Shown one piece after another: positions 1-64,000 of a stretch of DNA of 64,000 bases. The notes below the pieces were generated by a model. That model was not told the DNA's origin, searched no databases, and saw only the letters and a program-made list of their open reading frames with translations. A program made the position numbers and the translations under genes. Location of the stretch: the NCBI RefSeq assembly GCF_032191835.1, contig NC_083225.1:49352001-49416000 (forward strand), given 5' to 3'. The first letter of the stretch is position 1; each line of letters opens with the position of its first letter. The DNA is from Heteronotia binoei (Eukaryota).

Positions 1-1331
1 GCCACATGGGAAGGGCAGGGCAGGGCAGGGCATACACCCATATGAAGGAAAGGAGTGCAAAGATTAAAGGATTCTGTTCTCCCTGGCAGATACCCATGTT
101 AGCTAACACTAAATTTGTAGCCTGGCAGAAGCATCAGCTTTCATCATATATTTCCAGGTTCTCATTATAAAGCTTTCTAGAGCCTGTGAAAGTCTTTTCT
201 ATTCTTTTGCCCATGTATGTAGGATTAATTGCCAAGTGCCAATTTTAGCCAAATATGAGAACTGCTTACATCAGTGTTCAACAATGTTTTTGAAAGGATC
301 TCAGGGAAGCTATTTTGTCCTGTGCTTGGGGATCACTGCTTCAGTGTAAGACCACAAACCATATAGACTAATAGGCATGAAACCATTTTGACGGTTGTGC
401 TACTCTCTCTCATCCACAGATCTCAACACAAAACTCACCTACAGCTAAAAGGAAGGCTCCCACACTATTATTCTATAGAGTGTGCAAAACAGGACTGTTC
501 AGAAGGGTGTTTTTATAAAGGGAATAGCGTTCTGGTTCTTAAGTCAAGCAGAAATGTTCTGGATCATTTTATTGTATTGTTTGTTTTTAATATCTGTAAT
601 TTGCCTTAAGTCTTTGCAGGAAAGATGGACTATAAATGAAGTAAGTAAGTAAATGAACAAACTAGCTAACAAACAGCCCCCTATGCTGGATCCATCAGCT
701 TGGCATTAAAAAATGTTGGGTGTCTCTATGGCCATATATGTTTGTGTGTAATGATTTGATGGCATTTGCAAAATTATACATTTGCAAAGGGTACAGGGCT
801 TCTTCTATAACATGCCAACATTACATCATTCATAAATCCTGAAAATAAGGGCTCGTGAGAGAAGCCATGTCAAATCTTTCTATAGAACTGAATAATGAAA
901 TCCCCTCAAGATGGCTACACCAGAATAAGGGATATACAGATACACTGCAGAAAAGCAACACATTGCCTATAAGGCACCATGCAAGACTCAATTTGTCTTA
1001 ATTAAGGTCTGATGTGTTCCATACTTTCTTCTAAGGCACCCACCAAGAGAATTTTGCTTGGGTTTGATTCCACTGGATGTAAGATCACAAACGTGATCTC
1101 TTAGGAATCTAAGCCACAGTTCACCATAAGAACACAAGAAGAGCCCTGCTGGATCAGAGCAGTGATCCACCACCTTGTCTCATACACTGGCCAACCATTT
1201 CCTCTGAAGGTCCAATAACAGGCCATACATGCTGAGACCTTCCCCTGATCTAGTTTAGGTGACTGCCAAAGCCCATGACTAAGCTAATTTTAAGTGGTTT
1301 GTTCCTTATGTTGAATTTATCCACAGTTTAC

Positions 1332-1685
1332 CTGTACTGGAGCACTGGATGAGAGATGAGCCACATCTCCAATTCTGGCAGCAGCACGGGGGTCGCTCGA
1401 GCTTATCAGGACAGGGGCGCTAATCTCCATGGAATGCCTGTTATTCAAGGCCTGGGAGGATTTGTGTGTCATACTGAGAGCCGTGAAGGAGTGGCGCTTC
1501 TTGGTGTTCTTCTTGCCATCAATATGCCGCTGAATGGCACTGACTGCTCCGGCACTGTTCAGGGTACAGCAATGGGCTGTATTTACTGCCAGGTTAATGT
1601 CAGCAGGCAAAGGGACATCACTGCCAGATGCAGCAGCTAGATTGGTCTTGTCCGTCTCTATAAGCTGTTTAGCTGATTCGTTGAG
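1332..1685 (-). CDS. SH3RF3: SH3RF3 coding exon (probably exon 4): linker with [11 protein letters not shown] and [17 protein letters not shown] motifs
   Basis: 354 bp, [13 protein letters not shown]...[16 protein letters not shown]...[37 protein letters not shown]. Acceptor ttttttcaatag|CTC, donor CAG|gtaaac. Confidence 0.93.
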
Positions 1686-4600
1686 CTATTGAAAAAAAAA
1701 TAAAAAAGAAGGGAAGAAGTGGGCATTACAGCGCTGTTATGTCTTCCTAGAGTTTACATTCTATGCTCAGATGACAACTACAGCATCTTTAGCAACACAG
1801 TCTTAAGAAGATTGCTAGGCCAATCTTCCTTGCGCTGAATATTTCACAGACTTGCAGAGCAGAGGACTGAACTGTACTAAGACTGAACATAAATGCTTTT
1901 TTGTGTTATAACTTGGATACCTAGAATGGGCAACTGCACAAAGTTAAGGCATGAAACTTATTCCTTGATAACTCTGTGAAGAGTGTTAAACCTCACTGAG
2001 AATTCAGGGACCCTCCAAAAGAGTCACATTCCATGCATTATTTGTTCATTCTTGAAGACCTATAATGCAAACTTGAAAGAGACACTAGAAATGAAGAGTT
2101 GTTACTTCTGTGCAGTGCTCCAGTTAAAATTCTACAGTTTCACACATCACAAATATTCGATATTCACTAATGCAAGCCCTAAAATCAACAGAAAGTAATC
2201 TTTCTAACATTGAATGGTGAACAGAACAATATTTTAAAGTTTCCTATTATTATAAGCAATTGAAGCACAAAGCAGAGAGCACTACACAATTCAAAAATGT
2301 TTGGAGCAAGAGTGGCTTGTGTCTTGTGTGACTTTTTGCAGATACATGCATAGGAAAAGTACAACATAACTTCAGGCATGAGTAGATGCCATTGGTCCCT
2401 TTGCAGAACTGTAAATGTTGTTTGGCATACCCCTAATAATGGTTATTGGCCCTCCTCCCTGGGTTTCAGTTTGTGTGTTCATGTGTTGATATGTTTTACT
2501 GAATTATTTCATATATTATTTTAAATGCTTTCAAATGTACAAATGTTTTAATGTCTTCATGTCTGCCACTTTGGGGGCCCTGTTCGTGTGGAAAGGTGGC
2601 ATAAATTGTTTTAAATAAATAAAGAGTGAGACCAACAAGTAGCATGGACTTCGCAGTCTCAGACTGGATGCAGACAACAGGGTGCAGAATCTCTAACAAG
2701 AGGAAAAGCAAGTCTGCAAAAAGTCCCATAAAGCAAGCCATTCAAATGGCAGCCTAGGGTCAAGTACAAATATGCTGAGTGCTTTCTTTCTTCCTAGTAC
2801 CTTATGGATCCACACAACTGATGCACCTGTGAGGTCTCCATGCTGCTGGCTTCCAAATGTGAGCATAGGGGTGCCCTGGCTTAGGAATACTTGTGGTTTT
2901 CTAGTTAATTTCTGAATATCTGCTGTATGACATCACATGGGGCACTGGAAGGGCTCATGCTTGTTCATGCCATTAGAGTATATCTGCATTCTTACAAACC
3001 CATCCTCCAATGGTTTTTGGTCCACATTAGGGTTAACACTTCCACGACTGGCAAAGACATGGAGACCCTATCCCCCATGGCACCCTGACCCATAGCCCCT
3101 GCATCTCCAAACTTCTCATACCTGCTCATCAAAAGTACATATTCCCTCCTGTCTAAACAAAGAGTCCTCTGTCCTCCTTTTTTCATAGAACTTTTCTTTA
3201 TCTTCTCTCTACCACTTATTTTTTTTCCAGAATGTGGTCTACTTTTCAGGACCCTATCCACTTCCTTAAATCCCCTCCTCAATTCTTGAATTGCCTCTTT
3301 AACACTTCTCTCCCCTTACTGTCAACAGCATCCACACCAACCTAATTTTGTTTCTCAAGTTATGACTCATCTTTGCCCCAGTTTCCTACTTTTTCTACCC
3401 ATTTCTTCACTCTTTCTATAAAAACATGACTTCGTATGTTAACCAAAAGAAAACCTATAATGCAAACTTGAAAGCCAACCATGGTCTGTGCACTCTCCAG
3501 GAAGAACAGCATGTTGAGAACCACTGAAAGTCAGTTAAGCAGCCAGGGGACAGAAGAAGACCGGAAAATTCTGAAGTTCTGAAATGTATGGGAAGAGATT
3601 TCCAAATTGTTTACACACTCTAGGGTTGCCAGTCTCCTAGTGAGAGCAAGGGAGCCCCTTCCCTTATACGTTCTTGCCAGCTTGAGAAAATCCTGCCCCC
3701 AAATAACATTTTTGGGTCTACTTCTGGTTCCAGACCTACTTCTGGTGGGGGGGAGTTCTGTTTTGGGGGCAAAACTCTATAGTTTGAAGCCGAATATAAC
3801 ATAGAGTTTAGCCCAAGAACCAGAATATTGCCCGTCTGGAAGTAGGCTCCAAAATGCCCAACGCCACCTCTGGTCACCAAGAAAGATGTTGGGAGACCCC
3901 CATATGCTTGGTAAGTTGACCTGGAACCTAACACACTCCCCCTCATGATTCCTATTGCCCCCTGAGCTTGTTCCACTCATAACTATTCTCTCCTGTAGGG
4001 TAATTGGCACAGGGGCAAATTACATGATACAACCCAACTTACTTTTCCTGCAGCCAAGCAGCAGCCATGGGGAACTTCTTACACAAGCAGTGAAGAGCCT
4101 ATTTGCATCGGGACCACAATGCTGTGGAGAAATGAGTTCCAGCCCCTCCTCCCACATTTTCATGAGCCAAAACAGCTCTAAGGGGATTTATTTGCTACCT
4201 TGGGGAATTGCATGTGCACCGAATACTGCAAATGTCTGAATTGGACCCTGTGGCACTTAGGTAAGTTTCCCACAACTGCCATATGACTGCAGGGAAAGCA
4301 AGTTGGATCAGGGGAACACCAATCCAAGTCACAGCCAAACAAATGTATAATGTAGTTTGGCCCACAGTCAGTGACTGCTCATTTTGTAGAACAGCCTTTG
4401 TGAAGTTCCAGTTTGTTGAGATTCCACATGCTGTGCAAGGCAGAATTACTCCAGAGGGATTTTAACACTGGAACCTGATTTTTAATATTTTTTTTTTTGT
4501 GTAAATTTTGTTATTTTAATTGTATATTGTTTTTATTACCTTGGCCTTGATTTCAGGTTTCAGAGAAAGATAGTCTAAAAAAATGCTATAAATACATAAA

Positions 4601-4957
4601 TATTTGTTAGTATTTTTTTTTAATTAAAAACCTACTTAAATAGTCTAATGATGCGTGAACCATGTCCTTAAAACACTGACCGTAAGGAATATGTATAAAA
4701 GAATCTGCTAATGTAGAAACAATGAGCCTTTGCCAGAGCAACTCTTGCCATTGATTTGCTTTCTTGTTAGATGCTGAAGCTTCTGGCTTTTGCGATAAGG
4801 ATGGCTGTAGACTTAGTATGGCGGAGCACAGTGGGACTGGATGGGCAGCAAAAGCCCAACAGAAGCCACAAATGCAGCTCACTGGGCCAGACAGACCACT
4901 CCCAGCATCCACTCTCCAAAGAAGAGGATGTCTTCAGTTTGAAAAGGGAAGAGAATA

Positions 4958-5226
4958 GGAGGATATTGGATTTATTCCCTGACCTTCACTCATAGTCTCA
5001 GAATGGCTTACAATTTCCTTCCTTTCCTCTCCCCACAACAGACACCCTATGAGGTAGGCGAGGCTGAGAGAGCTATTTTGAGAACTGCTCTTGAGAGAAC
5101 TGCTCTGAGAGAACTTGTGACTGACCCAAGGTCACACCAGCAGCTGCATGCAGAGGAGTAGGGAATCAAACCAGGTCCTCTCAATTAGAGTTCACCACTC
5201 TTAACCACTACACCAAACTGGCTCTC
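4958..5226 (-). mobile_element. Squam3-type tRNA-derived SINE
   Basis: Same head (gagagccagtttggtgtagtggttaag) and body as 37318-37587. Confidence 0.8.
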
Positions 5227-6070
5227 AGTGCTTGTCAGTCTCCTCCCCTCTCTGTGCAGCCTCAAACAAGATGGCTAGCAATACACCATCAAAAAGCCAA
5301 GAGGAGAAAAGAAAATGTGCTGTGTTGACAGAAACCCAGACATCAAAGATAATTGGATGCTCTGAAAGAAGAGAAAGCCACAGCCAACTGATGTGTGAGT
5401 CTGACATAGGTTCATCAACTATCTGCACTATTAAGTACTATTAACTGGCAACCCCCCATTCCCCATGATTGCCAGATAACAAAGCTCTTAATGAATTTAT
5501 TTATTTATGCATTTAAAGTCTGTAATGTCCAAGTGTGATGTCCTTTACATTTTCCATTGCTGGGGTGGGGGTGTGTGTCATTTTCTGTTCGGAATCTCAG
5601 TTAAGCAAAGAAGCATTACATTTTGTTCTTTCTCTGGGGCTGACTTCTTGATTCATTAGGCTGCATATATTCCACTCTGTTGACTAAAGGTCAACAAGAA
5701 GCTGATGGGGTGTTATGCCAGATATTCAAGAAAACACAATTAGTATTTTTGTACTACTTTTCATGTTTCTATAGTAACAGCTGTAAATGATGAAAATAAA
5801 ATATATGGTTGCATTAAATCAAATAGAGGCACAAACCAAAATATCATGTTCCTTTAAGATCTATTAAGGTGGGAATAGGAGGAATAATAGCTAATTAAAT
5901 GGAAGATTTAGAGGAACTCATCACTGTGGTCAAATATTTAGGTGCCTCCACACTCAACAGAGAAAATATAGAAATAATGATTAATATTTTTCATAACATT
6001 ACTATAAAAATCAAAAGTATCTGTACAGAAGGATAAGCAATGTTGATACTATGCAGTTAGAATGAAAAAG

Positions 6071-6205
6071 GTCTCTACAGAGGTTAAGCCAAAGGTTAAG
6101 ATTGGAATCTCAGTCAAGCAGCAGTTCACAGAAGAGGAAATCTACAAGGAAAGAGATAGTCAAATAGCAGCTATCGAGAAGACCTTTGAGGACGCTCAGA
6201 AGTCG
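6071..6205 (+). pseudogene. PAF1: Isolated PAF1 fragment (one exon plus the end of the preceding exon), followed by a GT donor and intron-like sequence
   Basis: [40 protein letters not shown] versus recalled human [40 protein letters not shown]. Ends TCG|gtgagc. I saw no other PAF1 exons nearby. Confidence 0.85.
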
Positions 6206-6438
6206 GTGAGCCAACCTCCCCCGGGGAACTTGCTGGGGTGTCGATAACAGGCTGGATTTAAGGCTTCAAAAGAGGACTTGGTGTAGGGGAAAATGTCCCA
6301 GCCACAAGGAGCAAAGTTGCGTTTGGAAACAGAATGGTTTCTTTAAACACTTTCTTTGAACTCTTCCCCCCCCCCCCCAAAAAAAAAACCCTGGTGCCCT
6401 CCAGTTCCTCATAATGCCTAATTTTGTCTTGAAACATT

Positions 6439-6932
6439 GACTGAGGGGTGACATGATAGAGGGACTGAGGGGAGACAAGATAGAGGTTTACAAGATTGTG
6501 CATAGGATAGAGAAAGCAGAGGAAAAAATCCTTTTCTCCCTTTCTCACAATATGAGAACTCGTGAGCACTCAGTGAAATTGCTAAGCAATTGGGTTAGAA
6601 TGGATAAAAGGGTGATTAACACATGGAATTCACTGCCACAGGAGATGGTGGCAGCTGCAAGCATAGACAGCTTCAAGAGGGGATTGGAGAAGCATATGGA
6701 GCAGAGGTCCATCTATTAGTGACAGCGTGTTGGAACTCTCTGTCTAGGGCAAGTGATTCTCTGTATTCTTGGTGCTTGGGGGGGCACAGTGGGAGGGCTT
6801 CTAGTATCCTGGCCCCACTGGTGGACCTCCTGATGGCATCTGGGGTTTTTTGGCCACTGTGTGACACAGAATGTTGGACTGGGTGGGCCATTGGCCCAGT
6901 CCAGCATGGCTTCTCTCATATTCTTATGTTCT
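6439..6932 (+). mobile_element. CR1 LINE 3' fragment
   Basis: Degraded ORF2 C-terminus (LRGDKIEVYKI...WNSLPQEMVAAASIDSFKRGL), CR1-type 3' UTR and ttcttatgttct tail. Confidence 0.85.
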
Positions 6933-8163
6933 ACAATTTTCTGTCTCATGAGGTGTATGTAATCTGTATTACTATGGCTGAGTTCATAACTGTAACAATA
7001 ATTCATATTGTCTTTATTTATTAAAGGTGTTGTACACTCTGTCCAAGAGCCTCAGGGCAGGATACCTGGGATTTTCTAGTGTGATCCTTATAACACTGAT
7101 AAAAGGTAGGCTAGGATTTGTTCTAAACAGCATTACATCTTTCTAGCCTCACTGAAGCCTAAGAAGAAGTTTAGCTAGTACATCATACTTGATTGCAACA
7201 CATCTCTTTACATCTGATTTTACATTGTGCTTTTTACATCTGATTTTTTGTCCTCACTGATTAGAATTTTTATTCCATTTTTACTCATTAGAAGAACATG
7301 TTATCAAGTAATAGGATGCTATAGGATTCAGTAGCCATAAAATACCCACTAATGTGCAGGGAGACTCTCTGTTAAACTTCCTAATACTCTAGGACAATCT
7401 GCTAATGATTTATCTATGGGAACTAATGATGAGAGATGTTCTCCTTACATCTGGGAATCTCTCTCCAGCCTTAGAGAATAAAAAACATTTGAATTTGAGT
7501 AGGTAGCAGCTTCCATTAAGAGATATGAAGGCCTGGAAAGAAATGTAAACATTCAGAAATAAACTGACCCTGTATTTTTCAAAGACCCCATCTTTTCTGA
7601 TGGAAAAACAGAAATTTGGAGGAGCACTTGCTTATGTTTCCGAATGAATTGTCTGTTTCTGAAGACAAGGTTTTATCCACTCACAGTGTATAGCATGATT
7701 TTTTAAAAATATATATAAAACAGATTTCAGCAATAGAGAATAACAATTCCTATGTATACTGTAGACATATACAATGTACTTTCAAGAGTGTCCATTGTGA
7801 ATACCTTTGTAACAATATGCCAATACATAAGCAAATGCAGATGAGCAAAAGCATTATAAAGCATTCTTAAACAAAACCAGAAGCTCAGCAGCACCTCAAA
7901 GATCCCCCCGCCACCAAAAAAAGAAAGATTATTCCAGCATAAGGTTTAAGGAGTCAGAATTCATGGTCAGTGTAAATTCATCAGACCCAAATTAGGGTAC
8001 AGTCCTAACAATGTCTACTTTGCAGTAACACATACTTTTTTCAACAAGGCTTACTCCCAGGAAAGTGTCTTTGTGACATATACACAATAGAAGGAAGGGT
8101 GCCTGAGTTAAAAAGAGAGGTCAGTATAACATAACATCTAATCCAAAGAGTAATCCATTTACT

Positions 8164-8439
8164 CAGGCCTCAGTTTGAGCAGGAGCACACTGGAGTGCTG
8201 CTTCTGAATCTCCAGCAAACCCCACCCCACCCACCCCCTACACCTAGCAGGCCTTGCAAGCCACAGGCTCTCTGGGCCAGCAGCAGGCATTTCATAGGTG
8301 GGAGGGGCTGCCTAGGAGTCCCCGGGAAGAGAAGCCTCCAGCCAGGGTCTGCATGCAGTGGGGAGTGACCCCATGATAGCAGGGTGTGTGGCATATGCAA
8401 ATGAGCTCCTGCACCTCTTTTACTACAAAATGACCCCTG
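8164..8439. mobile_element. hAT MITE
   Basis: Perfect 8-bp TSD catttact; CAGG...CCTG ends. Confidence 0.8.
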
Positions 8440-11400
8440 CATTTACTCAATATGTGTGAAATATTAATGAGTTCAGAGTTTTTGATGTAATGAAGTCTAA
8501 CATGATTTCCAAACATACTGGTAGTCCTACTATGGTTATATGAGACTGTTTCTAGCCAAACAATACACTTTATTTTGTTCACTGACTTTTTTCTCTTTGG
8601 TTTTTTTCAGTCTTCAGTTTTTTTCAGCCAAAGACTGTTTCAGCCAAAGCAGAGGTGCATCAACTAGCAGCTTTCTCTCAAGTATTAGGTATATTTGCCA
8701 TTTATTCTGTAGAAAACTTAACAATGCAATCCTAAACATCTAAGCCCACTAGTTTCAATGGACTTAGAAGGGTTAACTCTGCTTAGGATTGCACTGCAAG
8801 GTGTTCTACTTTTAAATTCTGTAAGTATGCCAACTAGTAACATTTTGTATGTTAAGGTACAAATTATGTAGTTCATGTTGTTACAGCAGTAAAATAAGTT
8901 TTGGTTTGAAAGGAAACTAAATAGTGCATATTTAATTTCCAGTCAGTTCACATTTCTGCTTCATCCCATAGGGAATGGGCAGAGAAATGCTTCAGAGCAA
9001 GTTTTTGCGGTTTGGATTTGGGAAGAGCAAAGCAGAAACAGCCGTGAGCAGACTGAACATAAAGCACCATGGGGGTTTAAGAGTACTGAGATGGGAACCT
9101 GAGGTGCAGTTGACAAGATTTGCTACCTGCCATGAAAGTATTCTTCCACTTCCAATAGGGTCTGCATGGGTATTTGTAAATAAAGCAAATATTACAAAGA
9201 CAGCTTAAATTTCAAGTGCTCTTTTTTATCTGCAGGAAACTAAATTCTGTAATGTTGCCCCTGGAACTTTTCATCACTTGGAGAACTATATAAACATGAC
9301 TTGTTTTTGCTCATCTGCATTTGCTTATGTATGCAAAGTACATAGTATGTATGCAAACTACTTTAATTACTTAGCAGTGCCAAATGCTCTGCCGATATAA
9401 CCAGTGAAGAGAAATTACCCCAAACAGGGGGCTTTTTTGTGATCCTATTCCATCAACACATGAACAGGTCAATGTGCATACAGGTAAGACAGAGGACCAG
9501 GAAGCTACAAACAGAAATCCAAATTAAACAAACAACACATCAAAAACATTGGCCAGCATTGCATTCTCGTTTAAGAAAATATGGGCTTTTATGTTGATGA
9601 ACAAGATAAACAACAGACCTACAACTCTCTCAGCTTATTTAATTGGTTTTTTCTTATTGAATTTATATCCCATAACTGTTTAATTTCTCATCCCCTATTG
9701 ATGTTCTGCTCTTATTACAAACCTTTATTTTTGGTTTAAATGTACTGTATCTACCCCTCGACCTATATCTACATACGTTGCTTACCTGATGCTTTTATAT
9801 TAGGATAAGATTTGCTTTTTTTCTTTTTGTATTCTGTCTATATTGCATTACATTGCATATTTTCTCCATTACTCTTTCTGCTTTACAGTTTGATATGACA
9901 TTATATGCTTCTGCTTTTTTCAATAAAGTGTTTTGTTATTTTTTTTAGACAGAAAACACTGGCCAGCAATCAAAGAACTGCAAAACTAGCTCAGAGAACC
10001 CAAGAGGCATCAGACTTACTGTTCTGAACAGCAGGCTCCCATGCTATGTATCAAACTGCTTTTGAAAATGGTGAGGAATGAGGAGTCAGCTCTTCAGAAA
10101 AAGTCAAAATTTCACTGGGCTTGTGGAAGCCTAAACAACACTCTGAATCCTAGCCTTTGTTTTGATCTACAGTGTCCAAGATTTCTCCTACAGGGAAATT
10201 AATTAGGAAAGAGTAAGTCTTTGTGAGAATCTTTTTATGTTAAAAGCGCTGTTGGACGGTGAAACAAGTCTCAGTAAAGCTAAATGTTAGACTGCATTGG
10301 AGTTCAATGGAGTACTTTTAACAGCTGGCCTTGTAAACAGCACACGGTGCTTACAGTTAATGCAATTTAATCTATTCAATTTTATCTCTCTAAGCATGTG
10401 AAAGATTTGGCAAACATGCCTATAAACTAAAGAGATAAGCAACATTTTGGAGATGAGTTGGGCTTAGCTGACTTTGTTTATTAAGTGGTTTGGATTCTTT
10501 AATGTTGTCAGGCACATTTAGATTATTATTGTACAACTAGGGGAACCACAGGGTCTCTTGTAAAGGGGATCTAATTTCCATACTGCTGTTCCATTCACTC
10601 ACCCAACCCACTTACCTACCCACCTACCTACCTGAATAGCTTTTTCTGTTCCTTTTTCACTTTTCCCTCTCCCAAGAGCTCCACTCCAATATCCTGTTTC
10701 TGTCCCTGGCAAACACAACCAGTCTGTCTTTTCCTGACATTTTGTTATTTTACCTTCAATTTTTTCTTTGTTCTTATTTGCCCCTCCCTCCTCCTATTTT
10801 AGTCTATCCCTGTCCCCATGCTGACAATATGCAAAGCTTGGAAACTTCAGCAATGTTGATTGGGGGTTGCTGAGCAACCATCAACTGGCTGCCAAGAACT
10901 CACAATGTAGTCTCGCAAGATCTTAGGGGCATTCTCTTCTTAGAAATGCAGACATTGCTTGTGTAACTAGCCCCCAATTTTAAAAACATTTATTTTTCTG
11001 CTAACTTGGAGATTTCCCCAGGATTGTCGACCTCTCCATCTGTACAGGACTCCATAATGCATATTTTCTTATCCACACTCTGGGGGCATTGTTCAGAATT
11101 AGATATATTGATTCAGGTGATGCTTACACTGGTTTCAGAAATACATTCCAACCACATTCCTGCATGTAATGTTTCTATTTCCCAAATAACTGAAATGACA
11201 TTCTCAGGAATTGTACTTCTCACCTTAAAGGATCCTCCTGTCAAAATTTTGTGCAGAAAGGCTATGTTGTTTCTATTCTAGAAACAATGGAAGGCTCAAT
11301 ACATTTCCAGATCTAACTCTCTTCTTGCATCCAATTGGGAAGAAATTCAGCCTCCTTGAAGTGCTGTCAAGTCACAACTGACATAGCAACCCCATAGCAG

Positions 11401-12917
11401 TTTTTAAGGCAAGAGACATCCACAGGTGGTTTATCATTGCCGGCTTCCTCATCATGATCCTGGTATTCCTTGGTAGTCTTTCATTCAAATACTAGCTAGG
11501 ACTGACCCTTGATGGGATACTGCCTTAGCCTTTGCCCTGAACTAATTGCATTTGTTCTCTCATGCGGCCAGGCTAATGCTTGATAGCTACAATGGCTGAG
11601 GCAAAAAGAACCCCTAGTTAGACAAAATGAAAACCCACCTCAAGATAGTGAGCCAGCAAGTTGTCTGGAGAAAAAATTAAGTATTGGAAAACTCACCCTG
11701 GACAATGCTGTTTGGCATGATGACGTGTTAAGTGTTTTGGCTGGCACACATTGTGCTGAGTCATTCTGCCCCTCTCTGCCTCTCCTCTCCGCTTGGAAAT
11801 GAAAACTTGGGGATGTTAAAACCCCAAAACACAGCGCAACCAGAAAACTATCTATATCTGGCTTAGTTAATTAAGTTCTGAAAATCAGCTGAATTTATAT
11901 TTAGTTACTTTCCACAGGTTAATTAATAAGGTTTGTGTAGACTGGACTTTGGTTAATTACTTTCAGAATGCACACCTCCACTATGAATTATATTCTTGTT
12001 TATGAAATGTTTAATGGAAAAGAATATTTTTGCATGTATTAAATTCTATGATCTGTGTGCCAAATGCTTTTTATTGAATGTACACAGTAGACCCTTGCCA
12101 TTGTAGAGAAGATCATGCAGAGGCAGAGGATGGAATGAGTGTGCTCACAGCTGCTCTCCCTCTCCTTGTGTTGTCTGAACACACAGAGGAGAAGAGGGTT
12201 GTGTTCTCAAGACTAACTGTATCACACGATTGGGCAGTGGATCATGAACAAATGAAGTCATGAGCTGCAGATCTGTGAAAGGTGAAGGTCTACTGTATAG
12301 ACTAGTCCAGTAAATTCTTCTATTATCCACAGACGCTATGATGGCACAGTGCTTGTGCTCTCTCTTTATTTCAATGACGGGAACAGACCCACATACACTT
12401 TCCTTTGCGAGCACGGTTTTGCTCCCTTCATCCAATTAACAGGGAAAGCAGTGGCACACAGATCCTTGCCCTGGGAAGAGTACCCTCAGTTTACCTCCAC
12501 TGCCAGAAGAATGATTAATTATATCTCTTGATTAACAGATTTCACTGTGTTATCTGTTACATTTCATACTATTCCTAGGAGAATGCTGCATCTGTTTTAC
12601 TCTAATATGTAATTCTGGACTTTTAAAAAACAACCTTCCCCTCCTTTCAAGCTGTTTGGACAAAGAAAGTTCCAATGGAGATATTATTAGCAGCAAAGGC
12701 TGTCATGAAAAATGAAGTATTACACAACTGATTGTGGCAACTGTCCATTGTTATGGATTTACTAATTTATGGCAGGGCAGGCACAAGCACAGATTTTTCT
12801 AGTTCATCCACCCTGGAGGAAGACAGACTTCTACACTCCCCTTGTATACTTCAGAGCAGATTTCCCCTATGCATATAAAACTATTCATAAAACACTTCAT
12901 ATGCACTAGGGTAGACT

Positions 12918-13112
12918 GACTTGACCTGGATGGCCCAGATTAGCTTGATCTCATCAGATCTCAAGGATGTAGGGTGAGTCCTCGTTAGTACTTGGGGAGC
13001 CACAAAGGAAGTCAGGGTTGCTATGCTGCAGCAGGCAACAGCAAACCACCTCTATTAATCTCCTGCCTCCAAATCACTAAAGGGTCACCATAAGTTGCCT
13101 GCAACTTGACAG
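12918..13112 (+). mobile_element. 5S rRNA-derived SINE (other degraded copies near 11360-11505, 13535-13770, 30512-30680, 55965-56070, 56355-56510)
   Basis: gatctc(a/g)tcagatctc(a)gaagctaagcagggtc...ttagtacttgg resembles 5S boxes A and C, followed by a non-5S body. Confidence 0.7.
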
Positions 13113-14722
13113 AACTTTCCACTATCAATGGAAGGCTGCCTTTTTTGGTATGTCCTGACACCATTCCCATAATGCCTATCTTATTGCTGTAGCAAGAAGC
13201 AAAGGAAGAGTGTGGGGAAGAGAAGGGGTGTACTTGGCTAGACAGAGCAAGTTGAGGCCCAGCAGCTCTGCCAGCAGTTCTCACATTGGTTCCTTGGGTG
13301 GAGGTCCCTTGGGTCTCACATTGGTCCCTTGGGTGGAGGAAAGTGGTTTTGTGCATGATTGCCCAGCATGTCCACCAGGGATTGGTTACCTGTATTGCAG
13401 GCTGTTCACACAAGTGCAAGGTTGTAGTTCAGCAAGGAGTTAAATGTAATCAGTGAACTTAAATGTGCTTAAATTTATGTAGACTGTGGTCATCAAGTAA
13501 CACAAGCAGATGCTTTGCTAGGTTAGATCATGAAAGTTTGATGGTGGTGGAAAGTACTGTCAAGTCACAACTGACTTATGGCAATCTGAAAGGTTTTAAG
13601 GGCAAGAGATGTACAGAGGTGTGCATTTGCTTGCCTCCATGTCACTACCCTGGGCTTCCTTGGAGGTTTGTTATAAAACAACTAGACAGGACTAATCCTG
13701 CTTAGCCTCTAAGATCTGATGTGGCTCGGCTAGTCTGGGCCATCCAGATCAGGGCCATGACAGTGTAGACATAGGAAAATGCCTTACATTGAGCCAGACT
13801 GCTTATCAAGGTCTACATTGGCTCCTCTGCTTGACAACAAATCTCTTGGGCCTCAGGTTGAGGACTTTCACAACACCTACCATCAGGCCTCAGATTCAGT
13901 GGGAGCTCACAGGAGCACAGCTCCTGCACCTTTCTGAGAGTTCCTCCTCCTCCTCCTGACAGTTCCACCTCCTTGTCCATTGAATAGTATGTGCAGCTAC
14001 ATAACAATCCCTGGATGAGCTCCACCACCTATTTTTCTACAAAACGATCCCAGGCTTTGAACCTGAGACGTTTTGCATAAAACGAAGATGTAACAACCAG
14101 TGAACCTCCCTGACAGTCTCTCTGTGGCTGCGATGTACATTTCACTGCCTCTCTAAAAGCCTGCTAAAATGTGCTCATGCTGCATAAAGGAAGATACATT
14201 TATAAATAATAACTCTTCAGATGTTTGTTCTAGTCTAACACACGTGTCCTCTGTGCTGACAGCGCCTAAGGCAGCTAGGAACATTTGCAGAGATTCTGAC
14301 ATAGGTATTATTCCCTCCCCCACCCTCCTTATTTAGCATCAGTGTGATCTTTAACAGAGATCTTTATTGTCTACTAGCAGCATTATTTTTACAATATTCT
14401 GAAGGCCAAAGGAATGCTGTGTTTTAATAAACAGTGCATGCTTGGGATAGCATGTCATCATGAGCTTGCAAAATGAAAATAACTGATGCATGCAGAAACA
14501 GTGAACATTAATCCCTGGGTAGCGAACTGGGAATTCACAACTACAGTATTGGACAGGAAATGTTACAGTTGTGCTGTATCTGAGCCCAAAAAAAATCCCA
14601 GAGTCATCCAGGTTCATAACCTTTATTTGGTATGCTACATTATTCAAAAGGCATCTTTAATTTCAAGCATGACAGCCTGAAAGCATTAAGAAAAAAAATA
14701 TCCCTGAACAGGCTGTTTAATC

Positions 14723-15588
14723 CAGGGGTATCAAATGTCCGGCCCGCGGGACAGAACCGGCCTGCCCAGGGCTTAATTAAACCCTTGGGGCTCTTTTCTC
14801 CCCCCTCCTGTTCTTATTCTTGGAAGCTCCAAGGCTGCCAAATTTCCCAGCTCCTTCTTCCTTGTTTTTCCAGGCTGAAGCAGGAAGCAATTCTGGGCTT
14901 CCAAAGAAAATTTGAATGGACTTTCCATTAAGGTCTCAATGCCTAGATTGACTACTCAGGGAGTAGCCTATCTGGGCACAGAGATCTTAATGGAAAATCC
15001 GTTCCACATTTTCGTTGTGACTTTGTCTGTGCCGCAATGTATTTTAATGGAGTGGAGCTCAGTTTCACTTTTCAGCATTTATATGGCCAATTAGAAACCA
15101 TTTCTTGCTGGAGTTGTGTGATCTTGCAAACATGCTTTGAGCTAGCATGTCTCTGCTGGAACTTAGAAACAGTGCCTAGTGAGTACTCTAACCTGGGAAC
15201 CCACAACCAAAAGGGGAGGGGGAGAAGCTTGCAATGCCCAGTCATTTCATATTTTCCTAAGCCCAGATAATTTTATTTTGTTGGTTTATATTTTTTGCTG
15301 TGTGTTTCTGCTGTGATCCTCATGCTTTTTCTTGATATTTTATTTTTAAAATTGCCTTGCCAAATCCCACTATTCCCCCACCTTTCCATTTTAAACAAAA
15401 CATTGCAAGAGTTCTAAGCATGTTTGTATTTTAAGTAAAAAATAATATATTTAATTGTGTTTCTCTGTATCCTTTGTAAAATGTATATCTCCACTACATG
15501 ACATTACATTTTATATGCATGTCCTGGTCCCACAAAGTCCCATTTATGTCAGATCTGGCCCTCGTAACAAATCAGTTCAACACCCCTG
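14723..15588. mobile_element. Non-autonomous hAT element
   Basis: TIRs caggggtatcaaa / ttcaacacccctg; perfect TSD gtttaatc. Confidence 0.9.
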
Positions 15589-16246
15589 GTTTAATCCTTT
15601 CACCTCCCAACACAGAAAGATATCTTGGCTCTTCCCCACTTGTGAGATGCTTACAGATAGCACAATCTACCTGCATTACAGGCTGCATAATATATGTCTG
15701 AGCATTTTAATTTATGGGGCTATTCTGTCAGAGCTTTTGTTTTAAATGCCAGGCTCTACTACAGGAAGAATGTAAGATCTGGCATTTGTTGCTCTGAATC
15801 TGCTGCTCAGTTTGATTTCGATGCTACAGTGAAACAAAGAAAGAAGAGTATAAAATCAAGATACATCCTTACAGTGTTACAATTTAGAAACAGCTTAGCA
15901 AAGAGTGGCTGTGTAAAGGTGACTCTTTTGTCAGCATCTTAAAAGAACTGAGGAAGCATTAATCACCCTGCAAGAGAATAATCTATTTTGAAACTCAAAG
16001 GCCTGCCTTCATCCTTGGACTCCAGTGATTCACACCAAGAACCAGATATATCTCAGGATGTTCTCCAGTGGTACCCCATCGACATCTTCTAGCTCCGCTG
16101 AAGTTCATGGTTCCAGAATAAAATATAGCCCTTTTTGATCTTGAGTGGTTACTTCCATGGGGAGGGATAGACTGAGATCCCCTTTCCCACCTGCAAGACT
16201 ACTAGAATTCTCAGTTTACTCCAGACCTTAAACTCACACTCTAACC

Positions 16247-17521
16247 CAGGGGTGTCGATCTCATTTGTTATGAGGGCAGGATTTGACATAAATGAGACCT
16301 TGTCAGGCCGAGCCATGTGTATCATAAAATGTAATGCCAGGTAGCGAACATATAAACTTTATAAAGGGCACAGACACACAATTAAAGATTGTTTTTTGCT
16401 TTAAATAAAACATGCTTAAATATTAGCCTGCTTGCAATATTTTGTTTTACAGTCTCTGATAAATGTCACCTCTTGCTATGAATTATTGCATCAAAAACTG
16501 CAGATAATGTCTGTGCTGTACCAGTCTTGAATTTGTGCTGTTCAGGGGTGCACATCTGTAAGTTGCAAACCTACTTTTGATTCATTGATATACATTACAG
16601 ACATCTCATGGTCAATGCTTTGAGCCTAAAACCCAGAGGAACGTGAAGTAGCTGGACATTGTGAGCATTTGTACAGAAGTTGCTTCACATAGTCAAGAAC
16701 ATGTGAAGGCACCATGGCACAGACTGAGGGCTATGTGCTTGTCTACAAAACTATAATTTTCCCCAGAAAAATGACTGCAACTCAAAAAAATTACAACTTC
16801 CCCCCAAAAAACAACTACAAGAACAGAGAGACAGCCATGTACAGTGGTCAGTGTTAGCCTACTATCTGGGAAGTCTAAATTCAAGACACCCAATCAAAGG
16901 AAAATGTGAAAGAAAAAATAAGGAAAATGTGCTGGGTAAACCAGCCTAATGCTGATATTTCTCTTCTAAATATTTCACATGCTTTCCTATTGAGAAAGAC
17001 TGGAGGGCATGAGTGTAGCGAAAAAGAGGAGGGGAACCCAGTCACAAGCCCAACCCAGTCACAAGCAAGGCAAAAAGCTCATACCTTCACTAAAACGTTG
17101 CTAGTCTTAAAAGCATTCTTTGTAGCTCTCCTGATGGTGGGGACTGGGCAAAGGAAGCTCTGGCTCTTTCTTTCTTTCCTTCCCCAGGACAGGAGGAGGG
17201 GGAGGAGCCCCAGCCATTCATTAGAAGGAAGAGAGGTTTGTCTCAGTAGCTCTGCAGAGTGATTAATTGAGCCTGGGAAAATTAATCAACCAACAGAGCT
17301 ATAGAGCCAAGCTCTCTGATTGGCTGAGGGTGCTCCTCCCTCCTCCTCCCTTTGGGAAAGGCTGCTTTGCTGCTCTGGCTTATCCGTGGAGAAATACAAA
17401 ATGGCGATTGAAAAAAGCAGGCAAGGGAAAATTAAGCAGATGGCAGCCAGTTGCTGGAGGGCCTGATTGGAGCCCTCTGCGGGCCTGATTTGGCCCACGG
17501 GCCATATGTTTGACACCCTCA
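16247..17521. mobile_element. Non-autonomous hAT element
   Basis: caggggtgtcga ... tttgacaccctca; perfect TSD ctctaacc. Related to 34743-35546. Confidence 0.88.
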
Positions 17522-18276
17522 CTCTAACCTGTCTGCTGCTACCCTCTATCCATCCTGCAGTAGGAGTTAGCAGGAGTCCTCAGAACTCGTGGCTTCCTTG
17601 TTGTATGCTGGTTCGCCTTGCCAATATTTTCTGGACAAAACAGGAGAACAAGTGAGTAAGTGGGCAGGGAAAGAACTAGAAGCTGACTAATGCACTAGTG
17701 ATAATCTGGCGTATACATACTGCCTGAAATTCCACTTCCTGGCAGCCTGATTGAATCAGGAAGTGAGAAAGTTTCTAGTTTAATCAACATTTCCCATGAG
17801 TGTTAGGTAGGTACATCGGCTTCAACAGATTTATAAGGATGCAATTTTGTTTGGGATTGCATTGATTTTGTTTGGGATTGCTACCTAATCAATTAATTGA
17901 AGACTCATATAATTATAGGAATTATTTAATTGACTCACTATCCTGGTCCTGGGACAAAAATCAACACTGTTATCAGAGCTAAAGACTAAGGATGTGGTCA
18001 AACAACAGACTTTGTGTGATCTGGTCCTGCCTCTAATTAAACCAGGTTTTGTTTTTTTGGTAATTGAGAGGTTTTTTTTGTTTTTTTTTTTTGAAAAAAA
18101 AATTCTTTATTACACCCAAGTGAAAAACACAGACATTTGACATACAATACATATACAATACATATATCTTACAGTCAGATCTCACAGTCACATCATCATA
18201 TTCAACCTCCCTCCACCTCACAGACATCCTCCCAAACATCCCGGGAGTAGACAGAGAATAACTTTATATATTCCCA

Positions 18277-20487
18277 TTAATCCAACACTATACCTTTACT
18301 TTTTACCCAACGAAATATTGGTTCCCAACTCTCTTTACATTTTTGTATATTGCCATCCCGTAGCCTTGTAGTCATTAAATCCAGTTCCGCAGCTTCTATA
18401 AGTTTTACAATGAATTCTTCTCTGGAAGGTATATTTGGTAACTTCCAGTATTTTGCATACAATACTCTTGCCACCGTAACAATATACATTAACACCTTAA
18501 TTGTTTTAGGCGGGAAGGTCTCTGTACAGACATTTAAAAGATATAGTTCTGGGGAGTGGTGTAATGTAATTTTTAAAATGTTCTGAGTCCAAATACTAAT
18601 TAACGCCCAATACTTTTTAGCGTGTTCACAATTCCACCAAACATGAAATAATGACCCTTTTATCTTTTTGCACTTCCAGCATTTATCAGAATAATTGGGA
18701 TGGACTTTGGCCAATCGATCTGGAGTTAAGTACCAGCGATAGATCATTTTATAGAGGTTTTCCTTATACAAAGCTGGCTTTATTAATTTTACATTTCTTT
18801 TCCATAATTTCTCCCAGTCTTCTATAGCAATACTATAGCCAAAATCCCTCAACCATTTAACCCAAGATTCTTTCACCACTTCTCCTTGCATTTTCTCCTT
18901 AAGCAACCACTCATAGGTTTTGGAAATTAATTTCTGGTCTGTCTGGATAATTTGGTCGAGGTCATTTAGTTTCTTAGAAAAGCCAAATTCTTTATCTTTT
19001 TGATATCTTGATTTTATTTGGCATTTGAGCCACCAATCCATTTGGTCCATTTCTTCTATTCGCAAGTTATTTTGTCTGTCTAATAAGTTTTGATAAGTTA
19101 AATTATTCCAGTTGTAAAGATTCGGGTGGGAGTGAGCCTCTATCGGTGATAACCACCTTGGCGTATAAGAATAGAACTTCCTAATCTCTATCCAAGCTCT
19201 GAAAAGAGATCGTCTTACCTCATGTCTCCAAAAGGAGCTATTTTGTGGGGGATTTTGGTACCAAAGATACCCATGCCATCCTCTCTCCAGACCCGCTCCC
19301 TCTATCACCAAGATTCTTTTATTTTTTAGTGCAAACCAGTCTGTTAGCCAAACTATTCGGCAAGCCATATGGTACAAATTCCATTCTGGCAGAGTAAGAC
19401 CACCCCTAAGTTTGCTATCCTGGAGTACCTTGAGCCTAATTCTGGGCTTTTTATTCTGCCAGATGAACAATGGAGTTATTTTGTTGATCTGTTGAAAAAA
19501 AAGTTTTGGAAGCAAGATAGGGATCATCTGACAGAAGAACAATATTCTTGGCAATACATTCATTTTTATGGTTGCTATCCTGCCCAGAAGTGAGATATGC
19601 AGATCTTTCCATCTGGTTAAGTCTTGTTGTATATCTTTTACTAATTTCTCATAATTGTTTCGATATAAGTCTTTCAAATCATTAGTCATTTGAATTCCTA
19701 AATATCTTATTTTTTTCCCGTATAAAAATTCCGACTGAATTTCAAATTGACTAACTTGTTCTTTATTCATATTTTTAGTAAAAAATTTCGTCTTCTGGAC
19801 ATTAATCCTGAGTCCCGCTACTTGCCCATATTGTTTAAATGTTTCTTTCAAATGCGCAATGGATAAATTAGGATCCTCCAAGACACACAGTAGATCATCT
19901 GCAAAAGCTTGAACCTTCAACTCCTCTCCCTTGATTTTGATGCCTCTTATTTCATCTTCATCTCTAATTCTTTGCAACAAAAGTTCTAAGGTTAAAACAA
20001 ATAGGAGGGGGGATAGGGGACACCCCTGTCTTGTGCCTTGTGCTATTTCGATCAGATCCGAATTGGTGTTATTAAAATTAATCTTGGCATTTTGTTCTGT
20101 ATAGATAGTCTTCACCATGTTAGAAAAATTTTCTCCACAGCCCACTGCTTTTAATGATCTCAAAATGAAATCCCAGTTCACATTGTCGAAGGCTTTCTCT
20201 GCATCGACAAATATAAACGCCACTTGCTTCTCTGGGTGCTCTTTATAAAATTCAATAGCGTTTAATAAGAATCTCAAATTTTGCCTCATTTGTCTACCTG
20301 GAATGAAGCCTGTTTGGTCTTCATGGACAATGGTGCCGATAACCTTTTTAAGTCTGTTTGCCAACACTGTAGCGAAGATCTTGTAATCGGCATTCAACAA
20401 CGAGATAGGTCTATAATTTCTCACTTCTGCTGGGTCTGTACCTTCCTTGTGTATTAACGAGATCAACGCCTCCTTCCAAGATACTGG
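18277..20487 (-). pseudogene. L1 ORF2 C-terminal part (RT plus CCHC knuckle), open frame but disconnected from EN
   Basis: YRPISLLN, DAEKAFD, QGTRQGCPLSP, FADD, YLG and CWKCx7Hx4C. Confidence 0.92.
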
Positions 20488-21634
20488 GCTTAAGTTTGTA
20501 TGCCAACCACCTACTAGTTTTGTTTGCACTTTCAAAGTGGGTTTGCTTCATCCATTTCAGCTTCTTTTCTACCTCCTCCATTAATAGTAGGTTAATCTGA
20601 TGTTGAATAGCTGAGATCTTTAGCCTTATCTCTTCTGTGTTTCTTTCCTTTAGTTGCTTCTCTTGCTCCCCTAATTTAAAAACCAATTCATTATAGGACT
20701 TCAATCGTTCTTTTTTCCTTCCCGCTGCATATCTTATTGCAATTCCCCGAAAAAAAGCTTTAAATGCATCCCAGATAATATGCATGCTGGTATCCTTGAC
20801 TAAATTGTGTTGAAAGAATTCTTTGATTTCCTTCTTGGCTGTTTCCAAAAATTTATCCTCTTTCAGGATCTGCAGGTTAAGGGTCCAACGAGAATTTTTT
20901 GAAGTTCCTATCAAATTCACCTGTATAGGATTGTGATCAGCATAAGTTCTTGGTAAAATATCTACCTGCTGGAGCGACAACATTAAGTCAGCCGATATCC
21001 AACACATATCGATCCTTGACCAGGACCTATGTGCCGATGAATAAAAAGTATAATCTTTAGTTGAGGGGTTCTTTGTTCTCCACGCATCTAGTAGATTAAA
21101 TTCATCTGCTAGTTTTAAAAAAGCTTTTGGCAAGATGTTCCGTATCTTTCTTTTTTTTTGTTCCTCAAATTTCTTATCCTTTTCCATGTCAAACACCGCA
21201 TTATAATCGCCAATTATGCAACAGTTCTTCGGTTCCAATTCTATCAGTTTTCTATGCAGAGTTTGGTAGAATTTCTCTAAATTCTCATTAGGAGCGTAAA
21301 TGTTCGCTAGTATCACTTTGTTACCATTAATGTCTATCTCTATTATCACTATTCTTCCCTTCTTATCCATATAAAGACATTTGGAGTGAATAGATCTGGA
21401 TATATAAATGGCTACTCCCCTCTTTTTTTTTTCTGGATCAGATGAATGATAGAGAATTCCTAATTTGTCATTTTGAAGGTATTTTATATCTTTTTCTTGA
21501 ATGTGCGTCTCCTGTAAACAAATTATTGAGGAGGAAGTCTTTTTCAGTTGCTGGAAGATTCTTCGTCTTTTTCGTGGGTCATTTAGACCGTTAACATTCA
21601 CTGATGTTATTTGCAATCCAGGCTTAGATCTCAT
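20411..21634 (-). pseudogene. L1 ORF2 N-terminal part (APE endonuclease), frameshifted at about 20488
   Basis: NVNGLN, CLQETH, NIYAPN, GDYN, SRID and ADH motifs. L1-like sequence stops after SRWLAYKLK. Confidence 0.9.
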
Positions 21635-22632
21635 TTTGACAAATCTATACTATCAGGTATTAATTTCTGGACTTTTTTAGTTCTGTTCTTTGTCCTAGTT
21701 CTGTCTCTCTGCGACCTCTGCACAGTTCGTTCCTCTGGATTACTCTGGCAGTCTTCTTCTTCTTGTTCGTCCCCTGTTTCCGATTCTCGACTACTCAAAT
21801 CCACAAATTGTTCCCAGAATTCTTCTAATTTTTCCATCGAGTTTATATTATATCTTCTGGATTGGTATGTAAAAAAAATCCCTTCCGGGATTAACCATCT
21901 GAATTGTATTGAGTGTCTAGTCAGCCATGATGACAATTTACGATATTTAACTCTACGCTGTCGAACTTCCCAGGGGACATCCTTCAACACTTTAATTTTG
22001 ACATCTTTCCATTTGAACTCCTGCTCTTTAGCTTTCCTCTGAATTTTTTCGCATGTTGTAGGATGTACAAATTTAACTTGGACCTCTCTTGCCAAATTAT
22101 GTCGCCGCGTGTAATTGGAGGAGACTCTTCTAGCCCACTCAATGTCTCTCCTTCCCCCCTCCAGGCATTCATCATCTTCAAAAGTCAGCACCTCCATAAT
22201 CTTCTCTAATATATTTTCATTCTTTTCCTCTGGTATATCCTGGAAGCGTAATATGTGGGCCGCTTTCTCCACCTCTAGCCTTATTACCCTTTCCTCTAGT
22301 TGGGCCACTCTTGCTGCGTTATCTTGAACTTTGTTGGACATCTCTTTTTCTTTTTCCTCTATCTTGTCCACTTTAGCAGTCAAACTGTGAGTCTGCTGGG
22401 TATTCCCTAGCAATTGTTTTTGGAATTCTTCAACCTGTTTGTTAGTTTTTATTATCTGTCCCATTAAGTCTACTTTCATCACCTCTAACGCTTCCTGGTT
22501 TTGTTTAAAGCCAGCCATCACTATGTTTTGTAGCTTCTCAATGGCATCTTGATTTGTTGCCTCTGGCACTAGTTTCCCCCCTCCCCCCGGTGTGGGTGAG
22601 GGGGTACCTTGTCCCAATTTTTTAGGTCCCAT
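21631..22632 (-). CDS. L1 ORF1p, 333 aa (coiled coil, RRM-like region, CTD; Transposase_22-like), intact
   Basis: Heptad-rich N-terminal half; HILRFQDIPEEKNE, IEWARRV and IKVLKDVP motifs typical of L1 ORF1; lies directly upstream of the EN ORF. Confidence 0.88.
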   Translation of the reverse strand: MGPKKLGQGTPSPTPGGGGKLVPEATNQDAIEKLQNIVMAGFKQNQEALEVMKVDLMGQIIKTNKQVEEFQKQLLGNTQQTHSLTAKVDKIEEKEKEMSNKVQDNAARVAQLEERVIRLEVEKAAHILRFQDIPEEKNENILEKIMEVLTFEDDECLEGGRRDIEWARRVSSNYTRRHNLAREVQVKFVHPTTCEKIQRKAKEQEFKWKDVKIKVLKDVPWEVRQRRVKYRKLSSWLTRHSIQFRWLIPEGIFFTYQSRRYNINSMEKLEEFWEQFVDLSSRESETGDEQEEEDCQSNPEERTVQRSQRDRTRTKNRTKKVQKLIPDSIDLSK

Positions 22633-23059
22633 CTCTATTTCCCATAAAACTACCTTTACCTCTCAGTTAAATATTAATGTTATTTTAACTTCCTGAACCC
22701 ACTGTTCTCTATCCCCTTACTCAGAGGATTCCCTTAGTTAATTAGATTAATACAATCAATACAATTAGTTAGGTTAATACAACTAATTTGTTCAGTCCAT
22801 ATATAATCCAAGCAATTCAATTCAGTTCAGTTCAGTTCATTCAATTCAGTACATCAAATTACCTTAATTACAATTCATTAAATTTCCCAATTTCTATTTC
22901 ATATATAATACAATTACCCTAGTACCAAAATATGCCACTATACAATAGAATTACTACTCCTGTTCCAGCAGCTGTACCATAAACCATAAACTTCTTCCCC
23001 AAGCACTGCAAAACCCTTTATACAAAAGTACAGCTCTCAATTCTCCTATATGATTGTCT

Positions 23060-23130
23060 CTTCTGTTATATATGTTCTATTATGTTATATATGTTCTATT
23101 ATGTTCTTCTGTTATATATGTTCTATTATG
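23060..23130. repeat. 19-27-bp tandem repeats in the L1 5' UTR
   Basis: ttatatatgttctattatg occurs three times. Confidence 0.85.
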
Positions 23131-26100
23131 CTCTTCCTTTCCAGTTAACTCTATTTATCTTTCTTCTGTTCTTCTTCCACCCTATAGTACTTTTTGTTTT
23201 AATTGTCTATGTTAAGGAGTTTATTCCAACTTATTTCAAACAGTTTCTTTGCAGTCAAAAACCCATCTTCAGTGGAGAGACAGCCGCAGGAAATCACTGC
23301 TAAGAACCGTCCCTCCACCCTTTATCCAGTATATATCTTCTAAATCTTATGCTCAGTCTCTTTTTAGTTCCGTTCCCCTGAAAACCAAGACAAGTCCTAG
23401 ACGCTCTGACTTTCCACAATAGACGCCATTCCCTTCCCACCTCATGGTTTCGCTTTCAACAGCGTCAATGCCGCCATTAAAGCATCTTCACCACAACGCT
23501 TTCAAACAGTTCTTCTCTTCCTTCCTGTCTCTTACACTTTCTTTACCCTGCCGCCTCTAGTATTTTACAGTTTGTTTTCCATTTAAATTCCTCCGTCCAT
23601 CTTTCTACAGATAGCTACTTACTCTGTCCATCAATCCATCCGACCGCGACTTTTTCTTCCAGAATACAGCTTCTGCCGCCGCCGCGCCTGCCCACCGTCC
23701 GTTTCTCTGCCCGGTCAACTCCGCTTCGTCTTCCCGTTTGGCCTTATTCTTGATGTTTGAAATTCCTTCTTCTTCCCTTCTGTTCTCTATTAACTCCCAA
23801 TAGTCCAATTATATCATGATTTGGTCATTAAACAGATACATTTACCGTTCTTCCGTTTCTTCGCTCCACGCCGCTTCTCCGCTTCTCCACACTCTCTGCT
23901 TTCTACGTTCTGCGTCTCTCAATCCCAGTACTCGTTCCGCAACACAGTCACCAATTTCGATGGATACTTTTTGGAAATATGGTTTCAACTTACAAGTCCT
24001 TCTTGTTGATTCCTGCAGCGGATAAAAGATGTTGCCTCCGTCTGCTCCCTTGTCCGGTGGCCCGATTTGTCACCATGGTGTTGCTGGGCATCGGCTACAG
24101 GGACTCAATGGAGCTGGACGGAGAGCCTCCGCTACCCGTCCAATCTCCAAATGGCACCCCAAACTGTGATGCGTCTTCTGACGCTTCTTTAGGGGGTACT
24201 TCCAGTCGGGAAGCCCCCCCAAATGCCCCGCAAAACAAAGCTTTTCCCGGAGCTCGGGAAAATGCTCAGCGACACCGCGCCATTACACCAGAAGTCCGGT
24301 AATTGAGAGTTTTGATTAGACTGTAACCTGCTTCAGTGCGCATGCTCTACATAGCTGATTGATCAGATTACAGCTTATGGGAAGCTGTGCTTCAAACTTC
24401 TGGCAAGATGGTGGCTAGTGGCCAATGGGATTGCTGGAGGCTGCTGGAATATGTAGTTCAGCACGGGGAGAGTGTTTTTGAAACTTTGCTTTGGAGATTT
24501 TCTTAAGAAAAACACAGTCTTGAAAAGCTCCCATGAGGGACAGAAACCGATTCCTCACTAGCAGTTGCTCAGCCCCCAGGCTTCCGCTTTTCCCAACTCT
24601 AGTGATCAATTCCCCACTAGTCGCTATGCAGGTGCATTTTGACCTTCAGTACCCTCCAATTTCCCTCATGGCTTCTGGATTTTTAAAAAACAAGAGCAGG
24701 AAGCTGCAAGAGAAATTGGAGAGAGCTGTGGATCAGAATGTGCCTGCACAGTAACTGGTGGGGAATTGATTGCTTGAGTTGGGGAAAGCAGAAGTCTGGG
24801 AGCTGAGCAACTGCAAGTGAGGAATCAGTCAGAGAGAGAGAGATGTCTGTAAACTGTAAATAATAAACACACCAGTGGTGGTTGACGAACCAGTGGTGGT
24901 TGACGAACCAATGAGCTTATATTCCTACCTGATAAAAATGGGCAGGGGGGAAATGGACGGGAAGGTTCACACTTCACAAATGGACTGAGTTCACAACAGG
25001 GGAGTTCAGACACCCTAAAATGTGGGATGAAAGCATAAGGACTGGACTTTCACTGGTGCCTAATCCCTTCAATGGTGGGTCAGAACGGGGTGCCAACACT
25101 GAGGAATGGGAGATAGATGCCACTGTCTGATTGTGCACTTTAAATCCAGAAGGGAACAGCATTGACTTTGGATCAAACTGCTCATCTGATCGCAGCCTAA
25201 TTCAACCTGCAGTTTGAAGGGAACCCTCCCAGCCAAAACACAGTATTTGTATCTGAGCTGGAGGCTTTTGCTACACTATTAGGTTACATCTGACAAACCA
25301 GCCAGGGAATGAATTTTTATCCATGGTGGTGTATCTGGTTCTCCATCTCCCATACTTTTATTCTCACCAAAATGATGTGAGCTAGGTTAGGCTGAGTGAT
25401 AATCATTGGCCCAGTGAATTTGGATTTGAACTGAAGTCTCCTCATCCTTGATTTGGCATTTTACTATGCACATTTTCTCATGGAAAGAAATGCAAAAGAG
25501 TTATTTTGGACATTACAGTGGTTGGGCAGATTCCATTGCTAGTTAGAATTGTATGGCTGATCAGCTACCGCATGCCAAGAGGAGATTATATCACCTATTA
25601 TCAGATTTTCTGCAAATTCATTCTTCTCCTCTGAACTGCTGAAGTGGGAGCTTGCAAGAGAGGAGGGCTATTTGTGAGTAGGATTTATCTAGTAAAGTCA
25701 CTGAAAGCATAAGGGACTTATACATCTTACTCACTTAACACTGCACATGATAGTCAAAGCTGCTGTCACTATGCAGGTATTAGAATACCATACTATAGTG
25801 ATCTCTTATTATTTTGTGATTGGTGGTTCCAAAGAATACAAGCACCAACCAATACAAGTCTAGGCAGTTGCAAGATTTCTTTTTGCTTCACACAGGGTGG
25901 AGAAATGCCTTGAAAAAAATTGGACCTTGCAGAAAGACAATGCTTGTATGCATTTACTTTCCTGCCATTTCCCCAAACAGGAAAATTCCTTCAGTTATCT
26001 TCTATAACATAACAGAAGTTAACATGCTTTTCCTTTCTCCCTGTTTTTAGACTCTTTTGCTAGCAAAAAACCTCACAATACAGGCAAGGAAAAGTCTTGA

Positions 26101-26280
26101 AAAATATCCTCCTTCCCTGCTACTCTAATACGAAGAAATAAAACCCTAGAATTGATTGTTTTCAAAAAATAAAATTAAAGTGCTACAGAAGGCAAAGGTC
26201 TCACAATCATGATGACATTAAGCAGTGACAAAATGAGTTACAATGGATAGTAGACTATATACCTTCAGTTCTCTGAATGA

Positions 26281-29118
26281 TTTTTTTTTTTTTTTTTTTA
26301 AAGTTTTAAAGTTTTATTACTAAAAATCAACTACAAACGTAACAAAATGCTAACACACTAATAACGTGAAACATATAACATAAAAAACAACACAATACAC
26401 AACACAATATACATACTACTCCCTACCACATCATCCCCTACCAACTACCAACCACCCACACTGGAGAGGGATAGGGGGGTTAAACATAAAAGCATTACAC
26501 AGTTCAATGCTTCATCTATACATTATCCTGATATACTCTGTTTTTATATGTCTTATATCATATAACATATGTCATATATCATATATCAAAACCTATCATA
26601 TATCATAACCTCTGTTTTTAACCCAGTCATATACAGGGTCCCATTCCTCCCGACATTTCTGCACATTACCACCTCTTAATCGGGTGGTCATCAAATCTGC
26701 TTCCGCCGTTTCAAAAAGTTTAGATATAAATTCTTCTCTGTTAGGAGTTCTGTCCTCCTTCCAGTACTTAGCATATAAGATTCTGGCAATTGTAACTATG
26801 TACAACACTAATTTCAACTTGGTCGCTGGTAAATTTTGTCTGCAAATGTTTATGAGATACAGTTCCGGAACATGCTTTACTTGTATTTTCAGAATTTTTT
26901 GAATCCAGATATTGACTTGTGTCCAATATTTCCTGGCCTTTTTACAATGCCACCATATATGGAACAGAGAACCTTTGACTTCGGTACATTTCCAACATTT
27001 ATTGGAGTAAGAGGGATATATTTTTGCCAATCTGTCTGGAGTGAGATACCATCTATAAACCATTTTATACACATTTTCTTTGAGGTCTGCTGGTTTTATT
27101 AACTTCATATTCTGCTTCCATAGCTTCTCCCACTCTTCCAGATCTATATTGTAACCAAAGTCTTTCAACCATCTAATCCAGGCTTCTTTCACCACTTCAT
27201 CCTGCATCTTGGCTTGGAGCAGCCATTCATATACCTTGGCAATTAATTTTTGTTTAGACTCCAAAATCAAATCTAGATCAGAGTCGGAATTCCCAAAACC
27301 TATTTCTTTATCTTTTCGAAATCTCGATCTCACTTGACATTGTAGCCACCAAGATAGCTTTAAAACTTCTTCTTCAATCAGTTCATTGTGGTCATTTAAC
27401 AGATAAGCATAGTCCTGTTGATTTTCCCAATTATATAATTTAGGATGCGACGAAGCCTCTATCGGGGAAATCCATTTTGGCGTCTGTTTATACAGTACTT
27501 TTATTTCGCTCCAGACCGCATACAAAGCTCTTCTTATTTCATGTCTGAGAAACCGCCCGGTTTTAGTAGGAGTTTTATACCACATATAACTATGCCAACC
27601 TTCTCCCAGACCATCGCCCTCTATGGACAGTAGCCTTTTATTGTCCAATTTACACCAAGTTCTCAGCCACGCAATGCAGCACGCTTTATAGTATAATTTC
27701 CAGTCTGGGAGAGCAAATCCTCCTCTTAGCTTAGTGTCTTGCATGACTTTCATTTTTATTCTGGCCTTCTTACCCTGCCAAATAAACATTCTAGTCAACT
27801 CGTTAAGTTGTTGGAAGAAGGATTTGGGTAATGCAATTGGAATCGTTTGAAATAAAAATAAAATTCTCGGAAGTATATTCATTTTAATTGTAGCGACTCG
27901 ACCAAGAAGTGAAATCTGTAGATCTTTCCATTTCATTAGATCCCTACGGATCTCTTTCAAAATTTTTTCGTAATTATCCCTATATAGATTCTTTAAATTA
28001 TTAGTCAGGAATATTCCTAAATATTTAACCTTTTTTTCATTCTTAAATCCTGAGAGCTGCTCCAATCTTTCAATTTGATCCTTTTCCATATTTTTCAATA
28101 GAATCTTAGTTTTAGTGGCATTCAATTTAAATCCAGATACTTCTCCAAACTCATTCAGTCTTTGTTTAAGGCGCTCTATCGATGACATAGGTTGTTCTAG
28201 TATAAATACCAAATCATCTGCAAATGCCAACGTCTTTAATTCTGTATTATTTATTCTAATTCCTTGAATTTGGGAATCTTCTCTTATCTTCTTAATCAGC
28301 GGCTCCAAAGTCAATATAAAAAGTAGTGGAGATAGAGGGCACCCTTGTCTTGTACCTTGTTCTATTTCTATTGAATCCGTCGTTACTCCATTAAAATTAG
28401 CTTTGGCTGTCTGTTTCGTGTAAATTGCTTCGACCATTGAGCAATATCTTTCTCCACATCCAACTCCTGCCAATGTCTCTTTAATGAAGTTCCAGTTGAC
28501 ATTGTCAAAAGCCTTTTCCGCGTCTATCAAAATCGCCGCGAATTCTTTATCTGAATGTTCCCTATAATATTCAATTGCATTCAGAAACAGTCTCACGTTT
28601 TGGTTCATTAAACGTTCCGGGACAAAACCTGTTTGATCTTCATGAACTAGACTTCTGATAACTTTCTTCAATCTATTTGCTAATATTGTTGCGTAGATCT
28701 TATAATCACTATTCAATAGAGAGATTGGTCTATAATTTTTAATTTCTGCTGGGTCAGAATCTTCTTTGTGTATGAGAGATATTAAGGCCTCTTTCCACGA
28801 TTCCGGAATCTCCCCCGTGTTGTAAACATTTTCCAATACTCTCTTAAAGGGCAGCAGCAACTCATCTTCGAAAACTTTGAAGAATTCAATCGGCAGTCCG
28901 TCTGTACCCGGCGTCTTGTTACTTTTTTGAGTTTTAATAGCTTCAACTACTTCCTGCATTGAAATTGGGCTCTCTAAACTTACTTGTTGTTCCTTTGTTA
29001 ATTGCTTCAGTTCCACTTCTTTTACATAAGTCTCTTGTTTTTGCTGATCAATCTTCTGTTTCTTATACAAATTCCGATAGAAATTTTGAATAATTAATTT
29101 CATTTGAGAATTTTGGAA
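26281..29118 (-). mobile_element. 5'-truncated L1 of a second subfamily
   Basis: TSD agttctctgaatga(tttt) at 26267-26284 and 29119-29136; 19-nt poly(A); AATAAA at 26313-26318; no EN or ORF1. Confidence 0.95.
26596..29103 (-). CDS. Uninterrupted 835-aa L1 ORF2 remnant (linker/Z region, RT, CCHC) lacking the endonuclease
   Basis: KTPGTDG, YRPISLLN, DAEKAFD, QGCPLSP, FADD and CWKCx7Hx4C. First element-encoded ATG is at 29103; about the first 24 residues of the track ORF come from flank and TSD. Confidence 0.85.
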   Translation of the reverse strand: MKLIIQNFYRNLYKKQKIDQQKQETYVKEVELKQLTKEQQVSLESPISMQEVVEAIKTQKSNKTPGTDGLPIEFFKVFEDELLLPFKRVLENVYNTGEIPESWKEALISLIHKEDSDPAEIKNYRPISLLNSDYKIYATILANRLKKVIRSLVHEDQTGFVPERLMNQNVRLFLNAIEYYREHSDKEFAAILIDAEKAFDNVNWNFIKETLAGVGCGERYCSMVEAIYTKQTAKANFNGVTTDSIEIEQGTRQGCPLSPLLFILTLEPLIKKIREDSQIQGIRINNTELKTLAFADDLVFILEQPMSSIERLKQRLNEFGEVSGFKLNATKTKILLKNMEKDQIERLEQLSGFKNEKKVKYLGIFLTNNLKNLYRDNYEKILKEIRRDLMKWKDLQISLLGRVATIKMNILPRILFLFQTIPIALPKSFFQQLNELTRMFIWQGKKARIKMKVMQDTKLRGGFALPDWKLYYKACCIAWLRTWCKLDNKRLLSIEGDGLGEGWHSYMWYKTPTKTGRFLRHEIRRALYAVWSEIKVLYKQTPKWISPIEASSHPKLYNWENQQDYAYLLNDHNELIEEEVLKLSWWLQCQVRSRFRKDKEIGFGNSDSDLDLILESKQKLIAKVYEWLLQAKMQDEVVKEAWIRWLKDFGYNIDLEEWEKLWKQNMKLIKPADLKENVYKMVYRWYLTPDRLAKIYPSYSNKCWKCTEVKGSLFHIWWHCKKARKYWTQVNIWIQKILKIQVKHVPELYLINICRQNLPATKLKLVLYIVTIARILYAKYWKEDRTPNREEFISKLFETAEADLMTTRLRGGNVQKCREEWDPVYDWVKNRGYDI

Positions 29119-32100
29119 AGTTCTCTGAATGATTTTGACTGCACATTCCTCTGAAGATTTGCTCTGCAATAATTCACTTAATCCTGACACACTGACCGAA
29201 TATGAACGAAACAGCTATGAGAAGGCCGCAGTGTATCATCTAATCCGATAAACTGTCTGCATCTAACATTACAAGAAGAAAACATCACCAGCCATTAAGC
29301 TTCCATAAGCAGTCAATGTTTCAACAACAGTTACTAAATCCTTGTTGTAAAATTATAGCTCTTGTCAGCTGAGAAATTTATATTCGTGGGGCTTTAGTTA
29401 ATATTGGCTGAAGGTAATAATCAGACAGCCAGCAAGCTGATTTGTTTTCTGTCAAGCATTCTGTTAGGGAATCTGACATAGGGAGGGGCTTGTTTCTAAG
29501 GAACATGGTATTACACCTTGGTACATAAGGGTTCCAATTTGTTTTTGATACAGCAAGCGCAAACCAGAAGTAGAGCTGGCAAACTCACTATTGTCCTCAA
29601 GTGTTGAGGCTCAGACAGGCCTGTTAGCTAAAGGCTGCTCAGGTTTGCAGTTTTAAAGCACGAAAAAGTTACCTCAGAATAAACTGAAAAGCCATGGTGT
29701 AATCTGAGAGGAAAAAGCACTTATTAACATCAGTAGTCTGAGATTTCATAAGGACATTGGTGAGCACTTTTATCTCTTTCTGAATATACATCAAAACCTA
29801 AAAGCAAGGAGACAGAAGTCACATAAAAGCTTAGATCCTCTGGAATATTTCTGCAGGGGGAAGGATATGTGCTCATGGAGAACAATGTTCTCACCTTTTT
29901 CTTTCTGTAGCAGCCTGAAACACACCCCAAAACACTGCTCCTGGGGGTGTCCTATCCCCAAGGAAGGAGATTTCAGGGGGGAGGCATCATTTCAAGCAGC
30001 CACAGGAGGGAAGAGGTGAGAAAGTTCTGTAATGTGACCACATACCCTTCTACTTGCATAAGAAATCCAGGGGGTTGAAGCCAAAGTAATTTAAGTTACC
30101 CAAAGTGCATACAGATATCTTGGCTCCTTTGGTGGACAGCTAATGACCAAAAAGCAAAATGGTAAAGAAAGAGAGAAAAAAATAACCTGACATCAGACAA
30201 AGATTGAAATAGGCAAATAAATGATCAATCTACATCCTTTGTTGGTAATATGAAATAGGAAGATCCCTACCCCTTAATTCATTATTGTATAACAGCGGGT
30301 GTAGTATAACCAGGAGATCCAAAAGGCAGCCTGAAATTCTAGCTCTTTTTGTGGAAAGGTTTATTTTTTTTGGGGGGGGGGGGAGAACTGTGATTGGTCC
30401 AAGATAACCCAGATGGCTCCAAGTGGGGGAGTGGGAAATTGAACCTGGTTCTCCAGATTCCAGAGTCCACTGCTCTTAACCAAACTGTCCCTACTACATA
30501 AAAAGTGGTGCACTGACCTGGATAGCCCAGGCTAGCTGTATCTCGTCAGATCTCAGAAGCTAAGCAGGGTCAGTCTTGGCTACTATTTGGAAGGGCAACC
30601 TTCAAGGAGTAATAGGGGCATGATGAAGAGGCAGGAAACGGCAAACTACCTGAAATGTCTCTTGCCTTAAAAACAAGTCTACCTCATCACCTAGTGATGC
30701 ATAATGCTATAAGAGAACTTCTGGCTGCCAGACAATCTTAGCATCTCCTGGATACACTACAATGCCATACAATGATGACAAAAATGAACATGAAGATGAT
30801 AGTTGCGTGCAGGTGAAACATCATCCTAAGACATGGTAGCATTAGAAAACATTGTATAACTATAAAGGCACTCCATGATGTACATTAAACTTGATAAAGG
30901 CTAATTTTTCATATTAATGTAGTGAGTGAGGGGGATGGAAGATTTGGGGTTTGGAGAATTTGTGGTTCAGTATGTCTTCCCACAGGCAAGAGAAAAATGC
31001 AAGTACAACCTAGCCCTCTGACTGGCCAAGTATGTTTTCCTTTTCTTTTTAGGATGGCAATGTGACCGGGTTAAATGTTGTAGGATTATATTTCAATTGT
31101 CTTAATAGATGATGCTATGTTCAATTGTTCTTTGCATTCACCTGTTCAGTCATGTTTTCCCATTGAACTGTTATTAATTATCATGTATGCTATTACATGC
31201 TTTTAATTAAAAGCTGACTCCTTCTCTTACTCGTAGGGGTAATCAGATCCAGTAACACAATTATTAGTGCGCTTGAGTCATTCTTCTAATAGGCTGCCAC
31301 TAAAATAAAGCTGTTCTTTCCGCTGGCAATTTTACTAGCATCTTTCATCAGTCATACTCACTGATCACAGTCCTCTGTACCATCCAGGTATCAGGGTCCT
31401 ACAAGCATCTATACAGCAAATGCCAGTGCAGCAGTCAAAGAAAGCCCTGAAGGTGTCAAGCAGAAGGCCCTTGAGGAAATATGTGTTACATGCATTGGAG
31501 CATGAACCGCTGAGCAGGAATCCAGAGTATGTAAGAGGCTGATGTCAATACACAAGTGAGCAGAGAGTATCAGTGTAAGCAATTTACCTAAGAAATAGCA
31601 TGTTTCTCTTAAAGGAGTGCTAATGACTGATGAGTAATTTGTGTGTAATGGGCTGAGGTGAGTCTCTCCATAAAATCCTGAATGTGGCAAACTATTATTT
31701 TTTAATTTATTTTATTTTACTTGTACCCTGCCTTTTCCCACAAATGGGGCTCAGGGTGGCTTACAACATAAAACCATCAACAGTAACCCCCCCCCAATAA
31801 AACAGTAGCTGACACATATCAAACAAAGGTAATCACCAGAAAAATCCCATGTCTGAATAAAATCTAAAACCAGCAGGGCACAGGAAAGGGAAAACCTACA
31901 GAGGAAGCCGTGACAATAAACCTACAACAGAAGCTGAAAAGCTCAAGGCTACAATTACTAAACCAACAAATGTATTTATAAATAATTATAAGTGCGTTTG
32001 TTCTGTTTCTTCAAAAATACAATTACAAATGAATGTACAACTTCATAGTATCAAAAGATACAAAAATCTCAACACATACAATGACTGTTGACTCGAAGGA

Positions 32101-32597
32101 ATTGATTCCACACACTGCTGAGATGAATAGCTCCTTATAGGGGGGTGGGATTCTCAATGCACATAAATTTCACAAATTCCCCAGTCTGGAGTATAATCTC
32201 TTGTTAAAAGACACATCTTCTCAATCACCCCTGTGGGAGAGTATAGGTGTCCCCAAAGTGACAACGGGTCACTAGCTGAGATCAGTCATTTCACGTGTTG
32301 CTTTGTCAGGTGGTGGGACAAAAACCAGTGATGCAATCACCATCCATACAAAAGACTTAATTACAAAATGTCACAACTTAGGCTGGGTTCTCAAGATGCC
32401 TGCACCTTGAGAAGCCATCTTAAATTGTGACTCATAAGTTATGCATGGATTCAGAAAGTATACAGAGAGAACACACAGGTGCATCTGACTGGCCACTGTG
32501 TGAAACAGTGCAGGATTAGATCGGTAATCGGTCTGATCCAGCACAGCTTCTCTTATGCATGTGGTAATAACCTAATAGTGGATGAGAATATCTAGAC

Positions 32598-32925
32598 CAG
32601 GGGTGACCAAACTATGGCTCGGGAGCCACAAGTGACTCTTTCACACACATTGTGTGGCTCTCAATGCCACCACTGCTCTGGCTGGCCAGCTTGGAGAAGG
32701 AATTTGTCTCTTTAAATCACGTCTCCAAGCCAAGCCAGATGACAGCTTGGAGAATGCACTGAAAGTTACAGTTGCTTTCTTTCTACTTCTACCTCCCCCC
32801 TCTATTTTCCTTCCTTCCTTCCTATCATGCAGTTCTCAAACATCTGATGTTCCTGTCTTGCGACTCTCAAACATCTGATGTTTATTCTATGTGGCTCTTA
32901 CACTGAGCAAGTTTGGCCACCGCTG
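32598..32925. mobile_element. hAT MITE, older
   Basis: caggggtgaccaaac / gtttggccaccgctg; TSD 6/8 (atctagac / ctctacac). Confidence 0.7.
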
Positions 32926-33304
32926 CTCTACACTCAAACATACTTTTAAAAATCAGTGTGAAATGAAATTTTAAAGTGATTTTAAAAAACAAACAAGCAA
33001 AACACAATCCTTAAATATAACGTCAATGCTCTGGGGAAAATGCTATTTAAAAACCCTGAAATGTGAGGCATGAAACTGAAATATTTGTTCTGTTCTGAAC
33101 AATAGTAGAACGCATAGCTGTTGTAAATCTAAAAGTTCATCTAATCCAACTCCATACTGAATATCCTTGGTTAAAGCCACCATTATCAGGTGTTCTCTTG
33201 GACAAGCTGTGGAATTTTCATAATCAGGGCTCTGAGCCACAGTAGTAACTGTAAGCCAAAATTACCCAGTTTGAATGAACTGCAGTAGAGAGCTCCCACA
33301 TCAA

Positions 33305-33680
33305 GATTAGATTAGATAATTTTATTTATATCCCGCCCTCCCCGCCGGGGCAGGCTCAGGGCGGCTAACAGTAACAGTAACATTCCATTGTATAAAAACA
33401 AGGTTACATTCAACATTAAAATTCTAATAGATTTAAAATTAATTACAGTTATAAAAGTGCTAATGCTATTGCTATTTGTTCTTTATTATGATGGCGGTAT
33501 CATTAGTACTTAATTTTCTACATCATCGAAAGCCAGTCGGAAGAGGAAAGTCTTGCAGGCCCTGCGGAATTGTTCAAGATCCCGCAGGGCCCGCATTTCC
33601 TCTGGAAGTTGGTTCCATAAGCTCGGGGCCACAGAGGAGAAGGCCCGATTGCGGGTGCATTGCAACTTCACCTCTCTTAT
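33305..33680 (-). mobile_element. L2 3' fragment, same clade as the large L2
   Basis: TRNRAFSSVAPSLWNQLPEEMRALRDLEQFRRACKTFLFR plus a gccgccctgag...gggcggg 3' end. Confidence 0.85.
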
Positions 33681-34439
33681 GCTCTTATGCTCAAGAGCAT
33701 AAATCCATCTCTTCATTCTAATACTTGTTGTAGATAACTTCTCCACTCCATTAGAATCATAATATACATTCTGGTTCCCAATGGACATCTTTGTTTGAAC
33801 CACAGAAAGCACTTTTGTCATGTTTTTTATAGTCAACTGTTCATATTAGGTATATGTCTTGTTCTTTTTGTGTTTTTAATGGGCATATTAGAGTATTGCT
33901 GAACTTGTGTCCATTCACCATGTCAGAACAATGAACCACCCCAGGGCTAAGTAGGATTCTGATCTCACAATAGGTGTTAATTTTCTGCTCCTAAGTATTT
34001 TTGACCCTGTTTTAATTAACCTGATTACATTTTGCATTACCCTGTTGCATCACGATGGCCATGTTGGCTGGGGCTGATGGGAGTTGTAGGCAAAAAACAT
34101 CTGGAGAGCTACCGTTGGCCACCCCTGCATCACAGGACTCAAATCTAGCTGTTCTGCTGTGGACCAGCTAGAGTTGCCTGGTCTGTGTTAGAAAATACCT
34201 GGAGATCAATCCTAGGACCAACACAGCTATCCACCTGGATATATCAGGAAAGTAGCTCGAATCTACCTATGAAGATTTTAGTGTAATGGCAAACAGAATG
34301 GGTAGTGGAAGCTAAACCCCAGCAGCCCTGGCAGCATCTCAGGATTCGCCTGGTGGCCATGGAGGTCTGGGAGGTGATGATGTTCCTAAGCCATGCATGT
34401 TGTCTCTTCTCACACCACTGGTTCCAGCACTGCTGCCAG

Positions 34440-34651
34440 CAGTGTTCCCTCTAAGCTGAGTTAGGGTGAGCTAGCTCACAGATATTTAGCCTCCAGCTCA
34501 CACTTTTTTGTCTTAGCTCAGGAAGGATGACCCCAGAGCACACTAATTTATGCAGTAGCTCACAACTTTAATGCCAGTAGCTCACAATTTTAATGCCAGT
34601 CGCTCACAAAGTAGAATTTTTGCTCACAAGACTGCAGTTTAGAGGGAACTG
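34440..34651. mobile_element. hAT MITE, cagtgttccctctaag family
   Basis: Perfect TSD gctgccag. Other copies at 59641-59856 and 61688-61882. Confidence 0.85.
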
Positions 34652-34742
34652 GCTGCCAGTGCCTTAGCTGCCTGGGCACAGGTCTGAATGCCAAGCAGAA
34701 TGGTGCAATGTGAGGCTGCTTGGCACATGTGCCAGAGATGGT

Positions 34743-35546
34743 CAGGGGTGTCAAACTCATTTGGTATAAGGACCTGAATTGACATAAATGAGACCTTGTT
34801 GGACCAAGCCATGCCAGGCCAGGCCATGTGTGTACCTATTTAAGATTAGGTAGCAGAGATATAAACTTTATAAAGGACACAAACAATTTTTTTTTAAAAA
34901 AAAAACTTAAATAAAACATGCTTAAAAACAGGGCTTTTTTGTAGAAAAAGCCCAGCAGGAACTTATTTGCATATTAGGCCACACCCCCTGATGTCACCCT
35001 TATTTCACATAGGGGTTTTTTTGTAGAAAAGCCTGGGAGAAACTTATTTGCATATTAGGCCACACCCCTGACACCAAGCCAGCCGGAACTTTGTTCGTGT
35101 GCGTTCTTGCTCAAAAAAAGCCCTGCTTAAAATATTAGTGCTAATTGGTTTTAAAGGCGCTTTCTTTGTATCTCTCCCATGGGATCTAAGGAAATGGACA
35201 AAGGAAGCTGTGTCTCTTTCCTTCCTCCCCAGGGGGCCAGGAGGGGGAAGAGCCTCAGTCAATAAAAGGAAGAGAGGCTTGGCTCAGTAGCTCTGCTGTA
35301 TGATTGAGAGAGCCTGGCAAAGCAAGCTCTGCCTCCCCTCTTCCTTCCCAAGAGAGGAAGTCAATAGAGAAAATAGAGATTTTGCTCTGTAGCTTCTGTG
35401 CAATTGAGCAAGCCTTGCAAACCAAGCTGTTATGCAGAAGGAAACAAGAGGGAGAAGGAAGCAGATGACAGCCAGTTGCTCAAGGGTCTGATAGGAGCCC
35501 TCCAAGGGCCTGATTTGGCCCCCAGGCTGCATGTTTGACACCCCTG
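34743..35546. mobile_element. Non-autonomous hAT element hosting a nested MITE
   Basis: TIRs caggggtgtcaaac / gtttgacacccctg; no clear TSD. Confidence 0.8.
34929..35125. mobile_element. hAT MITE (cagggctttttt family) nested in 34743-35546
   Basis: TIR cagggctttttt / aaaaaagccctg; TSD cttaaaaa / cttaaaat. Confidence 0.85.
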
Positions 35547-36175
35547 GTCTACCACTATATTCTCTGCACACTGCTTTTTGTTTCTGGCCAAACTCTCCCT
35601 TTTGGCATGTTAGTTGGTTTTCTTTACAAGTGCAATTGACCACATTTTCCACTTGTTTCTTAATATGTAGGCAAAGACTGACTGTGGATTTTATAATACA
35701 GAATTATAGGTGTGCTTCGAGTAGTATGGGGCTGGGTACCACAGGAAGTACCATGAGGTTAAGAGAGGGATTATAAACTACAACAGAAAGACTCATGGAA
35801 ATGGAACAAAGTAAAGAGAGTGTACACTTTCTAGACAAAATGCATTTCTATTCTATAGTGACTGCGAAGCAAATTTTGGGTTGAAGTTTTTGTTGTGATG
35901 ATTGTCTCTCATATTCAGCATGCTGAAATTAAGCCATATACTCTGGAGTAAAAAGTCTTTGACAGTTTTCAACAGCATATTGGCTGCACTGATTTAAACT
36001 AGATTGAATGAGACATCTTTTCCCATTGGATCCTTTATATCAGAAAACTGTGACAATCCTATTCATTGCAATTTTTTCCCCTCCAAAAGAGATGATAAGA
36101 CTGTGAAAAACCTGTTTTGGAAGGCAAAGCTTTGCTTTGTCTCTAAATCAACAAGCACCAGGCAAAAAAACTTAC

Positions 36176-36271
36176 CTCCACATACAGAATAGGGAATATT
36201 CCAATCTTATCTCCCAGCATTCCTTCTGCCCAGTTATCGTCTACTCTCCTGATGACTGTCAGTATTTCATC
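36176..36271 (-). CDS. SH3RF3: SH3RF3 coding exon (probably exon 3): rest of the second SH3 domain (too short for the ORF track)
   Basis: 96 bp, [32 protein letters not shown]. Acceptor ttttag|GAT, donor GAG|gtaag. Continues in frame from the previous exon. Confidence 0.95.
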
Positions 36272-37317
36272 CTAAAATGACAAAGGTGGCAATATGATAC
36301 ACAAAATACTGACTTTCTTTTTTTCCTTTGGGGAAATGTGCTGATTTTTTTCATATGCATCACATTAACTTCTCACTCTAGTAAAGTCCACATTCCAGGT
36401 TGCAACCACATCTTTCAAATGAGGAAAACTCTCCTTTTCCAATTACTAATATAATGGGAAGACAACACACAATCCAGAGGTATTAAAACCACTTGCAAGA
36501 TACGAAGAGCAACAAGCATTCCTATGGGTTTATGCAAAAAAAATATCTTTGACATGTTTACAGATTCTTTTAGCTTGATAGAAAACGCCCCCCCCCCCCT
36601 ATCTTATGAAACACTGGCAATGTGTCTCAATGGCTGCAGAAGGAATAGATTAATTCTGGCATGCATGCAAAGAAAATAAAGAGGTTAATGAATTCCTCCA
36701 AATGTTCAACTCGCTGATCCTGGAACTGAATAATAGGCTAATAATTACAGCCAAAGTGACATGAAGGAAATTCATCTCTGTTTATACAAATCATGCTTGA
36801 AATTCAATTTCCCTGCCACCACATCCTCTTTGCTCCCACCTCCTCTACCACCAGGAGGAAAAGAAGCTGGCAGGGAGAGGCAGAAACTGGGAATTGGCAG
36901 TGTTTGAACTAAGAGGGAAACTGAGCATCAACCTCCCCAGTCTAGCAGCACCTGGCCCCACTGCCTCGCAGTAGTCCATTCTCCTCCAGGACCTGCCAGT
37001 GCATCTTTGGTATTGCTGAGCACCAGTGGTTTTAGGCTAAGAGGGAGCCTGCAGCTACCCAAACGCTGCTGGTGGACAGTGCCCACCACTACCAACAGGC
37101 TTCTTCTTTTACTTCTAGCAGTTGCAGTAGTTGCAGCATTCCAGAATTCTATTTTCCTGCTCCCAAGCCCCACCAGTGCATCTCAAGATGACTGCTGGGA
37201 TCTCACAACATGCTCTGCAAAATACTGCTTTTTATTTAATTTTGGGTAATTTTAAAAACCCCCTGCCCTGGATTTTCCACCAGGTTTGTAGAAAAATCTC
37301 CCCCAACTGTACCTTAT

Positions 37318-37587
37318 GAAGAAGATATTGGATTTATATCCTGCCCCATACTCTGAATCTCAGAGTGGTCACAATCTCCTTTACCTCCCCCCCCCCACAA
37401 CAGACACCTGTGAGTTAGGTGGGGCTGAGAGAGCTCTTACAGCAGCTGCCCTTTCAAGAGCAACTCCTACGAGAACTATGGCTGACCCAAGGCCATTCCA
37501 GCAGCTGCAAGTGGAGGAGTGGGGAATCAAACCCAGTTCTCCCCGATAAGAATCCACGCACTTCACCACTATACCAAACTGGCTCTC
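37318..37587 (-). mobile_element. Squam3-type tRNA-derived SINE
   Basis: Head gagagccagtttggtatagtggtgaag...gggtttgattcccc; (TTC)n-like tail. Confidence 0.8.
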
Positions 37588-38589
37588 AATGTTTTGATCC
37601 ACAGTTTGAGGGCCAAGTTCAGCATTAGATACATAATACTAGGATCCATGGCTCGGGTAATCAAAAATATATAAAAAACTATTGGTTCCAAATGTTAACA
37701 ATATACTTTATTGTTGACTTCTTTAGTTTTTACATGTCTTTCAGAAGATGGCACTGTGATGATGAACACTATGATGCAGGAAAGCACATTTCAATGAGCA
37801 GAAATGTGCGAAAGTCCTATGACTAAGCTGAACCTGCCCCATTTCCGCACTTACTGCAGCTGAGGAATTTGCATACACGGAAGGGGGTCAGTGAGATGAC
37901 ACTCACAATCACTCAGGATGCATGATTAGAAGGAGAAAAGCACAGCTGTTACCAGTGTTATAATGTGCCTCTGAGCATCATATTGAGGAATTCTATGTAT
38001 TGTACTATATCCTGTTTTGACTGAGAGCAGATTTGGATGTCACATTATATGTGCAAACAGCAGATATGAGATATTGCTCCCAACACTGATAAAGAAGAAA
38101 CTACTGATACAGTTTTCACAGCTATGTGTAATTAAAAAATAAAACTGAGCATCCTGGCAATCTAGATTTGCACTGTGAAATATTTCAGGTTAAAGCAAGG
38201 GTTTTACCAACCTCTAGGGTTTTTTATGAGCAGGAACGCACAGGAACACAGTTCCGGCTGGCTTGGCATCAGGGAGTGTGACCTAATAACCAAATGAGTC
38301 CCTGGTGGGCTTTTTTGGCCCTTTGTGAAACAATGGTGACATCAGGGGTGTGGCCTAATAGGCAAATGAATTACCACTGGGCTTTTTCTACCAGTAAATT
38401 ATTCACTGAAACAAGCTGAACTCTACGGTTTCTCCTTTGCATAAATCTATTCAGCAGTGTTTTCTATTCTGAATGATTTACAGTGCAATTCTAAACAGGG
38501 TTAGAATGATTAATTCTGTTTAGGATTGCACTGCCATTCTTGTTTTGTCCACCATAGTAAAGGAGAGACCTTTGCAGGTCAATGCAGAA

Positions 38590-38755
38590 CTGCCACAACC
38601 TTCTCCTTCCTTGGAGGATTTTAATGAAGGCTAGATGGCCATCTGACAGCAATGAAGATCCTGTGAATTTAGGGTGAAGTGTTTGTGAGTTTCCTGCATT
38701 GTGCAGGGGGTTGGACTAGATGACCCTAGAGGTCCCTTCCAACTCTATGATTCTG
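38590..38755 (+). mobile_element. CR1 3' end
   Basis: gggttggactagatgaccctagaggtcccttccaactctatgattct. Confidence 0.8.
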
Positions 38756-39249
38756 GAATCTTATACAACCTCTTCTCAAATTTCTGGGATTTCCATGAGC
38801 ATTGCTTTAATATTTTAAAGTATGTCATTTATGCTTTTGAAAAAAGAAACCTGGGATACAAAGGAATCCTTTGAGTAATACCACATTCTGCATTGTTTCT
38901 TTTACTTGCTAATGAACTGTGGAATAGAACCATCACTGATTATGATAAGATCCATAGATTGATGTCTAGTCTGATCCAGCAGGGTGGCTCTTACACTCTC
39001 ATGTTCTTATGCATTCCTTCAGGATAAGAAGTTTTTGGGCTGTGGTCATAGTAGAAAGGTGGTATCTTTTATACTAATTAAACTTCTAATGTTTTATAGA
39101 AATAATTTCCACAGAATTTTCCAACTCAGTACTCACCTTCTTGATCCTCCAATATGTCATTGTCTACTATTGTGCTACATTAAATTAACTGGAATACTAT
39201 TCCAGGGGTTTAATTCAAATGGACCATTAACATTTTTTTTTAAAGTCAG

Positions 39250-39540
39250 GTAATCAGTGAGGTAGCCAGGTTTGCAGATGTCATAAACTTATTCAGGATG
39301 GTGAATATAGTCTAAGCAGACTATACAAACTGCCAAGAGGATCTTTAGACATGGTGAATGGGCAACAAAATGGCAAAGCAAACTCAATTAATCACAATGA
39401 AACATAATGAAATTCAATTCAGTGTGTTGCAGCACTGATTAAAAAAGCAAATGCCAGGATCAGAATTACCAGCAAAGGGATTAAATAAGTTGCAATGCTT
39501 TTAATGTCTTTACATAAATGTATGTCGTTGCCCTAATGTG
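39250..39540 (+). mobile_element. Degraded CR1 RT fragment
   Basis: SEVARFADV... and EWATKWQ motifs. Confidence 0.65.
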
Positions 39541-40060
39541 AATCAACCACCCACCACTACAGCAGGAGTGGAAATGCACTCTGACATGCAAGAGGGCCAT
39601 GGTTTTTGCTGATTCTTCTTTCTTATTGCAGCCCACAGTTCCATATTCCACTGTTTCTGAAGGGTCACTTAACCCATTTTATTGAGAGGTACAGAGAGCT
39701 ACAGTAAGAAAGTAGAAGCAGCCAAAATCTGTGCTATTGACATCTTCTATTTTTACAATTCTCTGGATCTAAGCCACTGTGTATAATTCCCTGTACAATT
39801 TCCACCATCTCCAAAAGAAGATCACAAATCTTCTTTTGGAATAACCAAAATGATCAAGGCACAATAATGTTTACAGCATTTTTATTTTGAGAAAATTTAA
39901 CTGAAGTTGTACATAATATGACAAGAGATTTATTGAATGAGGCATGGGACAAAAAAGCAGAGCACTATCCCAACCATTTAATAATCCTATAACATCAAGG
40001 CATCCTCTGAAAGTAACTGGTAATATATTCAGGACAGACAAAAAGAAGGTACTTCTTCAT

Positions 40061-40359
40061 AAAAAGGTAAAGGTAGTCCCCTGTGCAAGCACCAGTTGTT
40101 TTTGACTCTGGGGTGATGTTGCTTTCACAATGTTTTCATGGCAGACTTTTTTACGGGGTGGTTTGCCATTGCCTTCCCCAGTCATCTACACTTTCCCCCC
40201 AAGCAAGCTCGGTACTCATTTTACCGATCTCGGAAAAATGGAAGGCTGAGTCAACCTGGAACTGGCTACCTGAACCAGCTTCCACTGGGATCGAACTCAG
40301 GTCGTGAGCAGAGGGCTCCGACTGCAGTACTGCAGTTTTACCACTCTGCGCCACAGGGC
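40061..40359 (-). mobile_element. Sauria SINE
   Basis: Minus-strand tRNA-like head gccctgtggcgcagagtggtaaaactgcagtactgcag... with a gttcgatccc B-box; tail ...tttacctttt. Confidence 0.85.
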
Positions 40360-40404
40360 AGTACATTACAATACGTAATTACAGAACTCACTGCCACAAG
40401 ATAA

Positions 40405-40600
40405 GAAAAGATGCTGGAGACCTGGAAAAAGCACAAAAATGGGCAACCCAGATGATTAAGGGTTTGCAGAACCATTCCTATGAGGAAAGGCTAAAGAGTC
40501 TGGCATTCTTCAATTTAGAATAAAAAGAGGATGGGGGAACACAAAAGACGTTTATACAATTAAGCATGGGGTGGAGAATATGGATAAAAAGATTCCCCCC
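40405..40600 (+). mobile_element. Degraded CR1 ORF2 fragment
   Basis: LEKAQKWATQMIKGLQNHSYEERLKSL. Confidence 0.7.
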
Positions 40601-42980
40601 ACCTCATTTGCCCATAGGTACTCACAACATTTGCCCATGGGTACTCACAACTCAGGTACTCACAACAACTGGGCATCACCTGCTTTTATAGTATTGTCCT
40701 ATACCTTCTAATCCACTTCCTTTATTGTTTATAGGAGACCTTGCTTTAAACAGCTTGTTGTTCACATTATTCTCTAATCCCAGTCCAATTGCATTGTTTA
40801 TTGATTATCCCAGTCCAATTGCATTGTTTATTGATTATTTTACAATGTTTTGTTGCACTGATTTATAATCTGTAATCTGCCTTCTCAGAGAAGGGTGAAA
40901 CAAAAATAAATACTGAAACTATGGTATTCATTTCCAGTGGATACACTGATGGCTACTGGAATAGTTAGCTTTAGAATAGGATTGAGCAAAAAACCCATCT
41001 CCTTTCATGCTCTCCACTCCATCAAAAGCCCTGCTCTCTCTTCCACCAGCTTCAGAAATGAGACAGAGATGGGGCTTTTTCAGTGGTGGCACCTTGCCTG
41101 TGGAATGTAGCCCCCCCCCCCCCGAGGCTCAGCTGGTGCCTACACTACTCCCTTTTAAAACATTTCTTTAAACCCCGTCTTTTAATTAAGGAACTGATCT
41201 TTTTTTGTTTGTCCTCCAGGGGAACTGGTTGCCCACCATGTGAAACAGTATGCTAGACTAGATAGATCAGTGGGGCGATCTAGCAGGGCTCTTCTTGTGG
41301 TGGCCATCTACTGGTTTGGAGGACATTAGAAAAAAGAATGAATTAAATCCAGTTTTATCAACAGTTATTAGTTGTGACAGGTAAATGGAGCCTCCATGTT
41401 CAGAGGAAATATACCACTGAATATCAGCTGCTGCTGAGGGGTAACAGTAGTGGAGGGCTGTTACTAGGCCCTGCTTGAGAGCATCTAGTTAGCAGCTGGC
41501 TCGCTGCTGTTAAAAACTGGTTGCTGAACACATGGCCTTTGATGTGTTCCACGTATCCAATAAAATGCCAGTTTCTGCAATACCAGTTATTGCAACGCAA
41601 TAAATTGATTTCCATACAATGCAGCAAAACCTGAAAACTGCTATTTTAAAAACACTATCCTATTGTTTTGCAGGAACATTTTTAAGCCTTTAGCTTATTG
41701 TACACAAAGTGGATGAGAATTAGTCATTGTCTGCCAGCTTCAATGGCATTAAGGTGCGCAATTCCATTTTATAACTATTGTCAGAAACAACACTGAAGAT
41801 CAATCATTTCAAGAAAGATTTAATTAAAAATAATAAAATGCCAACTCCTTTCTTGGAAAAAATTACACAAAGTCAAACGTCTCAGATGTAAACTTTACTA
41901 ACACAAAAAAGGGCATGCAGCAAGAGTCATTCATGGCATTTTACAGAGGCAGCATCTTCAAAACGAATAACAGAAAGATTTCAACAATGGCAGAACAGCA
42001 TCATAGCACATACTGTTCAGCTGTCACTATCATCATTAGTTGCCATCTGGTAATAACAGAGTACCATTTAAAATGGGAGGAAAGAAATAGAACAAATTGC
42101 TAAAGATCCAACCAGCATTCTGATTATGCCAATGGAAAATTTCTATTTTTGTAATACGGGTAATCATCTCGGCTCATTTTTGCCTGGTTCTTACTCTGGT
42201 TTGTTTTTACAACAGATCTCTTATGAGTTATGGGGCTCATGTTAAATTTCATTCTCACTTGATTGTTAAAGGCTGCTCTGGACTGAGAGTAAGAACCTAG
42301 AAACACAGTATAAAGGGGGGGAAATCAGTATTACAATAGCTTGCAGTAACACAGGCAAGCTGACTACTATACAGTTAGGACGTTCAGCCATTCCCTCTGT
42401 AGATTCACAATTTTAAAAAAACCTACCAACCCTAAAATGAAGTAGACTTTAAACTCAAATTGGAGGAAGCACTAGTAATCACTGAAGAACCCACGACATG
42501 CAATATGTGGTTCTTCCTGTATTTGCTGGCACTGGCCAAGGAGATGTTTGATAGGAGCAGCTGGTTGCAAGCGTTTCAGCTTGATGGATTTTTGTGCTTG
42601 TTTTAAGACTGCTTTGGATTGCACAACTGTGCTGAGTACTGCTTCCTATTTGTTCCTTCTCAGCTTGTAAATACTTAAATAAACAAAGACCCCCTAAAGA
42701 CACCAGTGCTCTCTGCTCTGTTAGAGAATTTGTGGACAAGGGTGTAATCATTATATCCAACAGCAATGCAGATACTGAAAGCAGCCCAATTGGGACAGGC
42801 ACAAAAAGAATCTTCTGCATACCAGTGGGACCTCCAAGGATGCAGAATGTATTGGTTTTCTTATTCTTTCTCCAAAATTAAGGGAAACCAGGGGAAAAAA
42901 CTGGGTTAGACAGGTTGTCTGTCCTCTTTTCCTCAGCTTCAAAGTGAAATTTCTCAAAGGAACCAAATGTGAAATCCTAA

Positions 42981-43061
42981 TAGTGCAATCCTAAACAGAG
43001 TCACACCCTTCTAAGGCTTCAGTGGGTTTAGAAGGGTGTAACTCTGCTTAGGACTGCACTG
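42981..43061. repeat. Palindromic MITE, about 34-bp arms (partial copies near 8722-8797 and 38478-38535)
   Basis: agtgcaatcctaaacagagtcacacccttctaa ... ttagaagggtgtaactctgcttaggactgcact. Confidence 0.8.
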
Positions 43062-43177
43062 ATAGTCATTGTGCTGTTTTCAGCAACAGCATTGTGTATT
43101 TTAATATACTAAATCTGTGCAATGCAACCCCATATGGGAACTGCCGTTTAGGGACGGGTTGAGGGCAGTAACAGACT

Positions 43178-43283
43178 GGGTGCATTCACACTACACTAAA
43201 TAATGCATTTTGCAACTGGATTTTTGCTATTCTTACACATTAAAAATCCAGTTGTAAAACATAAGGGTAGTGTGAATGCATCC
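43178..43283. repeat. Palindromic MITE-like hairpin
   Basis: gggtgcattcacactac ... gtagtgtgaatgcatcc, with inner arms ttttgcaactggattttt / aaaaatccagttgtaaaa. Confidence 0.75.
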
Positions 43284-43750
43284 AGAGTTTGTTTCTCATC
43301 AGTCCTCCAACTCCAGCACCAGAGGACAGTCGCCCTACAGGAAAATCAATTAAGCAACATGGCTTTTTATGCCGACTTCCTCCCCCCTCCTCTGCTTCAG
43401 TCTTCTGAGAGAGGGCATGGAGAAGGAGCAATGATTTCCCTTCCCCCTCTGTTGGAAATTTAGAGGCATGGTTTGGGAACGGAGCAAAACAAACATCTCT
43501 TCCACTCAACCCCGTAGCTACCAAGGGTCCTACCTAGCAGTTTTTATAGGCCCCCTCTGCAGCCTCAGTTCCCCCAGCCCCCTCTGGACTGCTCATTTGT
43601 ATCACCCGTTGGTGCTAAGCGGACTGAACGCTGGATTAAATCGGTCTGGGACAGGCTACAGGGAGGATGACAAATCAGGAAGAAGGAAGAGCAAAGCCTG
43701 AGTCCCTCACAGACTGCCTCTCACCTTCAAATGGGCAGTTTGCTGCCGAC

Positions 43751-43940
43751 GGGGGAAGCCCCGCCCCCACAGCCACCCATCATGCAACTCTAGATCTCCA
43801 GGAGGTTTAGAAACCTGCAAACAGGTCGGTTTCAAAATGTGTGTGGGGGGGAAGCCCCGCCCCCACAGCCACCCATTATGCAACTCTAGATCTCCAGGAG
43901 GTTTAGAAACCTGCAAACAGGTCCGTTTCAAAATGTGTGT
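43751..43940 (+). repeat. 96-bp tandem duplication
   Basis: gaagccccgcccccacagccaccc at 43755 and 43851; few mismatches. Confidence 0.9.
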
Positions 43941-45247
43941 GCGCCTTTAAAGTCGAGCAGGAAGTACTTCAGGGGAAAGGTCAGCAATACAGTCCCTCCG
44001 CTTGTTTTGCTTTTGTTTCAGAGGAACTAAGTGAGTGTGTGTGAGTGGGTGAGTGAGAGAGAGAGAGAGAGGGAGAGAGAGAGAGAGCGAGCAGCGTAGC
44101 CCCTGTTCTTTTCAGATGTTGTTGTGGAGGAACCAACCGTGTGTGTGAGAGAGAGTGTGGGTTGCCAATCCCCAGGTTTGGAGGCCTCCGCCCCAACACC
44201 TTTGGGTCATCAGAAAGCGGCGGGCGGGGGGGGGGAGGGAAATGTCTACTGGGCAATTATTCCCTATGATGAATGATTCCCATAGGGAATGATGGGGAAT
44301 TGATCCATGGTTATCGGAGGCTCTAGAGGGGCTGTTTTTTGAGGTAGAGGCACCAAATTTTCAGTATAGTATCTAGTGCCTCTCTCCAAAATACCCCACA
44401 AGTTTCAAAACTATTGGGCCAGGGGGTCCAATTCTATGAGCCCCAAAAGAAGGTGCCCCTATCCTTCATTATTTCCTATGGAAGAAAGCAATTTAAAAAG
44501 GTGTGCTTTCCCCTTTAAATGTGATGGCCAGAACTTCCTTGGAGTTCAATTATGCTTGTCACATCCTTGCTCCTGGCTCCACCCCAATGTCTTCTGGCTC
44601 CACCCCCAAAGTCTCCTGGTTCCACCCCCAAAGTCCCCCGATATTTCTTGAATTGGACTTGGCAACCCTAAGCCCACCCTCACCTATCTGAAAGAAACAA
44701 ACTTAGTGCAGAGAGAAGCACGCAGCTACAGAATTTGGGATCAGGCAAAGGAAACCAAACAAATCCTATTTTCTCTGGAAAGCAAAGGACATTAAGAGGT
44801 TACTTGCTTGTTGTGCTTGAAACTTTATTTCCCTCCCGGCTCTGCTCTCCATTTCTCAATGATCATTCTTAAAGGAAACAAGAATCAGAAAGCTGGGCAT
44901 TTTCCTGAGAAGGGGGGGGGGGAGTTTGAGCAGTAAGTGGGCTATGCTGGCTGGGAGGGGAAGATTCAGGGTAGAGTTCCCTTATAACAACCTCTCATGA
45001 TGAGGAAGGCTGAGTGGGTGACCTCCCATTTTCCTTCTGGATCTATCCTCATTTGTTGGTGTAAAGTGCTGTCATTTGGGCAGTTTTAAAAGTAGATGGG
45101 CTCTACACAACATTGACGTAGAGGCCCGCCAGATACAAACATTCTACTAGCAGTGGCGAGAGCATTGCAGCCTGGTTGAGCTTCTCTTATTCGCCAGTCA
45201 GTAGAGTCTGTTCCACATTTTCAGTGTTCCTATTCTTCTGTGTGTAG

Positions 45248-46110
45248 CTGCGACGGAAAGCAATGGGTTAACCATAATCTGAAGACGCACAGGGTCTGAG
45301 GGTGGGGGCAAAGTGCTGGGAGCTCTCAAGGAGGGAAAGTGGTTGAAGGAGAGAAACTGCTGAGGCAGGAGTTCAGTCAGTTGATGTCTGACAGAGTGGA
45401 GGCCTGTCAGAGAAGTCTGTCAGTGGGGACCTGACAGAGACTGAGAGGATCAGTTAGTGCCGGCCAGAAGGGCTGAGAGGGCAGCTGATCCTGTGAAGAA
45501 GCTGGAGACGGAGACGGGGAAGTCTTCCAGAGACTGCCAGCTGGACAAAACCAGCCAAGAGGGCTGTGTGTGTGTGAGTCAGTTAAGACCGGAACGGTCA
45601 CAAACACCTAGGAACCACTCTGAAGATCTAGTGAGGAGGTTGAGGGAGTGGATGTGGGTCTGAGACACCAAGAAGGGCTGAGAGGAGAGACTTCAGTCGA
45701 GGGGTGAGACTAGACACATCAATCCCAAGAGGCCAGACCTTGGCTAGAGGTGGAGAGTGAGTTGAAGGGAAACTGTGAACCGTGTAACTGTGAAAGACTC
45801 AAAGTAAAAGTGATTGTAAAGCCTGAAACAACAGAACAAACGTACTAGCCTATGTAAATATCTCCCATATCCCCAGTTTAAGACTTTTTGTTACAATAAA
45901 TCTGTGGTTTAAGTTAAAGTTCTCGTGAGCCTATATTTTGTGGGAAGAGCAAACAAAGCTGCTGTGGTCCCATCAAAGAAACAAGTAAAAATACCCCGAA
46001 GAGACTAAAATATAGAGATCCAGTGAGGCCGTGAGGCGGTAAACCTCCTCTGGACTCCAGGTAAGAAAGTAAGAGCGGGGTGGGGGTGGGGTTGGTCTTG
46101 TGGAACTTGT
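45248..46110. mobile_element. Possible solo LTR
   Basis: Purine-rich body, AATAAA at about 45895, flanked by a 7-bp direct repeat tgtgtag (45241, 46111). Canonical TG..CA ends not confirmed. Confidence 0.35.
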
Positions 46111-46349
46111 TGTGTAGGGCACTATAGTTGCCTGGGCTTGTGGTGGGGCCTTCTGCAGTCTGGCCTGGTTCTTGTTTGCTTCTGGCATCATATTGGCACA
46201 TTTTCTGATGTTATGCTTTTTTTCTTTCTTTTATTGTTGGGGCGGGTGACTGAGGTAGCCTGGTGGTCTGCTACTGGCTGCTGCCTACCCCAGACTAGAC
46301 CTTTCCCAGTCCTACTCCTGGCTTAGTTCCTGTTTCAGGCCTGGCCTGG

Positions 46350-46574
46350 TTCCTGTTTCAGCTCTCGGCCATCTGCAGCACGACTTGGAAGCAGAAAGAA
46401 CATTAAGGCTCTGTGTTTCTGGGAGGGATGGGATGATTTTTTTTTTTTTTACTGATTCCCACCTCCCCTCTTTGTGTTTCACTGTGGCCTGGTCTGGGCC
46501 TTGTGGGACCTATGTGGCATGGTTCCTGCTTCAGCTCTGGGCCATCTGCAGCAGGATTTGGAAGCAGAAAGGAC
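46350..46574 (+). repeat. 173-bp tandem repeat whose second unit is split by the L2 and resumes at 51252-51310
   Basis: ttcctg(t/c)ttcagctc at 46350 and 46523; attaaggc...ctgtgtttctgggagggatgg at about 46402 and 51252. Confidence 0.85.
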
Positions 46575-46580
46575 TGCACT

Positions 46581-46592
46581 CAAGATGGCGGC
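46581..46592 (+). promoter_or_regulatory. YY1 consensus site at the L2 5' end
   Basis: CAAGATGGCGGC, 6 nt inside the inferred element start. Confidence 0.55.
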
Positions 46593-46911
46593 GGCAAGGA
46601 GGAGCGGGACGCTGAAGCTCCTCGCATAACAACAAGCTAGATGCGTATTTCACCCAAATAACCTTCTCAAAACATTGTGCCAGCTACGGAACGGCTGGGG
46701 AAGGCATAGGCGAAATTAGAACTGCCTCCTTTGGAAACAAAGAGAAAATACAGCTAAAGTGCTTACCAGCCGGGACGACACCGAGGACGGCGAGGGCCGT
46801 GGCAGGGAGGCGCTGGGCGCGGACGAAGGGCCGCGGCGGGAGAGTGCTGGGTGCGGCGGAGCCGAGTCGGAGTGTGGAGCGCGGAGAGTGGAATGCCGAG
46901 TCCTGAAAACA

Positions 46912-47107
46912 GGCGGCGGAGTGTGGTGCTGGAGGGGTGAGCCATCGACTGGGGAGCCGGGAGCTGGAGGGCGCCGGCGAGAGGTTGGAGGCTGCGGCGC
47001 CTGTCCGGCGGCGGCGGAGTGTGGTGCTGGAGGGGTGAGCCATCGACTGGGGAGCCGGGAGCTGGAGGGCGCCGGCGAGAGGTTGGAGGCTGCGGCGCCT
47101 GTCCGGC
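46912..47107 (+). repeat. 98-bp tandem duplication inside the L2 5' region, copies essentially identical
   Basis: gtgtggtgctggaggggtgagcc... starts at both 46921 and 47019. Confidence 0.95.
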
Positions 47108-47476
47108 GTCGGCGTCTGTGAGCCCAAGACGGGGCGAGGTGCCAGCGCGGCTTGGTCACCGGCAGGACGACGGCCCTGCCTCCCCCCCTCTCCACCCCCC
47201 CCCGGAGGCCTGTGGACTGGAGTGCTGGGAAGCGGAGGGAGAAGGAGAGGACGCCGTCGAGAGGCTAGAGGTAGCGGCGACAGCGAGAAGAACTGCGGGA
47301 CTGGGCGAGGTACCGAGGCAGCGGGTCTGCCGGCGGGACGACAGCCCTGGTTTTCTTCCCCCCCCCTTCCCTCCCTCCCTCCTTCCTTCCATCGTCAGGA
47401 CTGAAGGTCTCCGGGCCTATTGGGTGGCGTGCTGACCCTCATGTGAGATCAGCGCCCAAGACTCAGACCAAGTCAT

Positions 47477-47583
47477 CTGCACTTTATAAGACACTACCGC
47501 ACTTTCAATTAAGACCATTGTACTCCAAAGGCCCTGCACTTTACAAGACACTACTGCACTTTAAATTAAGATCATTGCACTCC
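47477..47583 (+). repeat. 57-bp tandem repeat with gcactt sub-repeats, upstream of L2 ORF2
   Basis: ctgcactt(t)a(t/c)aagacacta... at 47477 and 47534. Confidence 0.85.
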
Positions 47584-48081
47584 TTCGTCACCAGCACCTT
47601 AAAAACATCTGGATTAAAACAGCAGCACTTTAGCCAAAAGACTATTAAGATCATTTGCACTTTATTGCCCCCGGCACTTCAGCTGGTACAAACTGTCCCT
47701 TCCTACCTACTGGATCCTATCTCCCAAATTATTAAGATTGATGTAATTTATTGGTTATTTAAATTGTTAAGACTGGATTGATTATTGGTTATTTAAAATT
47801 GGTTATTGACTAGCTAATTTAATGGAATTATTTATGGCAAATTAATTGGAGAGAAGGAGAAAATAACTGTAGAGTTTAATTAAGAAGCCAATTGGAATTA
47901 TAAAGTATTATTGTTAGCTGGTGAATTGGATTGGTTGGGTGGGGGTAGATTAAATAACTATTAGATTAAGTAACTATTAGATATTAGTGGGTATTTATTG
48001 ATAGGCCAATCGGAGGTGGGACGGCTGAGAAGAGACAAATCTGAACATCTGTCAGTGGAGGGTTGGTGGCACCAGTGAGAG

Positions 48082-51045
48082 ATGCTTGGCCTGGGGATTC
48101 CGGTACTCCTGGGGAGGGGAAGGTATGACGGTGGGAACAGGCAGAAATGGAGGGGAAGGAGATCGAGACAAGATAGTGCTCGACCACCTTCCAGCCTGTG
48201 TCCCATCCCGATGGTGACAGGTAGCGGGGCAAGGCGAAATTACTCGCCTCCGTCACTGGTGTTATGTAATGCCAGGTCCATTAATAATAAGACCTCCATC
48301 CTCCGGGAATTCCTGCTTGAGCAGGATATGGACCTGGCATGCGTGACCGAGACCTGGGTTCGCGATGGAGAGACCGTAGCTCTCTCCCAGATGGCGCCCC
48401 CGGGATACTCGGTCTTTCACCAGTCGCGGACTAGCGGGCGGGGGGGAGGGGTGGCCCTGTTCATTCGAGAGGCTTACTCCTTCCGGGCCCTCCCGGCTCC
48501 GGAGATCAAGGGCATTGAGTGTGCCGGCCTGGCGTGGGATGTTGGGGAGGGGTTGGCGATCTGGCTGGTGTACCGACCGCCTAACGCCTTACTATCACTG
48601 ATGGAGGCCGCAGCAGGATGGGCATTGGAGCACCCGAGGCTTCTGATCCTGGGTGACTTCAATGTTCATGCCGATGACGTGACCTCCAATCAGGCGATGG
48701 ACCTAGTGTCTTCCATGGCGACACTAGGACTCTCCCAAATAGTTACGACACCCACTCACCAGGCCGGTCACATGTTAGACTTGATCTTCGCGTCAGGAGT
48801 CTTAGTGAACGATCTTGCTTCTATAGCAGTGCCATGGTCGGATCACTATGCCCTCAAGGCTCGTGTGGACGTCCCACCCCAACCCCGTTTGGGCGGCGAG
48901 CTTATTTTAGCTCGCCCGCGGAGCCTGATGGACCCGGAACGGTTCCTGACGGCCCTGCGGGATCCCTGGCCCCCTGGCGATTCCCTCGATGACCTGGTGG
49001 AGTCTTGGAATAATAGGCTCACCGGGGCCATCGATGAGATCGCGCCTAGGCGTCCTCTGCGCCCTCGTTCAAGGCCGACACCCTGGTATAACCAGGGGTT
49101 GCGGCAGTTGAAACGAGGACTCAGACGACTAGAGAGGCAATGGCGGCGTACCCGAGATGAAGCGACTTGAACATCTTATAGAGAGGTTATGAAGTCCTAT
49201 GAGGTGGCAGTCAAGGCCGCAAAGAAAACTTACTTTGCGGCAGAGATTGCGTCCGCAATTTCGCGCCCGGCACAACTGTTCAATACAATTCGGACTCTTA
49301 CAACGCTGCCACAGGGCAGACCAAATTTTAATGAATTGGAAATTGGCTGTGAGGCTTTTGCGAATTTTTTTGCGGATAAAATCGCATCGCTCCGTTCCGA
49401 CTTCCCTGCCACATTAGATACAGTTAGCGAACCTGAGGCTCCGTGCCTGTCTTCGGATTGTGTCCTGGACGGCTTCGGCGCGCTCAGCCTGGAAGAAGTT
49501 GACAGGATCCTCCTATCTGCACGCCCAACAACTTGTAAATTGGACCCATGCCCCTCCTGGCTTATTAAGACCTGCCAGAGGGAGCTAAGATATCCTATAC
49601 GGGATATCATAAATAGATCCCTATTGGAGGGACATTTTCCATCGGCGCTCAAAGAGGCGGTGGTCCGTCCCCTCCTGAAGAAAACAACGTTAGATCCGAC
49701 CGAATTGGCACACTACCGGCCGGTATCGAAGTTGCCCTTTTTGGGCAAACTTATACAGAGGGCAGCGGCGTTGCAGCTACAGAGCTTCCTGGAGGATGCT
49801 TCTGTCCTCGACCCCTACCAGTCTGGTTTTCGCCCGGGCCATGGGACGGAGGCGGTGCTGGTCGCCCTGGTGGATGACCTTCGGCGACATCTGGATCAAG
49901 GCGGCTCGGCGATGCTGATGTTGTTGGACCTATCGGCAGCGTTCGATATGGTCGACCATCGGCTCCTGGCGTGCCGCCTTGCCGACGCAGGGATTCAGGG
50001 GTTGGCCTTGCAATGGCTTTCCTCTTTCCTTGACGGTCGGGGACAAAGGGTGGCGATTGGGGAGGAACTGTCCCGGAGACACACGCTTGAGTGTGGGGTG
50101 CCTCAAGGGGCGGTGCTTTCCCCGATGTTATTTAACATCTATATGCGCCCCCTTGCCCAGATGGCCCGAGGGTATGGGCTGGGTTGCCATCAATATGCTG
50201 ATGACACCCAGCTCTATCTGCTTATGGACGGCCGGCCCGCCTGCGCCCCAGAAAATCTGGACCGGGCGTTACAGGCAGTGGCTAGGTGGCTTAGGCTGAG
50301 TGGGCTGAAGCTGAACCCGGCGAAGACAGAGGTCCTTTGCTTAGGTCGCTGCGGCCCGGGAAGGGAACTCCCCCTGCCAGTTTTTGATGGCGCTCCATTA
50401 ACAGCGTCGGGCAGGGTTAAGAGCCTGGGGGTGCTGTTGGAGCCTTCATTGACGATGGAGGCTCAGATAGCAGCCACTGCCAAGTCCGCTTTTTTTCATC
50501 TTAGGCGGGCGAGGCAGTTGGCTCCCTTCCTGGAACGTGACGACCTGGCAACAGTGATTCATGCTACGGTCACCTCGAGGCTGGACTACTGTAATGTCCT
50601 CTACATGGGGCTACCCCTGTGCCGAACCCGGAAGCTGCAGTTGGTGCAGAACGCTGCTGCCCGGCTGTTATTAGGGCTCCCAAGATGGGAGCACATTCGA
50701 CCGGGGCTCCAGGGTCTGCACTGGCTGCCAGTAATATTCCGAGTCCGGTACAAGGTGTTGGTTATGACCTTTAAAGCCCTATATGGCCTAGGACCTGCCT
50801 ACCTTAGGGACCGTCTCTTCCCACACGTTCCCCAGAGAGTACTACGTTCAGGTTCACAAAACCTGTTGGTAGTCCCCGGGCCAAAGGAGGCCCGCCTAAA
50901 ATCCACCAGGGATCGGGCCTACTCAATAACGGCACCTTATTGGTGGAACCAGCTGCCGGAAGAGGTGCGGGCCCTGCGGGATCTAAGGCAATTCCGCAGG
51001 GCCTGTAAGACAGTCCTCTTCCGGCAGGCCTATGATATTAACTGA
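48082..51045 (+). pseudogene. L2 ORF2 (APE endonuclease plus RT) with a single in-frame TGA at 49168-49170
   Basis: Track ORFs 48082-49170 and 49189-51045 share one frame. NARS, VTETW, YRPP, GDFN and SDH (EN); YQSGFRPGHGTE, LLDLSAAFD, GVPQGAVLSP and YADD (RT). Confidence 0.92.
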
Positions 51046-51317
51046 CAATGTAAAATATCCTGGATGAAAAAATGTATCTATAGGCCGCCGGTTTTTATTC
51101 TATCTTGTTTTTACTAAATTATGGTTTAATGGTATTTTAATTGTTTAAACTGAAATTGTTTTAATTATTGTGTTGTAAGCCGCCCTGAGACACCTAGGTG
51201 AGAAGGGCGGGGTATAAATCTTAATATAAATAAATAAATAAATAAAAATAAATTAAGGCCCTGTGTTTCTGGGAGGGATGGAATGATTTTTTTTTTTTTA
51301 CTGAACCCCCCCCCCCT

Positions 51318-51476
51318 TTCTGCTTATATGTCCTGGCGGATATCACAAAAATTATGCAAGGACCTTTTTTAGCTCATCATCAGCTATCGTTAGTGTTTGT
51401 GTATTTTATGTGCGGCCCAAGACAATTCTTCTTCTTCTAATGTGGCCCAGGGAAGCCAAAAGGTTGGACACCCCTG
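51318..51476 (-). mobile_element. MER30/Charlie12-like hAT MITE, one end preserved
   Basis: Minus strand reads caggggtgtccaaccttttggcttccctgggccacattagaagaagaagaattgtcttgggccgcacataaaatacac..., close to the recalled MER30 consensus. Confidence 0.75.
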
Positions 51477-53149
51477 ATGTAGAGCATGGAAACCTTACAT
51501 TCTGAATAAAACTTTGTTGATCTTAAAAGTGCTACTAGATTTCTACTTTGCTCTGAAAGGAGGCAGATATCATTTTGCATAGCACTTGCATCTGGCAAGA
51601 TTTCTGGATGGACTGTTTCCCTAACAACTAGCATACTGACAAATCAATCATTCCAGAGCAGAGTCCAAGTCCTCTTGCTATCCTGACCTTTTTAGTTGGT
51701 ACAATTTGCCTTCTATTTAATTTCCTTTCAAGGGAGACAGATTTTGTACATGGTTAGAAGTATCTTGGATTTAGCAGATAGAGCTCAGGCGCATTTCTCT
51801 CTGACAGCAGGGAATTGTTGTCAAAATTCTGTGCCAGCAAACTATCTTTATGCTCTAAAATTCCGCAAATACTGCAGAGCTTTCACCTTGGCCCACTTTA
51901 ATCACCTGCCCTCAGGACTCCTTGAATAGAGGTATCTACACAGTCCCTACTCCCAACATCTGTGTTCCTGCCAACTGAATGCTATCAAAACAGTGGGACA
52001 TAAACTGTGGAACATGTGTTATTATACTACCAATTTTACAGGGACATTCATTCCACATATCTCACCTCTGTACTAGCCAAGTTCCCAGAAAGATCTGACA
52101 AATTCCATACATATCTCCTCCATGGAAACTGAACTAATGAGACAATCTCTAATGTGGCCAAATTCTGTATTGAAGGTTTAACCATAAGAAAATAGATATT
52201 CCAAACCTTTTAATAACTTTTTTCTGTATAATTAATTACATCTATAAGGCTATGCATTTTAACCCTCGTATATTAGTTTTATATTTGTACTAAACTGTGC
52301 TGATAAGCTGCTGTTGGCTGATCTTTTGATTGTAATAAATACTAATAAAAAAAAGTTGTAGGGTATTCATTAATGGATCTCTTCTAAATGTCTTGTATAT
52401 GCAGATCAGATGGTCATTTAAAGAAAAGGCAAGGCAGCCTCATCCAAATCTTATTAATGCTGTCTTTGACACTTGTAACCCCCTACTGACTTCACTAGAA
52501 TGTCATTAATGGGAATGAGATTGAAATCCAGCCCAGGTCTCCAGAAGGCAAACAGACTTTCCCTTTCTTCCTCAGTCACACTGAAATGAAAATTTTCTAT
52601 CTAAAAAATTGTCTCTGACTGACAAATCATATCTATGGCAGTAGATAGCTCATGCCATTCATGAGGCGCTGAGCTGAGTGACTTCAGCAGTGTGTGGGAT
52701 CTGAAACCCAGCTGAACAGGAAGCTTCATCAGAAAGGTGACAGCTGCAATTAGCATAGAAAAACCTGATGAAATAAAGACAGAGTGAAGCCCCTAGATGA
52801 GAAATAGATTATCCGCTGTCAGAGAAAACAACAGACAAGAGACAAAGACCCAGTTACTAGGTGACAGGGTGTGCAGAAGGAAGGAAGCCAAAGAATAAAA
52901 AATGCTGTGGAGAGGCAATCACCAGTCCCTGAGGCAAAACAAAGCAGCCACTGGGAAAGGAGGGTAATATGATCAAAGATGGATGAGGAAAGCAACTAGA
53001 AAGCTTACTTGAGTGAGAAAAAACCCATTGTGTTTGAAAATTATCCCATATACACTCAAGAGAAGATCACCTTTAAGTCAGCAGCAGAAGTATGCCAGTA
53101 GTCACTATGCAAAAAAAAAAAAGTTATTCTATTAAGTAAATTGTACATT

Positions 53150-53305
53150 GTATCCCAGTAGTAATGTATGGCTGTGAGAGCTGGATCATAAGGAAGGCTG
53201 AGTGCAGAAGAATAGATGCTTTTGAGATGTGGTGCTGGAGAAGAATCTTGAGAGTCCCTTGGACTGCAAGAAGATCAAATCAGTCAGTCCTAAGGGAAAT
53301 CAACC
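53150..53305 (+). mobile_element. RTE-BovB ORF fragment
   Basis: VMYGCESWIIRKAECRRIDAFEMWCWRRILRVPWTARRSNQSVLREIN. Confidence 0.85.
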
Positions 53306-53454
53306 TAGAATGGAAATGTTTAACTGCTCAAGAGTTTGCTAAGACTTTATTACATTCTTCTATTTTGATATTGCATTTAAAAATTTTTAAAAAGTGATTC
53401 CAATACTATAGATTTTGTATGGTGAATGTATTTCGTTAATTTTCCACAGTGATT

Positions 53455-54135
53455 TTGGTGTTTCTACTTCAGCTACATAGGGCAGGCTTGTGATGATAGT
53501 TGCTACCTGGCAACAAAGAGTGAATGTTACAGCTTTTGATGAAAGCCCTCTGAAGGAGGACCAACCAGTAGCCCAGGCCATAGTTGAGGGGGTTGATGTG
53601 CTTGCACTGGCACCACATGGAGAAGGTTCTTTCCCACATAGTATTGTAGATGTGGAAGCCATGATGGTCTTTGCAACCTCTGAGGAGTAGCCAAGATTCC
53701 TTTCAAGAGCCACACAGTCCGATGGAGCTACTCTGAACTGATGTGCCAGAGTGGCCCCTGCTGCAATATGTCTGGGCTCCTGGAAAACTCCCAGGTCCCT
53801 TAACTGACAGTTCTACCAAGGATTGAAACGGTGGCCTGGACAGCCAATCTGGAGCCACAAAGAGAGACTCCTTCTGACATATCTTCCATAGAGCCTGGGA
53901 TCACTGCCAGGGGCAGAGGAGTATACAGTAAGCCCTTGGGTCATAGAGAGGTTAGAGCAACTGCTCATTCTGACCAAGAGAGATGGTATCTGGAGAAAAA
54001 TCTCAGGACTTGATGATTGGATGCTGAGGCAAACAGATCCACTTCCAGCATTCTAAATCTGGCTGTGATTAATAGGATGATCTCCCATTTGATGGATCAT
54101 TTGTTTTGTCTGTGATCTGTCTGCTCAGCAACTCT
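53455..54135 (-). mobile_element. Degraded DIRS1-like (tyrosine recombinase) retrotransposon fragment
   Basis: Minus strand gives EVDLFASASNHQVLRFFSRY...LLYTPLP and then LGYSSEVAKTIMAS, the DLFAS/YAFPP block followed by the YR N-terminus seen in DIRS. Confidence 0.6.
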
Positions 54136-54139
54136 GGTA

Positions 54140-54790
54140 ACCAAAAAGTTCAAGACAAAGAAAAAGAAACCAAAAAATAGCTATGCACATAATGCTAATG
54201 GATAAACTATTATACATTTAAAGTACTAAAATACCAATTAAAAACCACAATCCTATGCTTCTGCATATGAGTACCTAATCCTAATATAAAGATAAATGTC
54301 GAATCATATAAACACAGGTTAAAAGGTACAAATTATATCCATATACCAACACCAATATAAAACGTGTTTTGGCTAAAAGCCTTCCTCAGTGGTAAAATTC
54401 AAACTCCATAAATTTAACAAAAATATACATAAAACTCATACACAGAATGGACCTAAAATGAAAGGGGACCTAAAATGAAAATTATACATACATATAATTA
54501 TGTATATGTCTGTTAAGCAACAGGTTTTTTTAAAACAAATATTTTTAAATATATGGAACTGGAATAACTACCTTACACTGAGATGTTCACTAGTGGAGTA
54601 AGTGGTGATAAATAGTCTTGAGAAAAAAACATGGGCAGCCATGGCAAAGATTTTTATAGACAAGCCAAAATCCTTATGGAACAATTAAAGGAAAGAGGAT
54701 ATTCTTCAAAAGTCTCCAACAATCCTTTCATAAAGCTAAGAATACACCAACGGAATCTTTACTGCCACCTAAGATTCGCAATAACTATAC
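54140..54790. mobile_element. Penelope-like element remnant
   Basis: Plus-strand EQLKERGYSSKV (RGY motif of PLE RT C-terminus) at about 54680-54715; hammerhead-like core on the minus strand at 54361-54392. Confidence 0.5.
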
Positions 54791-56786
54791 AGACAGGTTA
54801 ATCATTATGTTAACTTATGGTGGCACTTACACTGGCGTGAAGAATATCACTGAAAAGCATAGCTACCTTTTGTCTAGCAAGTAAAAAGCTGCATTCCCCA
54901 ACGAAGTGGGAAGCAATCTCAGCCAGGGCTATTGCAACCAGGAGACAGACAGTTGAAAAGTTTAGTCCTGCCTCCATAAGCAATTGGTGGGAATCACCCA
55001 TTCCAAGATGCTGTCCTCCTCAGAAGATCCATTTCACCAGCTCTGTGGAATGTGTAGACCAAGCAGTGGTGAATCAGAAATGGCGAGGGGGCTATCCACC
55101 TGGGTGGAAGGCAATTCATTTTGTTAAAAATGAACTTCTTAGCTTGTGAACCTTTTGGATACTCTCTCTTTAAGAAAAGCCACCAACTACAGGAAACAGG
55201 AAGCCATGTTGCCAATTGCAAACTCCTCCTCTCTTTTCTCTGTCATTTACTCCCTGGGAGGAAGAAGATAAAGAAATTGGAGAGGTATGCAATTACACAG
55301 ATGGTATTTCCAAGATGTTATTTTTAAGGATTGTTACTTTCTGCAATTGTTTCTGGTTGCGGACAAGTGGAATTGTCACCACCACCCCCTTCATGGCTTC
55401 TATTCCTGTGTCACTTGTGCCTGATCTGCTACAGATGTCAGGTGATTTCTTTCTCTTTTTTTCTTTGCATGCTTATTAATGTGCAAACATTGCTTTCCTT
55501 TAATTTCCAGCTGAGCAGAGACTAAATCTAGCTATTGTGTTTTTATCCTGCTTTGCATCCAAGGGGTCTTATGTGATTTCTCCCTTCCTCACACTAACCC
55601 TGTAGATAGGCTGAGAGTAACTTGGCTAACTTCACAAAAAAGGTCTGCTGCTCTAATCACTAGGCCACACTAAAATCCTAGAACTGCAATTGTAGTGAAA
55701 CTCAGTAGACAAAATATAAAAGCCCCAGCCCAGACGTTTGAAATCTGGTTGATCAGGACTCCAAAAAGAGATCTGTTCTGAGTATAAAAATGATAACAAT
55801 TGTTCAGGACTGTCTAAAGGCAGGGGCAAAAGAGAATGCCATGGGTGAAGGAGTTCCTCAGCTCCACTGTATTTAAGTGCTACTCTATGGGAAGCTTTAG
55901 TATTACTCTCTGCAGGTCAACCTGCAGTGTGGTGTAGTGGTTAGAGTGTCAGACTAGGATTAGATGGCAGCAGCAAGTGCCATCAAGTTGCAGCTGACAT
56001 ATGGCAACCCTTTATGGGATTTTCAAGGCAAGAGATATTTAGATGTTGTTTGCCTTGGTCATCCTGGCCAGGGAAAGATCTAGGACTGAGATTCAATCAA
56101 TCATAATCATTACTGCATTAGCTCACAGCCTTAGAAATAAATACCAAAAGGACTGAGATTTAAATCCCTACTGCCCTGGAAGCTTGCTGGATGACCTTGA
56201 GCAACATTCTTCGCTTAAGGTACCTCAAAGGGTAAATAAGTAAATAAACTACCTTTCAACACACAGTGCAGAGATCCCCAGCCTTTTTCTGCCTGTGGGG
56301 CACCAATTCAGCCACAGGATGGTGGGCACAGCCACAAAATTCTGCTGCTAATTTATAGCAATCCTGTAGGGTTTTCAAGGCAAGGGATGAACAGAAGTGG
56401 TTTGCCATTGCCTGCCTCTGTGTGGCAACCCTGGATTTCTTTCTTGGTGGTCACCCATCCAGTTACTAACCAAGACAGACCCTATTTAGCTTCCTAGATC
56501 AGAACTTCCTAGATCAGAGCCCAAGAGCTTCTGAGGGCATCATTCGTAGACATGTGAAATTGTCCTATACTGTATCAAGGAGAGTACTGTCTACTCAGTA
56601 TGGCAGTGTCTCTCCGGGATCCCAGGCAGAATCTTTCACACCACCTATTACCTGATCCCTTTAATTGTAAATGCTTGGAGATAAGCACTGGGTTCTACAT
56701 ATGCCATAAATATGTTTGCACACTCGGGGGCCAAAGGGATATCCATGGCAGTGCCATTGACTTGAACGTATATATAGGATGTCCCT

Positions 56787-57200
56787 CAGGAGTTGTTTTG
56801 TAGAAAAATAGGTGGTGGAGCTCATTAGCATATGCCAACCACCAATAGCTAAAAGCAACCCGACACCCTGGGCAAGTGAAGGAGAGCCCTGGGTGAGGGA
56901 AGCCTGCTTGGTCTCACCTGGGGTTCTCCTTGGCCTCCAGCCTCCACAGCCAAAAGGCCAGCAAGCCACCAACTGCCCCAAATCACGTAAGGGTGACATG
57001 GGCTTCTCCAGGGCTTAATGAGGACTGCTGGGGTGTGGTAAAGCTCCTGGTGGCTGGCTAGCTGCCCGCTCTCCTAATCCAGGGATTGCTATATAGCTGC
57101 GCCTACTATTCAATGGATAAGGTAGGTGGGGAGGAGGGGGGGGCTGTCAGAAAGGTTCAGGAGCTGTGCTCCTTTGAGATCCTGTTGAATTCAAGGTCTG
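56787..57200. mobile_element. hAT MITE related to 8164-8439 and about 13884-14052, opposite orientation
   Basis: Shared ttttgtagaaaaataggtggtggagctca end; TSD 6/8. Confidence 0.65.
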
Positions 57201-58204
57201 ATATCCCCAAAGCTGAAACAGTTGTGGGAAAGGACAGGGTGACACAGTTTAGCAGCCAGCTGCCCTGGCGTCATCAGGAATGTGATTCTTGATGGGAAAA
57301 TATAGAAGTTACAGCTCTGTGAGTCATGACTGCTATAGTTCTCTTGGTGCTCAATACATTGCCTACACTTCCTCTTCAATTTCTACAATCATTGTGGACT
57401 AGTAAGTACAGAGCAGGAGCTGAACTGAAGGGAGGGAGGGAGGGAGGGGGAGAGAGAGCAAAAGTGTTGGAATCAAATCCCAGTTTAGTAAAGAGATCTC
57501 TAGGGTTCCTCTGCCAAGACACAGGGCTCTCATTGCAGTTTTCCTTGTGCAAGACAGAAAACACTGCAGTCTCAGAAGGCTCCTCCAAAAAATGGAGAAC
57601 AAGAGAAGGAAAAGGAGCAGAAAGTGTATCCTATAGTAGATGCACTGCATACCAGTTAAAGGACATGCTTTCTTCTTCTCTTGGGAGAGTAGGGGAGGGG
57701 AGGATGGAGGCTGGGATTAGAATTGTCCTCTGGAGTATTAAACCAAGGTTCCTAATTTCTTTTTCTCATTTGTTTTTCTCCACATTAATGTGTTAACTGC
57801 TCAGATTTGCATGCAGCTTCCGAGCAAAGCTCTCAAATTTCATTCAGAATGTTCAAACAATATTTTTTTCCTCTTCCAATGGAATCCAAAGCAAATGTGA
57901 TTCTGGCTCATAATTAATCCTCCCCACCTATAGAAAATGTTTTAATTTTCAAGCAGTCTCAAGCTACTTTCTCAAGTTGTCGGTTGCCAAATGGCATCAC
58001 TAAATCCTTCTCAAATTTAAGAGCACTTGTCTAATTGCTTTTGGGAAGGATAGCTCACTTTCTATCTTTTTACCCTGCCCTTCCTTTGTTATCCCTTCTG
58101 TTCTTTTATCCTTACAATAATTCTGTGAGGAAAGTCAGGGTGGGAAAGTGGATGGCCCAGATAGTTTGAGGGTTTTGAACCAAGTCTACTTGGACACCTT
58201 AACT

Positions 58205-58851
58205 CAGGGGTCCCCACAACCTTTTGGAGCCCAAAGGCACCTTTGGAATTCTGACACAACATGGTGGACACAGACACTAAATGGTAGAGCCAGTGGCTGT
58301 TGCAGCTTACCTTCCATCACAGTGAGCATACTTATGGTGTGGTGGCAGCTGCTGTCAAAGTAACATTTAAAAAAAACCTAACTAGCCAATTGAAATGTAC
58401 TGGGTTCAATGCATGAGACTCAGTTGCAGTTGATCTCATCTCTTTATTGGTGATTACAGCATGGCCATAGTTAAACTGAGACTCAATAACTGGGCCAACG
58501 GGGCCAACTATATACACTCAAAGTTCCTGTGCTAGGACATCATTGGATCATTTGAACTAGCAGAGGGCTTGTTATTGGTCCAGGGAAGCAGAGATTTGGA
58601 TCCTGCTTCCCATTGCTTCAGTGTCCCCAAGCTCAGTCCTAAGGCTCCAATGAGCCAAGCAGGAACAAACAACCTCCATTAAAGCATCGGGTCATATACA
58701 CAACACCAATCAAATCTCCAATGGCCAATCAGAAGCCTTGCTGGACAAAAGCCCCACCTGGCCCCACCTATTTTCTAAATACACTTGGTGGGTACCAAGA
58801 AAAGTGCTAGCCGGTGTGGTGGCACTCGTGGGCATGTGTTGCGGACCCCTG
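58205..58851. mobile_element. Non-autonomous hAT element
   Basis: caggggtccccaca / gttgcggacccctg; TSD 6/8 (ccttaact / tcctaact). Confidence 0.7.
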
Positions 58852-59640
58852 TCCTAACTACAATTTTCTGTCCTGACTGCCTCCCCCCCCCCCCCGCACT
58901 GACTGTTTCCTGTGCATCAGAATCCTAAATGGAGTGGAGTTCTGTCTCTAAAGGGGATGTGCTGGCAAACTGGTGCCCTGGCACCAAAATGGCAGCATCT
59001 TTTGTGATTTATTTCAAAACTGTAAGCAGGTAAGTATTCTGGCTAACTTCAAAGGAGGAAAATGGAAACCTGTTTTTAAGAACAACTACTCAAAATTGTG
59101 TGTGAGAAGTACATTATTTCAGGCTTGCAAGTAAGACTGCTACAATTACTGGCCCTGAATTGATCAGTTCCAGTCTTGGTAGAGAAATTCCTATGATTCT
59201 AAAATTACTTTTGCTTAATTATGCAGCTATGTGTCTGAGGGAGCTTCAGCCTGTTCTTTTAAATCTAAAAATGGCAGCTAGACTCGCTTTCGCTTAGGCA
59301 GTACGGGCAGGAATGGAGGCACTGCGCAGTTCAATAAAAGAAAATTCTGTCAGATAGAGGAGTGGGGTATTTAAAAATGATCTGCCATGGGCGTCAAAAA
59401 TGCTATGTACACTGCTGAGACCAAGACCAATTTCCCACTCACCCTGTTTCGGTCTCGTTGTTCCTTTTCCCTGTGGGGCTGCTGCTGGATTTCGCACAAG
59501 CTGCCCCAAGCCGGTGAGTTGCCTCGCATCCTTTTTAAGTTCCCTCCGTGGCAGACAGAAACTGGTTTTCAGAGGAGACAACTTGAAGAGAGGCGGAGCT
59601 TGTGTGAAATCCAGCAGCAGCCCCACGGAGAAGAGGTGAG

Positions 59641-59856
59641 CAATGTTCCTTCTAAGCTGCAGAGCCTTGTGAGCAAAAATTCTACTTTGTGAGCTATTGG
59701 TATTAAAGTTCTGAGCTACTGGCATTAAAGTTGTAAGCTACTGCATAAATTAGTGTGCTCTGGGGCCAACCTTCCTGAGCTAAGACAAAAATGTGTGAAC
59801 TGGAGCCCAAATATTTGTGAGCTAGCTCACACTAACTCAGCTTAGAGTGAACACTG
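59641..59856. mobile_element. hAT MITE, cagtgttccctctaag family
   Basis: TSD gaggtgag / gaggagag (7/8). Confidence 0.8.
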
Positions 59857-59986
59857 GAGGAGAGTGAGAACGGCATTAGTTTAGTGTAAGAATTTGATGA
59901 GACCATAGAATTTGATGAGACTATTTGATGAGACTATATTTCTTTGTAAAGACATCCCTTGTTCCACCCTCTTAAATATATAAAGA

Positions 59987-60169
59987 CGGGGCTTTTTTTG
60001 GTAGAAAAAGCCCAGCAGGAACTCATATTAGGACAAACCCCCTGATGTCACCATTGTTTCACATGGGGCTTTTTATAGAAAAAGCCCAGAAGGAACTCAT
60101 TTGCATATTAGGCCACACACCCTGATGCCAAACCAGCCGGAACTGCGTTCCTGCTTTTAAAAAGCCCTG
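59987..60169. mobile_element. hAT MITE, cagggctttttt family, 130 bp from the SH3RF3 exon donor
   Basis: Perfect TSD tataaaga. Confidence 0.85.
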
Positions 60170-60299
60170 TATAAAGACAATGAGGCGTACTGCTAAATAA
60201 AACATGGAAAAAAGGACTTGACTGTCTGGATGCAGAGCAACAAACACATTTTAAACTACACAGACATTAATTAGGTCAGGAAGTGTTATTTCACTTTAC

Positions 60300-60575
60300 C
60301 TTAGTGAAGGTTAGACAGTCCTTGTCTTGATCTTTGTCCTTTATTTCAAAGTCATAAAGTGCTTTGCCTTGAGGTGGAGCTGATGGAAGTGGCTTGATAC
60401 ACTGGATGTAGCTTGCTGGGAAAAAGCCATGGTTTCCATTCAGTTCACCGTGATACCAATTCTCGTCTACTTTTCGTCGCAATATAATAATGTCTCCTTT
60501 GTTAAACTTAAGATCACCTGGCTCTTTCCCCTCATAAGCATACAGAGCCTTTCCATATGGCAGCTGAGAGGAATT
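60300..60575 (-). CDS. SH3RF3: SH3RF3 coding exon (probably exon 2): first SH3 domain and start of the second
   Basis: 92 codons [47 protein letters not shown]...[24 protein letters not shown]. Acceptor ctttcttgttgcag|AAT, donor AAG|gtaaag, 276 bp, phase 0/0. The [14 protein letters not shown] motif matches SH3RF3 rather than SH3RF1 (recall). Confidence 0.95.
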
Positions 60576-61399
60576 CTGCAACAAGAAAGAAAGAAACTAT
60601 TATGTAGCATTTAAATCATTTATTTATTTATATTTTATAGCCTGCCTCTTAGACAAATGGCTTATGGGACTGCTAAGAAAAGGTTTTTAAAGCCAACAAT
60701 AAACTAAGTAAAGCTCCGTACAATAAAGCACCAACTGACAGAAATTAAAACATCATCAATCATCTATTGCAACATTTCAGAAAGAAGATGTGGAGCGTAA
60801 AAGAGAGAACAAGGACAACAGGGATTGTGTGGGATGACTTGAAATTATCAAGTGACATAGAACTTAGAAAATGTGATTCTGGATGAAGAATTCAGTTTCC
60901 TGAAAAATCCCAGATTTCATTTAAAAAAACAAACCTACATAGGCTTTATGGCTATAAACATTTTTCAAAAATACATATTTTATGAAGGCATGCTTGAAAG
61001 CATGAGGGTAATCCCTGAAGAAATCTCCTGAACTCGACTGAGTAGCTGAACAAGTTTTCAGCTGACTGCCCTTAAATAACTCAAGAGTCAATGATATGGA
61101 CAATAACAAAAATTGTGGCACCCCATTTGCGGAATGCTTTCTCTCATCTCTTTGCCGACTGCCAAAGCCTTTATGTACACAGGAATTTTAAATTTGTACT
61201 TTGGCGGAAGGGTCGTGATTTCAAGTATCATTTGTTGACTGATATTTAAGGTATATTAATTTTTAAAAATTGCATACCTCAAAAATTGCACACCTCAGAA
61301 GCCTTCAATGGTGTACAAGTTTGGAGATCACAACACACTATGGTTTGTGCTCATTCAGCACTTTCTAATTAACTCTCACAGAGTGAAGGATAAAGTTTT

Positions 61400-61478
61400 A
61401 GGCTAGTGACACCTTTAAGACTAACAAAGTTTTATTCAAATTATGTTTCCTGTGCATACACACTTCTTCAGATACCAG
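61400..61478 (-). ncRNA. Decayed Penelope-type minimal hammerhead ribozyme motif
   Basis: ggtat-CTGAAGA-agtgtg tatg caca-GGAAA, followed by gaataaaactttgttagtcttaaaggtg. Confidence 0.55.
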
Positions 61479-61687
61479 ACTGAGGGATGGAAGGGAGAAT
61501 GAGAACCTAGGGTTCTTACATCTGAATTGTGCCCATAAGAGCCAAACTTCAACCCATTGTCACCAATGCCATTTTCCAGAAGAAATGGGCCATTTAAAAA
61601 ATGCCACAGTGTGGTTGTGGGGAAAGCAATCTTGATTTTCCCTATACAACTTTCAAGTGCTAAAGCTACACACACATCGGTACTATG

Positions 61688-61882
61688 CAGTGTTCCCTCT
61701 AAGTTGAGTTAGTGTGAGCTAGCTCACAGATTTTTGTCCTCCAGCTCACATATTTTTGTCTTAGCTCAGGAAGGATAACCCCACAGCACAGTAATTTATG
61801 CAGTAGCTCACAAATTTAATGCCAGTAGCTCACAAAGTAGAATTTTTTTACTCACAAGGCTCTGCAGCTTAGAGGAACACTG
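61688..61882. mobile_element. hAT MITE, cagtgttccctctaag family
   Basis: TSD gtactatg / gtgctatg (7/8). Confidence 0.8.
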
Positions 61883-64000
61883 GTGCTATGGTACATGAAA
61901 AGGTACTGGGGCTAGGGGAGAGAAAATTACTGCTCACTTGTGCAGCACTTCTAGTATTGTTTAAATGATCAGTTTCTTTTATAAAGTGGTGTTGGTGGCC
62001 GTGCGTTGACCTGTGGCCACTGTAACATGTAGTTTTGGCCTATGACTCATAAGCTTGACTGACATTCAGGCTGATTCCTCACTGGGATTTGCTTTGCCCC
62101 CGCACTTCTCCCTGCGCCGGCTTAAGCCATGGATTCCCCACTAGTTGCTCTGCGGGCACTTTACGTCGCAGCTACTTCCTATTACCATTGCAGCAACAGG
62201 ATGTTGGGTTTTTTGGAGTTCCAATTGCCGTGACGGGAATGGGAAGGAGCCCTGAAGCAAGAGGCGCTGTGCAGCAACTGGTGGGGAATTGATGGCTTGT
62301 GCTGATGAATCAGTCAGATATCCTGTTTCTATGCACCAAAAACTGTAAAACATAGCAATCACTTTTCTGCCTTAAAAGTGGCATAAAACTAAAGTTTAAA
62401 AGAAAAAAATAAACAATAAAACATGGAAAGATAAACATGTAAATAGTTAGACTAATGTTCACCATAGAAGGAAGACAATAAGATTATTGACCAATAATCT
62501 TCTCCTTTCATTCATGCCCCACTCCTTTTATACAGTAACTGCTGAACAAATACCACTCCTGAACTGCTGACCAAATACCCATTTCAGTGTTGGAATAAAA
62601 GAGGAAATATTCACAGTGCAATCAATGAAGGAAGGGAACGACTGGCACACTACAGAGAAGACAGAAAATCTTTACTTGCAGCTGAGGGCTACTTTATAAC
62701 ATTACATTTTTAGATTAGATCCTACAATACTGAAATACCAAGACACATAACAGGGGAATGCAAGAGAAGATAGCTGTGAACACATGTTTCAAGTGGGCAT
62801 TTCATGAGATCAGCTGCCATCCTGCTGAGTGTACACTTACTGGTACACAGTTTTTTTCTGGATAATGTGTGTAATGGCCATACCAAATGGAAGGACTGAA
62901 CAATTCCTCATGTTTCCCTAGGTCTTCTGTGACTATAAACCCATATTCTTTTAGTTGACACTATATATATAGTTACATCATTATCTCTCCTACTTGAGTT
63001 CTCCTCATGAGTTTCTTGTAGCGCCCTCATAAAAAGTTGGCTAGAGAATGTAGCTGTACAATAAAGCAGCCCCTCTTTAAAAATGCACTAGAAAATTGAT
63101 TAGTCACATTGATTTCCCCATGTGTTTCTTATATTAGGACGAAATGAAATAAAATTGTCCATTTACTATGGATTTAAAGCCTGTCAAGACAACAGCGGAA
63201 AAAAAAGGGGGGGGACCCTCAGCTCTCTATGTATTTCATGTTTTTGTACAAAGCTGAATTCTGCAGAAGGTTTATTTTCTATTATAATCAATCAGTGCTG
63301 ACAAGAGCCTGAAGCGTTAATACTGTGAAAAGAGTCCTTACTGAGGTCCTAATGATATGCTAGCAACTCAATCATTTCACATTTATGTTTCAGCCAAATC
63401 AAACAGCAGCACTTAAGAAAGTACCTGCTGGCAAACTGACAAACAACAATCACGAGGCAATTAAATGGTAACTAGAAGCCTACAACTGAGGAATTGGCTG
63501 GCTAGTTGAAATCAATATTGAAAATTTAGCTCCTGCTATCTAGCTAGCAATCCTATGCTCCCTTGGTACACTGGCACACAGCTGCTTGGCCTCCTTCTTC
63601 TTCCTTGCCAATTCCTCTCATTCCTGGTACTATGTAAAGGTTTACCTCACTTTTTTCCCAGCTCCATGTCTATACCACGCAATGTTTCCTAAAGTTTCTG
63701 ATCCAGCTATTCCTTAATAGCCCTTCTCAGTTGTTATGATCCAACTCACAATGTGAGATTATGCTATGCACAATCCTCTTGGTATGTGTGGGTGCCATTT
63801 TGTATGAACAAGGTAACATATATATTTTCAACTTTGGTGCATACGATCAGAACCAGATTTTTGAAGGGGCATGTTTGCATGTGTGGAAATGTGGGGAAAT
63901 GAGGCTTACAAGCATTCATATCTGCCTCTGTGGGAGTGAGTAAGTTCTTCAGCTGTTCCAGGTCTCCAGCCAAGCCAGGCCTGCCTGCAAACCTCACTGC

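What the first reader, a model, noticed from the sequence alone, without database searches (positions are those of the whole stretch)
6071..6932. Orphan, apparently semi-spliced PAF1 fragment next to a CR1 3' end: candidate pre-mRNA/LINE chimeric retrocopy
Seen: 6100-6205 is 106 bp encoding (K)[35 protein letters not shown] and ends at TCG|gtgagc. About 230 bp of non-coding sequence follows (with C13 and A10 tracts), then a same-strand CR1 3' fragment. There is no AG acceptor before 6100; the sequence there is AAG CCA AAG GTT AA (KPKVK), resembling the end of the previous PAF1 exon (KPEVK). Recalled: human PAF1 has introns at EVK|IG and AQKS|ISQ around a 106-bp exon. Inference: the upstream intron was spliced out and the downstream one retained, so a partly spliced nuclear pre-mRNA was reverse transcribed, possibly by CR1 RT switching template (as in U6-L1 chimeras). 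It sits antisense to SH3RF3, and 32/35 aa identity to recalled human PAF1 suggests it is young.
Basis: partly seen in the sequence, partly recalled or inferred. Interest (0 to 1): 0.72.

Follow-up and report, generated by a model that had tools for sequence, protein, structure and literature searches.

The report
Half-spliced PAF1 retrocopy ending in CR1
An 877-base dead copy of part of the PAF1 gene was made from a half-spliced RNA whose retained intron already held a CR1 jumping-gene tail, which probably gave the CR1 copying enzyme its starting point; it is a tidy but ordinary kind of genomic fossil.

Summary
Window 6100-6205 is the 106-nt PAF1 exon (Pfam Paf1; 40/44 residues identical to human PAF1 149-192). 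It ends in a GTGAGC donor and has no acceptor in front.

Four gecko PAF1 genes decide the rest. The 29 nt before the exon (6071-6099) are the end of the previous exon, and the intron between them (236 nt in Heteronotia binoei) is precisely absent. The stretch after the exon is the downstream intron.

The CR1 fragment is not a separate neighbour. Window 6097-6929 is colinear with the H. binoei PAF1 exon plus downstream intron. That intron holds the same CR1 3' fragment, truncated at the same base, at the same site. Three other geckos lack it. The template-switch idea is therefore unnecessary.

The copy runs to about 6947, 15 nt past the CR1 tail and 3 nt or less from the intron's acceptor. It has no poly(A) and no long target duplication.

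Best reading: a partly spliced PAF1 pre-mRNA was reverse transcribed from its intronic CR1 hairpin and octamer tail by a CR1 enzyme acting in trans, then truncated at the 5' end.

It is not young: K2P is 0.11-0.13 to the parent. It looks non-functional.

The parts
6071..6099 (+). Last 26 nt of PAF1 exon n-1 (encoding VSNEKPEVK in geckos; here [10 protein letters not shown]), with a 3-nt insertion. It is joined directly to the next exon, which makes this a spliced junction. This is also the 5' end of the copy (5' truncation).
   Evidence: The 15 nt before 6100 match the exon n-1 end at 13/15 (Eublepharis, Sphaerodactylus) and 11/15 (Heteronotia, Paroedura). They match the intron n-1 end at only 3-4/15. 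See also the sequences and the protein alignment. No PAF1 homology was found upstream of 6071.
6100..6205 (+). PAF1 exon n, 106 nt, encoding residues about 155-190. It is complete and in frame.
   Evidence: Pfam Paf1 and the PDB match to human PAF1. It aligns without gaps to four gecko genes and is 92.5% identical to H. binoei.
6206..6430 (+). Retained PAF1 intron n, upstream part. It starts with the GTGAGC donor. Its last 10 nt (aattttgtct, 6420-6429) are the upstream copy of the target duplication made when the CR1 inserted into the parental intron.
   Evidence: 90% identity and K2P 0.11 to H. binoei L002:12882-13098. Positions 6397-6429 also match the last 40 nt of the short, CR1-free intron of Eublepharis.
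6431..6932 (+). A 5'-truncated CR1-type LINE 3' end that was already inside the parental intron. It comprises the ORF2 C-terminal frame (6453-6719), the 3'UTR, a 14-bp hairpin (6871-6907) and an octamer-like tail attcttatgttct (6920-6932). It also contains a copy-specific 24-bp tandem duplication (6449-6472).
   Evidence: Colinear with L002:13099-13553 at 88.5%, with the same truncation point. The hairpin folds at dG -34.4 kcal/mol, z -2.7. Other copies of the subfamily end ...ttatgttcttatgttct. Another copy continues upstream into the ORF2 frame.
6933..6947 (+). Probable last piece of PAF1 intron n, downstream of the CR1. It holds the second copy of the CR1 target duplication (aattttctgtct) plus a c. 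The parent continues cag|exon n+1, whereas the window continues atgagg. This is the 3' end of the copy.
   Evidence: tctgtctc follows the CR1 tail in H. binoei directly before cag|ATT. A match within 2 edits to the ancestral intron end aattctgtctc occurs in 0.8% of background 18-mers. The boundary could instead be 6932.
6040..6070 (.). 5' flank in the host intron: A-rich gaatgaaaaag. It shares only atga with the 3' flank.
6948..6990 (.). 3' flank in the host intron. There is no poly(A) at the junction and no PAF1 exon n+1 sequence.

Best explanation
Window 6071-6947 is a dead, semi-processed retro-fragment of PAF1.

**Steps shown**
1. In the Heteronotia lineage a 5'-truncated CR1 3' end of about 0.5 kb had inserted, in sense orientation, about 4-14 nt upstream of the 3' splice site of PAF1 intron n.
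2. The window segment is one contiguous copy of [last 26 nt of exon n-1][exon n][intron n with that CR1 and about 15 nt beyond it]. Intron n-1 is removed exactly.

**Steps inferred**
3. The template was a nuclear PAF1 pre-mRNA in which the short upstream intron had been spliced and the CR1-bearing intron had not.
4. Reverse transcription began at or just after the embedded CR1 tail. That tail carries the hairpin and octamer repeat thought to be the CR1 RT recognition site. A CR1 enzyme supplied in trans did the copying at a nick in an SH3RF-gene intron.
5. Synthesis stopped after about 0.88 kb, giving the 5' truncation 26 nt of parental sequence into exon n-1.
6. The native intron end (aattctgtc in other geckos) is itself a near copy of the CR1 octamer ATTCTRTG. 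This may explain why the CR1 landed there and why priming could start 15 nt past its canonical end.

Nothing indicates a function. The open frame is what about 5% decay per lineage would leave.
For: **One contiguous copy.** Window 6097-6929 is colinear with H. binoei PAF1 L002:12774-13553, with residue-level alignments.

**Same CR1 insertion.** The CR1 5' junction is identical in the copy and the parent. The CR1 is absent from the same intron in Eublepharis, Sphaerodactylus and Paroedura, where the intron is 170-280 nt.

**Spliced upstream junction.** 13/15 nt match the exon n-1 end, against 3-4/15 for the intron end. A further 9/12 match beyond a 3-nt insertion.

**Retained downstream intron.** 90% identical to the parent.

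**Bona fide parent locus.** The gene lies next to MED29 in all four geckos. The window holds only this one PAF1 piece, inside an SH3RF gene.

**3' end.** No poly(A) and no direct repeat longer than 4 nt at the ends. The 3' end lies 0-15 nt from the canonical CR1 terminus as defined by other copies.

**CR1 3' signals.** Hairpin and octamer-like tail. The literature describes the CR1 hairpin plus ATTCTRTG microsatellite as the putative RT recognition site, and CR1 as severely 5'-truncating (PMC8665684; PMC4316615).
Against: - The involvement of a CR1 enzyme is inferred only from where the copy ends.
- The end is most likely 15 nt past the canonical CR1 terminus, which a strict tail-primed model does not predict. 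It also coincides with the 3' splice site, so the two landmarks cannot be separated.
- The tail unit (ttatgttc / attcttatg) is only similar to the published octamer.
- No empty site, no second copy and no target duplication are available to fix the insertion boundaries.
- L1-type LINEs with long ORFs are present in the same window, so another RT was available.
- The CR1 clade assignment rests on 3'-end features and on my recollection of the ORF2 C-terminal motif. It was not confirmed against a curated library.
Confidence: 0.6

Rival explanations
1. The copy is RNA-mediated, from the same half-spliced PAF1 pre-mRNA, but was not primed at the CR1 tail. A cDNA or RNA fragment with arbitrary ends was captured at a chromosome break, or was made by some other RT. 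Its ending near the CR1 tail is a coincidence.
For: There is no poly(A), no clear target duplication and no clear microhomology at either junction. The 3' end is probably 15 nt past the canonical CR1 end.
Against: A random 3' breakpoint within about 20 nt of a sense CR1 tail in a pre-mRNA of roughly 10-24 kb has a chance of the order of 1% or less. This is my estimate from the locus lengths. The 5' truncation with an intact 3' landmark is the usual LINE pattern.
Confidence: 0.22
2. An L1-type LINE enzyme made the copy by internal priming, and the usual hallmarks were lost.
For: Two L1-like elements with long endonuclease/RT ORFs lie in the same window. Another note from this scan mentions retrocopies with L1-type hallmarks in this genome (unchecked).
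Against: The copy does not end at an A-run. The only A10 run (6381-6390) is internal, and the parent has no A-run at that point. No 7-20-bp target duplication is present. At about 5% decay per lineage both hallmarks should still be visible.
Confidence: 0.06
3. The ends of the RNA were set by the spliceosome. On this reading the template was an excised, debranched RNA running from a GT inside exon n-1 to the 3' splice site of intron n, with intron n-1 then spliced out of it.
For: The copy starts with GTCTCT and ends 0-3 nt before the parental CAG acceptor.
Against: GTCTCC is a very poor donor. A start on GT has a 1/16 chance. The acceptor is within 15 nt of the CR1 tail, so the 3' coincidence is already explained. 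The CAG itself is not present in the copy.
Confidence: 0.04
4. The segment arose by DNA-level duplication of the PAF1 exon and intron, followed by exact loss of intron n-1.
For: The retained intron and the absence of a poly(A) resemble a genomic duplicate.
Against: Intron n-1 is missing to the base, and exon n-1 sequence sits in its place. All four gecko genes keep that intron. Only 26 nt of parental exon n-1 sequence are present.
Confidence: 0.03
5. This is the first reader's model: a CR1 RT copying a CR1 RNA switched template to a separate PAF1 pre-mRNA, as in U6/L1 chimeras.
For: The orientation is right, with the host RNA lying 5' of a same-strand, 5'-truncated LINE. A 24-bp duplication sits at the CR1 border.
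Against: The exon, the intron and the CR1 are contiguous in the parental gene and share the same junction base. The duplication is absent from the parent.
Confidence: 0.02

Closest known systems
Semiprocessed retrocopies, such as rodent preproinsulin I derived from a partly spliced preproinsulin II pre-mRNA (reviewed in PMC3449122)
   Same: The template is a partly spliced pre-mRNA. One ancestral intron is removed exactly and another is retained. The copy lies at a new locus.
   Different: This is only a 0.88-kb internal fragment, with no promoter, poly(A) tail or flanking direct repeats. Its 3' end lies at an intronic LINE tail instead of the transcript's end. It is dead on arrival.
LINE-1 5' transduction, or host-promoter-driven intronic LINE-1 carrying host exons (17 cases in hg38, e.g. 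RAP1GDS1; PMC13174262)
   Same: Host-gene sequence lies 5' of a same-strand LINE that sits in an intron of that gene, and the two are mobilised as one RNA. Splicing of upstream exons is visible in the copy.
   Different: The LINE here is CR1-type rather than L1. It is a 0.5-kb dead 3' fragment and so needs an enzyme in trans. The exon is joined to the LINE through unspliced intron rather than through a splice into the LINE. There is no poly(A) and no TSD.
Trans-mobilisation of RNAs carrying a CR1 3' tail: CR1-tailed SINEs, and the CR1 hairpin plus octamer as RT recognition site (PMC8665684, PMC4316615; PMC5729268 seen by title only)
   Same: The proposed mechanism needs only the CR1 3' hairpin and microsatellite on a foreign RNA.
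   Different: The substrate is a one-off Pol II pre-mRNA, not a Pol III SINE family. No amplification is seen. Priming seems to start about 15 nt beyond the canonical tail.
U6/L1-type template-switch chimeras
   Same: The geometry is the same: a non-LINE RNA lying 5' of a sense, truncated LINE.
   Different: The two parts here are contiguous at the source locus, so no switch is required.

Membership tests
Semiprocessed (partly spliced) retrocopy | At least one parental intron removed exactly at the exon-exon junction | tested here: met
   13/15 nt before window position 6100 match the exon n-1 end, against 3-4/15 for the intron end. The 236-nt intron of H. binoei is absent.
Semiprocessed (partly spliced) retrocopy | At least one parental intron retained and homologous to the parent's intron | tested here: met
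   6206-6430 is 90% identical to H. binoei intron n. The CR1 part is 88.5% identical.
Semiprocessed (partly spliced) retrocopy | Located away from the parental locus | tested here: met
   The parent lies next to MED29 in four geckos. The window holds SH3RF exons and no other PAF1 exon.
Semiprocessed (partly spliced) retrocopy | Poly(A) tail and flanking direct repeats (L1-type hallmarks) | tested here: not met
   There is no A-run at 6932-6960. The longest shared flank word is atga.
LINE 5' transduction from an intronic source element | Same-strand LINE 3' end at the 3' end of the insert, with upstream sequence colinear with the source locus | tested here: met
   Colinearity of 6097-6929 with L002:12774-13553. 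The insert ends 0-15 nt after the LINE terminus.
LINE 5' transduction from an intronic source element | The source LINE is present at the source locus | tested here: met
   The same CR1 fragment, with the same truncation point, is in H. binoei PAF1 intron n.
LINE 5' transduction from an intronic source element | The source LINE is retrotransposition-competent (acts in cis) | tested here: not met
   Only about 500 bp of the 3' end is present, in both parent and copy. An enzyme in trans is needed.
Template-switch chimera (U6/L1 type) | The two parts derive from separate transcripts or loci | tested here: not met
   The parts are contiguous in the parental gene.
CR1-clade LINE 3' end | Stable 3'UTR hairpin directly upstream of the tail | tested here: met
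   14-bp stem at 6871-6907, dG -34.4 kcal/mol, z -2.7. The criterion is taken from PMC8665684.
CR1-clade LINE 3' end | Terminal 8-nt microsatellite ATTCTRTG | tested here: inconclusive
   The tail is attcttatgttct. Other copies end ttatgttcttatgttct, an 8-nt unit that is similar but not identical to the published octamer.
CR1-clade LINE 3' end | Continuity with a CR1-type ORF2 (EN + RT) and a match to a curated CR1 consensus | not testable with these tools
   Pfam has no model for the C-terminal part and the Atlas gave no usable hit. Another copy continues upstream in frame. The LGLFSLEKRRLRGD-type motif is recognised from memory only.

The most novel reading that the evidence does not exclude
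A CR1 ribonucleoprotein picked up a nascent, half-spliced host pre-mRNA in the nucleus because the retained intron carried a dead CR1 tail. If so, any gene with a sense CR1 3' end in an intron is a latent source of exon-plus-intron retrocopies. That would be a hidden, poly(A)-independent route of gene-fragment duplication and exon shuffling in sauropsid genomes, where canonical retrogenes are scarce. An unchecked note from this scan on a CR1-TUSC3 chimera in the same genome hints that it may recur.
Probability: 0.5. Interest if true: 0.5.

Novelty: new member of a known kind. Interest (0 to 1): 0.38.

Why it matters
This is a clean natural record of three things.

- A nuclear, partly spliced pre-mRNA served as a retrotransposition template.
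- A dead LINE tail inside an intron probably sufficed to recruit a sequence-specific (CR1-type) reverse transcriptase in trans. This fits the view that CR1's 3'-end specificity, rather than a lack of RT activity, limits retrogene formation in birds and reptiles.
- A CR1 inserted about 10 nt from a 3' splice site of an essential gene was tolerated.

The locus gives a concrete search pattern: host exon + intron + same-strand CR1 tail, with the parental intron carrying that CR1. A genome-wide survey could use it. The fragment itself has no sign of function.

Tried and rejected

- Later searches used protein ids or H. binoei locus references. The window stretch was used only in local alignment, folding and scripts.
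- Expression, copy number in the genome and population presence therefore remain untested.

**Spliced model.** I compared it exon by exon, with exon n-1 and exon n handled separately by reference. I did not build or search a joined sequence.

**Searches that gave nothing useful.**
- A word search with the H. binoei read-through ORF of this exon found no further gecko parents and no orthologous copies. It returned only unrelated vertebrate exon read-throughs.
- A second full-length PAF1 search showed that only four gecko genes have DNA on record.
- The ESM Atlas gave no usable hit for the CR1 C-terminal frame.
- Local alignment of 5970-6100 against exon n-1 found no PAF1 homology upstream of 6071.
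- No direct repeat longer than 4 nt flanks the insert.

**Readings rejected.**
- That the VSQ/ISQ match means the downstream junction is spliced. It is the GTGAGC donor.
- That the 24-bp duplication at the CR1 border marks a template jump. It is absent from the parent.
- That MKK...VSTE reflects PAF1 MRKTEYISTE with deletions. The better alignment is VSNE-KPEVK.

Full report
**Observation.** Window 6062-6247 (+) is an open frame of 61 codons. It matches Pfam Paf1 at E=7e-10, above the curated cut-off. Residues 8-51 align with human PAF1 149-192 at 40/44 identities. tblastn with a complete gecko PAF1 finds only this one piece in the 64 kb (aa 147-193 at 6071-6214). The segment is not repeated elsewhere in the window.

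**Intron positions.** A library-wide phmmer search returned many short ORFs that are read-throughs of this exon in genomic contigs of diverse vertebrates. They read pyrimidine-rich codons, then R, then IGVSVKQQ... at the 5' side. At the 3' side they read ...AQK(S) followed by V-S. This is what a phase-2 intron (AA|G) before IG and a GTRAGY donor after KS produce.
- The apparent extension of the protein match to VSQ is the donor site plus a chance Q.

**The parental gene.** I fetched the PAF1 genes of four geckos through their annotated proteins:
- Eublepharis macularius, L001
- Heteronotia binoei, L002
- Sphaerodactylus townsendi, L003
- Paroedura picta, L004

All four lie next to MED29. blastn of window 5800-7000 against them gave the decisive result. 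Window 6097-6929 is colinear with L002:12774-13553. That stretch is exon n, the downstream intron, and a CR1 3' fragment inside that intron. Alignments show the same junction in copy and parent (...taattttgtct / gaaac.ttgactg.ggggtgacatgatagagg...), so it is the same CR1 insertion event.

The other three geckos have a short intron of 170-280 nt without CR1. Window 6397-6429 matches the last 40 nt of that short intron. The CR1 piece is therefore part of the copied RNA and not an independent neighbour. Template switching is not needed.

**Upstream junction.** The 15 nt before 6100 match the end of exon n-1 at 13/15 (Eublepharis, Sphaerodactylus) and 11/15 (Heteronotia, Paroedura). They match the end of intron n-1 at only 3-4/15. 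Homology continues for another 12 nt (9/12) beyond a 3-nt insertion, giving VSTE(V)KPKVK against gecko VSNEKPEVK.
- Intron n-1 is 236 nt in H. binoei (L002:12540-12775) and larger in the others. It is missing to the base.
- This requires an RNA intermediate.
- No PAF1 homology exists upstream of 6071, so the copy is 5'-truncated 26 nt of parental sequence (29 nt in the window) into exon n-1.
- I compared the two exons separately by reference. I did not build or search a joined spliced sequence.

**3' end.**
- Other copies of this LINE subfamily end ...ttatgttcttatgttct, which places the canonical terminus at window 6932.
- The next 15 nt (acaattttctgtctc) resemble the native end of the intron: aattctgtctccag| in the geckos without CR1, and tctgtctccag| right after the CR1 array in H. 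binoei.
- They also resemble the 10 nt just upstream of the CR1 (aattttgtct, 6420-6429). They therefore look like the second copy of the CR1's target duplication plus one more intron base.
- Such a match within 2 edits occurs in 0.8% of background 18-mers. I take 6947 as the likely end, with 6932 possible.
- After it the window reads atgagg, where the parent has cag|ATTTCTCA.
- There is no poly(A), and no direct repeat longer than atga flanks the insert.

**The LINE piece.** It holds an ORF2 C-terminal frame (6453-6719). Another copy in L002 continues upstream in frame. It also has a 14-bp hairpin at 6871-6907 (dG -34.4 kcal/mol, z -2.7) and an octamer-like tail.

Published work describes the CR1 3' hairpin plus 8-nt microsatellite (ATTCTRTG) as the putative recognition site of the CR1 RT. 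It also describes CR1 copies as severely 5'-truncated (PMC8665684; PMC4316615).

The tail unit here is similar to that octamer but not identical, and I could not compare the piece with a curated CR1 library. The clade assignment is therefore well supported but not proven.

**Age and source genome.**
- Against H. binoei the exon is 92.5% identical. There are 4 changes on the copy's lineage, two of them non-synonymous, and 3 synonymous changes on the gene's lineage.
- The intron is 90% identical (K2P 0.11) and the CR1 part 88.5% (K2P 0.13).
- The same intron differs by K2P 0.37 between Heteronotia and Paroedura. The copy is therefore roughly a third as old as that split: tens of millions of years, not young. 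Absolute dates were not computed here.
- The window shares interspersed repeats at 85-92% only with the H. binoei locus.
- Another agent's unchecked note calls this genome Bynoe's gecko. L002 is probably the true parent.
- Changes since the event: the copy gained a 24-bp tandem duplication (6449-6472) and its C13 and A10 runs. The parent amplified the CR1 3'UTR in tandem, about 3 x 190 bp and about 11 x 67 bp (L002:13551-14846).

**Context.** Exons of an SH3RF-family gene lie on the minus strand at about 60.3-60.56 kb and 36.15-36.27 kb. They encode the first SH3 domain and the two parts of the second. The best PDB match is SH3RF1, E=4e-29; from memory the sequence looks more like SH3RF3.

**Mechanism.**
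- Shown: one contiguous copy of a PAF1 RNA with intron n-1 spliced and intron n retained, the CR1 being part of intron n.
- Inferred: reverse transcription began at or just beyond the embedded CR1 tail, carried out by a CR1 enzyme in trans.

The argument for the inferred part:
- The 3' end lies within 0-15 nt of a CR1 terminus. A random breakpoint in a 10-24 kb pre-mRNA would do so about 1% of the time or less.
- L1 hallmarks are absent.
- The copy shows the short, 5'-truncated pattern typical of CR1.
- The native intron end in other geckos (aattctgtc) is a 7/8 match to the published octamer. This may explain both the original CR1 landing site and priming slightly downstream of the canonical end.
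- A CR1 about 10 nt from the acceptor also moved the original branch region 0.5 kb away. That could have slowed splicing of this intron and favoured the half-spliced template. This last point is speculation.

The rivals are:
- capture of a cDNA with arbitrary ends
- L1 internal priming
- an RNA whose ends were set by the spliceosome (the copy starts GT and ends next to the acceptor)
- DNA duplication with exact intron loss

They are weighed in their own sections.

**Comparison with known cases.** Semiprocessed retrocopies are textbook (preproinsulin I; PMC3449122). Host exons mobilised together with an intronic LINE by 5' transduction are catalogued for human L1 (PMC13174262). RNAs with CR1 tails are accepted trans substrates of CR1. 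This locus combines the three in a reptile, so I file it as a new member of a known kind. An unchecked first-reader note of a CR1-TUSC3 chimera in the same genome suggests the pattern may recur.

**Limits.**
- Copy number, expression, the empty site and the exact boundaries are therefore untested.

Noticed in passing
L002:13551-14846 (H. binoei PAF1 intron n): The 3'UTR of the intronic CR1 has been amplified in tandem inside the PAF1 intron: about three units of 190 bp, then about eleven units of 67 bp. Each unit holds the hairpin and the octamer tail. The array ends directly at tctgtctccag|exon. The window copy lacks the array, so the amplification is later than the copy or specific to the gene.
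   Followed up: partly
L002:13099-14852, compared with L001:5666-5702: The CR1 inserted only about 4-14 nt upstream of the 3' splice site of an essential gene. This moved the original branch-point region (ctcataatg) 0.5 kb away, now about 1.8 kb. The T-rich CR1 tail must now supply the polypyrimidine tract and branch point.
   Followed up: no
window 18277-22632 (-) and 26596-29190 (-): Two LINEs with long open frames. The first has a 333-aa ORF1-like frame, an endonuclease (Exo_endo_phos) and an RT (RVT_1). They are L1-like in organisation, so poly(A)-type RT sources exist in this genome.
   Followed up: partly
window 48082-51045 (+), with GC-rich 46.7-47.4 kb upstream: A third LINE with endonuclease and RT frames. 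Its C-terminus carries a WNxLP-type motif (L2/CR1-like). A very GC-rich stretch with overlapping long ORFs on both strands precedes it.
   Followed up: partly
window 60300-60560 (-) and 36150-36270 (-): Two coding exons of an SH3RF-family E3 ligase gene. Together they encode the first SH3 domain and both halves of the second. The best solved relative is SH3RF1.
   Followed up: partly
window 37321-37587 and 44226-44620: Short interspersed repeats with many copies (85-92% identical) in the 25-kb H. binoei PAF1 locus. None was found in the three other gecko loci.
   Followed up: no
window 6078-6100: cagaggttaag / caaaggttaag is a near-tandem 11-12-nt repeat just before the exon-exon junction. It accounts for the extra V codon in the copy. 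It may be a slip during or after reverse transcription.
   Followed up: no
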